In this document: positions 1-64,000 of the stretch, one piece after another
Layout of the letters: each line of letters opens with the position of its first letter
How positions within the stretch are numbered: position 1 is the stretch's first letter
Assembly (NCBI GenBank): GCA_038087875.1
Contig: CM075989.1
Location: 10,356,001-10,420,000 of the forward strand
Reading direction: 5' to 3'
Origin: Malacoraja senta
Lineage: Eukaryota
Length of the DNA stretch: 64,000 nt
The notes under the pieces: model-generated
Database searches by the model: none
Told to the model about the DNA's origin: nothing
Seen by the model: only the letters and a program-made list of their open reading frames with translations
Position numbers and translations under genes: made by a program

Positions 1-3000
1 AGAAGCCAAACACCAACTTATTTAAGAGCTCAGAACCAAATGGGACCCAAAACATTGGCTGTTTTCCCTTTAAAGACGTTGCTGGACTTGCTGAATGTTT
101 AGAGTCGCTTCTGTTTTTGTTTCAGTTTCCCAGCATCTGCAGTTTTTTGACTTTGAGGAAACCCTTGTTGCACTTACCCTCCCTAGTCTTGAATGCGACA
201 ATGGTCAGTCAGTTCTGGAAAGGATTTGACTAAAGGTTTTGAGAAAATTCATGTCCCAAAATCATTCTACACAGAATAAAAACCTTACATTAAACTCAGC
301 TCCCACAGGAACAGTGGTTATTAGAGTGAAAAAGTAGTGTGTAGTCTGCGCCTAACTCTCAAAACAATCTCATAACACCATTTGTTCATTAACAGTTATT
401 GTCAAATAATATAATTTCTCGCGCATGGTTAGTGAGGCAAGGAGAGATTTCTCTTCCCAACTCATCAATGTTGCCGGAGTATGGAGGAACTTATTGGGGT
501 AGACAAAACTGGAGATAGGGCGAGGGGATTATTTCTGGCACAATGGTCACCCGCACACCTGGCATCATATTATTTAGTGGAAGCACTTACACAATCACCT
601 CCAGAGCCAACAGCTGTCGGGTTGTCTTAAGGTCCTAAGATGGACATGGTAACACAGTCCCTCTTGAAGGTATTCCCCCATGTGGTCCTTCTAAATGTAG
701 CCAGGAACTAATTAATATTTTCAAGCAAGAGAAATTGACCAAAAAATGGTAATTGTAATGTCAAAGGTAAGCTTATAACCCAGGCCTAAATTTGATAATC
801 CAATGTATTGCCCAGTAGTCAAAAATATAAACCAGGTTTTAACAATGAAAATTATATTCTTTTAAATGCCTGCAGAATCCAAATATACAGTCGACAAAGA
901 CGTTCTCATGGCTGAAATCCACAGGAAACCAAACTGAAAAAGCCTGTATTTCACCAGGTTACTGTTGTCATCTTCAATTCCGAGCTGCTGGGAGCTACGT
1001 TGGCCACCATGGCAACAGCGGGCCCACCGCTTCCTTCACCCAATTCATTTGGAAATGGGAGATTACAATGGGCTGATCTGACTTTCTGTCACGAGAACAT
1101 AAACTTGCAAAAAACAGCTACCCCACTGGAATGAAAACACAGCATCTGCTTGCTTGGGGCCAACAGCATAGGGTTAAAGAGACCTCTGTAACATGTGTGG
1201 GGTGGGGGATAGAGTGAGTGAGCGAGAGCGAGAGATAAAGAGCAACAGAGTGAGCGAGAGGAATGCTCCCCATTTTTCAAAGAGGATGACATGGCTTTCT
1301 CCAAAAGGTCAAGTGTCATAACCCTGACAGAGTGGGCCTCTGACTGAAAGGAAACAGCCACTAATGGAGACCCAGAGCAGTTTATACAAAGCATGCTGGA
1401 CTCCAGGCTCACTATAGTACAATAAATACACCTCACAAAGTGAAGGGAGTTCATTAAGGCCGTGGTAAGCCTTTTTTCTGCTGTCTGGCTGGGCTGTCCG
1501 GTCTAAGAAACTGAAAGAAAGAGTTATTAACATTGGCCCTGTCAAGCCACTTACAAGAGGAATGGATAGCAACAATCTTTGTGTAATTGTGAGAGGTTTA
1601 CTGCTTTATCATACACACTGACCAGAGCCATGTCCCACCCACAGCTAGTGTTATTGATCAGAATCAAATGGTTCCCAGATCCAGAGGCTGGGTTTATCTG
1701 TCACTGAGCAATCCTGCTATATTCAAATTCTTTCTTACAGTGCAGCATCAGGACATTGGACCGGGTAGCTCCATCTAACACCATCGCAAACTCCTATTCC
1801 CTTCTCCATCGTATGTTTATGCAGCTTTAAATTAAATTAGTTGAGCAACATGGTAGTTGTTAATGCAAAGATCTGGACCACTGAAGCAAGCGACTTCCAA
1901 ATCCCATCATGGCAAATTTAAATGCGTCATTGAATAAATCTGGAATAAAAGGTATGCCTCGATAACCGTGAAACCAGCATAAAAACATACCTGGTTTACT
2001 AATACAGTTTAGGGGAGGAAATCTGTCATTCTTACCTAGACTGCCCAATATGTGACGCACCATTAGACTGGCCTCACATATAATGGGCTGATCATGTTGT
2101 TCAAATGTACTTTAAGAATACTTAACCTAGACTGCCCAATATGTGTCCCACCATTATGTCTCCTCATTAAAATTACATGGAACGGTTGATGTTAAAGTAT
2201 TGAAAGCCCTGGTTTTGAAGTCCTCTATGTGTCAAAAACATCCTCTCTGGATCTTTCTCATCAAACTCTTTGATAATCTTAAATACTGTATTCAACCAGC
2301 ATTAATTGCTACTCTTTGCTAAAGCTGGATGAGTGCAAAATTCAAAGACCGGGTTATTTATTTATTTATTATTATTATTTTAAATGGCATTAGATTCTTC
2401 AACCAGCCACCACTATGAAATGGACGAATTGAGGACAGCCTCAACAAAGCTTCTCCCAAAATGTGGGTTGGACAGGCTGGGATAATGCAGCAGCAGATTC
2501 CTAGACACTGCTTTTTGCATTTTCCTGATCCTGCATTACTAGAGCATGCTGACAACGAACAACTGGGGCTTCTTCCTGTTGCAGGAGAAGTTCTGATGTG
2601 ACGATCCCTGCGGATCCCTTAAGCACACCTTGACAGGTGTACAAACATCACAAATGCAGGTTTTTCTTCAGAAAACAACAATATAGTCTGGCTTGCAGGA
2701 AACGTGGCAGCCAACTTGCAAAGAGCAAGATTCCATAAACAGAAAATGACAGATTGCCCACTTTAGAGATGAGGACACTGGGACAAGACAAAGAGAAGAG
2801 CTTCCAAGGCGTCTTCAGCGCGACAGCAGGTTGGCTTAGTAACTATAGCTAGCTTCCACTGCCTCTTCCAAGCTCCTGGAGCAGGTGTGGAGACCTACTG
2901 TCCGTTCCAAAGCTGGCAACTTACTCTGAAATGGCTCAGGCAGTCTCTGGGCTCATAAACCGAGGCAATAAATGTCGAGCCATCCAGTGTCATCCACATC

Positions 3001-4189
3001 CCCAAAATATATAAGTTTGGAGAACCCCAAACATTCAATAGCACCAAACGGTCACTGCATTTAACTCGTTAGCAGGAGTCTCAAGTTTATTGAATCTAGT
3101 CCAGTGAATAACTGCCTTTGCCATGGAACAAGACACGAGTCAGCAACTGTTGTCTGCACTGTCCTTGGTTCGTTAAATGGCCAGGCTGAAAGAAACCACC
3201 AGGCACCAGGGAGCTGAGCACAGTATCACCAGCCAGGCCCTCGGGAAGTTTCATGGTGATCCCGAGACTATCACTTAGCCAGAAACCCAGGAGGAAGTCA
3301 CTCTCGGGACTCGTGTCCTCCCAAAAACATGGAGAAAAGGGGTTGGGGGAAGAAGCGCAAGTATGGCAGCTGATCCTCAGAATGTAAGCATGGGACATGT
3401 AGTCTCCCTGTTTCCTGTGAACCCCCTCCAAGAGAAAGAAAGAAAGAAGGCCATATGGCATCTGGCCTGGCTTAGAATGAACATTTGGTGTGGGGATCTC
3501 ATGGAGCTGTGTTAGTGTCATGGTCACACAAGTGTTGGGAGCAATGCCAATGCCTCAGGATGTCCATAAATCAAATAAATCAGGATCTCTTGCTTGTACC
3601 GAATAGGTTTTCCTGTTTTTATTGGTTGCAACCTACCTTGATGCAATACCAGTGAGCCGTTTACAGTTATGTATATGAAATGAAGATAATACATTGGTCA
3701 AAAGTAAAATGGGGCAGTGCTTCTCATTTCCTTGGATGTTTAGAGGCCTGTCTAAATGGACTCAATGAGTACAAGTTTAACTACTCGTCTTAAATTATCT
3801 GTGCAGTAGATAAAATGTCAAGCCCAGTGTGGCCCAGTTAAATGTTCACCAGTGCTCTGCAATCCCTTTGTAGTCCCATCCATTCCTTAGTATTCATCTC
3901 TTTGATCATGCCCAATTGTTGGTCATTCACATGTTTCCTTAAGTGGCAACCGAGTTAAAATCTAAGCTAATGATCATCATGTGAGAGTGTGCAAAATCCT
4001 GCTGTACACAGAGGCTGCCATGCTTTTAATATTACCATGCTTTAATGAGAATGAGGAACTGGGAAAGAACACATTAGTTTTCAGTTGGAGAGGGTGGATG
4101 CAAGGATGGTTAAGAAAAGGGGAACAGCTGTGATGGAGCGATTCCAGGATTGCCAGGATGATAAACTGGACTATACCGGTTGGGCCACA

Positions 4190-4625
4190 TTTACAATACT
4201 AGGCAAAGTCCAGTGCGACACATTTTAAGGAAGGTGTGAAGGCTTTAGAAAGGATGCAGAAAGATTTTCCAAAATTATTCCTAGGATGAGGGCTTTTAGT
4301 TGTGTGGAAAAGTTGTTCGGTGATCAACAGAGATTGTGAGGGCATCTCACAGGGGAATTTAAATTGATAGAAACTATTCCCGTGAGTGGAGGGGTCAAGA
4401 ACCAGGGGGCATAGAATGAAGCTAGAATGACAAAAGAACCAAATGTGACAGAAACGTTTTATTTAATGCAGAGTGGTTGGGGTATGGAATATAAAGCCAG
4501 GTAGGAGGCAGAGGCGGGTCCAATTGCAGCATTCAAAAGGGAGAATGAATTGGCAGGACTGGTGGCACGGGAGCTCGACTTGGATTGTTCTGATATAAAG
4601 GTGGTTTGAACCCAAATAGCCTTCA
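4190..4625 (+). mobile_element. Old CR1-type LINE 3' fragment
   Basis: Degenerate version of the CR1 3' region seen at 6785-7400 (agaaccagggggcatag, cagagtggttggggtatggaat). Confidence 0.55.
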
Positions 4626-5317
4626 TCTTGTCAGGCAAGAATCTGGAGGACCACAGACACCCCCTATTCCCACCATGCCCTAACTTAGCTGGTCCGGTGG
4701 AGATAATGAACTAGACGCCTTCCCGATTGACTATGCTGGGGCAGTGCACTTCTTGAAGGCCGTGTGACAGGAAGAGAGCAGATCGCCAAACTCCAGCAGC
4801 CACGCCAAGTTTGAGTCTCACAGCCGCCATGGGAACAATGTGACTTATGATCACTAGAGTTCAGAGAAAGGTTCCCAAACTGAAAGTCGCCGGCTGCTTT
4901 TGGTGGAATGCTACAAACAGGCACCGGAATCAAACCACAGGCAGGCTCCCTGTATCGATCCCAATCACAAGACACCTACCACTCTTTACCACAAAGGAGA
5001 GACAGCAAAGTGCAGTCACTTCTGCAAAATGGGAAACTGAGTAGTGGATGCACAAGGAAGACCACACATAGAATGGTCTGATCATGTTGTTCAAATGTAC
5101 TTTAAGAATAAAATAATTCCTTTCGAAATTGTGCCTTGGGTTATTTTGACCACATCCGAAAGACAGGGAAGGCCCTCAGTCTGGCATCTGAAGGCGCATC
5201 TCAAAAACCATAGCTTCACCAATGTGTCAGCTGGGTGTTGACCCAGGAATGGATCTTAAATCTTTGGAACTGGGCAAGAGAATAACCAACTGAGTCATGG
5301 TTGAATGCTCACTTTAG

Positions 5318-5548
5318 TTAAACACATTCATGGAAACAGGCCCTTCAGCCCACGTTGACCAACAATCACCCGTGCACTAGTTATATCCTACACACTAGGG
5401 GCAATTCTTTGGAATGTGGGAGGAAACCAGAGACCCACGTGGTCAAAGGGAGAACGTACAAACTCCGTACAAATAGCAGCTGTAGTAAGGTTTGAACCCA
5501 GGTTTCTGGTGCTGTAAGGCCGCAAACTCAACCACTGCGCCACTGTCA
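5318..5548 (-). mobile_element. tRNA-derived V-SINE (HE1-like), internally deleted
   Basis: Reverse complement of the SINE at 26552-26877 (gtggcgcagtggttgag...ttacagcaccaga...gggttcaaa; gtacgttctccc; gggcctgtttcc). Confidence 0.75.
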
Positions 5549-6784
5549 GTATTCCTCATGTAGTAATCAAATGCTCAATGTCCTCTTGCCTGTGTGCGGG
5601 TAGTTTATACAATTGTCATTCTCAAACCCAGTGTGCGCCCAACTAGGATCTGCGCATTGCACGCACCAAAGCATGGCAGTATGTGTCTGGCCCTTAACAG
5701 AGAAGCAGTTTGTTGGTGGAAGGGTTGAATAACAAAGAATAAAAGCGATTGCCAAAAACACAAAGGTGGCAGCAGCCCACGACCCTTCTTGCAGCTGCAG
5801 CGACCCAGGTTCACCCTCCCATGGTGCCACCTATTTGGAGTTTGCGTGTTTTCCCTGTGACTCTGTGTGTTTCCTTGAGTGCTCCGGTTTCATCCTACTT
5901 CCCAGACATGCTGGCTGGTAGGTCAAATGGCTGCTCCAAACTACCCTACTGTACGTGGGTGAGGGGGACATTGGAGAGTTGATAGAGACGGAAGAGGGAA
6001 AGCAAGTGTGCATTAGTGTGAACATGTGCTGAATGTCAGAGCGACCATGATGGGCAACAAATTCTGTTTCCGTGCTCTGTTATTAACTTTTACATCTGTG
6101 TCAAGAAATCACTGCGGGGATATCAGTGAAGGCAGATTAATATCTAGCATCCTGAAGGAGCCGGATAAGTATCCAGAAGGATGGGATTTGCGGGACAATG
6201 GAGAGGGGGGGGGGGGGGGGGGGGAGGGGAAGGCTTAGGGGAATGGGCCTTGGTCTTGCATAAAGCCAGCACATACTCAATGGGACAAATGGCCTCATTC
6301 CATAATGTGACAAAAGAGAGACAGGAATTAGAGTGGGGGAATCCTGCAAAACTCCCATCACCTTGCAAGGTGAGAGTCTACTGGAATCGCAGCACACAAG
6401 ACCCATTCCTGCTGGTTGGGGCACAAACCAGTCTTCATGCTGGAACATGCAATTCCATGGAAAGACCAAACTTAAACTGTGCCCAGGTCAACATTAGTCC
6501 TTCAAGTTTTGACCAGAGCTTACTGGGCATCAGGAGCTTGCTGTGTCCAAACTGATTGCCTTGTTTCTTTACATTACAAAGGTAACTGTATATCACTGAC
6601 TGCAAAGTACCTTGGGATGTCTTGATAGATGCTCTGGAAGTGGGCACAGAGGGTGCAGGGAGGATAGAGTCGTAGGACCATGGTAAAGCCCACGTCGCAT
6701 TGGGCAGTGCCAGTCAGAGTCCTGGGAAGATCGGGGTTTCCAAAAGGCTCCAGACTTCTCCCCAACAGTGATGGCCTCTGTTAA

Positions 6785-7400
6785 TTTATAACAAGAGGAA
6801 TCGAATATAGGAACAAAGAGGTCCTTCTGCAGTTGTACAGAGCCCTAGTGAGACCACACCTGGAGTATTGTGTGCAGTTTTGGTCCCCTAATTTGAGGAA
6901 GGACATTCTTGCTATTGAGGGAGTGCAGCGTAGGTTTACAAGGTTAATTCCCTGGATGGCGGGACTGTCATATGCTGAGAGAATGGAGCAGCTGGGCTTG
7001 TACACTCTGGAGTTTAGAAGGATGAGAGGGGATTGAAACATATAAGATTGTTACGGGTTTGGACACGCTAGAGGCAGGAAACATGTTCCCGATGTTGGGG
7101 GAGTCCAGAACCAGGGGCCACAGTTTAAGAATAAGGAGTAAGCCATTTAGAACGGAGACGAGGAAACACATTTTCTCACAGAGAGTGGTGAGTCTGTGGA
7201 ATTCTCTGCCTCGGTGGAGGCAGGTTCTCTGGATGCTTTCAAAAGAGAGCTAGATAGGGCTCTTGAAAATAGCCGAGTCAGGGGATATGGGCGAAGGCAG
7301 GAACATGGTACTGATTGGGGATGATCAGCCATGATCACATTGAATGGCGGTGCTGGCTCGATGGGCCGAATGGCCTACTCCTGCACCTATTGTCTATTGA
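6785..7400 (+). mobile_element. CR1/HER1-like LINE, 5'-truncated 3' end
   Basis: ORF remnants LYRALVRPHLEYCVQFWSP...IEGVQRRFTRLIP and SRTRGHSLRI...FSQRVVSLWNSLP; 3' tail ggccgaatggcctactcctgcacctattgtctattg. Confidence 0.9.
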
Positions 7401-10400
7401 TCAACCTACAATCATTGCATCCCTAAAATAACTCATGTGGGTAGTGAGGTGGGATACAAATATAAATATATCCCACCTCATTACCCACATTTTTTATTTA
7501 TTAACAATGTTCATTAGCATTGAGGAAGTGGCAGTATATTGGCCGATTTATGATTACCAAATAACCTGGTGACAGTCTTGATCCGAGCTGACATGAGAGT
7601 GAACATGTGGAGGAAGTCTGATTGCTGGCAACAGGAGGTTGGTAATCCAGGGATATCCTTGGTTGTGATATGAAATCACAACATGTAACAAGAGGGTTCT
7701 ATAACAGTGAACAACTTTGCCACCTTGAGCTCTTATGAATGCCTCACTATCCTTGGAGTTCGGAGTACACTGGGATCAGCAGCCAAAGCCCATCTAGCAA
7801 TGGTTGCACCGAGCCTTGAGAACCACAATTCTTATATACATTTATCAGCTCATTAATAAAATAATAATTCATGTTATTGGTTTATTAATTTGTCAGCATA
7901 CATTCTATGCTTGGGTCTGGAAGATGATTCCAAATTCAACAAGGGATATGGGGTAGTAGGAAGAGAAAGGACAAAAGGTGCCAGGTTTGGGATGTGGGGG
8001 GGGGGGGAATAGAAAAGAGCATGTTCACAGGTGGACATATAAAACTACGGGAAAAAAAACCAGCTGGTCCATCAAGCTGTTGCAACCAATGAGGCATACG
8101 ATTCCTTATCTTCATCTCACCTACCCCACACTGTACAACCCTTATAATCTCCACAGAGGAGCAAACAGGGGAAAACCGCCAACTAAGGGAAAACCAGATG
8201 CACTGCCTTCTGCAAAGAACAGTTCTCTAGCCCGCTGTAAGGCTAGCAGATGAATCGCTGGGCAATGGCAAATCCTTCAAACCTACATCCCAATTGGAAT
8301 CAGTGCCATCAGAATAGGAGGATTGTTTATTCTATATTGGGAGAAATATTTCCAGCGTTTGAATTTCAAAATCTTTCCTGGTTTATTTTCCTAGACTGTC
8401 TCCCAGCTGAGGCCCTTGCAACAAATCTAGCTGGCAATGCTCAGCATTTACAAATCTTTCGATTCCGTTTCTGGGCCAGTAAGTGTGTATTAGACTTAGG
8501 CCAGCACTTACACCAAGGAGTAGGGAGGGAGGGCTTATGGTCAGACAATGGTCAGCAACACTCTTCAGCTGCTGGTCCATCCTTCGTGGAATAGGACTTC
8601 TAAATACCTCCAGTAGCAGCTGAAATAGAGCCAGACACTACACTATTCAAATGAAACCACTTCATGGCTATAGCTGTGGGAGCTCAGCAGTGCCAGCACA
8701 CAACTAAAAATGGGCCAGTTAATCATTATGAAGTTCTTCCCCTGCCGAGGCTCCAGAATTTCAAACCTGGACGGCAGCCCATTTTCCATTCAGTTAACCC
8801 CTCATGTACAAAGCATTCCTGATGGAACACATACCCTTTTGGTAACGTCTGCCCTCTGGGTTATAATACACAGTGCAGCCAAAGCCATTCTGCCTAAGTT
8901 GTCCATGTCAGTGTTTGAGACCTCCCACCTTGTGACCTCCTGTACTCTTCCATCTTTCCTTTTTTATGAATCCAAGCTATTGGGCTAAATCATTTCACTT
9001 GGGAGAAACACATCAAGTGTAACATTGCAACTATGGACTATTACTATGGTAACCATCACATTTCAATATATTATAGACCAGAGTCAACCATTCGGCCCTT
9101 TGGAAGGGCTACCCGAATAATTCTGTTTTCCTGCTCATCCCACATAGGCGAGCAAGAACTTCCTTTTTAAGTAATCTAATACCCTTTGCGGGGTTATTAT
9201 TGAACACACGTTCCTGCCCTCTCAGGCACAGCTTTCCAAATCACAACAACTCACTGTGTAAAAACAATGTTTCTCCTTACTCTTTAACAACTAAAGTGGA
9301 TCTGGATTTTTTCCAACTAAACTTTATTAGAATTTTTCTTGAACACAGCAAAGCATTTAAAGTAGTTCGTTCCAAGTAGTTCGGGGATATTTTAAGTCTT
9401 TGAAGAACATTTTTTACTGTGCTGCAAAAAGCAACGAATAAAATCTAATTCTTAGACCTCAATCAAGAGCTCATATGCTAGGCTGGCACAACAGTGCGGT
9501 ACTGCAAGCATGCTGCACTATTAGCGATGCAGATCGCATCCGAATGCTCCAATAGTTCATTTGTATGCATAGTAGCGCATCAGGTAGTGATGCTTTTCAT
9601 TAGCTTCAGGGGCCATGACCCGAGGTGTTGCTTTTTGTGAAGCTTACACATTCACTCAATGGCCATGTGGGTTTTCGCAAGTGTTCTGTTGTTTCCTACC
9701 ACATCCCAAAGGTAGGGTATTGTGATTTGCCCCAAGTGTGGGTGTTTGGCAGGAGAATTGTGAATAGTTGATGGACATGTGAAAGAAAATAGGCAAGAGG
9801 GAAACAGTTGGGGGTGGGGCAAATGGAAGTGAGAGAAATGCTCTGAGAGTCAGCATGAACTCAATGGAGTGAATGACTTCTACCTTTTTATTAAAAAAAG
9901 AAATTAGAAAAGATTTTAAAGAACTATTGAAAGGAGTTCTGTCATCACTGCTAATATTCAGCCCATAGTGAATGCCATTAAAAGTAAATCAGACTGATAT
10001 TCCTCTTTGTAGGATCTTCCTATCAGGAATGGTATCTGCCATTTTTACCAATAATACTGTCCACAATGTGAACCATCACATAGCAGCTTATATTTGAAAG
10101 CACTGTATAAATACACAACTTCCTTTTGTTAGTGCTGCGTTGTTCAGTTGATCTGGTGCCAACTGCACTGACCTTAATAACTCTCAATAAACAAAACAAA
10201 AACACCTCATTAGGGCTAGCTTTGCTGATAATCTTCCACCAGTACCAAGAGCCAAGAGCTTCTAATAGACAACATGAGACATTCTATGACTCTGGTTTGA
10301 TAAGGAGGAGGTACTTGGACAAACAACTCCAATACATCTTAAACTATCTCTCTAGGGAATCACTGTTGCTCAGAAAGGACATTGTAGAGGGTTTTACATC

Positions 10401-11355
10401 TCACGTGCAGATAAGCTGAAATAAAATTGAAAACGTTGGAAACACTTAGCAGGTTAGGCAGCATCTATCAAAAGAGAAACAGGGATAATATTTCAGGTTT
10501 TTTAAAATAGCATATTTGCAAAGTCTGCAGTATATTCACTTTCAATAATATTTAATCTTATCTGCCTTGGGTAACAATGACTTCCTAAAGATGTTTTAAA
10601 CTGTATTGCTGGTCAGTCTCTACTCCTTAGCAAATGTTCACTTGCCTGAAACGTTAACCCAGTTTCTCTCTGCACAGATACAGACTAATTTGCTGAATAT
10701 TTTTTGACATTTTCTGCACCATCTATGCTGAAATATATCCTCAAACCTATGTCAATAGTTAAACTGTGTGCCAACAAAGGTACATGATTTGTGCCCATTT
10801 AACGCTGTGGAAGGGGCTTGGGGAGAAATAAACGAAGTGCGAAAGATAAGCCAAGAAAGAAAATGAAATAAAAGTTAAAGAGGAGGAATATTAATGAATA
10901 TCCTGGCCTCTAGTTTTTCAGAATGTAATCCAACAACATTTAATCAGCAAAGCTATCACAATATTTTGAATCATGCTGCCAAAACGTAGTAAAATAAAAC
11001 AATTCAAAAGACCCGACAGAGAAAAGATCCAAAACACTCATGTACGCACTCTCATTCCAGGTAGTAAAGGATTCTTGTAGAAACAAGGAACTGCAGATGT
11101 TGGTTTACAAAACAAAGACACAGGGTGTTGGAGTAACTCAGTGGGTCAGACAACACCCCAGGAAAAATGGATAGGTGATGTTTTGGGTTGGGACTCTTCT
11201 TCACAGATTGTGGGGGTGAGGTGGGGATGAGAAAGGATTATTTTTCTTCAAGGAGCACCATCATGGAACTGCTTCTACTTGAGGTGCAAAAACACCAGTA
11301 TTGGAGGCAATCCAGTATGTTCAATTGAAAGAGTGGGGTGGGAGAGAGTCTAAGG

Positions 11356-11685
11356 CAGGGGTTGGCAACCTTGTTCTGCATCGGGGCCAGGACCCATGTC
11401 CGTGAGCGGATGGCGGGCCACATCTATCGCCATAGTGTGACACTTTTTCGCATTAGTTTTCACGTGTTTTTCCAATTAGTTTTCTGCATGCCCTGGGACA
11501 GGCTGCAGTTCCCAGATCCTCGCGTGCCCTGGGACAGGCTGCAGTTCCCAGATCAGCTCGCGTCCCCGGGACTGGTTACAGTTCTTAGGTCGCGAAAACG
11601 AATTGAAAAAAAATACGCCTGCGGCCCGGATGATTTCCGGTTACGGGCCGAATCCGGCCCGTGGGCCGTAGGTTGCCAACCCCTC
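11356..11685. mobile_element. hAT/Charlie-type MITE
   Basis: TIRs CAGGGGTTGGCAACCT / AGGTTGCCAACCCCTC; 8-bp TSD gtctaagg (11348-11355) / atctaagg (11686-11693); internal ~30-bp duplication. Confidence 0.85.
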
Positions 11686-12161
11686 ATCTAAGGGAACAAG
11701 AAAACCCAAACCATATTACTGCCACATCAAGTACAAAAGAAAAGTCAGAACCAGAGTGAAAGTTCATTTTTAAAGATATTTGTGTAATTAGGTTCAACAT
11801 TTTCTTGCTTCAAGTCATCAAAATAAAAGTTTCTCATGTATTCCAGGTCTTTAATTACAAATAACCTTTTGATAGTAATTGGATCGAGGGATACAGTACT
11901 CAGCCATTCCTGTTGTGTGCACTTTCTATTCTGGTTTGACATTAACCCTGGCACAGGACACATTTTCAGCCATGTTCTGTAATCTAGTCAGAGACTGTAA
12001 TGAATGGCGAGTTCATTCCACAACTGGTGAGGGAGGGAGAGGGTGATGTACCAGTCAGATTATTTGTCTGTAGCTGCTTTATTTTTGACAAAGGAGCAGG
12101 CAGAAAGAAAGTCGTCTCTGAATGTACCATGCCATTTCTAGAGCAAAACACATCTGGTTAA

Positions 12162-12468
12162 TGGCCCTGTCCCACTGTACGAGTTCATTCAAGTGCTCTC
12201 CCGAGTTTTAAAAAAATAAATCAAACTCGTGGTAAGCACGTAGAATGAACGTAGCGGGTACGTCGGAGCTCGGGGACGTCTCTTAGCGGCTCGTAACGCT
12301 AACGGCAGGTACTCGGGAAGACTCGCTAACGGCAGGTAAGCTCGGGAAGACTCGTGAAGATTTTTCAACATGTTGAAAAATGTCCACGAGAGCCCCGAGT
12401 ACTCACGAGCGGCCATTACCAAACTCGGGGAGAACTCTTGAATGTACTCGTACAGTGGGACAGGGCTT
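12162..12468. mobile_element. PIF/Harbinger-type MITE
   Basis: ~45-bp imperfect TIRs ggccctgtcccactgtacgag... / ...ctcgtacagtgggacagggc; TAA on both flanks. Confidence 0.85.
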
Positions 12469-12639
12469 TAAGTAGATCAACATGGAACAGGAGCAAAATG
12501 CCTAGGTATTTTTTAAACCACAATAATTTGTATCATATCACAAAATTATTTGAAGACAGAAGTAATTATGAAACATATTTTGTGCCCAGTTACACATGTA
12601 TGGGGTGTTTGAGATGGTGGGAGAATGGAGGCAGACTGG

Positions 12640-13490
12640 GGTGTGGGCACAGAAGAGGGGGCAAGGGAGTATTAGTTGAAGTTGGAGAATACATAGTTCA
12701 TAATGTTAGGTTGTAAGCTACCCAAGAAGTTGTGGTACTGTTGCTCCAGTTTGCGTGTGGCCTAACTCTGGCGGTAGTGAAGGCAAAGAACAGAAAGGTC
12801 AATATGGAAATGGGATGGAGTTAACTGGTTGGCAACTGGGCACAGCTACTCTATGCTTGGTCTCGTTAATGTTAAGGAGGCCACATCAAGAGCATCAAAA
12901 TATAGTAGACGATAAGATGCACATGAACCTCTATCGCAACTGGAAGGGCTGCTGGGGCCCTTGGATGGAAGTAAGAGAGGGGTTGTAGGACATGTTTTAC
13001 ATCTCTTGCAGTCGCAGGGGAAGGAACCCTGGGAGGGAGTGGGCTGGGTGAACCAAGAAGTTGTGGAGGGTGTGGTCTCTACAGAAAGCAGAAAGGAGTG
13101 GGGATGGGAGATGTGATTAGTGGTGGGATCACATTGAAAATGGCAGAAATGTAGGGAATGATGTGTTGAATGCAGATGCTGGTGAGTGAAAGGTGATGAC
13201 AAGAGGAGCTCTATCCTTATTCCGTCTGGGGGGGGGGGGAAGAGGTAGTAAGAGCGGAACTGCGGGACACAGGAGGCATGGATGTAGGCTCTAGCTACAT
13301 TAGCATTGGGGGGGAGCAATTCGGAGAATAGACCATGCCTGTTGAAGAAAGAGGACGTCTTGAATGGACTATGGTGGAAAGCTTCAGCGTGGGAGCAGAT
13401 ATGGCAGAGATGTAGAAATTGAGAGTATGGGATGGTGTCCTTGCAAGAAACAGGGTGGGGGTGTGAGGAGGTTATGTCGAGGTGAAATCA
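12640..13490 (-). mobile_element. Degenerate Penelope-like element (GIY-YIG region)
   Basis: Minus-strand ORF remnants CDPTTNHI...PTPSQGSFPCDCKRCKTCP, homologous to the Penelope copy at 61365-61900. Confidence 0.75.
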
Positions 13491-15259
13491 AGTGTGTCTG
13501 TATGGCTTAATTTCAGATAGCTGGCAGGGACGGGGATGAAATATGTGTCCAAGCAATAATGCAATGAGATTCAGAGGCAATGGCTCAATGACTTCCCAAT
13601 ATTTAGCCAGAGGGAATTTCTGCTCAGTCAAACCATCTGACAATCTGAAAAGGCAGCCAAACTGCAGTTCTCTCCTTCAGCTTCCATAGGAATAGAATCA
13701 GCTGCAAAGGGAGCACAGGTCTAAAGGCCGGATCAGACAATTTAATAGTGCCAATGCAAGAGCCTACAGATAGTTACCTGGGCACACTCAGGTTATCCAA
13801 GTCCTGCTGCTTACTGCGATTCATTGGAGGGGCCTATGTTTGGGGGTGGCAAAAAGTTAGAATAAATTACCTTTAAAAAAGAAAAAGCAAAACTAAAATC
13901 TTCAGGGTATAGCTATCGCAATACTAGAACAATAGCCGTAACAAAGCAGGAAACCTGATTGAGGCCCATACTTCCCCCAAGTAAACAATTCACAACCAAT
14001 TCAGAGAGTGCACGGCACCATAGTGGAAGTACTCAAGCCTTTATTTTTTCCACATCCCTTACCTTGATCAATCCAGCTCGCCTGGGAGACGATCTTCAAG
14101 TCTATCACAAAGCAGCTATAAAAGGTTGGAACTGGAAGCCGAACAAAACTATCGTCAGACTGTCCGGCAATTGGCACTGTCGAAGAAATCACAGGTTGCT
14201 AAGCCCCTGTTAGGCTTCCTCTCCCAAACATAGATCCATCAAGCTATTTGCAAAGAGAGGCTGTGGGTGGGGGTTTGAAGAAAAAAGGCTTTTTAAAATT
14301 TTAAAGAGGGCGAACTGCTTCCATTCTTTTGTTTCAGGTTTGCTTCACTGAAAATGGCCCTGGCATTCAGCCAGTAACGCTGCAGTCTCCCCACCACTGC
14401 AGGGTTCAAAGAACGGAAAGAAGGGTGGGGGGGTGGGGTCACTCTCCGCACAAGATGTATCAAAGTAAACAAAGTCACAGTGAGAAAGTTAATAGACTAC
14501 AGCATGCTGCTATATGCAACTGCAGCCAATTAACAGGCCACTGTCTATCGGTATCAACACAAATGGTTACATTTGGGCTGCTTCTAGCTGAAGACTCTCT
14601 TTTCATGCCTTCGAGAGAAGGGGAATTACAGAGAGTGAACACTAAAGAATCTAAAGATTTACAGTCAAGATGTCAAGAGTTGTTAAGGCACAGAGGGCCT
14701 TTCAGACCATTGTTAGAATGAAAGCAGGAGCAGAAGATGGCCTTTTGATTCCTTGCAAAATATTTGCACTCATACGAACTGTCAGGATGCCGCACAACAC
14801 TGTTACAGCTGACAAGGCATTAATTGAGTAGTCACTGTCGCAGTGTAGCAAACGAACAGCAAGATCCCACAAAACAGCAAACACTTACATATGCTTTCCT
14901 TATTGCTACACATACTCATCTATTACCATTTCAGGGCATTTCTCAAATCAAGCAGTTTAGGTTTCTTCATCTTTCTTGTGACATTCACATGGATTCCCGA
15001 TTCAGTATTGCCAGTGGCTGGGTATCCGTGTCCGAAGTAGGATCTGAATACAACCCCCCACTCCTTACCCTCACCCCCAACCATTCAAGCAGAACAAAAT
15101 TTGCAGATGCAAGAAATCGGAAATAATAAATAATAACAGAAAGTTCTGTGGATACTCAGGTCAAGCAACATCACTGGAAAGAGAAACAAAGAGTCATTGA
15201 TGCGAAACACTAATTTCTATCTCTCTACAGTAATGCTGTCTAATTTACTGAGTATTTCA

Positions 15260-15945
15260 TAAGATCATAAGTCACAGGAACAGATTTAGGCCATTCAGCC
15301 CATCGAGTCTGTACGTCATTCGATCATGGCTTATCTACTTCCCCCACTCAAACGCATTCTCCTGCCTTGCCTCCCCTCCCCCCCCCCCCATCCCATAACC
15401 TTTGATGCCCTTAATAATCAATAACCTATCAATCTCCACTTTAAATATACCCAATGACTTGGGACTCCACAGCCATCTGTGGTAATGAATTCCATATGTT
15501 TATCACCCTCTCGCTAAAGAAATTCCTCCTCAAATCCATTCTAAAAGGTATGTCCTTTTATTCTGAGAATGTCAGGTACACAAAAATGCTGGAGAAACTC
15601 AGCGGGTGCAGTAGCATCTATGGAGCGAAGGAAATAGGCAACTTTTCGGGCCGAAACCCTTCTTCAGACCTTGGCTGTGGAGACCCAAGTCATTGGGTAT
15701 ATGTAAAGCGGAGATTGATAGGTTATTGATTATTGAGGGCATCAAAGGTATGAAGAAGGGTTTCGGCCCGAAACGTTGCCTATTTCCTTCGCTCCATTGA
15801 TGCTGCTGCACCCGCTGAGTTTCTCCAGCATTTTTGTGTACCTGGGATTTTCCAGCATCTGCAGTTCCTTCTTACACAATATTCTGAGAATGTGCCCTCC
15901 GGTCTTAGACACTCCCACTACTGAAAATATCCTCTCCCCATCTAG
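15260..15945 (-). mobile_element. CR1-type LINE 3' fragment interrupted by a composite insertion
   Basis: Reverse-complement CR1 tail (ggccattcagcccatcgagtct...atcatggct; aaattcctcctc). Interrupted at a duplicated tattctgagaatgt. Confidence 0.75.
15573..15879. mobile_element. Composite insertion: two inverted copies of the hammerhead-motif mini-element around an ~80-bp inverted local copy
   Basis: Arms 15573-15669 (-) and 15751-15877 (+); 14-bp TSD tattctgagaatgt at 15559-15572 and 15880-15893. Confidence 0.85.
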
Positions 15946-16644
15946 TATTTAGTGCATATATTCTGCTTCCATAAAGGTTTGATAGATACTGGAAACTGAT
16001 CTGTGAGCACAATGGGGTACAGCACAGTTGAATGAAGGTAAAAACATAACTTTTACAATGCAGCAAACCTAGGAATAAAAGTCACCCTCATTACCAGTGT
16101 GAGATCTCACTCACCCAGGTGTGACCCGACAAGAATAACCAAATGCAGCAGCCAATTAAAGGAACATTTTGACATTTTAAGGCTCTTTAGTCCCACGGAG
16201 GAGAGATGATGGTAAAAACACACATATCCTTTTCGGCCTGAAGTATGGTGTTGATAGTTGGATATAGTTCTTTGGGGAAACATACTATATTATTGTCCAC
16301 GGAAATGTACCGAAGATATGTACATACAAAATGCGCAGGCTCATTATACATTACTATTGGATAGAGAACCAATGAGCAACTCATTTAAGACAATGATACA
16401 ATTAGTTACCCCTTTCATTTCATCTTACACTTTAGCCATATAATAATGAAGTCTGAAGAATGGTCCCAACCTGAAATATCACCTATAAATTTTCTCCAGA
16501 GATCTGCCTGGACCTGCTGAGTTTAGCATTTTGTGCTTATCCTTAATAATGAAATAAGACAAGTAATTACATTGCTCCAAGTGAGTATTTCCCACAGAGA
16601 TAACTCATTGGATTATGGTCCTCAGAATGGAGATCACTTTTGGA

Positions 16645-17530
16645 TCTATCTATATCTATATATCTATATACAAAACTAAAACTCTCATCTTGTTATCCTC
16701 CGGTTTGCGTTGTTTTTACATTTGCACAAAAACGGTAAATGATAGCGCTATGATTTTTCGCCACCTTACTCACCGTTGTCCTGTGCTGCAAATGCACCAC
16801 GTTTTGTTCCGATCGGTGGTATATTTGAAAAGTTATTAAGGTTTAAAAATCTTAAAATAAGCAAATGCGCAGATTGGTCCCCTTTCCTGTCAGTCACAGC
16901 CGGGACAGCGACATCTCTTCCTGCACCATCAGCGCACTGATTGGGTGCGTCCGCTGTCAGTCACAGGCGGCACCCACCTCTGCCTCCGGTCAAGGCAATC
17001 TCGAGATCCTGGGGAGGTGAGGAGGCAGAGTGGTGGAATTGAGGGAGATGAGGGGATAGAGAAGGAGAGGGGGGAAGGTGGGGGAGGCGAGGAGGGAGAG
17101 TGGGGAGGAGGGAGAGTGGGGAGGAGGGAGAGTGGGGAGGAGGGAGAGTGGGGAGGAGGGAGAGTGGGGAGGAGGGAGGAGGGAGAGTGGGGAGGAGGGA
17201 GGAGGGAGAGTGGGGAGGAGGGAGAGTGGGGAGGAGGGGGGGATAGAGGGAGAGGAAGTGGGTAGGGAGGGGAGAGGAGTTATGGAGGCAGGGAGTGACT
17301 GAGGGTAGGGGAAAGGACAGGGAGGGAGAGGTGAGGGAGGAATTGGGGAGGGGAGGAGGAGAGGGGAAATAAGAGGGAGGGTGAAGAGGAAGGGGATGAG
17401 AGGAAATGAACCGCGCCTGCGCAGTTAGGGGCTATGGGTGAGTGGTGGAATATTGCGTTGGGGGAACGGGTTGCGTTGGGGGATCTGGCCTCCCGTGTGA
17501 CAGGGGCCCAATGAGTCCCACTTAGTCTAG
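16645..17530 (+). mobile_element. Non-autonomous Helitron-like element
   Basis: 5' A|TCTAT...; 3' hairpin ggggcccaatgagtccc (17503-17519) followed by CTAG|T at 17527-17531; no TSD; related copy at 20672. Confidence 0.7.
17010..17405 (+). repeat. Purine-rich minisatellite (GGGGAGGAGGGAGAGT units)
   Basis: Directly visible tandem 16-mers and G/A-only tracts. Confidence 0.9.
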
Positions 17531-19030
17531 TAAAAGATTAAAACTCTACCAGACTAGTCAAACCAAAAACGCTTTGGAATTAAAGAATCTCGTCACAGCA
17601 GGCAGCATGTACCCACACTAACCCAGCATTGGAGGAGGAGCCCGTATTTGTGCAGGAAAATAGGCTAAAATGTGATCAATGCATTGAAGCTTAGTCAATC
17701 AGAAGAGCTTTTTGGTCAGCCAAAATTATGAACCATTAGCTTAACTCAACAATTTCTATTTTCATGCCCAGCCTGGTACCCTAGCTGTACATTAGGGGCA
17801 TAACTTCATGAAAATTGTTAACGGACTGAGATAGTGAGAGACAGCAGAGATCATTTAACCCAGTCTGGTGATCATTCGAAATGCAATCTTCAGGCAAAGG
17901 AAGATGTTGGACATTGATCCTTGGAATTTCAATGAATGCCAGATTGAAGGCTATGTGGTCACTAATCAGGTGAAATCAGACAACCTTTAGACACGATTTC
18001 CCCAAAACTGCAGGAATTGTCTTTTTAATCCCAATTTAGCAAAATCAACAAGCACCAACCAAATTATGTTGAGGAAATAGCAAAGAGAAAGCAAAAATCC
18101 AACTGTAACCTTTATGTGGACTCTCCACGCAATTAGAAATTGAGTCACTATGGGTTTTCAGATACTTCAATCAATACTGGCAAGTGATTGGAATTAAATA
18201 TTATTGGGAATATAGCAGCATCTAATTCTGATGCCCTCCAAGATGGTTAGAAAAGAATGGAACATTACCCAGCGGGAGTCAATTTGAGGTGGCGGGGCAA
18301 AGGCATAGTTAAGAAGAGGGATGGGCATGCAACCTGTGGCATGCTTGACATTGGAGTGTGCAAATCTCACGGACGTAGAGTCTGAAACAGGACTGTCCCA
18401 TACATCCATACATGGATATCCTCTAACGTGAGAAGCACAACACAAATGGTTGTGTGATTTTTTTTTTTTTTTTAATAATTCTTTTTTTTATTTATTTTTT
18501 AATAGCTCCTATGCTATGATAGTTTACACTGGGCTGTTTCTGGGAAAGCAACTCCATTGAAGGGCTGTAAGCAGCTGTGTTTAATTGTGCCTGGGGTGCT
18601 TAGTTTTTTTTGATTTACTGCTTTAAAAAAACGCTCCATTGCAATGTATAATTGTGTTGGGCGAGTTGCCTGCAGACAGGGAGGAGACCACAATATTAAT
18701 TCTGAGCAGCTGACATTGACTTCTCCCTCGCGCTCCCTTTCCTGCTCCCTCATTAACATAATACATGGAAAAACATTCCAAGAAGCAGGGCAAACAAAAC
18801 GTTATTGGGAAGACGAGCCCATTCATCTCGCTGAAGCTTTAATGAGCCTCCTAGAATATCTCATATTTAGCAATTTAGTTTTGGAGTCTTCAAAAATATG
18901 AAATATTTTTCTTGAAACACAGGCAGATTATTTCAAACTTTTTTCAAGTAAAGAGTTCTTTCTGGCAATTGCCTTGAATTTTGTCCTCATTAAATTATCT
19001 CCTTTTTTATTCCTACCTTCCTGGATCAAT

Positions 19031-19320
19031 CACAGAGGCGCAGCTGGTAGAGACCCGTATGCGACATTGAATGCTGTCTGTGCGGAGTTTGCATATTCTC
19101 CCTGTGATCGCATGGGTTTTCTCCATGTGCTCTGGTTTCACCCATATCCCAAAGATGTATGGATGTTTAGTTTATATAAATCGCCCCTAGTTTGTCAGCA
19201 GTAGGAAAGTGGGATAACAGTGAACAAGTGTCAACAGATGATCAATGGTCGGCGTGCTCAGTGGCCCGAAGGACCCGTTTCCGGGCTGTATCTCAAAATT
19301 AAACTAAAACTAAACAAACT
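19031..19320 (+). mobile_element. V-SINE (HE1-like), diverged
   Basis: ggcgcagctggtaga...tgctgtctgtgcggagtttgcatattctccc...gaaggacccgtttcc...ctaaactaaac tail. Confidence 0.75.
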
Positions 19321-19654
19321 TTGAAACTATTTTGAGTTTAATCTTGCTATCAGGTAGGTTTGTAACAGACCAAAGGAAAAACCTTGCACAGCAAAAAGTG
19401 TTATCTGAAATGTTACCAATGGAGTTCATCCTATTAGATATAAAACCCTTTTTACATGAGTTTCACCATTTCAATAAAAACACACATTTATAATCAAATC
19501 TAGAAAAATGTCCCAGAACACCTCAGAGCATTGGGAAAAAACACCATTACCAAGAAACTTTCTCAGGCAACTGGGAGCTCAGTAATGGAGTTGATAGAGG
19601 GGTGAAAAGAAGGAAGGACATGGAGAGTGAATGGGTACCAGAGTGCACTTTCTT

Positions 19655-20110
19655 AGAATCAGTAATCTGGAAGGAGTGCAGAGAAGATTTACAAGGATGT
19701 TGCCAGAGATTGGGCATTTTAGGACTTTAGTCCTTGAAGCACAGAAGACGGAGGAGTAATCGTATACAAAATCATGAGGGTATAGATAAGGTGAATGCAC
19801 AGAATATTTTTCCACGGGTGGAGGAATCAAGGAGAGGACAGGTTTAAGGTGAGAGGACAAAAATTTAATAGGAACCCGAGGGGCCCGTTTTTCCATAGAT
19901 GGGTGATGGGTATATGGAATGAGCAGTCAGATGGGATAGTTGAAACAGGTACTGCAGCAGCATTTTAAAAGACATTTGAACACTTCCATGACTAGGAAAG
20001 GTTTAGAGGAATACGGGCCAAATGCAGGCAAATACGACCAGCTAAGATGGGGCACCTTGGTCGGCATGGATGTTAGACCAAAGGGCAGGTTTCTACAATG
20101 TATGACTCCA
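19655..20110 (+). mobile_element. CR1-type LINE 3' fragment
   Basis: ggagtgcagagaagatttacaaggatgttgcc...atgggtatatggaatgagc...tatgactc tail. Confidence 0.75.
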
Positions 20111-20401
20111 ATCCACCTCCTTAAAAAGAGGGCCAGTTCTTCGAGAGTTTATTTGGTCTATTGAGCCTGTGATAGTGCTTTCCAAGTGCAGTCTATACTT
20201 GTGCATCATGTCTTGATGTTCACAAGCTCATTAAATGACCGGGACAAGATTAAAAAATGAACCTGCGTTGCTACTGCTTATACTAAACACCACAATTAAG
20301 TACTAGCACCATCTAGTAGCTTTGACAACCCAGATAGCCACACATGGCCAATAAATGATTTGTATGCTGGGAAGGTGTAAACGGAACTCTCATTATATGT
20401 G

Positions 20402-20498
20402 GTACACAAAAATGCTGGAGAAACTCAGCGGGTGCAGCAGCATCTATGGAGCGAAGGAAATAGGCAACGTTTCGGGCCGAAACCCTTCTCCTGTCACG
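20402..20498 (-). mobile_element. Hammerhead-motif mini-element (Penelope-derived), young copy
   Basis: Near-identical to 35966-36060 in reverse; 14-bp TSD tctcattatatgtg at 20388-20401 and 20499-20512. Confidence 0.85.
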
Positions 20499-20671
20499 TC
20501 TCATTATATGTGACCTTGATCCTTAGAAATGGGGAGGAACATGGAAGGCCACGAAAACATTCTATAACCATGTTCTGTGTGTTCATTAAGTAGCTGTGTC
20601 AATAATATTGCCTTTCCCGTTCACCATGCCACTCCACCAACTCCTGTGTCCCTTCCAAGTACTTGCATCAA

Positions 20672-21255
20672 TCTATCTATACATAACTAAAGCTCAGATC
20701 TTGTTATCTTCCGCTTTGTGCAGTCATTCTATTAGCGCAAAAACGGTTTGCGTTCGCGCTACGATCTTCGCCAGCTTACTCGCCGTTCTCCTGAGCTGCA
20801 ATTGCACAAAGTTTTGTTCCGATCGGTGGTCTAATATAAAAGTTGGCGAGGTTTGAAAAATCTTAAAAACAGCGCGTGCGCAGATCGATCTCCTCTCGTG
20901 TCGTCCAGCACCACGTCTACTGGTCTTTTCTCCTGTCACTTGCCCCATCCGCCCTTTCCTGCGCCATTGCGTCTTTACTGAGCTGAGGGAGGCTCTGGAT
21001 GGCCAGCGGACGTCTCCAACTGGACACAATTTTTGGAGGGAGATTGCGTCGGAGACCCGACCCGAAGCAGCCCAGCGTCGGAGACCAGGCTCAGCTTCGG
21101 AGATGTCGCCAAACGGAAAGCGGAGTCTCTGATCCTGGCGGAGTAGAATGACCAGCGCCCGCTGTGAGTCCCCATCGCAATGTCAGCTCCAGCCCCTTCC
21201 CCTCTGGACCCCCTTGCTGGCTCCATCCCCCACACCCCCCCCTCCCCCATCCCCC
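20672..21255 (+). mobile_element. Helitron-like element, 5' part (3' end not recognisable)
   Basis: First ~220 bp homologous to the element at 16645 (tctat...actaaa...atcttgttatc..ttttgttccgatcggtggt...tgcgcagat). Confidence 0.6.
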
Positions 21256-22609
21256 ATGTGCTGCCGGAACATTCAGGCTCCACTCTCCAAAACATTGTAA
21301 AAATGTTCTTAGTTTTGTCATTTGGCCTGTGTGTGGAGCCAAGACCAACAATACCCAATACCAATCAGAGGAGGGGCAAACACACATGCATTTGTGGATC
21401 CGATTTTAAATGCCTGCAGACTGTAGGGAAAATGCAAAATCAAGAGACACACATAGTGCTTTGCAGTTGAGATCTTGGCAGAGAAAAAAGTTTCTCGAGA
21501 TCTGTCCCCAACGTCAGACTCCGTCATCTTCTAATTCAATTTCTTTTACTCCACTGAAGCCAAACTTCTCTGGATAATCCCAACACTGTACCTATTGCTT
21601 CTAAAATGTTCAAATCCCTTAGTCTATCACAGCAATGTTTCATTATATCTCTTCCCCTAGTGTTCAAGAATAAGAAATTGCCCTTTTATTTAAAGCAAAG
21701 ATTAATTTTATTTGATTCTAACCTAGTTCATGGTAAAGGTAGCTGCAACTGAGACAAAGAGCATAGAGGGCATAAAGTTTGACTGCCATGGTTGGCATTC
21801 AGAGAACCAGTATCAAATTTACTACCCACAATTACCAGAATAGTAGTAGATGTCAACCATTACCCTGCCTTCAATGCCTATCCATTGAATAGGATTTATT
21901 CGGGCAATAATGATTTACCAGGGTTCCAAGGACCGATTATTAAAGCTGGAATCTTTGAGACGCAAAAGATTGGTGGATCATATTCAGATTCAATTTACTG
22001 TTATATACAGCAGGGTGCAATGAAATTCCTTCATAGAGTACACAGTATATAGTGATAGACACACATACAAACAGCAGAGTACAAAGTGTATAGTTTATTC
22101 ATAAATAGATACGAGAAGAATGGATTTCACAGAAAGTGAAAAAGTGGTAATACTGCACTGACATCTGATTGCATCCACATGGAAACTAACTCTTCAATGT
22201 ATACATAAAAGTTTACCACTGATATTAGGGAGGGACGGTTCCCTACAGCGGAAGTATTTTATTGGAGGCTGTTAAGGAATTCATTAACTAAGAAAAAGCT
22301 TGCAAACTAGTTGAAGATCTCAAAAGATGAAAACAAAAGAGATCTAATCTTTGTAGAAATGGTTTTCATGAATGAATTCAATAACCATTACCCTTACTGG
22401 CTCCAGTTTACTGGTGTGCCTCATAGAGGTTACTATGATGAATTTGCTCAAGTAGTTAGCGTAAATCACAGTGCAAACTCAAGCTTCTCCTTTGAAGCAC
22501 GCCATGGGCAAAGAGTCAAAAGGCCTCTGCTGATAACATCACATAATAACTCACCCGTCCTAGATCCCAGTGTGCACAGAGCTCACAGTCCTGATGTTAT
22601 CTATTGCGA

Positions 22610-22762
22610 ATGAGAGAGATAGACATAGAGTAGGAGAGAGAGAGAAAGAGAGAGACACACACACACACACACACAGAGTTGGACTGAGAGCCAGAGAGCA
22701 AGACAGAGAGAGGCAGTGAGAGAGCGAGACACACACACACACACAGAAAGAGACAGAGAGAA
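22610..22762. repeat. Compound (GA)n/(CA)n microsatellite
   Basis: Directly visible. Confidence 0.9.
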
Positions 22763-25700
22763 TAAAAAAGATGGATGGTTGGGGCAAATGCCAGAGATGA
22801 GGAATTGGAACAAGGAGAATGGGCAAGATAAAGGGGACGGCTGCAATTCAAAAGGATGGAGAGGGATGCATCAGGAAGGTACAAGCTAATATTAATTGAC
22901 GTTTCTGTGGAACACAGCACGATCAGAAAGACCTAAAATAGACAAGGTAAACAAGTTTCTTTGCACTTGCTCTGTGGGGACATTCCTACTCTATTTCAGG
23001 TTTCCAGCATCTGCAGGTTTTTTTACTGACACTGTTCCTTGTGTTATTTCTATAACTGACCATATTCATAGCTTCCTTTTAAATTTGAAAATACATGTTT
23101 GAAAGTAGAAATACTTATCTAAAAAGTGTAATAAATATGCATTTAAACCAGTATTTGCATTTATCTATGAGGTTTTCCCAAGCGAATAGCCTTCTGGCCT
23201 GATGCATCTCTGATCAAATTCCAAATGTCAAGAGTCAGTCAGCCACTCCAGTGCTGAAAAGGGTTTAGGACGTGCCAGCTTTACTGCCCTCCTTTTCATC
23301 CTCCCTGATGCTTCGTTGCACTTATTAGTGGAAGAGTGACTCAGAAAGGGAACAAGATGATTTCTTGTTGGAGTTACTGCCTAGGCAGTATTCCCTCACG
23401 TCCTCTGGGAAAATCCCAAGTTGCCGGTGCAGGTGCTGAGCTCAGAGTTACACCTTCCAAGTGCACAGTTACTGAGCAAGAAGCAAGGAGATAGTCAAGG
23501 CTCCAGCTGGTGCATACTATTTAATGACTCCTGGAGAAAATGCAGGTGCACTATGAGCATGATAAGACCATTATTAATAATATGCTTCTTTCTCAGCAGT
23601 CCCTTGGGATCAATCACTCTGGTTTTGTGGGTTCAGAGATGAACAATAAGACAAATGTTGGAAGTGCAGATTCTTCCAGATAAAGGGCTAGAATAGTCTA
23701 CGAGGTGGTGACCTCCTTCCTCTTGTACTCCCAATGTATGGCCTGCAGGTTCGCAATACTCTACCGAATGCTCCTTTGTCACTGAGTGACCACTGGTCAG
23801 AGATTCCCAAGAGTCAATGAATTTATTTTCTACATATCCGGTCATCTCTTCTGATGACATGACTGGGAAAAGTGTATTTGTTTCAAGAATCTGGTGCTGC
23901 ACAAGAAAACAATATGGCCTGTCTAATGTGGCCAGCTGAGTATGATTGGGATGTTAGCCAGGAGAAGATACTGAAGTCTTTTACTTGGCCTTCCAGTGAA
24001 TTGGGAGGATTTTGCAGAACTTGTGTTGGTGGCATTTTTCCAATACCTGTAGATAACTCAAGTCTCAGAAGTGAGAAGGTATATAAACTCAGCTGCATGG
24101 GTGGGGTAACAGAGGTCAACACTTTTAATAAACGAAGGGGCATTAGCACAGATACAAAAAATAAAGATACTAGTTTAACGCTAGCCCTTTTTTAAATATG
24201 GGGGTGGAATTTAAAGTTGTTTTGTGTAACATTCTGGAAGTACTTCAATGTACAATTCTGGCTGTTGAACTTCAGAAAAGTTTAAACTTTTGAAAAGAGA
24301 ACAGTTCAGATTTACCCAAATATTACCAAATCCTCAAGGGTTAAATATAAGGCAATATTTGACAATTTAAGTTAGAGAACAGTTTATTGAAGTTATTTTT
24401 AAGACTTTGATTTGAGTTGCAGGACATAGATGTTTTGGTATCGTGCTGGTATCTGCAGATGACTTACTCTTCCATCCCAACATTGGGAAAGGCAAGATCC
24501 TCTAAACAACCAGGAAGAGCATCAATGTAATGTCAATGGGTGAGGGGTAGGAAATGTGGAATTGGAAAGCTTGGCTGGTTTCCTACAAACCAGTGAAATA
24601 TTTTAATGGAAATGTTTTTATTTCACAGCATTATGAAAGAGTACTTGGAAGCAACAAAACATTGGATGTCCAGCGTTGCAGGAATTTAGCAATTGGACAG
24701 TGCATAAGCCACCCAACAAAAGACTCAATTCTTCTAAAGACATGACATCAGCTCACCACTCTTCCCCAGCCTTGCCCACAACTCAAAGGAGTGAAAAATC
24801 AGTGGAATTCAAATTCAACAATTCAAATTCCATTTAAAAGGCTTGCATGCGATTTCAGTTCCATGAAAATAACACTATTCATCTGAGGACTTGGGTGGTA
24901 GTGTTAGGGGGTGGGGATAGTTGGTGGCATGAGGGTAGACAAATGGATGAAAGCCAAGAACAGACAGAAAAAATATACGCAGGAGGGAGAGAGAGTGCCA
25001 TACACAGGAGGTAGAGACAGAAACAAAAAAAAGTGTCAAATATGCAGAGGAGAGAAACAGGGAAAGGAAAATAGAGAACAACACAAAAAGAGAGTGAAAG
25101 AAAACCGTTGCACACAAAGAGTTAAAATGAGCCCCTGGCTTAATGCACAGAATAGGTCAGTTTGAAAACTCAAGACTCCTATCCTGTGCACCGGGTCTGT
25201 CTGCTGGGAGAGCATCAATCACCCAGCCTTGCTGTTAGTAGTTTCAGTATCCGAACTTGCACGGTTGGGAGACAAGTATCCGATTTCATGGAGACTGCAC
25301 TCCATTTTAATCGGTATATTGTTTTTGTTAAACATTTCCATTACAGAAAACCTCCCAAATTTTTTGTTTTAAGATCATAGCAGATAACAAGTCACATACT
25401 ATTTCTCGGTCTGTGAAATGTAATAAATTCTACATGGCTTGGGTAGACTAGTAACAGAAAAAAAAACAAAGTCTTGACTCGAGTTCAAAGGACGAAAATG
25501 TAAGAAAAAGTTAAGTGCTGTTCAGCTGCAATATAATTGCAAATAGAAAATGATTCTAATTATGGCCGGCTCCAAAAGGATTTTGTCCTTCTTTGCACCT
25601 CTCCCTCTGCAAAGGTTTATAACTAAACTTGGCTAAAAGATCAAGGAAAGAAATGGGCAAACAGATATTTTATTAGCATTTGTTGAATTGGCTGACTCCT

Positions 25701-26551
25701 GTCCCAATACCAAAACTCACTGGCAGGGACCTTCGCTAATTTATTTCAAAGCAAGCGGTTACATCTGTATGTGGTTAATGAAACAGAAAAATGCTCTCTG
25801 GGTTGGGAACTTTACGTCTGATCAGTTTTCTCACCAAACTTTACACCCAAGGGCGTCAACATACATCTGCTGCATGGCCCTTATTTCCATTTGAGAAGCT
25901 AGGTAGGAAGTGTATAGGTGCTTTGCCACAGTGGGGTCCACAACTTTGTGGGGGTTACCAGGACAGAATGTCCTCCAATTCATATTTATATTCTATCTTT
26001 ATGATAATATAGTGAATAGTTATTGGACCGATATAGTGAATCTGTTAATATATGAAAGGATAATTAGGACAACTGACAAAAAGTCTGGACAAGGTTTTTG
26101 GTTTAAAGGGGGAAAGTAATGCAGAGAGGTTTAGTGAGGGAATTCCTGAACTGGGGCCCAGGGAACTGAAGACAAGGCCACCAATAATAATGAGCTTAAA
26201 ATTGAACAGATTAGGGTTGGATGAAGTTAACAGAAAGGAAGGGCACGAGGCCAAAGCAGGATTTGGAAACATGAAGTAAAAATAGTAAAAGTAATCAGGG
26301 GCTTCTGGATACAAAACCTAAGAAAATGAGAAAAGACAGGGGAACAAGTGAATGGGAATCAGAGTCCTACAAGGAACCCTGCCTCAAAGAGTGCTGAGCT
26401 AGAAGAGGCGACGGCAATGTCATCACACTGCAACTGAAAGGGGGAAAAAGGCTTTGGATGGGGCCTTTCCCTCTAATCTCATGGATTTTGAAGACAAACG
26501 GAACCATCTCAGGACTGCTGTGGCACTGTATTGGAGTCTACTGGAACACAA

Positions 26552-26877
26552 GGGTGGCATGGTGGCACAGTGGTAGAGTTGCTGCCTTACAGCGCCAGAG
26601 ACCCGGGTTCGATCCTGACTCAGGGTGCTGTCTGTATGGAGTTTGTACGTTCTCCCCATGACTGCGTGCGGTTTCTACGAGATCTTAGGTTTCCGCCCAC
26701 ACTCCATAGAGGTATGGGTTTGTAGGTTAATTGGCTTGGGTTTGTATACTTGGCATAAGTGTAATTCGTCCCTAGTGTGTGTAAGCTTGTGTTAATGTGC
26801 GGGGATCGCTGGTCGGTTCGGACTCGGTGGGCCGAAGGGCCTGTTCCCGCGCTGAATCTCTAAACAAAAAACTAAAC
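26552..26877 (+). mobile_element. Full-length tRNA-derived V-SINE (HE1-like)
   Basis: A box GTGGCACAGTGG, B box GGTTCGATCC, V domain gtctgtatggagtttgtacgttctcccc, CR1-type tail gggccgaagggcctgtt...ctaaac. Confidence 0.9.
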
Positions 26878-28649
26878 ATGACTCAAAGTCCTGGCAAAAG
26901 ATACAGTTTCCTTTGAACTGCTGGGGTGGACAGTCAATGTTTTGTGGGCTGCCAATAAAGGTACAAACTAGGGTTAGAAGACAACACCCCATCAAGCAGC
27001 ACTAGCTGGACTGAGATCTGATTCCCAGTCCAACAAGAGTTGTGCAAGATCAGTTGTCGAATTAATCCAAGGGAATCAGGGCCATAAAGGAGAATGATGG
27101 GCAAGAGGGAAAATCTCAGCTAGTGTCACCACTCATTAACACCCAGCACAGGCAGTAGTACATCGATTCAGCAAGCTTGCATCTGACAGTGATCCCTCAA
27201 GGATAAACTTGCCTAACAGGATTACCGGGATCCTGGCTTGTATTGGCGATAAACTTGGCCCCAACATTATTAAGGAGTTGATGCTACGACACAAGGCTGA
27301 ATGGCTTCGCAGTTACTTTCCAAACATGCTGTAGATTTGCCAAAGATTTGCCTAACATTTTTGATGATCATTAATTATTAAGTCATAGGAAAATGATAGG
27401 CCAATTTTCCTGATCACTGGTAGCCTTCTGGGCACACGCATTCCATGGATGAGCAAATTGAACATGGTCGAGATGGTCCTCCTCCGTGTTGTCCAATCAT
27501 TTCCATCCCTATACACACCAATTAATCATCGCAGGAAGTCCACACACAACTACATCTGGACAGTAAAACCAAGTAACGCCAAAGTTGCAGGTCAAGAATG
27601 CCCCATGTTCTCCTCAAACACATTTTGGGGCACACGCAAAACATGGATTCATACACGGAAGAGATTCAATGCAGCCACAAAGCCAGGGAAATGCAACCAA
27701 ACGATACGTTTCCTCATTGCAGCGATAAGGACAGAAAAATTATGGAAACATTCAGCAGGCTAGGCAGCATCATCGATGCTACCTAACCCTCGAGTGTTCC
27801 CATCTTCTCGGTTTTCGTTTTAGTTTTCCAGCAACTGTACTCTTTATTTTGCATGTTACCTGCAGCTGAGGTTCACTAACACTTCTGTGACCCTGAGGGT
27901 TTCTGTGATTGCCAATTGAGCTACCTCTCAATAGCAAATAAACCGGGACCATAGTACCTGCCAACGGCAGGCTCCAGAACTTGGATGGATGAAAACAAGA
28001 CCACAGTGACCTTGTTATCATTACAGTGCAGCTGATAGATGCTCTTTGTAGAGCAAGTCAGTCAACACCTCCCTCTGTGCATCTCAGATATACAGCCCTT
28101 TCCTGCTGCCAGCTATGTCTTCAATGTTCCAAACTCTGGAATTACTTCCCCAAATCCCCCTTTCTCTTATTAAAATGACCTGGCTATTCACTGCTGTCCC
28201 AATATGTCCTAATTTAGCTCAGCGTGAAATTTTGCTTGGGAATGATTCTGTGGTGTCATGAATGCCACTAAATGTTAGTTGTTGCTGCAGAGGTGAAACC
28301 AAGTGATGCAGTGTGTTCACAGTACAGGGCATAGAGCCTCTCTCTCTCACACCCTCTTCACAATGTGCCAGCTCAGGCCACGCTATGGTTCCAATGGCAC
28401 CAGAGGTCCTACTGTAAGCTCAGCCAAGTGGCTGTTTTCCGTTGAGGTTTGGCAGCAATTCATCAGGAGGGGCGTCACAGCCAAGCGAAGCATTGATCTG
28501 ACATTCAGCCACAAGTCCACACACATCTTCCAGCAGCCGTTACTGCACTGGACTGTAATCTGAACTAGGCACCTTGATAAAAATATTTATTCCACCAAAT
28601 TAACCTCAGTGTAGCACTCCAACTGCTAGGGAAATAAAAATAAAACAGA

Positions 28650-29275
28650 TGGGAGCCTGAACAGGCCATTCAGCGCCTCTCAGACCTAGTCTGCCATTCA
28701 ATAAGATCATGGTTGATCTAATCTTGGCTCCAACTGTAACCTGACCCTCCTATCGACCAAAGGTCTCTCCCTCTCTGCTTTGAATATATTTAATGATTCA
28801 GCCTCCACGGCTCTCTGGGTGGAGAATTCCAAAGATTTATGACACATTGAGGGGGGATACTTCCCCATCCTGTAGATGGCCCCTAATCATGAAACTACGC
28901 CCCCTAGTTCTTGAATATCCTCATTGCATACCCATAAAGCTTCCTCAGAACTTGATTTCATTGACATCACCTCCAACATAATCTGCAGAGTATAAACTTA
29001 ATTCTTTGTGACATAACATTGTCAAATCAACCGTGTGAACATTTGCTGTAGTGCCTCAGATGCAAGTATCTCCATCCTCAAATTAAGAGGCTCAAAATGC
29101 TTCAGATATGCTCTCAAAAGTCTTGCATAGTTCCAACAAGACCTGTTAATCTTGTATCCTACATCCCGTGTAATAAAGGCTAACATTCCATTTACTTTCC
29201 TAATTACTTGCTATAACAGCAGGCTAACTTTATATTTCTTTACTAGGACACCCAGATCTCACTCAATCCCAAAAG
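28650..29275 (-). mobile_element. Old CR1-type LINE fragment
   Basis: ggccattcagc...ccattcaataagatcatggttgatct; ctctctgggtggagaattccaaagatt; aataaaggctaacattccatt. Confidence 0.6.
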
Positions 29276-30398
29276 CAGATGCCTTATCCTCAAAGTTCCA
29301 TAGTATGCCACTTTTTCCATGTGAATAACTGGGGATTAGCTTTATACATTTATGAAGAGGTATTTCCTCCCCCACTGGAGAAAATACTTATTTGGCTGCC
29401 AATTTACTCAAAACTACCAAAGCAAAATACCTGAAAGGTCACTGATCCGAAATCTTAACTCTGTTTCCACCTCCACAGATATTGCCTGTGTTTACAGCAT
29501 TTTTTGTTTTTGTTTAAACAATTTAGTCAGTCAAGGAATGAGTTACTCTGATCAATCTCAACACCGTTTTAACTGCCATAATGAAACTACAAGCAACAAT
29601 AGGAGGTTTACCCCTCCACACAGCTGTTACATCCTCGGTGCATGTCTCACATTTGGTTCCTCGGAGAGCCAGCTTGGAGATTATCAAAAAACTCATTGAG
29701 GCTTGAACTCCTCTCATCCACTTCAATTAATGCAAAACACACAGCGTTCAGATTTTTGGCAGTAATAATTTCTTCCCCAAATGCTTTGCTCTACTCTTTG
29801 TGGCGATTTGCCAATTTTGAGATAGCCTGAGCAGTCAACCACATTCCGCCATTTCCATTGGCACATCTCTCCTGGAGGGCATGACATGCAGTGCGACATC
29901 CCTGCCACGACCAAAATAAAATTGGTAAAAGTCAGCCGCTGGCAGAAGAATCCAGGGTGAATCCAGGTATGCTCCAGGTATGTATTAGATTAATGCACAA
30001 ACATTAAAGTTTAATATGGACAAAGCAATCCACAAGCTTTGTATGAAGTCCCAATTTAACCATTCTTGCAAGCATAAAACAGCTAATCCATCATGTACAA
30101 AGCAACACAATATTAAAATCCAAGATCTAAACTGATTTCACATATCATCAGTTCAAGCTAACATGCGGAGTCAACAACATATCAGTCCTTCTTATACTCA
30201 ATACCAGGTGAAATTTTGTGAATATTTTTGGAAGAATTCATTATCAATCAAGTATTTACAAAGGAGATAGAAAAACAGCACCACCAACTATTACTGCACT
30301 ACCAACAATACCAATCTTAATTCAGGCTTCTCAATGCCTGTTCCATTAACACAATATACACACCATGTTGGCAACTGAAAGTCAAACTGCCAGCCTAC

Positions 30399-30467
30399 CT
30401 GAGAAATCTCCAGGCGTGATATTTGGGGAATCGGTGGCTTCTGTTTCCGTGTAGGACACTGTGCATT
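30399..30467 (-). CDS. smad6: SMAD6 exon 3 (69 nt): (E)CTVSYTETEATDSPNITPGDFS
   Basis: Acceptor tctattccatcag| and donor TCAG|gtaggc; keeps phase 1; matches the SMAD6 linker ..TLSYTETEA.....PGEFS. Confidence 0.9.
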
Positions 30468-31502
30468 CTGATGGAATAGAACAGATTTTAAAACAATACA
30501 TCATGTAAAATATCTACAGTATTGTACTCAGCAGATCTCTAAAGAATTTCCTTTCTTAAAACCCACAATACTATAAAGCATCTGCACCAAAATGAAAAAC
30601 AAGCTAAATCCCTCATTGTTACAATTTCAGTTGGAACCAAGATGTGGAAGTCCGCACATTTAGTTCATAATATTTTTAGTTTTAGACTAACGGTATCCAA
30701 ACTGAACAGAGATAGAGTAAAGCAGCAGAAAAATCAAACATAACTTGCATGATCGGAGCCATCAAAAGCTGTATGAGCAAAGGTCAAATCTCTAAGTAGT
30801 TATAGTCCTCCTCAATACCATCTGATTAGTGCAGGGAGCAGAACACATCAGGGGAAATATCAGTGCACTCTGAGCATTACTTTCCTTCAGGTGCATTTTT
30901 AAATGTTCATTAGAAGTTTTTGCTTTGAACAATATTTAAATTGGGAAATGTTTTCATGATGAAATAGTCAAAGAGTTTAATCCAGGCCAAACTGAAGCTT
31001 GGCTGCTGACTGATTGCTTGCAACCTCAGCACCACACATTCGCAACCACAGCCAGCCTCACTGAAGCTTCAATGTTTGGCAAGCCACCATGTAAAATAGC
31101 AGCAGAATTCACAAGCTCTCCTGATAGCTACGGGCTTCCTCTCAAGTCATGGTAAAGGGCCAGCTGAACTAGCCAATGCATAGTTGCTTTATTTAATTCC
31201 AATTAAAATCTTTCCAAGCCAAATTACTGCTATAACAACAAAAGCCTTGTTTTAAAAACAACTGAAAACAAAGTCATCATAAATCCAGCAGCCCTCCCTG
31301 AACCACTGGTTCTGAGATGGCAGGTGCCCACTGGCAATGCCAAATCCTTAACTTCATACAAGATATTTAAAATGTTTAGTCAGAACATATTTTATGTTCA
31401 TTAGAAAAAAATATATTGTATTGTACGACAGTGACACATTCACTTCCTTGCAAACTATCACTAACTTTTTTTAAAGTTCTAATTTCATAAATAAAAACTT
31501 AC

Positions 31503-31559
31503 CCAATGGCTTTTCTTCGTCATTTGGAGAGAATCTGGAGTAAGGAGGAGGTGGAGAAT
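31503..31559 (-). CDS. smad6: SMAD6 exon 2 (57 nt; PY motif): (D)SPPPPYSRFSPNDEEKPL
   Basis: Acceptor ctcattttcag| and donor TTGG|gtaagt; in frame with exon 1; matches the SMAD6 ESPPPPYSR..P.DE.KPL exon. Confidence 0.95.
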
Positions 31560-31692
31560 CTGAAAATGAGGACATGGGAATTACAGAAAGAAAAAGTGAA
31601 GAGAAAAAAAAAAATCCTGCCTGCGTCTTGAAGGTTTAAATGTGGAGAGTGAGCATGCAGTAATTGCCCAGATTCAGTCGTCAGATGAATGA

Positions 31693-31710
31693 GGAGCCAG
31701 GCTGGCGCCA
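31693..31710. promoter_or_regulatory. Candidate BMP-responsive element in intron 1 (GGAGCC-N5-GGCGCC)
   Basis: GGAGCC at 31693-31698 and TGGCGCCA at 31703-31710, both known Smad1/5 GC motifs. Confidence 0.45.
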
Positions 31711-33990
31711 GGCATATGCAAACTGCATATTATTGCCACTCCTTCACCTAAATAGCTTTGGAACTTCTTAGGGGAAAAAAGGAGAAAGAAAACGAGTTGA
31801 AATCGATCTCATTTCAAAGGGATGATTCCAGATCTGATCTCCTCCCACAAGGACAGAGAGACAGAGAGGGAGAGGGGAAATATTTCAGTCGCGTTCGCTG
31901 GGGTTCTGGTAATCAATTGGGAGTTTTAAACAAACCGTTTAGACAGGGGAATTCCTTAAAAAGGGAGCTTCTGGGAGCACCACGTGAAAAGGCGCGGCCA
32001 GGTGAAAGAGCCTAGCCACTTCTCACAGACTCTGAGAAATCAAGGAAGAAACAGAACAAAAATAACTGCGGATTTTCTCATTTTTAAAAAGCGACATTTG
32101 CGTGTACGCGATGTGAGGGCAAGGATCTAAAACTGGCCGATTCGCCCGATAGCTTGAATCGGTAACATAAAAAGGTTATCGCGTCACGCATCAGTAATTC
32201 TTAGCTATTTGTAAAAATGCAACAGAACTTGAGACAAGGCTGTTTTATTAAGAGACAGTAGTTCCTTTATATTGGGCCAAAATTTAACATACTGATGCTT
32301 TTTAAACATAAATGTTCGCTATCAACTGCCCCAATATATATATATATCGGTCGTCTTATTGGTATTCCAGGGTTACGGTTTAAGGTGAGACTTAAAAAAA
32401 AAGAATGGTTTGCAACCCGCTTTGCATGCCCCCACCCTCCAACCCAACACGCCTTCTGCCAACTAAGGAGTCTCAAGGATGGAGATGGTGAGTGGGCATT
32501 TTTGAATAGACAATCTTCAGGTTAGTTGGCATTCACATCCCAAGTACTCGAACCCCTTTACATCATCGAGTATTGCGGAGAGCACCCGTGAGTTAATCTG
32601 AATGTGCCTTGTGAAAATTAAGTTTATTTTTTAAATATTATTAAAAGCGTCTGTAAAATGGTGACCTGAATAATGAAATGGTCAGTAATTAAATTCTAAA
32701 CTGAGCAAATATATTCCTTTTTTTTTTAAACTCAGATTAAATTTCACCAACGTCATTGCATATTGGGGTGTTCACTAAAATGAAAATAATCCTTTCCACA
32801 TATGCAATAAATAAAGGTTACAGGAAAAAAAACTTTGAAACGAAAATCCTACTCTAATCCAGTGTTGTGAAAACCTCTGCAAACCCAATGCCTGGTCCTA
32901 CGAGGCGTTGACATAGATTAAATTAGGTAGCCCACCAGATCCCGTCTGTTGGGACATTTTTTTAAAACATTTATTTATTAAGACATGCTGTTGACAGTTT
33001 CATGGTTTCAGTCTTAGTGTTGCTTGTGGGAAGAAAATGCACAAAAAGTGTATTGAAACGCCTGGGGCCGCATACCCCGTTTCATTTCAATCACTCAGAG
33101 TGATCAGATTTTCATAGGTTGCCCAGTGTCGAAATATCTTTCTCCATCTCCCCCTCCCCCCAAATACCCCTCTAATCTAGACGAAGGACATCAAGTTTCA
33201 CCTGTTGCCCAGCCCTGTCATTACCTGTCTGGGATACATCTGTTGAAACCTGATGAATGAGTGAGACAGACAACCAATTTACAAATGGCTTGAAATGTAC
33301 ATCTCTGTAATGAATGAAAACTGCAGCTCTCGTGAATGAAATATAGCCCGGCCTATAAACGAGATAAATTCCCATTTATTTCTGTACGTTAAATAATTTA
33401 TCCCAATCTGTTTACAAAATCAAATGCAAATTCCTACAAACTGTATCTTGTAAGATTCACTTTTCCTAATTTTTTTAATAAATATTTCGATTTTGACTTA
33501 ACAAAATGGCATTTGTAAAACTATGGAAAATATGATCCTCGAGACTGACAGTGTCATATAAATCTTAGAGTATTTTTCGGAAAGGGGGGGTTAATATACT
33601 GACACATAATTTACGTTAAACTGCAGGCTCAGAATCATTTCCAAAGAAATGTGACATTTGTGGCGGGCTGGCTCATACTCGGTCCATGTGCTAAAAATAA
33701 ATAGACTCGGCGCCCAGGCACTGAGATGCTCACGTGGCCTCTCAAAACCTGGTGGTGGAGGTTCAAATGGGAGCCTTTCACTTGCAACCCTCAAGATAGG
33801 TTCTGTAGCTGTTTAACTTCTAGCCGAAAAAAATGAAACCCCGTGGCAAGCGAGGCACCCAACAACACGCCGCTCTCTCCAAAAGAGAGCTTAACACGAA
33901 TGCAACTGCACAAAGGTGGTGAATCCCTCGGGGATTTTAAACGTGTGAATGGGAGAGGGGGATGGGGGAAAGAAAGAATAAAAAGTTCAC

Positions 33991-34408
33991 CTGGGCCGTA
34001 CAGCCGACTGAAGTGATAGGGGTTGCAGCAAACAGTAGCGTGGTCCGCGCTCCTGGAAAAACCCTCGCAAGGATAAAGCCTCTTGAGTTCGAAGAGCTGC
34101 TTGAGATCAGGCCACCTGAAAAGTCTACAAAGCAAGAGCTGGGGGGCCAGGGTCTGCTTGCCAACCCTCACTTCGTTCCTAGCCATTAGGACACAAGCAG
34201 TATGCAGTCCCCCTCTGCTCTCCACCGCCTGAGACAGCAGTTCCAGGGGCTTTTCCTTCAGTCTCTTCAGCAGCGAATGCGTTACTGACTTGAGCTCGTT
34301 TAACGATCCGGCCGGGTCGCTCCAATCCTCCGTCTCCTGCCCATTGCTCCCCGTTACCCGGCTTCGCCAAAGTCGCCGTACAAGGCCCGAACGTTTGGAT
34401 CTGAACAT
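33991..34408 (-). CDS. smad6: SMAD6 coding exon 1 (N-terminus and I-SMAD MH1-like domain), 418 nt, phase-1 end
   Basis: Translation starts [17 protein letters not shown], the SMAD6-type N-terminus (SMAD7 has MFRTKRSA). It contains [23 protein letters not shown] and [11 protein letters not shown]. The exon ends CCAG|GTGAAC at 33991/33990. Confidence 0.95.
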
Positions 34409-35149
34409 GCGATGATTATAATCGCGATATCCGGGGAGTGCAATTTATAACCCCGCAGCTTCAGAAAGCACCCTTGTCCTGTTTCTCCCCCCTCTCTCTC
34501 GCCTTCTTCCTGGGAGGAGGGGGAAAGAGGGAAGGGGATTTTTAAAAAGGGAGATCAGACGGCATCAAGCCGGGGAGAGAGCCGTGCACCAGCACAGCCA
34601 GGCAGCTCCGGGACCAGATCACACCTACACAGTTCACCAATCTGCAACATTCGGCTATAAAAGGGTACTGTGCAAAGGGTACTGGAGTAAAAATCTGCAA
34701 CAGTAACCACTGCAAAACAAAAATTGCAACAGTAACCAATGCAAAAAAAATCGCACTAAACTATCACATCCAGAAAAGCAATGCACAGAGAAAAGACAGA
34801 AATATATATATTTTAAATTCTTCTGCGGGATTTGCAATTCCTATCCAATGTACTGGCCCCCGTTCCCCTCTCTCAAAACACCTCTTGATTTTTCTTCAAA
34901 GCTGCAGTCTTCAAATGCTCTTTTGCCTCCGCTGTAATAGATCCAAACAAATTGCAAGCGAGATCTTGAGTAATTTCGATTCTTTCCAGTAATGCACACT
35001 GCAGACCACCAATGCAACGTGCCAGTTACAGGCGTATACAAGAATCCCAAGTTATTAAAAAAATTAAATATAGACAGGAGTGAGTTGCAGAGTAGATTCA
35101 GCGGGTCCGCTCCGTGCACCCTGTACGGACAGTTAGACTGCACTGTGTG

Positions 35150-35290
35150 GATTTTCTCTCTCACTCTCTCTCTTTACAACACACTGGGCCTCCTAGGTTA
35201 CATCTCAGCCATTGGCTGTCTGTAATCATGTGGTAGTCTAGACATTTTGGCGCGGCTCAGATCTGTACTGATTGTTGCGCAAATAAGGTT
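35150..35290 (-). promoter_or_regulatory. Putative SMAD6 proximal promoter (CCAAT box, palindromic SBE, GC-rich Smad/E2F-like site)
   Basis: ATTGG at 35211-35215 (CCAAT on minus strand), GTCTAGAC at 35236-35243, GGCGCGG at 35249-35255; CpG-containing and repeat-free, ~800 bp upstream of the ATG. TSS not determined. Confidence 0.55.
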
Positions 35291-35749
35291 TCCAGTTTCT
35301 TAACTCTTAGCGCACCAGAGATTTTCTTGCAAACGTTGACCACAATTTTTTTTGCCTAGCAGAAATTATTATACAAAGAAGTAAGCCGCAAAGTGCTTAT
35401 TAACACGGTTCCAGCCTCTCCTCCCGCTCCAGTTGGACTGGATGATCGGGTTTTCACTGACACGCTGATCGCCCTTGAGCGCCGAGGTTCCAGTCTCGGA
35501 TACTCCGCTTCAGTCCGCGCAGGTCCAACTCATTACAACATTGGATTCATCCCTTTCACATCCCAAAGCTCGCAACCACTTTTTGGGAAGTAATTGCAAT
35601 ACAGAAGTCAGAAATGTGATAATGGATCAACAATGTGTATTATGATAAAGAACAGACTTACTGGCGATATTTACTAGGTTGGGCAGTATCTGGAGAAGGA
35701 AACATTTCACGTCCCTAGCCTGGGAAAAATGTGTTTGGCGATGTTGATT

Positions 35750-36150
35750 GCAGGGTGAATTTTGGTCTCAAGATACTTCCCCTTTGAAATTGCGCCAACT
35801 GATATTTTAATGCCCCGGAGAAAAGACAGAAAATAAGAAATAGGAACAGAAGTCGACCACTCGGCCTTTGAGAGAATTACGTCTCATCCAAATGCAATAC
35901 ATCCGACAGTACGGCAACTTCCTTTATACTGCACTAGACTCAGGAGTGGGGTTGGAAAGCCAACTCTGAAGAAGGGTTTCGGCCCGAAACGTTGCCTATT
36001 TCCTTCGCTCCATGGATGCTGCTGCACCCGCTGAGTTTCTCCAGCATTTTTGTGTGTACCTTGGAAAGCCAACTGTTGACTGAAGTGCTGGTTGACCTCT
36101 CAGCTCTACTGACTTATCGGTCAGAGTGAGAACTGGGGTATTGGGGCAGA
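35750..36150 (-). mobile_element. Degenerate Deu-domain SINE (SacSINE/AmnSINE-like) hosting the mini-element insertion
   Basis: acgtctcatccaaatgcaatacatccgacagtacggca resembles the Deu core. Similar degenerate copies lie near 5130-5305, 47200-47490 and 50080-50310. Confidence 0.45.
35966..36060 (+). mobile_element. Hammerhead-motif mini-element (95 nt), young copy
   Basis: Starts CTGAAGA-A-GGGT-TTCG-GCCC-GAAAC-GTT; 14-bp TSD ttggaaagccaact at 35952-35965 and 36061-36074; sequence matches the Penelope terminal region at 61285-61365. Confidence 0.9.
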
Positions 36151-37447
36151 GTACTCGGGTGAGGCAAGGAATTATGAAATCTCCACGAACACGCTGAAGC
36201 AAATTTTAAAATACTACCTAATACTTTTTCCTTTTCCAGGATGAGAGATGGCGGGGCATATTGAAGAATTTCCAAAGAAGCAAACATGGAAAGTTCTTCA
36301 TCTCTTTATTTTGTACCTACTACAGGTAGCCCAGTTATCTAGCCATTTGGGATGTCATAAACAAAACTGACAAAATTATTTTCTAAGATTCCCTCACCTT
36401 TTCCAGTCCCATTCCCTTATTTTGGCTCATATCCCTTTTAAACTGTACAAATGTCTTTTAAACATTATAATTGTACCCACCTCTACCGCTTCCTCTGGCA
36501 GCTCGTTCAATATACGTACCACACAATAAGGAAAGAAAAGAGGTAAATGTCCAATTCACTGTGACTTGAAGGAGAAATTTGAGGTAGGTAATTCCATGCA
36601 CTTGCTTCCCCTGTTTTTCTAAGTTTTCAGGATGATGAATATGGGGTGCACCATCAAATAAAATACCCTGAGGGATATCATATGGTAGCTGTAGCCCTGT
36701 TATGTTGCTGGCAGAAGCAATGATGTTTAAGGTGGTGCATGTGATATTAATCATTCATGATGTTGTCTACCATTGGCCTTCAATCTTCTTGGAAGGTACA
36801 ATGCACTAATCCAGATAGCTAGACAGCATTGCATCACACTTCTTACTTGAGCCTAGTAGGTGGCAGACTTTGGAGAATGGAGAATTGGTAGCTGCAGAAC
36901 ACCAACCTCACATCTGTCCTTGCAGTTACAGTATTTATGTAGCTTTCTGTTCAGCGATAAACTCCCCAGGATGCTGGGATAGGATGGAGGAAGGGTTGGT
37001 GGTGGAGTGTAACAGCAATGTGATTGAGTGTGAAGAGGAAATGTGGAAGGACACTAATTTTCTCGCATATAAAAAGTCTAAATATTATTTGTCACTAATC
37101 AACCTGTGAATGGATGACATCCTGGTCTTGCTGTATACAGACACAGAGTGTTTAAGTTTCTAGAGATATTGCAGAGTATTGACCCTACCCCAATCCCCCC
37201 TCCCCTTTCCCAATCGTCTCAGACAAGTAGGTGCTACTGCACCAGAACAACATTGTGATCCATCTCTCATAATCTTCACCCTATACATTTCTGGATTAAA
37301 ACTGTGATGCTGAAATAGTGACAAATGATTTCTTACTAGGAGTTGGTCTGTGTTGAAACTGCCTGAATTTATTTTTCTACAAGCAGAAGAGACTTTAATC
37401 CTATGAATTGTGATGGATTCAAACTTGGATATAAAGATGAAAGACCA

Positions 37448-38054
37448 TAATACTAAATTGGATCCAGACTCAAAATTAATAATACTTGGGATATCAGAAC
37501 AAAGTTTAACACTCACAACAAGCCAAAGAAACTTCCTCGACTACAGTATAATAACTGGGAAAAAATTAATATTAAAATTTTGGAAAGGCCCTATAACCCC
37601 CACAATTAAAATGTGGATTGTGGAAATGTCTGAGACCCTACATCTAGAAAGAATTAGACTTGTCTTAATGGACAAACAAGAACTTTTTGTTAAAATATGG
37701 GCTCCATTCATTAACTATTTGAAGGGATAGATTGGCCTAGCACGAAAACCCAACTGAAGCTTGAACTCAGGGTTAGATGAAAAATTATACTTCATAATCT
37801 ACGAACTTATCTCCAATGACGTATTATAAGTAATTCATTCCATCTTTTCTCTTTTTTGATATTTGTAATTCTTTTTTCTCTCTTTCTCTCTCTTTCTATC
37901 TATATTAAAAAAAACACTAGAAGCAGAATTAATCGACAATTGAAAATTTTAATAATGTATGATTGATGTATATGAAAAGTTTTTTTACTATAATATGTAA
38001 CTATACTTTATAATATGTTTGCTTCTAATAAAAATAATTTAAAAAAATAAATAA
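37448..38054 (+). mobile_element. 5'-truncated L1-clade LINE (ORF2 C-terminus, 3'UTR, A-rich tail)
   Basis: KKLILKFWK...PTIKMWI...LHLERIR...FVKIWAPFINYL*; AATAAA and A-tail; 17-bp TSD ataaagatgaaagacca at 37431-37447 and 38055-38071. Confidence 0.88.
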
Positions 38055-38929
38055 ATAAAGATGAAAGACCACCAACACCACTGCACCACCCAGTTCCCAC
38101 TTGTCTGATAAATAATTGAAAATCTGAAGTTGATCCAAATATGGAAATTAAATGGATGGCGACTGGTGGGTTAGTAGAGGAGGTGTCATGACTGGTCATT
38201 TTTCTAACAATGGACCCACGTTTCAATCTACCATCTGGATCTGCTATCAAGGATTAACACTATTGATTACTGACAAAAAATCTGCATAATGACTAAAACA
38301 AATAAAAATGTAAAAGAGGAAATGTATAACTTTCTATTGTAATTTTGCTGAATGTTCTAATGAATGTTAGCCTCCCAGAGGCAAACAGCTGTTTTTATCC
38401 TAATATTACGGTAAAAAGTGACTCAAGCTCCAACATTAATGAAATATCCTCATTACATGATAAACATCAATAAATATAATGTTGATACTATAAAGAACAG
38501 TTATAGGGTATTTCCAGTCATTACCCCACTTCTTTAAACTCTTCCTTTGATCCCTGAGATATATTTCATGCTCTCGTGCCAGTATCAATCATTGAGCCCT
38601 GAATTTATTCGTTTTGTTTTTTGTAGGAACTCCCTCCTTAAATCCTTTTATTCTGCTTTGTCTCTGCTTGCTTTCAGTTCTGAGCATCATTGACAAGTTC
38701 AAGTTTGCTACCCATACCTAATTGCTCGAATGGGTGGAGCTGAGCTATTATCTTTAACTGCTATTATCCATGTTTGTTAAGTGGGGAATAGTTCTAAAAT
38801 AAGTTATTCTGCTAATTCTTTCTCCTCACTCCAAGGACAAAGACAGGATTTGATTTCCACCACAACTCTTCATATTCAACAATTGTAATTTCAAACACCT
38901 CCCTTTTTCTTCCCCATTTTATATTTTGA

Positions 38930-39295
38930 AAGGTCAAGTACCTCAAGAGGCAGTAGTGCGACTAGTCACTCTCTCCTCTTCCTATGCAATTGCAGAAGAA
39001 ACACCAGCACCACCTGGACTTCCACATCCTCCCATCCCTGTGTACTGTGCTCCAATCACCATTTCCAGCTGAAGCAGAAAATTAATTGCACTTCTTCCAA
39101 TTCAACCCCAACAATTGGATGACCACTCTGTGGAACACTTCTCTTCTGTCCACAAGTAAGATCCTGTGTTTTTAGTTGCTTTCACCTTAATTCTTCATCC
39201 CATTTCCACTTTTCAATGAATACAAACACTGTATTTTCCAACTGGGCACATCACAGCCTTCCAGACAAATTGTGTTCATCAGTTTCAGATAAACA
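38930..39295 (+). mobile_element. Highly degenerate Penelope fragment
   Basis: Remnants of the GIY-YIG region (atgcaattgcagaag, gcacttcttccaatt, gaacacttc, ttaattcttcatcccatt). Confidence 0.45.
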
Positions 39296-39434
39296 GCATT
39301 TTTATTTCAGATTTATAGAATTCAGGTTTTTTTTCTGACGATTTTGGACAATTAAAATTTACTGCACCAATCTATAATTCCTCTGGAATCATTTTCTGTA
39401 CTCTCACATCTTATTACCAGCTCTCTTTCATTTG

Positions 39435-40565
39435 TTGATTTTAGCTCTGCATTCAACACCATTGTGCCAGAGCTACTACACTCCAAACTTTCCAAGTTGA
39501 CTGTGCCTGAACCCCTCTGTCAGTGGTTCACCAGCTTCCTGACAGACAGGAAGCAGCATGTGAGGCTGGGAAAGCACATCTCGGATCCGCAGACCCTCAG
39601 CATAGGAGCACCGCAAGGCTGCGTACTCTCCCCTCTCCTCTACTCTCTCTACACCAATGACTGCACCTCCACTGACTCACTCCTCTGTCAAGCTTCTCAA
39701 GTTTGCAGACGACACAACCCTGATTGGACTGATCCAGGATGGGGAGGAATCTGCCTACAGACAGGAAGTGACACAGCTGGCGTCCTGGTGCCATCACAAC
39801 AACCTGGAGCTCAATGCTTTTAAGACAGTGGAATTGATTGCAGATTTTAGAAGAGCTCCCCCTCCCACCATCAACAACACCACAGTCACATCTGTGGAGT
39901 CTTTTAAGTTCCTGGGAACCATCATCTCCAAGGACCTTAAATGGGGGGCCACCATCGACTCCACAGTCATAAAGGCACAACAGAGGATGTACTTCCTGCA
40001 GCAGCTGAGGAAGCACAATCTGCCACAGGCAATGATGGTCCAATGCTATATGGCCATTGTAGAGTCTGTCCTCACCTTCTCCATCATGGTCTGGTTTGGC
40101 TCAGCCACCAAGCACGACATCCGGAGGCTGCAGCGAATCGTCCGATCAGTTGAGAAGGTTATTGGCTGCAACCTTCCCTCCATTGACGAACTGTACACTG
40201 CAAGGGCCAGGAAGCGAGCGGGTAAGATCATCTCTGACCCCTCTCATCCTGGTCACAAACTCTTTGAATCACTTCCCTCTGGAAGGCAACTCTGGACTGT
40301 CAAAGCTGCCACAGCCAGACATAAAAACAGCTTTTTTTCCACGAGTAGTAGCTCTACTCAAGAACCAAAAATCTGTAGCCTCCTTTTGCTCTGGTATTTT
40401 ATTTAATTCACATGTTTAATCGATAATGTTTCATTATTAATGTTTTACGTGTCATTCATAACTGTCACTGTATGTCATGTTGTCACTTGCGGGTGGAGCA
40501 CCAAGCCAAATTCATTTTATGTGAATATACTTGGCCAATAAACTTATTCATTCATTCTTTCATTC
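39435..40565 (+). mobile_element. Rex1/Babar-type LINE, 5'-truncated (RT C-terminal half, frameshifted)
   Basis: GAPQGCVLSPLLYSLYTNDC, then a frameshift to KLLKFADDTTLIGLI...KFLGTIIS...KAQQRMYFL...DPSHPGH; tail aataaacttattcattcattc. Confidence 0.9.
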
Positions 40566-41619
40566 ATTATCACCTCTTAAATTCCACAGTCTTGCTCCCA
40601 TCTTAGATTTTCTCTTAAGAGCTGATTGTCTCTCATTTTTTGCAGTTCTGATGAAAAGTCCTCGACTTGAAATGTTAACTGTTTTTTCCTCTCCACAAAT
40701 GGTTCCTGACCTGATTACCATTTTGTTTCAGATTAAGGCAACTGTCATGTTTTGCTTTTGTTTAAAACATGACTTGTGATCTCCCCTTCAATCACATTTT
40801 CAGTCATTTCCTTCACTCCTCTATATTCGATTTACAGTCATTTTACCTTTGTGAAGCACATGTGAATATTTGCAACACTTGCCTTGTTGTTCCCCAATAT
40901 CCCTAATGCCCCCTTTATGTTCTCCCCAATATTGTTGGTCCTTTATCGGGGCTTTCATGAAAGTTTAAATACTTTTATTTTGTTGTTCGCTCATCCATGT
41001 CCTATATCCATTCTGAAAGTGAATCTATCACATTCAAAACTGGCCGCATCATTTCCAGTTAAGCATTCAAAATATTGATTGTGGCCACCTGATGTAATCT
41101 ATGTCATTCACACTCAACAAAAGTAATTGTGGTGATATACTGCTTTACCACATCAAAGCTATTTGAACAAGGGATTGCAGATTCCCCTCCAAGATTTTTA
41201 ACCTAATTTGGAAAGATATTGCTGGTCCTTTATCGGGGATGGTTATAAATCCTGGAACTCAGTACCCAATAACATTATGGGTGCAGCTTCATTAGAAGGA
41301 CGGCAGTGGTTCAATGGTGAAGCTCACCACCATCTTCTTAAAGGCAAATAATGGACAATAAACATTCTCTTTATTGGTGATACTCAAATCCAAAAAATGA
41401 ATTAAAAAAAAACTACTTTGGTATTATGGTTCTTAAGGTGGTGGCAGTGCCAATTCTGGCTATTAAATCAGTAATAGCCCACCAAAGACCATGATCTGTT
41501 CTTATTCTTGGTCTGACACATTGAGAGAAGTATCCTTGCTGTGCATATGGATAATTTGCACTGGCACTGCATTCCTGAGATTGCAGTGTTTGCCATAGCA
41601 GTGTGATAGGCATCTAGTT

Positions 41620-42060
41620 CTGGTTGCCATACTTTAGGAAGAATGTTAAGGTCATTTAGAGGTTGTTACCAGAATTGTTCCAGGGATGAGGTTAGATTGA
41701 AGAAGCTGGGATAACTGCCCTTGGAGTGAAGGAGGTTGTGGGGGGTGTTTGTCAGAAGTGCACAAGATCATGGTAAATTTAAGTGATTTAGGCATGGAAA
41801 AACTGCTAGCATTGGCTGATGGCATTATGAGGAGTTGATGTAAGTTTCTGGGCAAGAGGTCAGGTGAACTCAGGGAAGAATTTATGCAGTGAGTATAATG
41901 AATCGCAACATGTAGTCCACGAGTGTGGAAATTCCAATAATCAATGATTTTGAAATGAATTAAGATTGGCATGTGGGAAATAAATATGCAGGGGTACAAG
42001 TGTTGAGCAGGGGAAAGGGACTGATTGTATTGCTCCACAGATAGCTTTCATGGACCATAG
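41620..42060 (+). mobile_element. Old CR1-type LINE fragment
   Basis: ttctggttgccatactttaggaagaatgttaagg...accagaattgttccagggatgagg. Confidence 0.55.
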
Positions 42061-42904
42061 AAATGCAATGATTATCAGTTATAGGCTCTGAAGGTTCTAC
42101 ATTTTGTGATATTCTTGGTTTCACATGCTTCTGCTCAGACCTTCCATTCAAACTCTGGTGGAGGAATGGAAGGTGCAAACTTATGCAAGTAATTCACCAT
42201 GAAACCAAAATCAATAGTGATATTCTAAGAGACATGTCCTTGCAGTTGGATTTCGAAGGTAGAAGGTTGTAAGTTCAACTTCAACTCCAAGGCTTTAGCT
42301 TAAAAATCCAACTGGCACTTCATTGTTGTATTTAAGAAGTACTGTTAGAGAAATTGGATTCTGGATTATACTTTATACTGAGGTTACATGTTGAAGATAT
42401 CAGGGCACTATTCTGAAGGAGATTTCTCTCTGGTGTCCTGCTCGATCAACATCACCTAAACAGTAATTTGGCCATTATAAGAATGTTGCTGCTGGGAATT
42501 TGCCATTTAAATATTGCCTGTTATGTTTCTTTCACAGGAAGTTATTAAATTGCAAAGTAATGCAATACATGCAAAATACTTTAATGCTTCTGATGGGTAT
42601 AGGACCTATGCAAATTATTAATGGAATCTCTGCTAGTGATGTCTCCATCCTGTGAGTAAATAAAATATACATATAATACCTTTGTAATAAAATTAAAAAA
42701 AAAATTTTTTTGCGATGGCTGACAACTGCAGATACAAGACTGGGCTACAATTAACTCTGGTTGAAAAACAGAATATGCTGGAATTACATTGATGGTTAGG
42801 CAGCATGTGTGGAAAGAGGAAGTTATTGATTCAAATTGATGTCTTGAAAAATGGTCTGAAGAAGCGAAATTAACCACGTTTCTCTTTCTGCACATACTGC
42901 CTCA

Positions 42905-43121
42905 AGGGCCTGTCCCACTTAGGCGACTCTTTAGGCGACTGCCAGGGACGTGTTTTAATGGAATTCATCTACGATACCTGGCGACAACCTACGACAGCAC
43001 CTACGACAACCTACGACAGCAAAAATTGTCGCTACTGTCGGCGAAAAATTGTCAACATGTTGAAAATTTTGCGTCTGTTGCCTGTAGTCGCCCAAAAAAT
43101 CGTCTAAGTGGGGCAGGCCCT
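42905..43121. mobile_element. PIF/Harbinger-type MITE
   Basis: TIRs agggcctgtcccacttaggcga / tcgtctaagtggggcaggccct. Confidence 0.8.
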
Positions 43122-43125
43122 TTAA

Positions 43126-44268
43126 TGGGCCTACTTACGCAATTTAAAAAAAAAAAAAATTATTTAAAAAAAAGATTTTTTTATTAGAAGTATTGTACAT
43201 TGCAGTGATATCAAGCAAAAATAAAATTATACATTTCTTGTACCACTTCTTATTTTAAACTTTAAAAAGAAGATAGAAAGTTAGCAAAGATAGTGAGTGA
43301 GTGAAAGAGTGGTCCAGAGGAACCCGTAGGGACATACACCACAAGTGAGAGTTAAACAGAAAAACCAAAGAAAAAGAAAAACAAATAGAGAACAGAAAGT
43401 AAGATAAGATAAGATAAAAGGGATGTACCTACTTCGTATCTTTACACATCCCTCACCAGTTCCTGAAACCATTTATTTTCAACGTTTTGTTGCACCCTAT
43501 GCTTGTAATAAGTCGATAAATGGAGGCCAAATCTTTTGGAAATGGTCTGATTTGCCTGCGACTTTTTAGGTGACTACAGGAGACTATGAGGTCGCCACAT
43601 GTTCGCCGGACGTTGCCGGGGTGTCGCCTGCATGGTGGTGAGTAGTTCCTGCATTCTCGTAACTGGTCGCGGCTTCATTTGACATGTTGAAAAATTAGCG
43701 GCGACCAGAATTTTGACACCATGGTGAGTAACGAGAATTCTCGTGACGTAGGTGCAGTGGTAGTGGGTTGCCAGGAGGTCGTAGGTTGTCATAGGTTGTT
43801 GCCGGTGCTGACCGGTGAATTTCATTGTCTCATTGGGGAAAATAAAATGTAAACAGTAGTTTTCAGAACCAAGGAAACCGACCGGTAATGCTAATGGCCG
43901 CCGAGCTTCGCAGTCGTGTACCCCTGGTTTCTTAACAGTTGTCACCACTACTTCTCCCCACCCCGTCTCCCCCCTCTCCGCCCCTCTTTTAAAGGACTTA
44001 AGTGACCCTTCCTGTACACTGTGCTTTCACTGTCTTAATTATAGCGCCAACCATTGTGGTGTCTGTATAACATTGGCTTTGCACTATGTGAATTACACTC
44101 AGACAGCGCTCCCCCCCCGCTTGCCCTGTCCCCCGCCTGCATAACTGGCTGGTGAAGGAAGCGATGTGTGTGTGTTCCACTCTGAAAGTCGCCGTTCCAG
44201 TCGCCGATTTTTCAGCGACCTGCTACAACTTGACAGTCGCCTGAAAAATCGCCTGTGGGACAGGCCCA
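43126..44268. mobile_element. PIF/Harbinger non-autonomous element containing an L1 3' fragment
   Basis: Ends tgggcct(...)acttacgcaattt and aaaatcgcctgtgggacaggccca; TAA on both flanks; same family as 48988-49709 in opposite orientation. Confidence 0.75.
43160..43556 (-). mobile_element. L1-clade 3' end nested in the Harbinger element
   Basis: Poly-T plus TTATTAGAAG on the plus strand; minus strand encodes ...KSDHFQKIWPPFIDLLQA*, like the L1 C-terminus near 37700. Confidence 0.7.
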
Positions 44269-46179
44269 TAACTCTGTAACCCTGTACTTATTTTTTTTAT
44301 ATCAGTAAAACATCGTCTCTCACCCAGTCTTGTTGAAGAATTTAATTCTTTAGGGCAGTTAGCCAGTAAAGTTTAAGTGAGTTAGGCATTGAAAAGCTGC
44401 TCGCATTGGCATTATGAGGAGTTGATGCAGATATAAATTTCTGGGCAAAAGGTCAGGTGGATGCATGGAAGAATTTATGCAGCCAGTGTAATGAATTGCA
44501 ACGTGTGGTCCACAAGTGTGGTGGAAATGACCATAACTTCAGCAGATTGACTGCCAAAGTGTAACTATTTCTGTCCCACCTACCTTTTCAATAATTGGTT
44601 TATAGTACCTGCTGCCCAATACACATTGGTCCAGGTCTTCCTCCACCTGTGTCTCCATTTGTTTTTTGGTCCTGATAATACAATTAAGAAATTAAACTGA
44701 GTAATTCCATGAACCAGGATTATGTTTATCATTGTTATATTCATCATTGTTGTATCTACCATTAGCATGTGTACTCCATTTGCTTAATGCGAATAAGGGA
44801 TTTTGTTGCACATTGGTAAATATGACAATACACTAATCTGAATCTGCATTTAAAGGGGCAGGATTGTTTTCATTATTTTTACTTTGGATTTCTAATACTT
44901 AAAAATAGCTATCCATTTAATTGGGGTGATGTTGCCATAGTTAAATTACTACAGTAGTAATCTAAGGCCAGTAATCTTGAGATTTGTCTCCAAATCCTAC
45001 CACACCAGCTGTGAAATTTAAGATCAGTTCATTATCTCAAATTTAAAAAGTCATTTGACATAATGACCTCAATAACTTTTGGATTACATATTTAACCAAT
45101 CTGGTTCACTAATCCTCAGCAGGGTAAGAAATCTATCATTCTGAATAGAACTGTGCTTACCTACATGTAACACTCAACCCAAAGTGTAGATGAGATTTAA
45201 ATGCCTTATAGATAAAATGAAATAGGCATATGTGTATACTGCCTGTCCACCACGAATTGACTGCAAAAAGTAAGAGCACATGCTCCTCAGAATAACAGGG
45301 TCTGAGAGCTGAGATGAGGAGAACATTCTTCACTCTGGGGGCTGCAAGTCTTTGAAATTTGCTGCCCCAGAAGACTATGGGCGCTTAGTTATTTAAAGCT
45401 GAGTTCAATGAATTTATGGACAGTGAGGAAATTAAGGAAGATGTGGATCAGATGTGAAACACTGTGAGGTGGAAGATCAGCCATGACCTCACTGAATGGC
45501 AAAACAAGTTTAAGGAGCCAAGTGGGTCATGCCTGCCCATGTTTCCTATGTCCTTAATAATAAAATTTAATAATCTGTTGTTGATCTTGGTGTTATGCAT
45601 TGCACTATTTTATTTAGTCAGAACATATGGGCTATGGAATTGATATGTCAGGCTTGGATCCACGCCTGCCTCGAAAAATGAAATTGTGAGTTCATGTCCC
45701 AATCCAGAGGCTTTAACATTGAGAGTAAGCTACTGCTCAAAAGGGCAAGTGAGTGGGTACTGCATGACTTTGAGTCCTGAAAAGTGCTATATAAATAAAA
45801 TCTATTATTATTATTATTACTCTGGATGTTTCCTATTGATGAAGTTACATGCAGATCTCTGGTCCTTCATCTCAAAAGGATTTAACATCTATTACTTGAC
45901 GAGCAACTGTTTTGCTGCTGTCCTGGCCAACCTTTGTCACTCAAGCACTGTTATTTCCCTTGATGGTGTCTGTGGGATCTTATTGTGCACATATATGATA
46001 GCTTAATTGGCCATGAAATACTTTGGGATGTTCTGAGTTGGAAAAGTTTTATTCAATTTTGAGAAGCAGCTTTGGGGAATTAAAGTAAGCCTGGTTGGTC
46101 TATATCATTTTTTGTGGGATGACTGTAATGGAATGGTGATGCCCATGCACCTTTCCATCGGAAGTGATTGGTAGAATCC

Positions 46180-47150
46180 CATTCACATTTGGGATCCGGC
46201 TGTCACTGGCAGGGTCAACATTTACTGACCATCCCTAAATGCCTTCCACAGGTGATTGGGTGCCACCTTGTTGAACTGTTATGTTCCTGCTGGTAAATGT
46301 ACTCCCAAAATATTGCTGGGGAAGATGTCCTCCAGGATTTAAAGCCAGAGATGTTGAAGGACTGTTTGCAAATCAGAATAGTTTAACTTCTGTTCATTCA
46401 GTAGATGGCACATACTGCAGGCACTGTGAATTTATGCTGCAAGGAATGTGATTAAGGTGGCCAATGGGATGACAGTCAAGAGATGTTGGTCATGGATTGC
46501 TACTTTTTTTTAGAGCTTTTAGAGATGCAGTCAACCAAGCAATCAGACAGTATTCCATCAAATCCCTGACCAGTGCCTTGCAATGGTAGAAATAAATGTG
46601 GGTATCAGGAAGTGAGCCATATATGATACTCATTCTCTGATCTACTCTTATTGCTGCAATATTTATGTGGCTGGTTCAGTTGAGTTTCTGGTGAGCGTTG
46701 AATTCCAGAATACTGAAAGTGCAGGACTTTGTGATGGTAATGCCACAGAACATGTTCAATTACACAAGTTAGAAGTATTTGCCCCTTGAGCCTGCTATGC
46801 CTTTCAATAAGATTGTGGCTGATCTGATCTTGCAGATATCACCGTTAGATTGTTGTCTCTTTTGTTGGAAATGGTCATTGCCTGGCATATTTGCAGTGTG
46901 AATATTACATGCCATTTTCCAGCCAATGCCTGAATGTTGTCTGGGTCCTGCTGCATGCATGCTTGGACTGCCTCATTTGCCTGTAAGTTACAAAAAATAT
47001 TGAATATTGTGTAATCATCACTGAACACCCTGAAGAACTCCTGTAGTTTGTCCTGTCACTGGGGTGGGATACTGGTCTGGCAACCACATCTATCTTTCTT
47101 TGTGCCAGGTATGATTCCAATCATTTACTCAGTATTCCAGGGCCCCTTGA
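46180..47150 (-). mobile_element. Ancient degenerate LINE fragment (clade uncertain)
   Basis: Motifs shared with 36600-37140 (ccccaggatg / ttccagaatactg, ggtcattgcctggca); no intact ORF. Confidence 0.4.
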
Positions 47151-47503
47151 TGGCACTCAATCAAATGCATCTTTTATTTCACTTCCACTTCTCTGAAATC
47201 AGCACAAAAACTGCACACAGCAAACTCCCACTAACACAAGGTTGACCAGATAACATGTGCCTGTGATGTTAGGATGAGATACAAATATTGGCCTTGGAAA
47301 ACCTAAATTAAACTCTCCTGCTACCGTTAAGAATGATGCCATGCAATTTATATTATCTGGAAAGTCAGCTGGGGCTTTTGTTCAATGCTTCATTCATATA
47401 TCGTTTAATGATATTGCCCGCGTGTCAATCTGGATTATGTGATCATGTCTCCAAAGTCATGCAATCAGTAGCCACATTCCTTGATCCCAGGAGTCTCACT
47501 GAG

Positions 47504-47973
47504 ACTGATGTGCCATACATCCAAACAATATCGCCTTCTGGCAAGGCCATGATCGGCTACAGGTTTGGGCCATCATATCCATAACGCTCATCTCCGTCAC
47601 TTAACCCCCGATCTCCCAGACCAGGCATATCCTTTTTTTGTTTATTTGTTTTATTGCTCCATCTCCAGCTCCATCTCCATCTCCAGCTCCATCTCCATCT
47701 CCATCTCTAGCTCCATCTCCAGCTCTAGCTCATCTTTTTTTTGTTTAATTGTTTTCTAGCTACATCTTCAGCTCCAGCTCCATCTTATCTTTTTTTGTTT
47801 ATTTGTTTTACAGCTCCAGCTACAGCTCCATCTCCAGCTCCAGTGAAGGAAACACTAATCCCTGTTCATATGTTGCTTCCTGTTCTCAACCTTTAATAAA
47901 CTGTTGGAGCCTTAAGATAGTCTTAGTCATCTCCGTCACGCAGCAGTCCCGAACTTGATCATCTCCATCACGT
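47504..47973 (+). mobile_element. Solo-LTR-like insertion with (CTCCAT/CTCCAG)n low-complexity core
   Basis: TGATG...CATCA inverted ends, AATAAA near 47895, tgag on both flanks; it interrupts a SINE tail. Confidence 0.4.
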
Positions 47974-48987
47974 TGAGTCATATCTGTCACATGAGTATTT
48001 TATGCTCATAATGTGTAAAATAATACAACAATTACCATAATTATCAATTCTAATTGATAAATGAATAGTATGATTCTGCCTATTCTTCTGGTTAATATTG
48101 TTTTAGAGGAAGTTGGTGAAAGGTTATGTGACGGTTACTATTCTTACTGAAAATCACCACTTTTTTTGGCAGTAAATTGTTACAATGCGTTAGACTGAAA
48201 AAGTACTTTTCTGGTGGTTTATTTGAGCAAGATTATAATTTGAAAGACTGGACAAAAACATGATTTTATATTCTTAAATCAGTTATATTTTACAGTGTTG
48301 TTCATCATAAAAATGCGACAGATATGACTGAATGCAATGGCCAACCTGGAAAAAGAGGAAAAAATAAATTAAATTCTCCAAAAGATTGCGGCAAACATAT
48401 TTTTCCCAAAGTAGAGATGTTCATCTGTGTAAAATAACATTCAAAATTGTAAAAATTTAAGTTTTATAATCGGTTTTCCAGAAACTTAAAAGTAGACACT
48501 TACTGAAGAATCACCCATTTCTGCCCTTTGGTTTCTTTTATGCAAACCTGTAGGGAAACATTTCCCTTCTTCAGGTGGTGTCTATCATGAACACAAACAT
48601 TTAAAAACAAAATTCAGATGTGTTACTCTGTTACCTCATTTTCTACTTCAGTATCCTTAGCAAGAATACTGAAGGCGGGCAATTTGATTTGTTGAAAAGC
48701 ATTTTGTTTCTGCTGAGAAACCTGTTGTTGGACACAATTCACAGAAACATAGGACATCTGACACATCTTGGCAGGGTGAATGTGGAGAGAATGTTTCTTC
48801 TTGTGCGAAAATTTAGAACTTAAGGGTCACTGATTAGAAATTAGGTTTCGCCCATTTAGACAATGTTGAAACAATGTTTTCTCTCACATGTAATGAGGAA
48901 TTGAAACTCTTTTATTCAAAGAGCGGTGAAAGTCTTCCCATCCTAATACATTTAAATATTTTTAAGGGAGGGTTGAGAGTATTGTAA

Positions 48988-49709
48988 TGGGTCTGTCCCA
49001 CTTAGGCGATTTTTCTAAGTGACTGCGGGCGACTGTCAAGTTGCCGGCAGTCGCCTGAAAAAACGGCAACTGGAACAGCGACTGTCAGAGTGGAACACAC
49101 ACACACATCGCTTCCTTTACCAGCCCGTTATGCAGGCAGGGGACAGGGCAAGCGGGGTGAGCGCTGTCTCAATGAAATTCACACGGTGCAAAGCCAAGGT
49201 GATACAGATGCACACCGCGAAGAACAGGAAGGTTGGCACTGTAATTAAGACGGCTGAGCACAGTGTACGATAAATACTTTAAAAGAGGGGGGGAGGGGGT
49301 AGAAGGAGTGGAGACAACTTTAAGAAGCCAGAGATACATGGCTGTGAAGCTCGGCGGACATTTAACATTACCGGTCGGTTATCCTTGGTTCTGAAATCTA
49401 CTGCTTACGTTTTTTTCTCCCAATGTGCCAATGAAATTCACCGGCTACAACCTACGAGAACCTTCGACCTGGCAACCCACTAGGACCTCCTGGCGACCCA
49501 CCTACGGCACGTGAATTCTCGCTACTCTCCATGGCGGCTTCATTCTAGTCGCCGCTAATTTTTCAACATGTTGAAAAATTCGTGCCGACCATAATGAGGC
49601 CGCGACTAGTTCCCAGAATGCGGGAACTCCTCACGACCATGAAGGCGACTCCCTGGCAACCACCCGCAAACATGTGACGACTGCAGTCGCCTAAGAGTGA
49701 CAGGTCCCA
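48988..49709. mobile_element. PIF/Harbinger non-autonomous element
   Basis: TIRs tgggtctgtcccacttaggcga / tcgcctaagagtgacaggtccca; inverted homolog of 43556-44268. Confidence 0.8.
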
Positions 49710-51221
49710 TTCGTTTCTTAATTGCTTGGCCTCCGTCCGTAGGCACCACGACATGTATCATTCAGTATTTCTTTTCATCTCATCATCAACATTTGCTTTC
49801 TTCTTGCACCTTTCCTCAAATTAAAATATGTTTGATTTTTACATTTTTCTCTTGCTGATGAACTTAAAATTAACTCTGTTTTTCACCCCCTCTCCATAGA
49901 TGCTACGTGTTTTTGTAGCATTTTGTTTTATGTTATTTGTGGAGTTCATTGCATAATCAGGATTTCCTGATTTCAGCATTCAGGCAACCAATCAAATCTG
50001 GCAATTATTATCCAGATTTTACTGGTCAAAGTTACCAAAAGGTCTGTTCCTTTTCTAAGTAATATCAGTTGTGGGTTAATATTTTTTGGATAGGGGTAAA
50101 ATTACAGGATCTTTACATGTGCCTTAAAATAACAGAAAGAGTACAATTTTAAGGTTTATCTGAAGGAAATCGTGCCCATAGAAATGTTTGTAAAACAATA
50201 CTTGCTCAGCTCCAGCTAAGATTATGTGTTTCAGCCCCTTTACAGCATTCAAAGACACAATGACCTCTGAGATGGAAATGAGGGAGATTAACATTTCAAC
50301 CAAACTGATTGTTACAATGTAGTAAATAGTTAAATTTCAAACTCTAAATAAGCAAGATGAAGTAATTTATTGGAAGTTAAGTCTTGTTCCTTTTATTGGC
50401 TGAATCTGCAAAGACTCCTTTAAACTCCCTCTGTGTAGCTGCATATTAAACTGTCAGCTTGCTTTACAGACAGATATATATGGGGCTCCACAGCACAACC
50501 TGGTTTACATTTCCAGATCGACTTTTTGCTGATAATGGTCTTACTGTCACACCTAAAGGTCCTAGCCTAAACCCAGGTTATCTGACCCAGCTAGTAAAAC
50601 TTGAGTAAGTATGTTAGTGCCTACAGTTCCCACTTCAGGAGTCTTAACAAAATCCCCTGTCTCTCAAGTTCCCTTGAGTTTCAAATTCTGGTATTTGGAA
50701 CTTTTCCTGAGGTACGTATGGACCAGGAAAGTGCCGTGCACTACATGTTTTATTTGCCAGAAAAAAACAAAAGATTCCGAGTTGTGATAAGACTGGAAGT
50801 GTTCCTATATTTCTGTGTCGATTGCTCGCTGCTTGGGCGAGGTGATGTCGAGGAGACATTCGGCAGAGTGATGGAGGGGAGGGCGTGCTAAATACATAAA
50901 AAACACTTACTGGCTGCAGCACTTTTAACATCACCACAATCCCTGAACACAACTGAGGAAGGGAAGCAGGCCCTTCTGAAGGACGGGGTTCAGAACGAAA
51001 GCCATTTGTCGTGGTCTAGCGCTGTCCCAGAGGCCGCTCCAGACCCACACTTCATCCATCTCGGTGGCATTCGTAGTCTTTGGGGCTGAGGGAGGGAGGG
51101 AGGGAGGGAGGGAGCGCTGTCCTGCCGAGCGAGCATCGGTTGCGCTGTCTTCCTCGGTTCGTGAAGGACGAGGACGGTAGGGACGAGGCCTCCGTTAATG
51201 TCCGACCGTGAACAGGACGGC

Positions 51222-51452
51222 AAGGAGGTGGCGCAGCGGTAGAGTTGCTGCCTTACAGCGTTAGCGACCCGGGTTCGATCCCGACTACGGGTGCTGTCTG
51301 TACGGAGTTTGTACGTTCTCCCCGCGACCCGCGTGGGTTTTCTCCCAGATCTTCGGCACATTCCAAAGACCCACAGGTTTGTAGGTTAATTGGGCTTTGG
51401 TAAAATGGGAAATTGCTGGTCGGCGCGGACTCGGTGGGCTGAAGGGACCGTT
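51222..51452 (+). mobile_element. V-SINE (HE1-like), CpG-rich copy
   Basis: GTGGCGCAGCGG...GGTTCGATCC...V domain; aggacggc on both sides (51214-51221, 51453-51460). Confidence 0.85.
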
Positions 51453-52002
51453 AGGACGGCGGGTGCGCACGTGGTGCTTCCCTTGGCGCGCGCTGGCCTT
51501 TGCTGGCCACTTCCCTCCACACCTCACGGTGCGAACACAGTCCTTCCACGGGAAGAGAAGGCCCATATGACCGACGTTATCAGGGATTCTTTGTTTTGAA
51601 GCTTTCATCCGCCTCGGGCTTGGTCCAACACCCCCAGAGCTGGCTGCATTGTCTGCTGGCGGTATTGGGCCATGCAGAAGTGTTTAGGTCCCGACGTGTT
51701 TACAAAGGTAAGACCATAAAAAAAAAACCCAGAGGAACTTGACCTGCCTCTGCCAATCCGTGAGATTTGTAACCAATATTTTCATTCAGACCCATTATCT
51801 TGCACACAAAGTTCTCAATTCCCCACCCATTAATTCCAGAGATACCATTTTGGTTTTAGAAATGTATTCTCCTTTCTGTCCTGAGTGGGTGACTTTACTT
51901 TGAAAATATAACAATAAAATACATTGTGCTGAAGAACTCAGTTCATCAGGCAGTTTCTACAGAGGAAAATAAACAGACAATGTTGTGGATCGGAACCATT
52001 AA

Positions 52003-53043
52003 GTAGCAATGTTACAAAATTTTGAGATTTAAAAAATCAAGTCTGCAATTTATCCCATCAGATAAAGCATAAAAAGAAGTTTAATTTGACACCTAATTCA
52101 CTTTCATATCTTCAATATTAAAAAAGTTATGGCCATTTTCATACTCGGAAATTAGCATCTTGTTCCCTATTGCTTTTCCATTGACTTAACACAAAAGCTG
52201 TGATCGAGGACAGTCAAAAGCCCATAACTTTCTTAAAAATTAAGAGAACTGAAAGACATTTTCAGTTATTATAGATTGAAGCATTCTGAAACAAATATGA
52301 AACAATCTTACTTAGATGACATGAAATTAAAGCATATAATTAGTTAGTTACCTAATTGTAGCTAATTACAAAATTCAATTACGAGATTTAAACATCTATC
52401 AATTTCTTAAGAATAGATTTTTAAATAGCGTAAGTGTCCAAATAACATTCACACAAGAATTCACAATATAACATAATTTTTTTATCTCATTGTCATGGAT
52501 TTACAGGCCAAATGGAAGAAATTGAATGTTTAATACCTGTAAATTAATGGGAATTTATATCATCTTGCGAATGGGGATTTCTGGAACGCGATCATTTGGA
52601 ACGTTCATTTGCGGTGAATTTAACCCCGTATTGGCATGAAAATTATTGCTGTTAGTTCGGGGGAAAAAATCACCGTGTCACATGTAAAAATGTGAATTAA
52701 AGGCCTCTTAAGGAGAACGTTTATACATAAAAAGAAAGCACTTTCGTTTACCTGTCCCGTGTGTGAAATCCGTCCCCGTTGTTGGCGTTGACGGGTTCAG
52801 AAGATGATTTTAAAATGATTCCAACGCTGAACTTGTCGGGAGATTTTTAAAACAAAATACTCAAAACGCCCCTCGGAACGATTCTTCCGCAAAAGCTTGT
52901 ACTCCAACAAAATATAATTCAGGACAAGGGAGGAGAAACCCGCGGTTTAACCACGCCCCCCCCCCTTAAAGGCGCCAAAATCGCGCACACGGCCAGTGAC
53001 AGAATTACAGCGCCGCTGAATGCAAGTATTGTAACATACCTAC
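52003..53043. mobile_element. Non-autonomous DNA transposon, superfamily unclear
   Basis: TIRs gtagcaatgttacaa / ttgtaacatacctac; ATTAA duplicated at 51998-52002 and 53044-53048; no ORF. Confidence 0.7.
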
Positions 53044-53104
53044 ATTAAGACTCCACTCTGCATTTGTCCACTTGGACAAAAACAATACATATGTCAGTCT
53101 TGTT

Positions 53105-53840
53105 CATTCAACACCATCATTTCTTCCAAACTTGGTTACAAAGCTCAGGGAACTCTGCATCCCTTTCCAACTGGTCCTTGACTTGCTCATCAACAGAACA
53201 CAACAGGTATGAATTGATAACAATGCTTCCTTTTCCATAGCCATACGTTCTATACCCATGAATATGTAGCCAGATACTGTTCCAACTCCATTCGTTGACG
53301 ACATCATCATAGTTGGACAATACGGATAATGATATGGATAATACAGAGTATAGGAGGGAAATTGATTGTCTGATTGAATGGTGTCAAAACAGCAACCTTG
53401 CTCTCAATGTCAGTAAAATGAAGTAACTGATTGTTGACTTTTAAAGAAGAAGGCTGAGGATCCACAAAGTGATCAACAGATCGGTAGTGAAAAGAGTAAA
53501 AAATTCAAGTTCCTGGACGAAGATCTGTCCTGGACCCACCACATTAATGTAATCACAAATAAAGCCCATAAACACCTCAATTAGAAGATTGAGTAGGTTT
53601 GGTATTCGGTGTACGTTAGAGAGCATATTGACTGGTTGCATCACGGCTTGGTTCAACAACTTGAACACCCAGGAATGAAGGATATTACAAAACAGTGGGA
53701 AACAATGCCCGGTTCATCACCTACACCACCCTGGTCATGCTCCCATTTGACTCTGCATCAAGAAAAAGGTCTAGGAGTCTGGAAACTAACATCCAGATTC
53801 AGGAACAACTTCTTCCCAACAACTATCAGGCTATTGAATT
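53105..53840 (+). mobile_element. Degenerate Rex/Babar LINE fragment
   Basis: cattcaacaccatc..., ttcgttgacgacatc (FADD-like), caaccttgctctcaatgtcagtaa, aacaacttcttcccaacaactatcagg. Confidence 0.7.
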
Positions 53841-53864
53841 GAATACTACCAACTCGAATTAAAC

Positions 53865-54435
53865 TCTCAGTTTAGTTTATTATCACGTGTGCCGAGGTAC
53901 AGTGAGAAGCTTTTGTTGCTCGCTATCCAGTCAGCAGAAAGACAATACAATTTACTGTGTATTGCAGTACATTTACTGTGCAAGGGAATAACATTTAGTG
54001 CAAGTTAAGTCAGCAAAGTCTGGTCAAGGAAAGTATGAGGGGACATCAAAGAGGTGGATAGTAGTTCAGCACTGCTCTCTGGTTGTGGTAGGATGATTCA
54101 ATTGCCTGATTACAGCTGGGAAGTAACTGTCCCTGAATCTGAAGGTGTGCGTTTTCACACTTCTATACTTTCTGCCCGATGGGAGAGGGGAGAAGGGGGA
54201 GCGGCCAGGGTGCGACTCGTCCATGATTGTGCTGTTGGCCTTGCCGAGGCAGCGTGAGGTGTAAATGCAGGTAATAGAAAGGAGGTTGGTTTGTGTGATG
54301 ATCTGGGCAGCGTTCACAATTTGCTGCAATTTCTTGGGCCTGTTCCCAAACCAAGCTTTGATGCATCCTGATAAAATGCTTTCTATGGTGCGTGTGTAGA
54401 AATTGGTGAGTTGTAGGGGACATGCTGAACTAAGC
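53865..54435 (-). mobile_element. Rex/Babar LINE 3' fragment
   Basis: NFYTRTIESILSGCIKAWFGN...DESHPGRSPFSPLPSGRKYRS...FRDSYFPAVIRQLN. Confidence 0.85.
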
Positions 54436-54479
54436 CTTGGTTCTTGGTTTCTTGGTCCTCCAAAATATTCCAAATGGAA

Positions 54480-54800
54480 TTTAAACTGGAGGTGGTGGAG
54501 GGAGGACTTAAGCCAGAAAGGGTTTTTGGGAAGAAAGAGCTACCTTAAATTTAGTTGCATCTGGTTGGGTAACTAAAGTAGGGTGGAGATTATTCCATGC
54601 TGTAATTGTGCGGGGGAAGAATGAATTGCTGTACACATCTGTCTTGGTAGCTGGAATCACAAATTGGATCGAATGCCCTCGTCTGCTCCTAATTGGTTTT
54701 GGTTCGGTGTAGGTCTTGTAATCTATGTCGAGCTGACCATTTAACATTTTGTAAAAACAGGTCAAACAGTGAGCTTCACGTCTGTCTTGGAGAGGGTTCC
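54480..54800 (-). mobile_element. L2/CR1-group LINE C-terminal fragment
   Basis: RSRRGHS...YSNSFFPRTITAWNNL. Confidence 0.7.
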
Positions 54801-54812
54801 ACTGGAATGTTA

Positions 54813-57800
54813 ATTTTACTTCGGAGTCACGTGAGTGACTATGTGAAGAACCCCACCAGTGCGCCTGCGCGTCATTACGTCAGACGCATTGGCGCAAACG
54901 GACGCGAGGAGCTCCTCTAGTGGAATTGTAGTTTTCAACTACAAGGTAAGTATAAACTTTTTGGAAGTATTTCTGTGTCCGTTTGCTGTGTGTATGTGGG
55001 GATTTTTTGCACAGGCATCATGGAAAAAACGGGCAAGTGGAGGAGGCGAGCGGCATAGCCGGTATAAAGTCGCAATATTGCGGTCGGCGACCAGCCGCCT
55101 CTGACCACGGTACAGTCGACAGCATAGCGACTGTGGATATTGGGGCTGAAGGGAATTTAGTCAGCACCAGTGGGGCAAGGCAAAGCCGATAAAAAGCTGC
55201 GGGAATGCGGTCGGTAAAGGACTGCCTCATACCCTACAACAGTCGCCGGCTGGGAGCGGGGAGAACTGTGGACTTGTGCATTAAAGAACGGAGCCAGCGT
55301 CAGTTGGGTGCTAGGCAACATACAAGTCAGGGTCATGGAGCAAGAGTCAGTTTAGGATTCACCTCCAAGGCTGGATACCACTTTCTGAAGTGGATATTCC
55401 AAATGGAGAACCTATACACAGGTTGCTCCAACGAAACATACTCCAGGAGGAGTGATGTCAGAACCAGGCTCCAGAAGCCAGGTCAGCAGCACCTAGTATA
55501 GGGCTGCTTGATAGCACCCTCATTGATGAGGCGCGTGCACAGGGTCAGCAGAGTTTCCAAAATAAGCGAAGACGGCAGCTGCCAGATGGGCTATTCCTGG
55601 CAGTACGATTTGCTGCTCTGAGAGTTCTGACGCTGAGTCTGACGGTGAGGCTGATACAAGCGAAGACGGCAGCTGCCAGATGTTTTATTCCTGGTAGTAC
55701 GATTCGCTGCCCCGTCAGAGTCAAGAGAGCCACTGGAAAGGACGTGGTCTCTGTGATCAACTATTGTGTCTACCATCAGCTCTAGTAGTTTACGATGGAT
55801 GAAAATGCCAAAAAAGCACGAGATCCCAAGGAACTGCGTATTGCTGAAAGTACTAGCAGTGAACCAAGATAAGGGGTCAGATGGGCGAAGGCATGTAAGC
55901 CTAAGGAAAGTAAACTGCAGAGAATATTGAAGCTGCTCGGTTGATGAACAATGCAATTTGCAAAACAATGGATGGAGGCCATGGATGGAGATGCATCAAG
56001 TGGCACTAAGGTTGCTATGTAGCGCCCACTTCAAGATGAATTGTTTCAGGAAGTATGCCATTCGGTCCAACATCAACCCAAAGTTGCAGCAACTCTGTAA
56101 AGCCCAGCAATGTGCAGTCATTCAACTTATTCTTCAGAGAAAAAACCTCATGAATCGTGGGAAAGAGTTGGATAATGAGGCAAAAACAGCAAAGTTGATC
56201 ACAACATCAATGGTCGTCAAGTCTGCAAAGAGGACGTATCCTTTCAGACATCATACAAAATCCTGGACCGACATCAGGAGCAAATCGACCATTGAAGCAG
56301 GTACTCAGTTGATGTCCTGCAGCAGGAAAACGTAAAAGTGTGGGTTTTGCCTGCCAGGAGCCAGGGACCACAGGTCACTCAGATGACAAAGGAGGTAGGT
56401 GGAACTGGTTCTTATGGGAACATATTAAGGCAAAAACAGCCAAATATTGGAAGCAAATTACTTCAGTTATTATTCTGAGTAGTGTTATTTCCAGCAATAC
56501 AATATGGGCCATTGGACTACCAGCAGCTGCAGACGGCAAAAAGAAAAAACACTAAGATGCATGATGGCCATTTTTTGATAGGCCATGCAATTAAACAATA
56601 AATGCTGCTTCTAATTGCAGTAGTGGATTTAACATGTCTTCAGTAGTTCAAGCAAGATACGGATTGAACAGCCTTCCATGGTCTTAACAGACTGATATCA
56701 GTGTACTAGGATTGGTGCCACTGAAAAGGTATCCATCTGTGGACAGATGGAATATGGAAGAAGTATTATTTTACAGACATGGAGAATCGACGTTTTAAAG
56801 TCTATTGGAAGGCTTATGAGCTACAAGCTTGTTGTTAAATACAACTAATCTGCATGTTCAGTTTCAAATTAACAACACTACAGCAATGGCATGTATTAAT
56901 TGTATGGGTGGAATTTCCATGATAACAAAGAATGGATGTTTAACCTTAAGATTTTTAATGATATAATAGTCAGATTTGGGAAGCCAGATATGACTTGTTT
57001 CCATCCAGACTCAATCACCAGTTACAGAGATATGTGTTATGGGACTACATCGGGAGACAGTAGCGATGGATGTTTCTCGCTATATTAGGATGGTATGTTG
57101 TTATATGCATTTTACTTCATCCTGTCTCATAAATCGGTGTCTGCTTAAAACGAAGCAGTATGCTGCCTCTGGGGTATTCCTGGTACCAGATGGGTCTACG
57201 CAGCCATGGTTCCCTTTGATATTGAAATTTATGACACGGTTTCTGATAAATGTTCCCAAAAGAAGGAAGTTACTGGTGTATTCGATAATTGGAGAGTAAC
57301 ATCCGTCATATGCCTGTATGGATGCAGGGTTTAAAAAAGAGGATTGTCTGAGCATGCTGTGGACATGCTTACAGCAGTCTGGCGGAAGAGTACTCAAAAG
57401 CAGTACATTTGTGAATCTGAGTTGTGACTCTGTAAATACTGCTTTCCCATTATGTAAAGAATGAGGGGAAAAAATTTCTGTGTATAAAAGAATATGGAAT
57501 GTTGTACGGCACATGTCTCAAATATCTTGGATTGACCTCTATTTAATGGGTTGAGGTATAGTGCGATTTATTCACACAGAAGTATATTATTCCTCGGTTT
57601 TATTTGATGAGGTTGGAAAGACATCCTGTTGAGTCTCGTTCTTTTATTTCCAGATTAATTAAAGGAATTTTAATTCCAGACCTTCTAAACCTAGGAGGGA
57701 ATCTGGAATATAGAATTGTTTTAAGCTACTTCAGCAAAGGAGTCTTGGTACGATTCTGATTTGGCCAAGTTCAGCATGAAGGTACTCATGTTTATGGCAC

Positions 57801-58791
57801 TTGTAACATTACAAAGTTACAGATTCACAGAAGTACCTCAGGATTATGTTATGTTTTACATTTTATGAACTACTCAAATGAAGTAGGATCAGGTGTGACA
57901 GGATTCAAGATTGTTTTATTAACATATTCTATGGATCCATGTCTATATGTTAAGACATATTTATTGCAAAAAATTGAGGCTACAAAGTTCTTATGAAATA
58001 TGAAAACAAGATTGTTTATCATTCACGAAAAACCATACAAGATAGTGTCAGTTTAGACTATTTTAAGATGGTTAAAAACAAGTTTTAGTTGCTGCACGTG
58101 TGAACATTGATGGTTTTACATTCCATTCAGTTTAGCAGCAACATTGACGACCAGGGCGAAGGAAGTCCCGTCGATCATATTCTCACAGATCATGATCTAA
58201 TAAGTTGGTGTTTCAACACTTTTACCATTGCCAATACGGGGCTGTTTGCAGATACTATTTTAAGTTCTGCTTAATTTTCCCTGGGTAAAGGGGATACTAT
58301 TAATTCTTTTATTCAAATAAATGAATTACTGCATTTGTGGTACAAATGTTATTATTAATGCATTATTGAATATTCTCGTTCCGAGTCAATCAATGCAGTG
58401 AGAAGCCGGGATTTGTCTGCGGCATGAAATCACAAAGCTTTAAAATCTTCACGTAGTCACTCACGTGACTCCGAAGTAAAATAGTAAGATTAAACGAGAA
58501 CTTACCTAAGTTTGAAGTTTGATCTTTATTTTATGAGGAGTTACGTTGGTGATTACGTGCCCACCACGACCCAACCCTCTATCATAAAGGTCAGATGGAA
58601 GTTCTTGTATTACTCATTTTATTATGATACTATATTACTTTGCTTGTTGTTTTTTGTGATTTCACACCGCTGCTTCGAAGATTGACGCGCAGGCGCACTG
58701 GCGGGGTTCTTCACGTAATCACCAACGTAACTCCTCATAAAATAAAGATCAAACTTCAAACTTAGGTAAGTTCTCGTTTAATCTTACTATT
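54813..58791 (+). mobile_element. DIRS1-type tyrosine-recombinase retrotransposon, non-autonomous/decayed, with intact ITRs and ICR
   Basis: Left ITR 54840-54874 is inverted to 58683-58717. The ICR (58446-58559) is complementary to both the extreme 5' end (54813-54849) and the extreme 3' end (58712-58791), joined at ATT. Coding remnants: RNase H (QINNTTAMACINCMGG, 56865-56912), methyltransferase-like (FGKPD, STQPWFP) and YR (KPYKIVSV*TILRWLK, ~58024). Confidence 0.92.
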
Positions 58792-58934
58792 CTTTATCTC
58801 CTTGATTTCTCTTTATTTCAGATTTCCAGCATGTGCAATTTTGATTTGTGTTTATTTTTTTGATGATTATTGGCTGGAAATGAAGGGGGACTGGTGCATG
58901 CCTTCATTCCTCCACTTCCATCCTTCCACATATA

Positions 58935-59910
58935 ATAATAATAATAATAGATTTTATTTTAAGGGCGCCTAATACCGAGGTCTCTAGGACACCTTACAAT
59001 TTAAGAAACATATAAACATATAATCAGAGTAAAACAAGTTATAAAGACATCACAAATACACAAATAAAAAACAGAAATTGATCCAAAAAAATACAACAAA
59101 ATTCAGAAAACACAACATGAAGGGAGAGCAGCGGCAGCCAAACCGCGCCAGCGTACACTCTCCCTTCCGCCCGCCATGTTGGACATAGACTAACACAGAC
59201 TAACACAGACACTTAACACTACACACAAAATCATCCCCCCACAATGGTTACCACTGTGGGGGAAGGCACAATGTCCAGTCCCCAACCCAGTTCTCCCCAG
59301 AGTCAGGCCCATCGAGGTCGCCACAGTTGCCTCTACGGAGGCCCGATGTTCCTGGCCGTCGGGAGAGTCCTCGCAGCGGTTGGAACGGCCGGTTTCCCAG
59401 CGGAGCCGATGGCACCTGAAGCCGACAAGGCCGCGCCGAGTTGGAGCCACGAGGCTCCCGATGTTAAAGTCGGCGCCGCCGCCCGCGGCTGGTCGCTCCA
59501 CAGACCCGCAGCCCGGAGGTGTTGATCTCGGTGGTCACCGCATACCGGAGCTCCATCGCGTCGACCCAGCGCGGCGACCCAGGCAAGGCATCGCCCGCTA
59601 CGCTCCCCGATAGCGCTCCAGCTCTGTGCCGCCGACCGAAGCTGAAGGTGCTGGGCGGTCCCCGTCAGGAAATGGCGCTCCATGACCGCTGGTAGGCCAC
59701 GAGGACGGGTCGATGAGGCAGCCCGGAGAAAAAACTGCCTCACCGACCAGGTAGGGACCTAGAATAAAATTACCCCCATTCACCTTACATTTAAAAGTAG
59801 ATTTCTCCAACTGGAGACACTAAAACACACTAAAAAACTATTTAAAAAAAGGTGAATTAAACGGACGGCTGCTGGTTAGCAGCCGTTCCCCAACATGGCT
59901 CCTCCTCCAT
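58935..59910 (-). mobile_element. GC-rich non-coding repeat with an L2-like (TTA)n 3' tail
   Basis: Plus strand begins (AAT)n...aagggcgcct...ggacaccttaca, i.e. the reverse of a tgtaaggtgtcct...aggcgccctt...(TTA)n tail. CpG-rich body; hairpin acggctgctggttagcagccgt at the other end. Confidence 0.5.
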
Positions 59911-61094
59911 AGTGCGGTTGAGGTTTGCCTATTTAAAAAAACAAAAGGCTGATTCTTTCTTAAAGCATTTTTGCATTTGTCAAGGGAAATAAGAATCTTC
60001 CCTCTTCACGAATCAAGCACTCCCAGGTCAGGTATAAAGAAAGCAAGAAAGACTTATATTCATAAGGCACATTTCATTGCCTGTAAAGTGCTTTGGGATG
60101 TCATGAGATTCTGAAAGGCATTATAGAAATGTAGCTACTTGCTGTGAATTTTATGCTTTCCTGTCAATATTCCCACCATGACATAAACTTCACTATTGTG
60201 GCGTATGAAAACGTATGACATATAAGCATGATGTGTGCATCAGTGTGCAGTGTAGTTAGAGTTGAATAAACACAATGCTTTTGTTCCGGCAGCTTTGTGT
60301 CTCCCCATAGTTCTCAATATTACCTGCTCTGCTCACAGATAAACCAAAAATGTGCATAAGCGCATATTTCCAACTACTACTTTTAGACTGACCAATACTT
60401 AACTATAATGTGATACAGGAAACTTGTATTGTGGCCATTAGGGTAATGAAAATTTGCATTAAATAATTAATACATCACTTCCCCAAAATTTCAGATATGA
60501 AATATAATTCACTCTCATCGAGTTATGTTTAAAAAGAGGAAGATAATTTTTTTTTTAACTTGTTGTTTTTGATGCATGGTCTGACGATGATGCAACATTG
60601 TATAATGAAGAATAGCGATATTCTCTTTTTTAGGAATCTGCCCCTGTAATGTTGGATTAATCTGCATTTACTGTCATTCTGAGGTTAACAGTAGGCTATG
60701 GTAGACAACCAGGGCTCTCACTTAACTTTTTTTCGCTGTTGCCAGCCGGGCAACCTAGGCAGCTTTTTAGGTTGCCGAATGACAGTTTAGGTGGTCATTT
60801 AAGACGGCTTGCATGACGCGTGCGATAATGTGCTCGGGCGAAGTGCGTAGTTACCAGTCGGAATTATGCTCAATGAAGCATTCACATATTATTTCTGCAT
60901 CAAATAAAGTCACAAACTAAACATATTCACCAATCAAGACATGATATATACCATAATGACATGCAGCAAAATTATAATACAGTATATACAGTATCTCAAC
61001 TCTTTTTACACGTTGTAATTAATGCAATTTCTATTATTTCTTTCTACTTCCAAACAAAAATGTGGTTGGATTATTCAGCGTATGATCAACCTCG

Positions 61095-62030
61095 ATGAGA
61101 CCAAGCGCAGGCTTGGCGATCGCTTCTCACAACACCTCCACTCAGTTCGCTTCTCACAACACCTCCACCCCAGCTTCTCCAATTTCAGGTAGTCCTTGCT
61201 TTCTCCTTCCTTCCCCTCCCATTCCCAGCTCTCCCACAGCCTACTGTCTCCGCCTCTTCCTTTCTTTTTCCCTCCCCCCCGACATCAGTCTGAAGAACGT
61301 CGCCTATTCCTTTGCTCCATAGATGCTGCCTCACCCGATGATTTCTCCAACTTTTTTGTCTACCAATGGGATCCCACCACTGGCCACATCTTCCCATCTC
61401 CTCCCCTGTCGGCTTTACGCAGAGACCGCTCCCTCCGTAACACCCTGGTCAATTCATCCCTTCCCACCCAAACCACCCCCTCTCCTGGCACTTTCCCTTG
61501 CAACCGCAGGAAATGCCACACTAGTCGCTTTACCTCCCTCCTTGACTCCATTCAAGGACCCAAGCAGTCTTTCCAGGTGCGGCAGAGGTTCACCTGCACT
61601 TCCTCCAACCTCATCTATTGCATCCGCTGCTCTAGGTGTCAGCTGCTCTACATCGGTGAGACCAAGCCTAGGCTTGGCGATCGCTTCGCCTAACACCTCC
61701 GCTCGGTTCGCAATAACCAACCTGATCTCCCGGTGGCTCAGCACTTCAACTCCCCCTCCCATTCCGAATCCGACCTTTCTGTTCTGGGCCTCCTCCATGG
61801 CCAGAGTGAGGCCTACCGTAAATTGGAGGAGCAGAACCTCTTATTTCCCTTGGGCAGTTTACACCCCAGTGGTATGAACATTGACTTCTCCAATTTCAGG
61901 TAGTCCATGCTTTCTCCTCCCCTTCCCAGCTCTCCCTCAGCACACTGTCTCCACCTCTTCCTTTCTTCTTCCCCCACCCCCACCCTCACATCAGTCTGAA
62001 GAAGGGTTTCTCCAGCATTTATGTCTACCC
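61095..62030 (+). mobile_element. Penelope-like element 3' part (GIY-YIG endonuclease) with a partially duplicated terminal region
   Basis: PGTFPCNRRKC...FTCTSSNLIYCIRCSRCQLLYIGETK.RLGDRF..H...PVAQHFN...GMN; terminal region repeated at 61170-61365 and 61885-62025, containing cagtctgaagaa. Confidence 0.88.
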
Positions 62031-62255
62031 ATTCACACAAGTTCTATTATCCCACTTTCCTCACCCACTCCCTACACATTAGGGGCAAATTTACAGAGAC
62101 AAGTTAACCTACAAAGCCAATGCGTTTTGGGATGTGGGAGGAAACCCACATGCTTGCAGGGAGAATGTGCAAATTGAACACAGACAGTGACCGAGAACAG
62201 GATCGAACACAGATCTATGGCGTGTGAGGCAGCAAGTCCACCAGCTGTGCCACTA
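62030..62255 (-). mobile_element. V-SINE, diverged
   Basis: ttaacctacaaa...tgtgggaggaaaccca...gggagaatgtgcaaa...acagacag...ggatcgaac. Confidence 0.7.
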
Positions 62256-62404
62256 TATTTTGTTTTCCAACACACACAAAATTATACGTTGATAACTTTG
62301 GTTACTAAAAAAAACCTATCCATTTTCATTCTTAAATCTCTAAGAGACGCTATGTCCCCCTTTACAGCTACTGTATGTTTTTGTATTTCAGTTCAAGACT
62401 ATGG

Positions 62405-62565
62405 GGCAGTACATTGGCCATAACGTTGCTGCCTAAAAGTGCCAGAGACCTGGAATTGATCCTGAATATGTGTGCTGTCTGTATGGAGTTTGCTCCTTTT
62501 CCCTTTGATCGCATGGGTTTTCTCCGGGTGCTCTTGTTTCTTTCCACATTCCAAAGGTGTACAGG
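62405..62565 (+). mobile_element. V-SINE 5' half
   Basis: gttgctgcct...gccagagacct...tgctgtctgtatggagtttg...gggttttctccgggtgctc. Confidence 0.7.
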
Positions 62566-62737
62566 AACTTTTTTCAGACCCAACCCAAAATGTAATATTT
62601 TCCTTTTGTCCAGAGATTCTGACCTGTTGAGTTACTCCAGCTTTTTGTGTCTATCTTCAGATTAAACCAGAATCTGCAGTTCCTTCCCGCACACACGATA
62701 CTATATGATAGAACTTTATTAATCCTAGGAGGGAAAT

Positions 62738-62774
62738 TGTGTGTGTGTGTGTGGGTATATATATATATATATCT

Positions 62775-62800
<26 letters not shown>
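62738..62800. repeat. (TG)n(TA)n(CA)n quasi-palindromic microsatellite
   Basis: Directly visible. Confidence 0.9.
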
Positions 62801-62805
<5 letters not shown>

Positions 62806-62820
62806 TTATATAGTTATATA

Positions 62821-63750
62821 TCTATATCACTAAAAGTCTGATCTTGACCACTTCCTGTTCTGTATATTGATTTTAGAAAAAACGCTGCCACTTATGGCTG
62901 TGATCTTTTGCCATCTTACTCAGAGTCCCTCTCCGCTGCGCAAGACAAGAGGATTCTTCCCATCGATGAAAAATAAAAGAGTTATTAGTGTTTAAAAAAT
63001 GTTGAGATTCTCTCTCCTGACGGCCACGCCCCTTCCGGAGGGACTATAAAACCCGGAAGTGTTGAGTGCCTCAGTCAGTCTCTGCAAAGATGGGGTAAGC
63101 GAGAGGGTCACGTCTCTCAGTCTGAGCTGTGAATAACACTGAACACATGTCTACTAAACTGTGAGTGGTTTTACTGACCTGTCAGTGCGCTTAATGTGGT
63201 TTGGAAATGCTAAAGCTGTGTTGCCTTTGGTTTGGAAATGCTAAAGCCGTGTTGCCTTTGGTTTGGAAATGCCAAAACTGTGTTGCGTTTGGTTTGGAAA
63301 TGCAAAAGTTGTGTTGCCTTTGGTTTGGAAATGCTAAAGCTGCGTTGCCTTTGGTTTGGAAATGCTAAAGCTGTGATGCCTTTGGTTTGGAAATGCTAAA
63401 GCTGTGTTGCCTAATTAAAGTTGCCTAGCCTAATTAAAGTTGCCCTGCCTAATTAAAGTTTCCTTACCTAATTAAAGTTGCCTTCTTTATAATTAAAAGT
63501 CCAATCTTGACCTCTTCCTCTTTGCGCTTTATATTGATTTTAGAAAAAATGCTACCACGTACGGCTGTGATTTTTGGCCATCTTACTCAGAGTCCCCCTC
63601 CACTCATCAGGTGCCGAGGATTTTTCTCATCGATGAAAAATAAAAAAGTTATTAGTATTTTTAAAATGTTGAGATTCTCTCTCCTGTCAATCACGCCATG
63701 AAGGCCACGCCCATTCTGGTGGGAGGGGAGGGACTATAAAACCCAGAGTT
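62821..63750 (+). mobile_element. Helitron-like element with a duplicated ~240-bp 5' module and internal 31-bp and ~18-bp tandem repeats
   Basis: 5' TCTATATCACTAAAAGTCTGATCTTG resembles the starts at 16645 and 20672; module repeated near 63494-63745; about seven copies of tttggtttggaaatgctaaagctgtgttgcc at 63196-63411; 3' CTAG end not seen. Confidence 0.55.
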
Positions 63751-64000
63751 GAACGATAGGTGTCCCGGGTGCTTGCCATGCCGGGCAAAATGGCACGGCT
63801 TTTAGATTGCCTGGCAGGACCTTAGGTCGCCATTAGCACCTGGGCAACCGTTAATTTCGAGCCCTGACAACGTATCAAATCTGGGATATTCCAGTGTAAA
63901 GGTCATTGTTAATTTTACAGTACACAATTTCATTCACATTATGCACAAAAGTTGATGTTATAATTATCAGTAGTTGTAGGTTTGCTTGTGGAAACCCCTT

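Follow-up and report, generated by a model that had tools for sequence, protein, structure and literature searches.

Short insertions of a Neptune-clade Penelope-like element in Malacoraja senta often start at the 5' edge of a minimal hammerhead and are probably run-off copies of the RNA front

A 95-nt insert in the genome of Malacoraja senta is the final 95-nt piece of a Penelope-like element of the Neptune clade, likely copied from an internal start of reverse transcription and completed by run-off at the 5' end of the RNA. It lies on the plus strand at 35966..36060 of the stretch analysed here (the window, 64,000 nt). The class of element, the ribozyme, the tail and the inverted pairs are already known. 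What appears to be new is where such short copies (stubs) start, their 5' ends lying at the 5' edge of the hammerhead and not at its cleavage site. Open-access main texts yielded neither a description of 5' ends that accumulate with a cap mark at this edge nor one of a contrast between first-pass and second-pass copying. The focal stub runs from the hammerhead C3 to the first 3' end of the element, is tailless, and stands as a single unit in unique flanks. A sequence-only reading had proposed an insertion of this length, and it is borne out by the 14-nt direct repeats that bound it, i.e. target site duplications at 35952..35965 and 36061..36074 on the plus strand, the final T of the left one possibly doubling as element base -1. 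The insert corresponds to the terminal 93 nt of an intact 4-kb element (L114), with 91 identities, two substitutions and a 2-nt insertion.

Every part of the ribozyme motif that had been read from the letters is present. On the plus strand, the minimal type I hammerhead core at 35966..35993 (CUGAAGA, an extra A, and GAAA) matches a strict descriptor, stem II pairs GGGU with GCCC (35974-35977/35982-35985), and the palindromic ACGU (35989-35992) precedes a GUU site with predicted cleavage after 35993. Positions are counted hereafter from the hammerhead C3 as 0, which places predicted cleavage between +27 and +28. Minimal hammerheads have been described in the pLTRs of metazoan Penelope elements, where they occur mostly as single motifs linked with truncated elements, and fish Xena, Poseidon and Neptune carry them (Cervera and de la Pena, 2014; PMC4209133). 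The present core resembles those described there in its type I form, its extra base between 9 and 10.1, its G10.1-C11.1, its palindromic 15.2-16.2 and its lack of loop 3. It differs from them in a helix II of 4 bp and in helix I, which the parent and 44 of 60 descriptor matches form with 2 bp and the focal copy with 1 bp; a 2-bp helix I is reported for Drosophila Penelope in the same work (PMC4209133).

The strict descriptor, which demands the core, 4 bp or more in stem II, pairing of 15.2-16.2 and NUH, found 60 matches in 1.4 Mb of main-chromosome sequence taken as evenly spaced stretches; three shuffles gave no match. By extrapolation there would be ~83,000 descriptor-positive copies in the genome, compared with ~4,000-9,000 reported for coelacanth and frog (PMC4209133). 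The Rfam hammerhead models, which had been recommended as a check, gave no match at E up to 5-10. Covariation in stem II, which had been expected from its seemingly conserved pairing, did not emerge either: each pair had 1-3 two-sided changes in 236 of the 247 core-bearing copies, and the sole stem change at the level of subfamilies is from U-A to U-G. The decay of inserted copies resembles that of neutral DNA and is most rapid at CpG, including G12 and the ACGU palindrome. The differences among four subfamilies avoid the core in six of six cases (P ~0.04), although the copies were partly selected by their core, which biases this conservation. As far as these alignments tell, selection is visible only among source elements, not among inserted copies. 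Positions -5..+32 are identical at 33 of 38 sites next to an endonuclease that is 35% identical, and the 100 nt upstream agree at 51 of 92; the conserved module starts at TCAGT. The two loci with this divergent endonuclease, 35% identical to that of the young subfamily, are L021:1783-2567 and window positions 12678-13064. The hammerhead module of L021 is nearly identical to that of the young subfamily despite the divergence, which implies either strong constraint or an exchange of ends between lineages.

Genome matches to the insert often extend upstream into a pyrimidine-rich 3' UTR and then into a reading frame. In intact elements (L111 and L114), a pLTR of 417-418 nt is followed by an ORF of ~1,240 aa and then by another pLTR, and one unit measures 3,987 nt. 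The single ORF encodes a reverse transcriptase and, at the C terminus, a GIY-YIG endonuclease, whose motifs were also read by eye; the 1,235-aa ORF of L114 matches RVT_1 (E 6.6e-6) and GIY-YIG (E 0.0016), both below the Pfam cut-off. A CX4CxxC linker lies between the reverse transcriptase and the endonuclease in L111, and a CX2-5CxxC zinc-finger linker has been given as a mark common to Neptune and Nematis (Craig et al., 2021; 10.1101/2021.04.23.441226). The parent is classed here as a Neptune-clade EN+ element, the clade being assigned from the linker and the host range alone. It shares with the Neptune EN+ elements described by Craig et al. (10.1101/2021.04.23.441226) the single ORF with reverse transcriptase, CX4CxxC and C-terminal GIY-YIG, the partial pLTR tandems, the inverted 5'-truncated copies, the optional tail of 30-40 bp and the heavy truncation. 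It departs from that description in a long proline-rich N-terminal region within the ORF of ~1,240 aa, and in a truncation strongly concentrated at one site.

The hammerhead-bearing sequence terminates every copy. In tandems, whose partial pLTRs range from 417 to 1,782 nt, it also precedes the reading frame and is connected by a 35-nt tail to a start codon near +163. The 3' ends of copies fall at +87-103 or +124-130 from C3 (about +93 or +129), an inverted copy lies upstream in 77 of 246 copies as a head-to-head partner, and copy lengths form a continuum from 90 nt to full length. The two ends, the inverted partners and the heavy 5' truncation reproduce the known Penelope pattern. Many young, intact and near-identical elements are present in the genome. 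Full 4-kb units stand head-to-tail in L197/L198, L245/L246 and other pairs, and the ORFs of some are intact. At L014:1247-2836, a stub lies within the reverse transcriptase region of a copy of the same family, with a 9-nt duplication. L041 and L212 are two independent insertions whose upstream flanks are identical over ~30 nt, a hint that a site in another repeat is preferred. The ORF start codon of L114 sits in a good splice-donor-like sequence (AAG/GTATG, L114:3547-3558), and an out-of-frame upstream ORF of ~41 codons begins near +50 and overlaps the start codon of the long ORF.

Related copies exist in the window at or near the places listed by the sequence-only reading, although only those at 35966 and 40648 satisfy the strict descriptor. 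The latter belongs to an older diverged relative (40646..40713, plus strand) with AAGUC/GACUU in stem II, and fragments of another reverse transcriptase element, LINE-like by eye, lie beside it at 39356-40406. A young stub on the minus strand (20402..20498) starts after CUGA, with its 5' junction holding ~9 additional bases, and is flanked by a 14-nt duplication (20388-20401 and 20499-20512). Two older stubs were found by nhmmer, one with a broken core (11115..11205, minus strand) and one with a broken stem III palindrome (16449..16541, plus strand). The hammerheads at 61285, 61992 and ~42855 have deletions, the first two belonging to a pair of adjacent 5'-truncated copies on the plus strand (61095-61364 and 61365-62030). 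The second of this pair encodes a zinc-finger linker and a GIY-YIG domain, and the claim that the focal sequence forms the terminus of a Penelope element near 61095-62030 holds, as it adjoins this GIY-YIG fragment.

The segments at 15573-15669 and 15751-15877 had been counted as two copies. They are instead the arms of one composite insertion (15573..15877), in which head-to-head stubs surround an 81-nt spacer within a single 14-nt target duplication (15559-15572 and 15880-15893). Both cores are damaged: the minus arm, which is tailless, has lost the ACGU palindrome, and the plus arm, which is tailed, is without C3. The spacer (15670..15750, plus strand) is an inverted copy of the flank at 15398-15475, identical at 74 of 78 positions, with an alignment score of 136 to its own flank; the highest score in loci L031-L190 was 84. 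The alignment suggests that target DNA close by was switched to in the course of insertion, and the arrangement resembles the snap-back junctions described for R2 (PMC11371274). Flank-copied spacers are not a rule: 5 of 33 spacers scored at least 40 against their flanks, and none exceeded a quarter of the maximum.

The 1.4-Mb sample contained 453 element ends, which extrapolates to ~630,000 genome-wide, of which the young subfamily would contribute ~50,000. So large a number, together with the proposal of the sequence-only reading that the insert is a ribozyme-bearing short element mobilised by Penelope, brings up a non-autonomous family of the SINE or retrozyme type, transcribed from its own copies and reinserted by the Penelope protein. 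The part of that proposal which stands is a Penelope-type minimal hammerhead spread by the machinery of the element; a separate retrozyme or SINE does not follow, because the stub is the terminus of an autonomous element, the lengths are continuous and variants are held in common. One young variant type does occur only as short copies (11 short and no long, compared with 8 short and 14 long in the other; Fisher 5e-4), and tailed stubs could be transcribed if their promoter were internal. Long copies, however, amount to just 68 of 444 overall, so that 0 of 11 is not unusual, the other variants are common to short and long copies, and most stubs are without a hammerhead core or stem I. In addition, the template of the lizard element must extend ~55-60 nt past the start sites (PMC11167929), a stretch absent from the stubs. 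Non-LTR retrozymes are likewise described as derived from pLTRs, non-coding, equipped with a type I hammerhead and sometimes monomeric, but their units stand in tandem with a hammerhead each (10.64898/2026.07.22.740005), whereas the stubs are dispersed singly or head-to-head and are continuous with an autonomous element. Copies in the stretches that were read are single or head-to-head pairs, and no array in which the short unit runs head-to-tail was noticed there. A separately transcribed family is improbable.

The evidence on how the stubs were made comes from their 5' ends. In the young subfamily, scored against one natural reference, 19 of 36 5' ends fall in -13..+10, a peak at 17.5 times the background rate (Poisson P ~1e-17, the interval being picked post hoc). 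Across all subfamilies, 360 of 444 copies were scored, 84 being omitted for a low alignment score, and 141 of the 360 start at -6..0. Just 11 of them start at +23..+32, and hammerhead cleavage was rejected on this count as the source of the 5' ends. Among non-inverted copies, the starts at -6..0 make up 33 of 80 tailed and 66 of 164 untailed copies; because the two peaks coincide, the stop is fixed in position, not in distance from the start of synthesis, and abortive synthesis that depends on distance was rejected by the same coincidence. Target duplications lie directly next to the start of 17 among 77 stubs, compared with none of 200 mixed controls. An artefact of the divergent 3' UTR was also considered for the peak and rejected, since the peak persists in the young subfamily, against one reference, with adjacent duplications.

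Full-length copies carry the same boundary a second time, where it would be met on a second pass. There are 42 such junctions; 31 of them extend as far as +10, and one of these 31 stops at -13..+10, compared with 19 of 33 on the first pass (Fisher 1.6e-6); within the youngest type alone the first pass gives 7 of 21 (P 0.005 against the same 1 of 31). After removal of 12 copies that overran the fetched DNA, the second pass is 1 of 19 (P 2e-4 against 19/33 and 0.046 against 7/21). The second-pass copies had been selected for their young age, and some lie in a common array. The near-absence of a second-pass stop rules out a fixed sequence barrier on a linear RNA. Two other groups of second-pass ends were seen in intervals picked post hoc. 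Five events at +15..+31 (7.7-fold) lie mostly upstream of +28. Six events in different flanks cluster at -311..-335 (~9-fold; 5' pLTR starts in L111, L192, L198, L207, L214 and L219), possibly a second start site or a barrier; nearby first-pass ends lie at -300, -312, -364 and -381.

The main rival to run-off is a checkpoint on the first pass, in which the stubs would be premature 5' truncations, formed as the polymerase exits the conserved module of hammerhead and stem-loop, to which the protein would bind, by a change of state or by a protein bound at the pyrimidine tract, with second-strand joining often immediate and no end of the RNA at -3. It accounts for a position-fixed peak at the edge of the conserved module and for its absence on the second pass. 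The 5' ends are moreover spread over -6..0 and +1..+10 with no sharp peak, and several junctions have AGT or GT microhomology, as such a checkpoint would allow. Against the run-off inference it also counts that a circular template would hide a barrier of protein or structure on the second round. What the checkpoint does not predict, while fitting the rest, is an untemplated G at one exact position, and we regard it as unlikely.

Run-off is supported by the identity of the stubs to the ends of intact elements, and it points to an RNA that begins at the module edge. TCAGT, with its A at -3, opens the conserved module and resembles an initiator by comparison with the general initiator consensus. 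TCACT has been called initiator-like in a rotifer pLTR (PMC3846280), and in LINE-1, full-length insertions from capped RNA are marked by an additional G (PMC11702581). If a capped RNA started at A-3, an untemplated G would be expected before AGT. Among 138 stubs, 19 match exactly to AGT, and G is the next base upstream in 10 of them (5 expected, P 0.012). The same was found in five of five cases at 75 other loci, so that pooled counts are 15 of 24 in the AGT class (26% expected, P 2e-4); a held-out 100 kb contained no informative copies of this class. In long copies, G occupies the position before AGT in 0 of 132. The four GAGT cases with a visible duplication have the G within extra bases between the duplication and AGT, and in four cases without G the duplication is adjacent to AGT or overlaps it. 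No excess of G exists across all start classes (24 of 77, 21 expected). A T often precedes the G in GAGT stubs, and a subfamily beginning TGAGT is, from the sequences, a possible alternative source of the G.

The start of the Drosophila Penelope RNA counts against a start at -3, as it lies well upstream of the hammerhead, being separated by 46 nt from an intron of 75 nt that extends up to the hammerhead (PMC2377424, PMC4209133). The same intron raises the idea that the stub boundary is a 3' splice site and that the stubs come from RNA that had been spliced. All subfamilies do have a pyrimidine tract and CAG ahead of the core, and the geometry is like that of the Drosophila intron ending at helix I (PMC4209133). 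Yet a match to upstream sequence was seen for 17 of 138 stub flanks, and not one of the 17 stopped at a donor GT, no GT..AG joint ending at the boundary was among the joints listed for three probable RNA runs, and many stubs keep AG or CAG with the duplication adjacent; splicing is therefore a most improbable origin. Contigs from the three probable RNA runs, which come from other organisms, have the same boundaries as loose ends.

In the run-off reading, transcription would start at the initiator-like TCAGT, with A at -3, which would place the two start sites of reverse transcription 96 and 132 nt from the probably capped front of the mRNA. Copying from these internal sites to the front of the RNA would yield a stub, often with an untemplated G. 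The Poseidon element of the lizard Anolis (PAc) provides a parallel, as its reverse transcription begins internally at two sites that match its two genomic ends and its main substrate is uncleaved RNA (Frangieh et al., 2024; PMC11167929); here, too, there is no sign of a hammerhead-cleaved RNA as the main template. The present element differs from PAc as described there (PMC11167929) in its clade and in its start codon, which is ~163 nt after C3, past the tail, and not in stem II. Minus-strand strong-stop DNA of LTR elements is similarly a short cDNA that extends from a start site near the RNA 5' end to that end. The stub differs from it in being target-primed and integrated, with no tRNA primer and no strand transfer shown.

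Long copies would need reverse transcription to begin further along an RNA, on a template without an end at -3, that is, a circle made by the hammerhead or a multimeric read-through RNA. A linear RNA of two units starting at -3 would produce second-pass stops at -3, and such stops are rare. A circle and longer multimers, which exist in the genome, would both fit the long copies; a circle that arises when paired hammerheads cleave and ligate was proposed in 2014 (PMC4209133). A fuller version with two forms of RNA, in which capped linear mRNA gives the strong-stop-like stubs as the commonest product and ligated circles give all long and more-than-unit copies, is offered only tentatively, as we lean against it more than towards it.

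For the focal hammerhead itself, the prediction is little or no activity. It is unlikely to cleave with a stem I of 1 bp, a dimer fold that is not optimal (-13.3 kcal/mol with stem I uncounted, against a predicted optimum of ~-25) and published relatives that are weak or depend on protein: minimal hammerheads cleave weakly as dimers (PMC4209133), and that of the lizard element cleaves only with its own protein (PMC11167929). The predicted stability of the stub fold is ordinary (z ~-0.2 to -0.3) and increases with the tail (z -2.2). With the tail, L114:3380-3519 is predicted to form a long stem-loop in which the tail pairs with +45..+60 or alternatively with the hammerhead core. This modelled stem-loop is a candidate protein-binding site and a possible off-switch of cleavage. 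The hammerhead would serve the source element, and in inserted stubs it is a decaying passenger.

The sequence-only reading had also placed copies inside the SMAD6 pre-mRNA and beside its promoter. An inhibitory SMAD gene, presumably SMAD6-like as judged from its N-terminus, has its first coding exon on the minus strand (33794..34408), further exons near 31550 and 30450, and an MH2 exon ~32 kb to the left of the window. The focal copy does lie ~1.55 kb upstream of the start codon, but on the opposite strand, and intronic copies do exist, but those in sense orientation have broken cores, so that the relevance of the hammerhead copies to SMAD is weak.

The find of a ribozyme is in itself ordinary, and it is the statistics of the junctions that bear on which RNA Penelope copies and on the role of the hammerhead. 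They predict that transcription starts at one base, and they would account for an excess of solo ends over full elements that runs to orders of magnitude. They also argue against a two-unit linear RNA from -3 as the main template of full copies. If the reading with two forms of RNA is true, the contrast between first and second pass would be a genomic record of Penelope transposition from a circular template.

Follow-up and report, generated by a model that had tools for sequence, protein, structure and literature searches.

In the DIRS-1 model from Dictyostelium discoideum, the transcript lacks both extremities of the element and the recombinase integrates the product at the junction trinucleotide. 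The ICR is required and the reverse transcriptase (RT) is able to act in trans, and truncated DIRS-1 yielded cDNA in experiments in which a full trans cycle or retrotransposition could not be scored (available part of PMC7192593). In that work, PCR across the junction in extrachromosomal DNA yielded no product even though DIRS-1 is active. LgDIRS1, LgDIRS3 and AcaDIRS1 are ATT-ended DIRS1-like elements with short ITRs, while the teleost and amphibian entries of the same table have GTT or TTT ends and longer ITRs (Table 3, in the available part of PMC3266345). Degenerate DIRS families are common in Xenopus (PMC9210276, in part). TOC1 of Chlamydomonas is an active nonautonomous DIRS retrotransposon (10.1101/2022.06.16.496473, in part) and is the one non-autonomous DIRS element that our literature search returned; the same search returned no DIRS element from shark, skate or Chondrichthyes. 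Non-autonomous groups of LTR elements, namely LARD, TR-GAG and TRIM as well as BARE-2, are standard (PMC10025401 and PMC8969392, both in part).

Here, we describe a DIRS1-type element with closely matched ends and ruined genes in a 64,000-nt stretch of Malacoraja senta DNA (the window, the whole of the sequence analysed). The element has the following features:

54813..58791, + strand: the whole DIRS1-type element (3,979 bp)
54813..54874, + strand: left ITR, starting with ATT; its first 37 nt pair with the left half of the ICR and its inner 31 nt with the right ITR
54946..55014, + strand: candidate 69-nt intron before the first ATG (55020), recognised by motif, with a consensus donor and a pyrimidine-rich acceptor
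55020..56360, + strand: gag relic, frames broken, with inferred limits
56360..56419, + strand: approximate site of the RT-core deletion, where 340 residues of protein P0012, including YxDD, face 318 nt (56101-56419)
56419..57275, + strand: pol relic (RT thumb/connection, RNase H and methyltransferase-like domain)
57335..58262, + strand: tyrosine recombinase relic, with about 14 extra codons near 57411-57452
58446..58559, + strand: ICR (37 + 80 nt), the halves overlapping on AAT at 58480-58482
58683..58743, + strand: right ITR
58744..58791, + strand: right extension of 48 nt with ATT as its final trinucleotide; its core is 91% identical over 57 nt to that of the element L001 (below)

In layout the element resembles LgDIRS1, LgDIRS3 and AcaDIRS1, with ATT at either end (ATT...ATT), an AAT junction, ITRs of about 61-62 nt in which a divergent half and a conserved half each take up about 30 nt, and a 48-nt right extension. 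The gene order (gag, RT-RH-MT, recombinase) is common to all of them, and the ICR is 37-80 in the window element against 39-86, 42-86 and 45-88 in the published ones. The window element differs in its length, 3,979 bp against 4,680-5,222, in the absence of the RT core, and in having every frame broken (comparison with the available part of PMC3266345). ITRs with a right extension, an ICR whose halves overlap on the 3-bp junction, and NTT ends mark the element as DIRS1-like.

The termini are as the first-pass annotation had described them. Positions 58480-58559 of the ICR are an exact reverse complement of the right end at 58712-58791 (80/80), and 58446-58482 match the left end at 54813-54849 (36/37). 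ATT bounds both ends (54813-54815 and 58789-58791) and is where the two ICR halves overlap; the joined ends reconstruct the circular junction and equal the ICR at 113/114 positions. The flanks of the element differ from each other, so no target duplication extends beyond ATT. The two ITRs form imperfect inverted repeats (54823-54874 and 58683-58734, 88%), with 1 mismatch in 25 sites of the inner pair outside the ICR match, and both terminal mismatches are CpG transitions located at the left end. The 21-nt ICR core occurs only twice in the window at three or fewer mismatches (chance mean 0.01). At the element's 3' end, the ICR and the right end, 152 nt apart, form a very stable predicted hairpin (folding z = -18). 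The ICR and inner right ITR hold 10 CpGs at an observed/expected ratio (o/e) of 1.6, against 0.40-0.46 in the coding relic, a weak contrast, as its meaning depends on the ancestral CpG level. Within the right extension, 58764-58770 is a consensus splice-donor-like motif that is retained in L001 near 372-380, inside the best-conserved core of the ICR and end; judged by its sequence, it is a possible U1 site.

The interior, which had been reported as full of stops and frameshifts, is decayed more severely than that, with the RT core deleted rather than merely mutated. Its relics lie on one strand in the DIRS order of gag, RT-RNase H-methyltransferase and recombinase, with RT present only as thumb/connection. 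P0012 residues 329-667, which would include the RT core with Y(L/I)DD, are unmatched in the element, and 318 nt stand where about 1,020 are needed. The gag relic matches the gag part of P0011 and P0012 at 55988-56101 (47-50% over 38 aa) and contains a 53-nt duplication (55564-55616 and 55658-55710, 91%). The pol relic has 3-5 stops and 7-12 frameshifts (four references), with about 41 codons missing from RNase H at 56914. The recombinase relic has 7-8 stops and 8-10 frameshifts (five references); its HSTR motif now reads HSV-stop, and the last Tyr codon is retained. Under a stricter penalty, pol has 4-7 stops and 5-7 frameshifts and the recombinase 7-9 stops and 4-8 frameshifts. Pol and recombinase together thus carry roughly 10-13 stops and 15-22 frameshifts, the single positions being approximate because the references are merely 33-41% identical to the relic. 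Free-gap alignments across gag-RT gave spurious stop counts and were used for block placement only.

The longest forward stop-free run within the element is 134 codons. A Pfam search with all six frames read through as X matched 0 families, and a word-based protein search with one X-read frame scored 0 of 874 candidates. Five recombinase pieces were matched using phmmer, and searches from these yielded 18 and 15 longer proteins. With the RT core absent and the recombinase frame not open, the element is not autonomous. Low interior CpG (o/e 0.40-0.46) was considered as a sign of decay and rejected, the intact L001 coding region having 0.48. The splice consensus of the candidate intron is intact despite the ruined coding region.

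Ends and interior give very different estimates of change. Paired end sites show 2 mismatches in 139, which puts the drift of each copy at about 0.7% (95% range 0.09-2.6%); no more than two end mismatches would be expected with P = 9e-5 at 5% drift per copy and 2e-10 at 10%. The 5-7 stops in about 290 recombinase codons fit about 15% substitution or more, where the lower count sets aside two of the seven stops (57425 and 57455) that lie in or beside the extra codons. When the L001 recombinase frame was mutated at random in simulations, a level of 15% produced 4.6-5.2 stops on average, and at 5% only 2-4% of 300 runs reached five stops or more. With the ends at about 0.7% and the interior at about 15%, the two are therefore of different ages. 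End-to-ICR identity dates the last hop only. At a shark mutation rate of 7e-10 per generation (available part of PMC10587355), 0.7% drift corresponds to about ten million generations, and the 0.09-2.6% range runs to millions. The true age of the last hop may be far below ten million generations because CpG changes run faster. In so slowly mutating a host, a last hop could be called recent without implying that a helper is active today.

Intact relatives were sought by scanning for the ICR core, which recovered one locus in metagenome contigs, 0 in viral contigs and 0 in prokaryote genomes:

Contig JAAUXV010027547.1, 1-2849 (L001): DIRS1 element, 3' half only, apparently young and with its frames open, filed among metagenome contigs

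The ICR cores of L001 and the window element are identical at 54/59 positions. As in the window element, the L001 ICR has an arm complementary to the right end (85/85), with 146 nt between the arms; unlike the window element, L001 has open frames for pol (365 aa, truncated where the contig stops) and recombinase (331 aa). Its proteins are merely 33-41% identical to the relic, and L001 is therefore not the helper. The closest protein is P0001, a 153-aa piece with 47% identity in BLAST and 58% once frames are taken into account in the alignment. At 34% identity to the relic, recombinase P0030 of the little skate is no closer than invertebrate recombinases. Among the relatives found by phmmer, by the follow-on searches and as L001, there was no close intact protein to represent the helper.

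The element is wholly or partly present in six of the seven sequencing runs listed. Runs X1 and X2 are from one organism (A), and X3 and X6 carry two other organism labels. For a survey of the family, all contigs of these four runs were aligned to 53800-59800 at 80% likeness; X5 (share 0.08), X4 and X7 stood outside the survey, and the uncovered parts of X3 and X6 were left unused. Of the element's 31-mers, fractions of 0.63 and 0.57 recur unchanged in the two organism A runs, which limits its distance from the closest sequence in that organism to about 1.5-1.8%. Contigs aligned on 53800-59800, counting those of the flank repeats, numbered 78,595 (X1) and 46,643 (X2). Across the 16 interior bins, summed depth had a median of 93,003 (X1) and 10,879 (X2), compared with a median of 37 (X1) and 3.5 (X2) for the eight long records listed per run. 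Interior depth is thus about 2,500x (X1) and 3,100x (X2) that of the long records, an order of magnitude and not a copy number, as summed contig depth differs from copy number and X1 counts are partly lost. As an order of magnitude only, the family numbers thousands of copies. The indels, joints and single pieces described from these runs are the ones listed (12/102, 15/178 and 32/124,690, respectively), and contigs with an indel near an end are undercounted, which could inflate the majority share of broken forms.

Depth outside the right end drops about 100- to 200-fold, from 1,405,363 to 12,887 in X1 and from 407,151 to 2,015 in X2. In one X1 contig the element stops exactly at its junction trinucleotide and another flank follows (58482 to 54047), and no empty insertion site is found among the 15 of 178 joints listed (contigs only). 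Depth in the ICR bin (58423-58824) is 21x (X1) and 57x (X2) the interior median, part of which is double counting; the excess points to other families, or to short derivatives, that share these ends. One X1 joint (depth 145) skips 2,094 bases (56427 to 58522) and lands inside the ICR, representing a shorter derivative, and 37 X2 contigs have the same right end with a different inner ITR. At 55664-55700 and 58233-58451, X3 and X6 contigs (depth 14-17 each) share variants that are rare or absent in organism A, and those on the 3' side (58233-58451) change to unlike sequence before 58233; they may represent a single subfamily with an internal deletion, or a single old copy that both share. At 56155, 56339 and 57734, almost the whole depth of X1 departs from the window sequence: the window copy may be of a minor branch or carry private changes, or organism A may be a sister species.

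Two further features belong to the surroundings of the element:

54508..54802, - strand: 5'-truncated LINE-type RT fragment in the left flank, ending about 10 nt from the element and outside it
33791-34444, - strand: MH1-domain exon whose start lies about 20 kb from the element

The LINE fragment is part of a nest of such fragments (53789-54802), in which two opposite 3' ends form a 51-nt, 76% inverted repeat (53789-53839 and 54096-54146). The LINE truncation point is marked by an X3 contig that agrees with 54623-54802 at all but 3 positions and then diverges. To the right of the element, 59190-59760 is GC- and CpG-rich, has very high depth in organism A, and is another repeat family. The MH1-domain exon we take to be SMAD6/7-like, and the longest open stretch of the window (266 codons, 39356-40406, + strand) is presumably a LINE-type RT fragment.

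Whether the lesions of the window copy are its own was assessed from the indels listed in the runs (12 of 102, nine of them interior), of which six in reference-aligned regions were tested along with one joint, using N for added bases; variants 55264, 55282 and 55388 lie outside the test, the reference lacking there. When the seven variants were compared to intact relatives, three fit clearly better than the window, three weakly better and one worse. The clearly better forms are at 57043 (5/5 references), at 57699 (5/5) and at the joint that removes the extra codons 57411-57452 (4/5). Placed at random positions as a control, they were matched or beaten in 1/30, 2/30 and 1/30 trials, respectively, mostly at neighbouring sites, with two further ties after rounding for 57043. 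The weak improvements are at 55868 (carried by 27% of X1 and 21% of X2), 56801 and 56837, and the worse fit is at 56951. In X1 and X2, the intact-fitting form accounts for 11% and 19% of depth at 57043, 12% and 0.7% at 57699, and about 1-3% at the joint. With the intact-fitting form in the minority at all three lesions, the damage is therefore inherited. At these lesions, the broken state of the window copy is the common state of its family, with less broken relatives alongside. A unique copy with private lesions, which the first-pass annotation had named as the outcome that would count against its reading, is not what the runs contain: two of them hold a very large family, and at the testable lesions most of its depth is in the broken state. 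Of the 30 mapped lesions, 13 are bridged by three X3 contigs, which differ from the window by 5 substitutions and 0 gaps over 635 nt; their origin could be the element's own locus in a relative and not other copies.

We favor, with a probability of roughly 0.8, the reading that the element belongs to a non-autonomous DIRS1-type lineage amplified in trans over many rounds. The element has no RT core and a broken recombinase, yet it has matched ends and many relatives, and both enzymes must therefore have been borrowed. An ancestor would have lost its RT core and then accumulated stops, frameshifts and indels while still being copied. Following the DIRS-1 model, each round would begin with transcription starting within the left ITR, followed by reverse transcription with proteins that an intact DIRS1 element of that cell supplies. 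The right ITR would then serve as the template for a new left ITR, and the ICR as that for both extremities, resetting end-to-ICR identity with each hop, and the product would be integrated at ATT, probably by the helper's recombinase because that of the element is broken. Selection would act on the cis signals alone, with the ends staying matched, the interior rotting and daughters inheriting the lesions, and the window copy would be one late, undated product of the lineage.

The first-pass annotation had proposed that an already non-autonomous lineage was recently mobilized in trans by a helper still active in this genome. The first part of this proposal holds up, in that the copy moved after its genes were dead and its lesions were inherited, as the majority broken state in X1 and X2 indicates. 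That the move was recent is unsupported as stated, the end clock spanning up to millions of generations and both mismatches being fast CpG changes. The active helper is likewise unsupported as stated: a helper must have existed at the last hop, and none was identified. Because the ICR/right-extension core hardly varies between elements whose proteins are only about 35-40% alike, we regard it as possible, though doubtful, that this near full-length lineage, devoid of working genes, has long out-replicated its own helper and is moved by distantly related DIRS1 families, as a parasite of a parasite. In that case the ICR core would serve as a general signal, recognised in trans by different families, and the high depth at the ends would represent a swarm of hitch-hikers.

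Three other histories would account for part of these data. An old copy may have decayed in place, ends included, and then been multiplied in a single burst by a newly arrived helper. Such a burst would re-match the ends to the decayed ICR, and, as identity resets with every hop, one round would look the same as many. The ICR core shared with L001 excludes this decay weakly (P = 0.11 at 15%, 0.014 at 20%) and so favors, to the same slight degree, continuous selection on the signal over a single revival. The lesions, however, differ in frequency (about 75%, 80-90% and 97-99% of depth), suggesting stepwise gain during amplification, and the CpG richness of the ICR and inner right ITR relative to the relic also argues, weakly, against prior decay; we consider a one-off revival unlikely. 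Passive multiplication inside segmental duplications, a satellite or a larger mobile unit appears very unlikely. Both flanks are high-depth repeats, which leaves the left boundary unreadable from depth, and the lack of an empty site among the listed joints agrees with passive copying, but this process would leave the ends un-rematched to the ICR, and it fits poorly with the roughly 100-fold fall in depth outside the right end and with the contig that carries the left terminus in another flank.

A single old insertion with private decay, in which gene conversion made the ends alike or assembly errors made the lesions, is already largely refuted and hardly credible. The proximity of the ICR and right end within a very stable hairpin is in its favor, as are some window letters that are near-absent from X1. 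Against it, the left end lies 3.6 kb off and fits two separate templates equally closely, 57-63% of the 31-mers of the element are unchanged in organism A, and the broken frames are repeated without gaps in independent contigs. Amplification in trans over many rounds is the reading that we retain.

The family offers a natural test of the DIRS1 model, both for the rebuilding of ends from the ICR with each hop and for a whole cycle, including integration, on borrowed proteins. For annotation, a DIRS copy with wrecked genes is not necessarily old, and end-to-ICR identity can be used as a clock; dating by proteins and Pfam scans would miss such families altogether, as with the 0 Pfam matches here. 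A family with nested lesions and shorter derivatives would also allow comparative mapping of the minimal cis signals. Our literature search, which lay outside Repbase and most subscription journals, found no description of a vertebrate ITR/ICR family that is gene-dead and mass-copied. Like the window element, Dictyostelium DIRS-1 has an ICR complementary to both extremities; unlike it, DIRS-1 is autonomous. TOC1 is non-autonomous, multi-copy and of the DIRS order, as the window element is, but resides in an alga. TOC1 has split direct repeats instead of ITR/ICR ends. LARD, TR-GAG and TRIM elements, as well as BARE-2, likewise keep intact cis signals around a mutated or deleted interior and are moved by an autonomous partner; they differ in having direct LTRs and an integrase, where the window element has ITR/ICR ends and depends on a tyrosine recombinase. 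Borrowing in trans is well known as a lifestyle of other jumping genes and is little documented for the DIRS1 type, for which the window family, real as an observation and expected in principle, is a probable instance.
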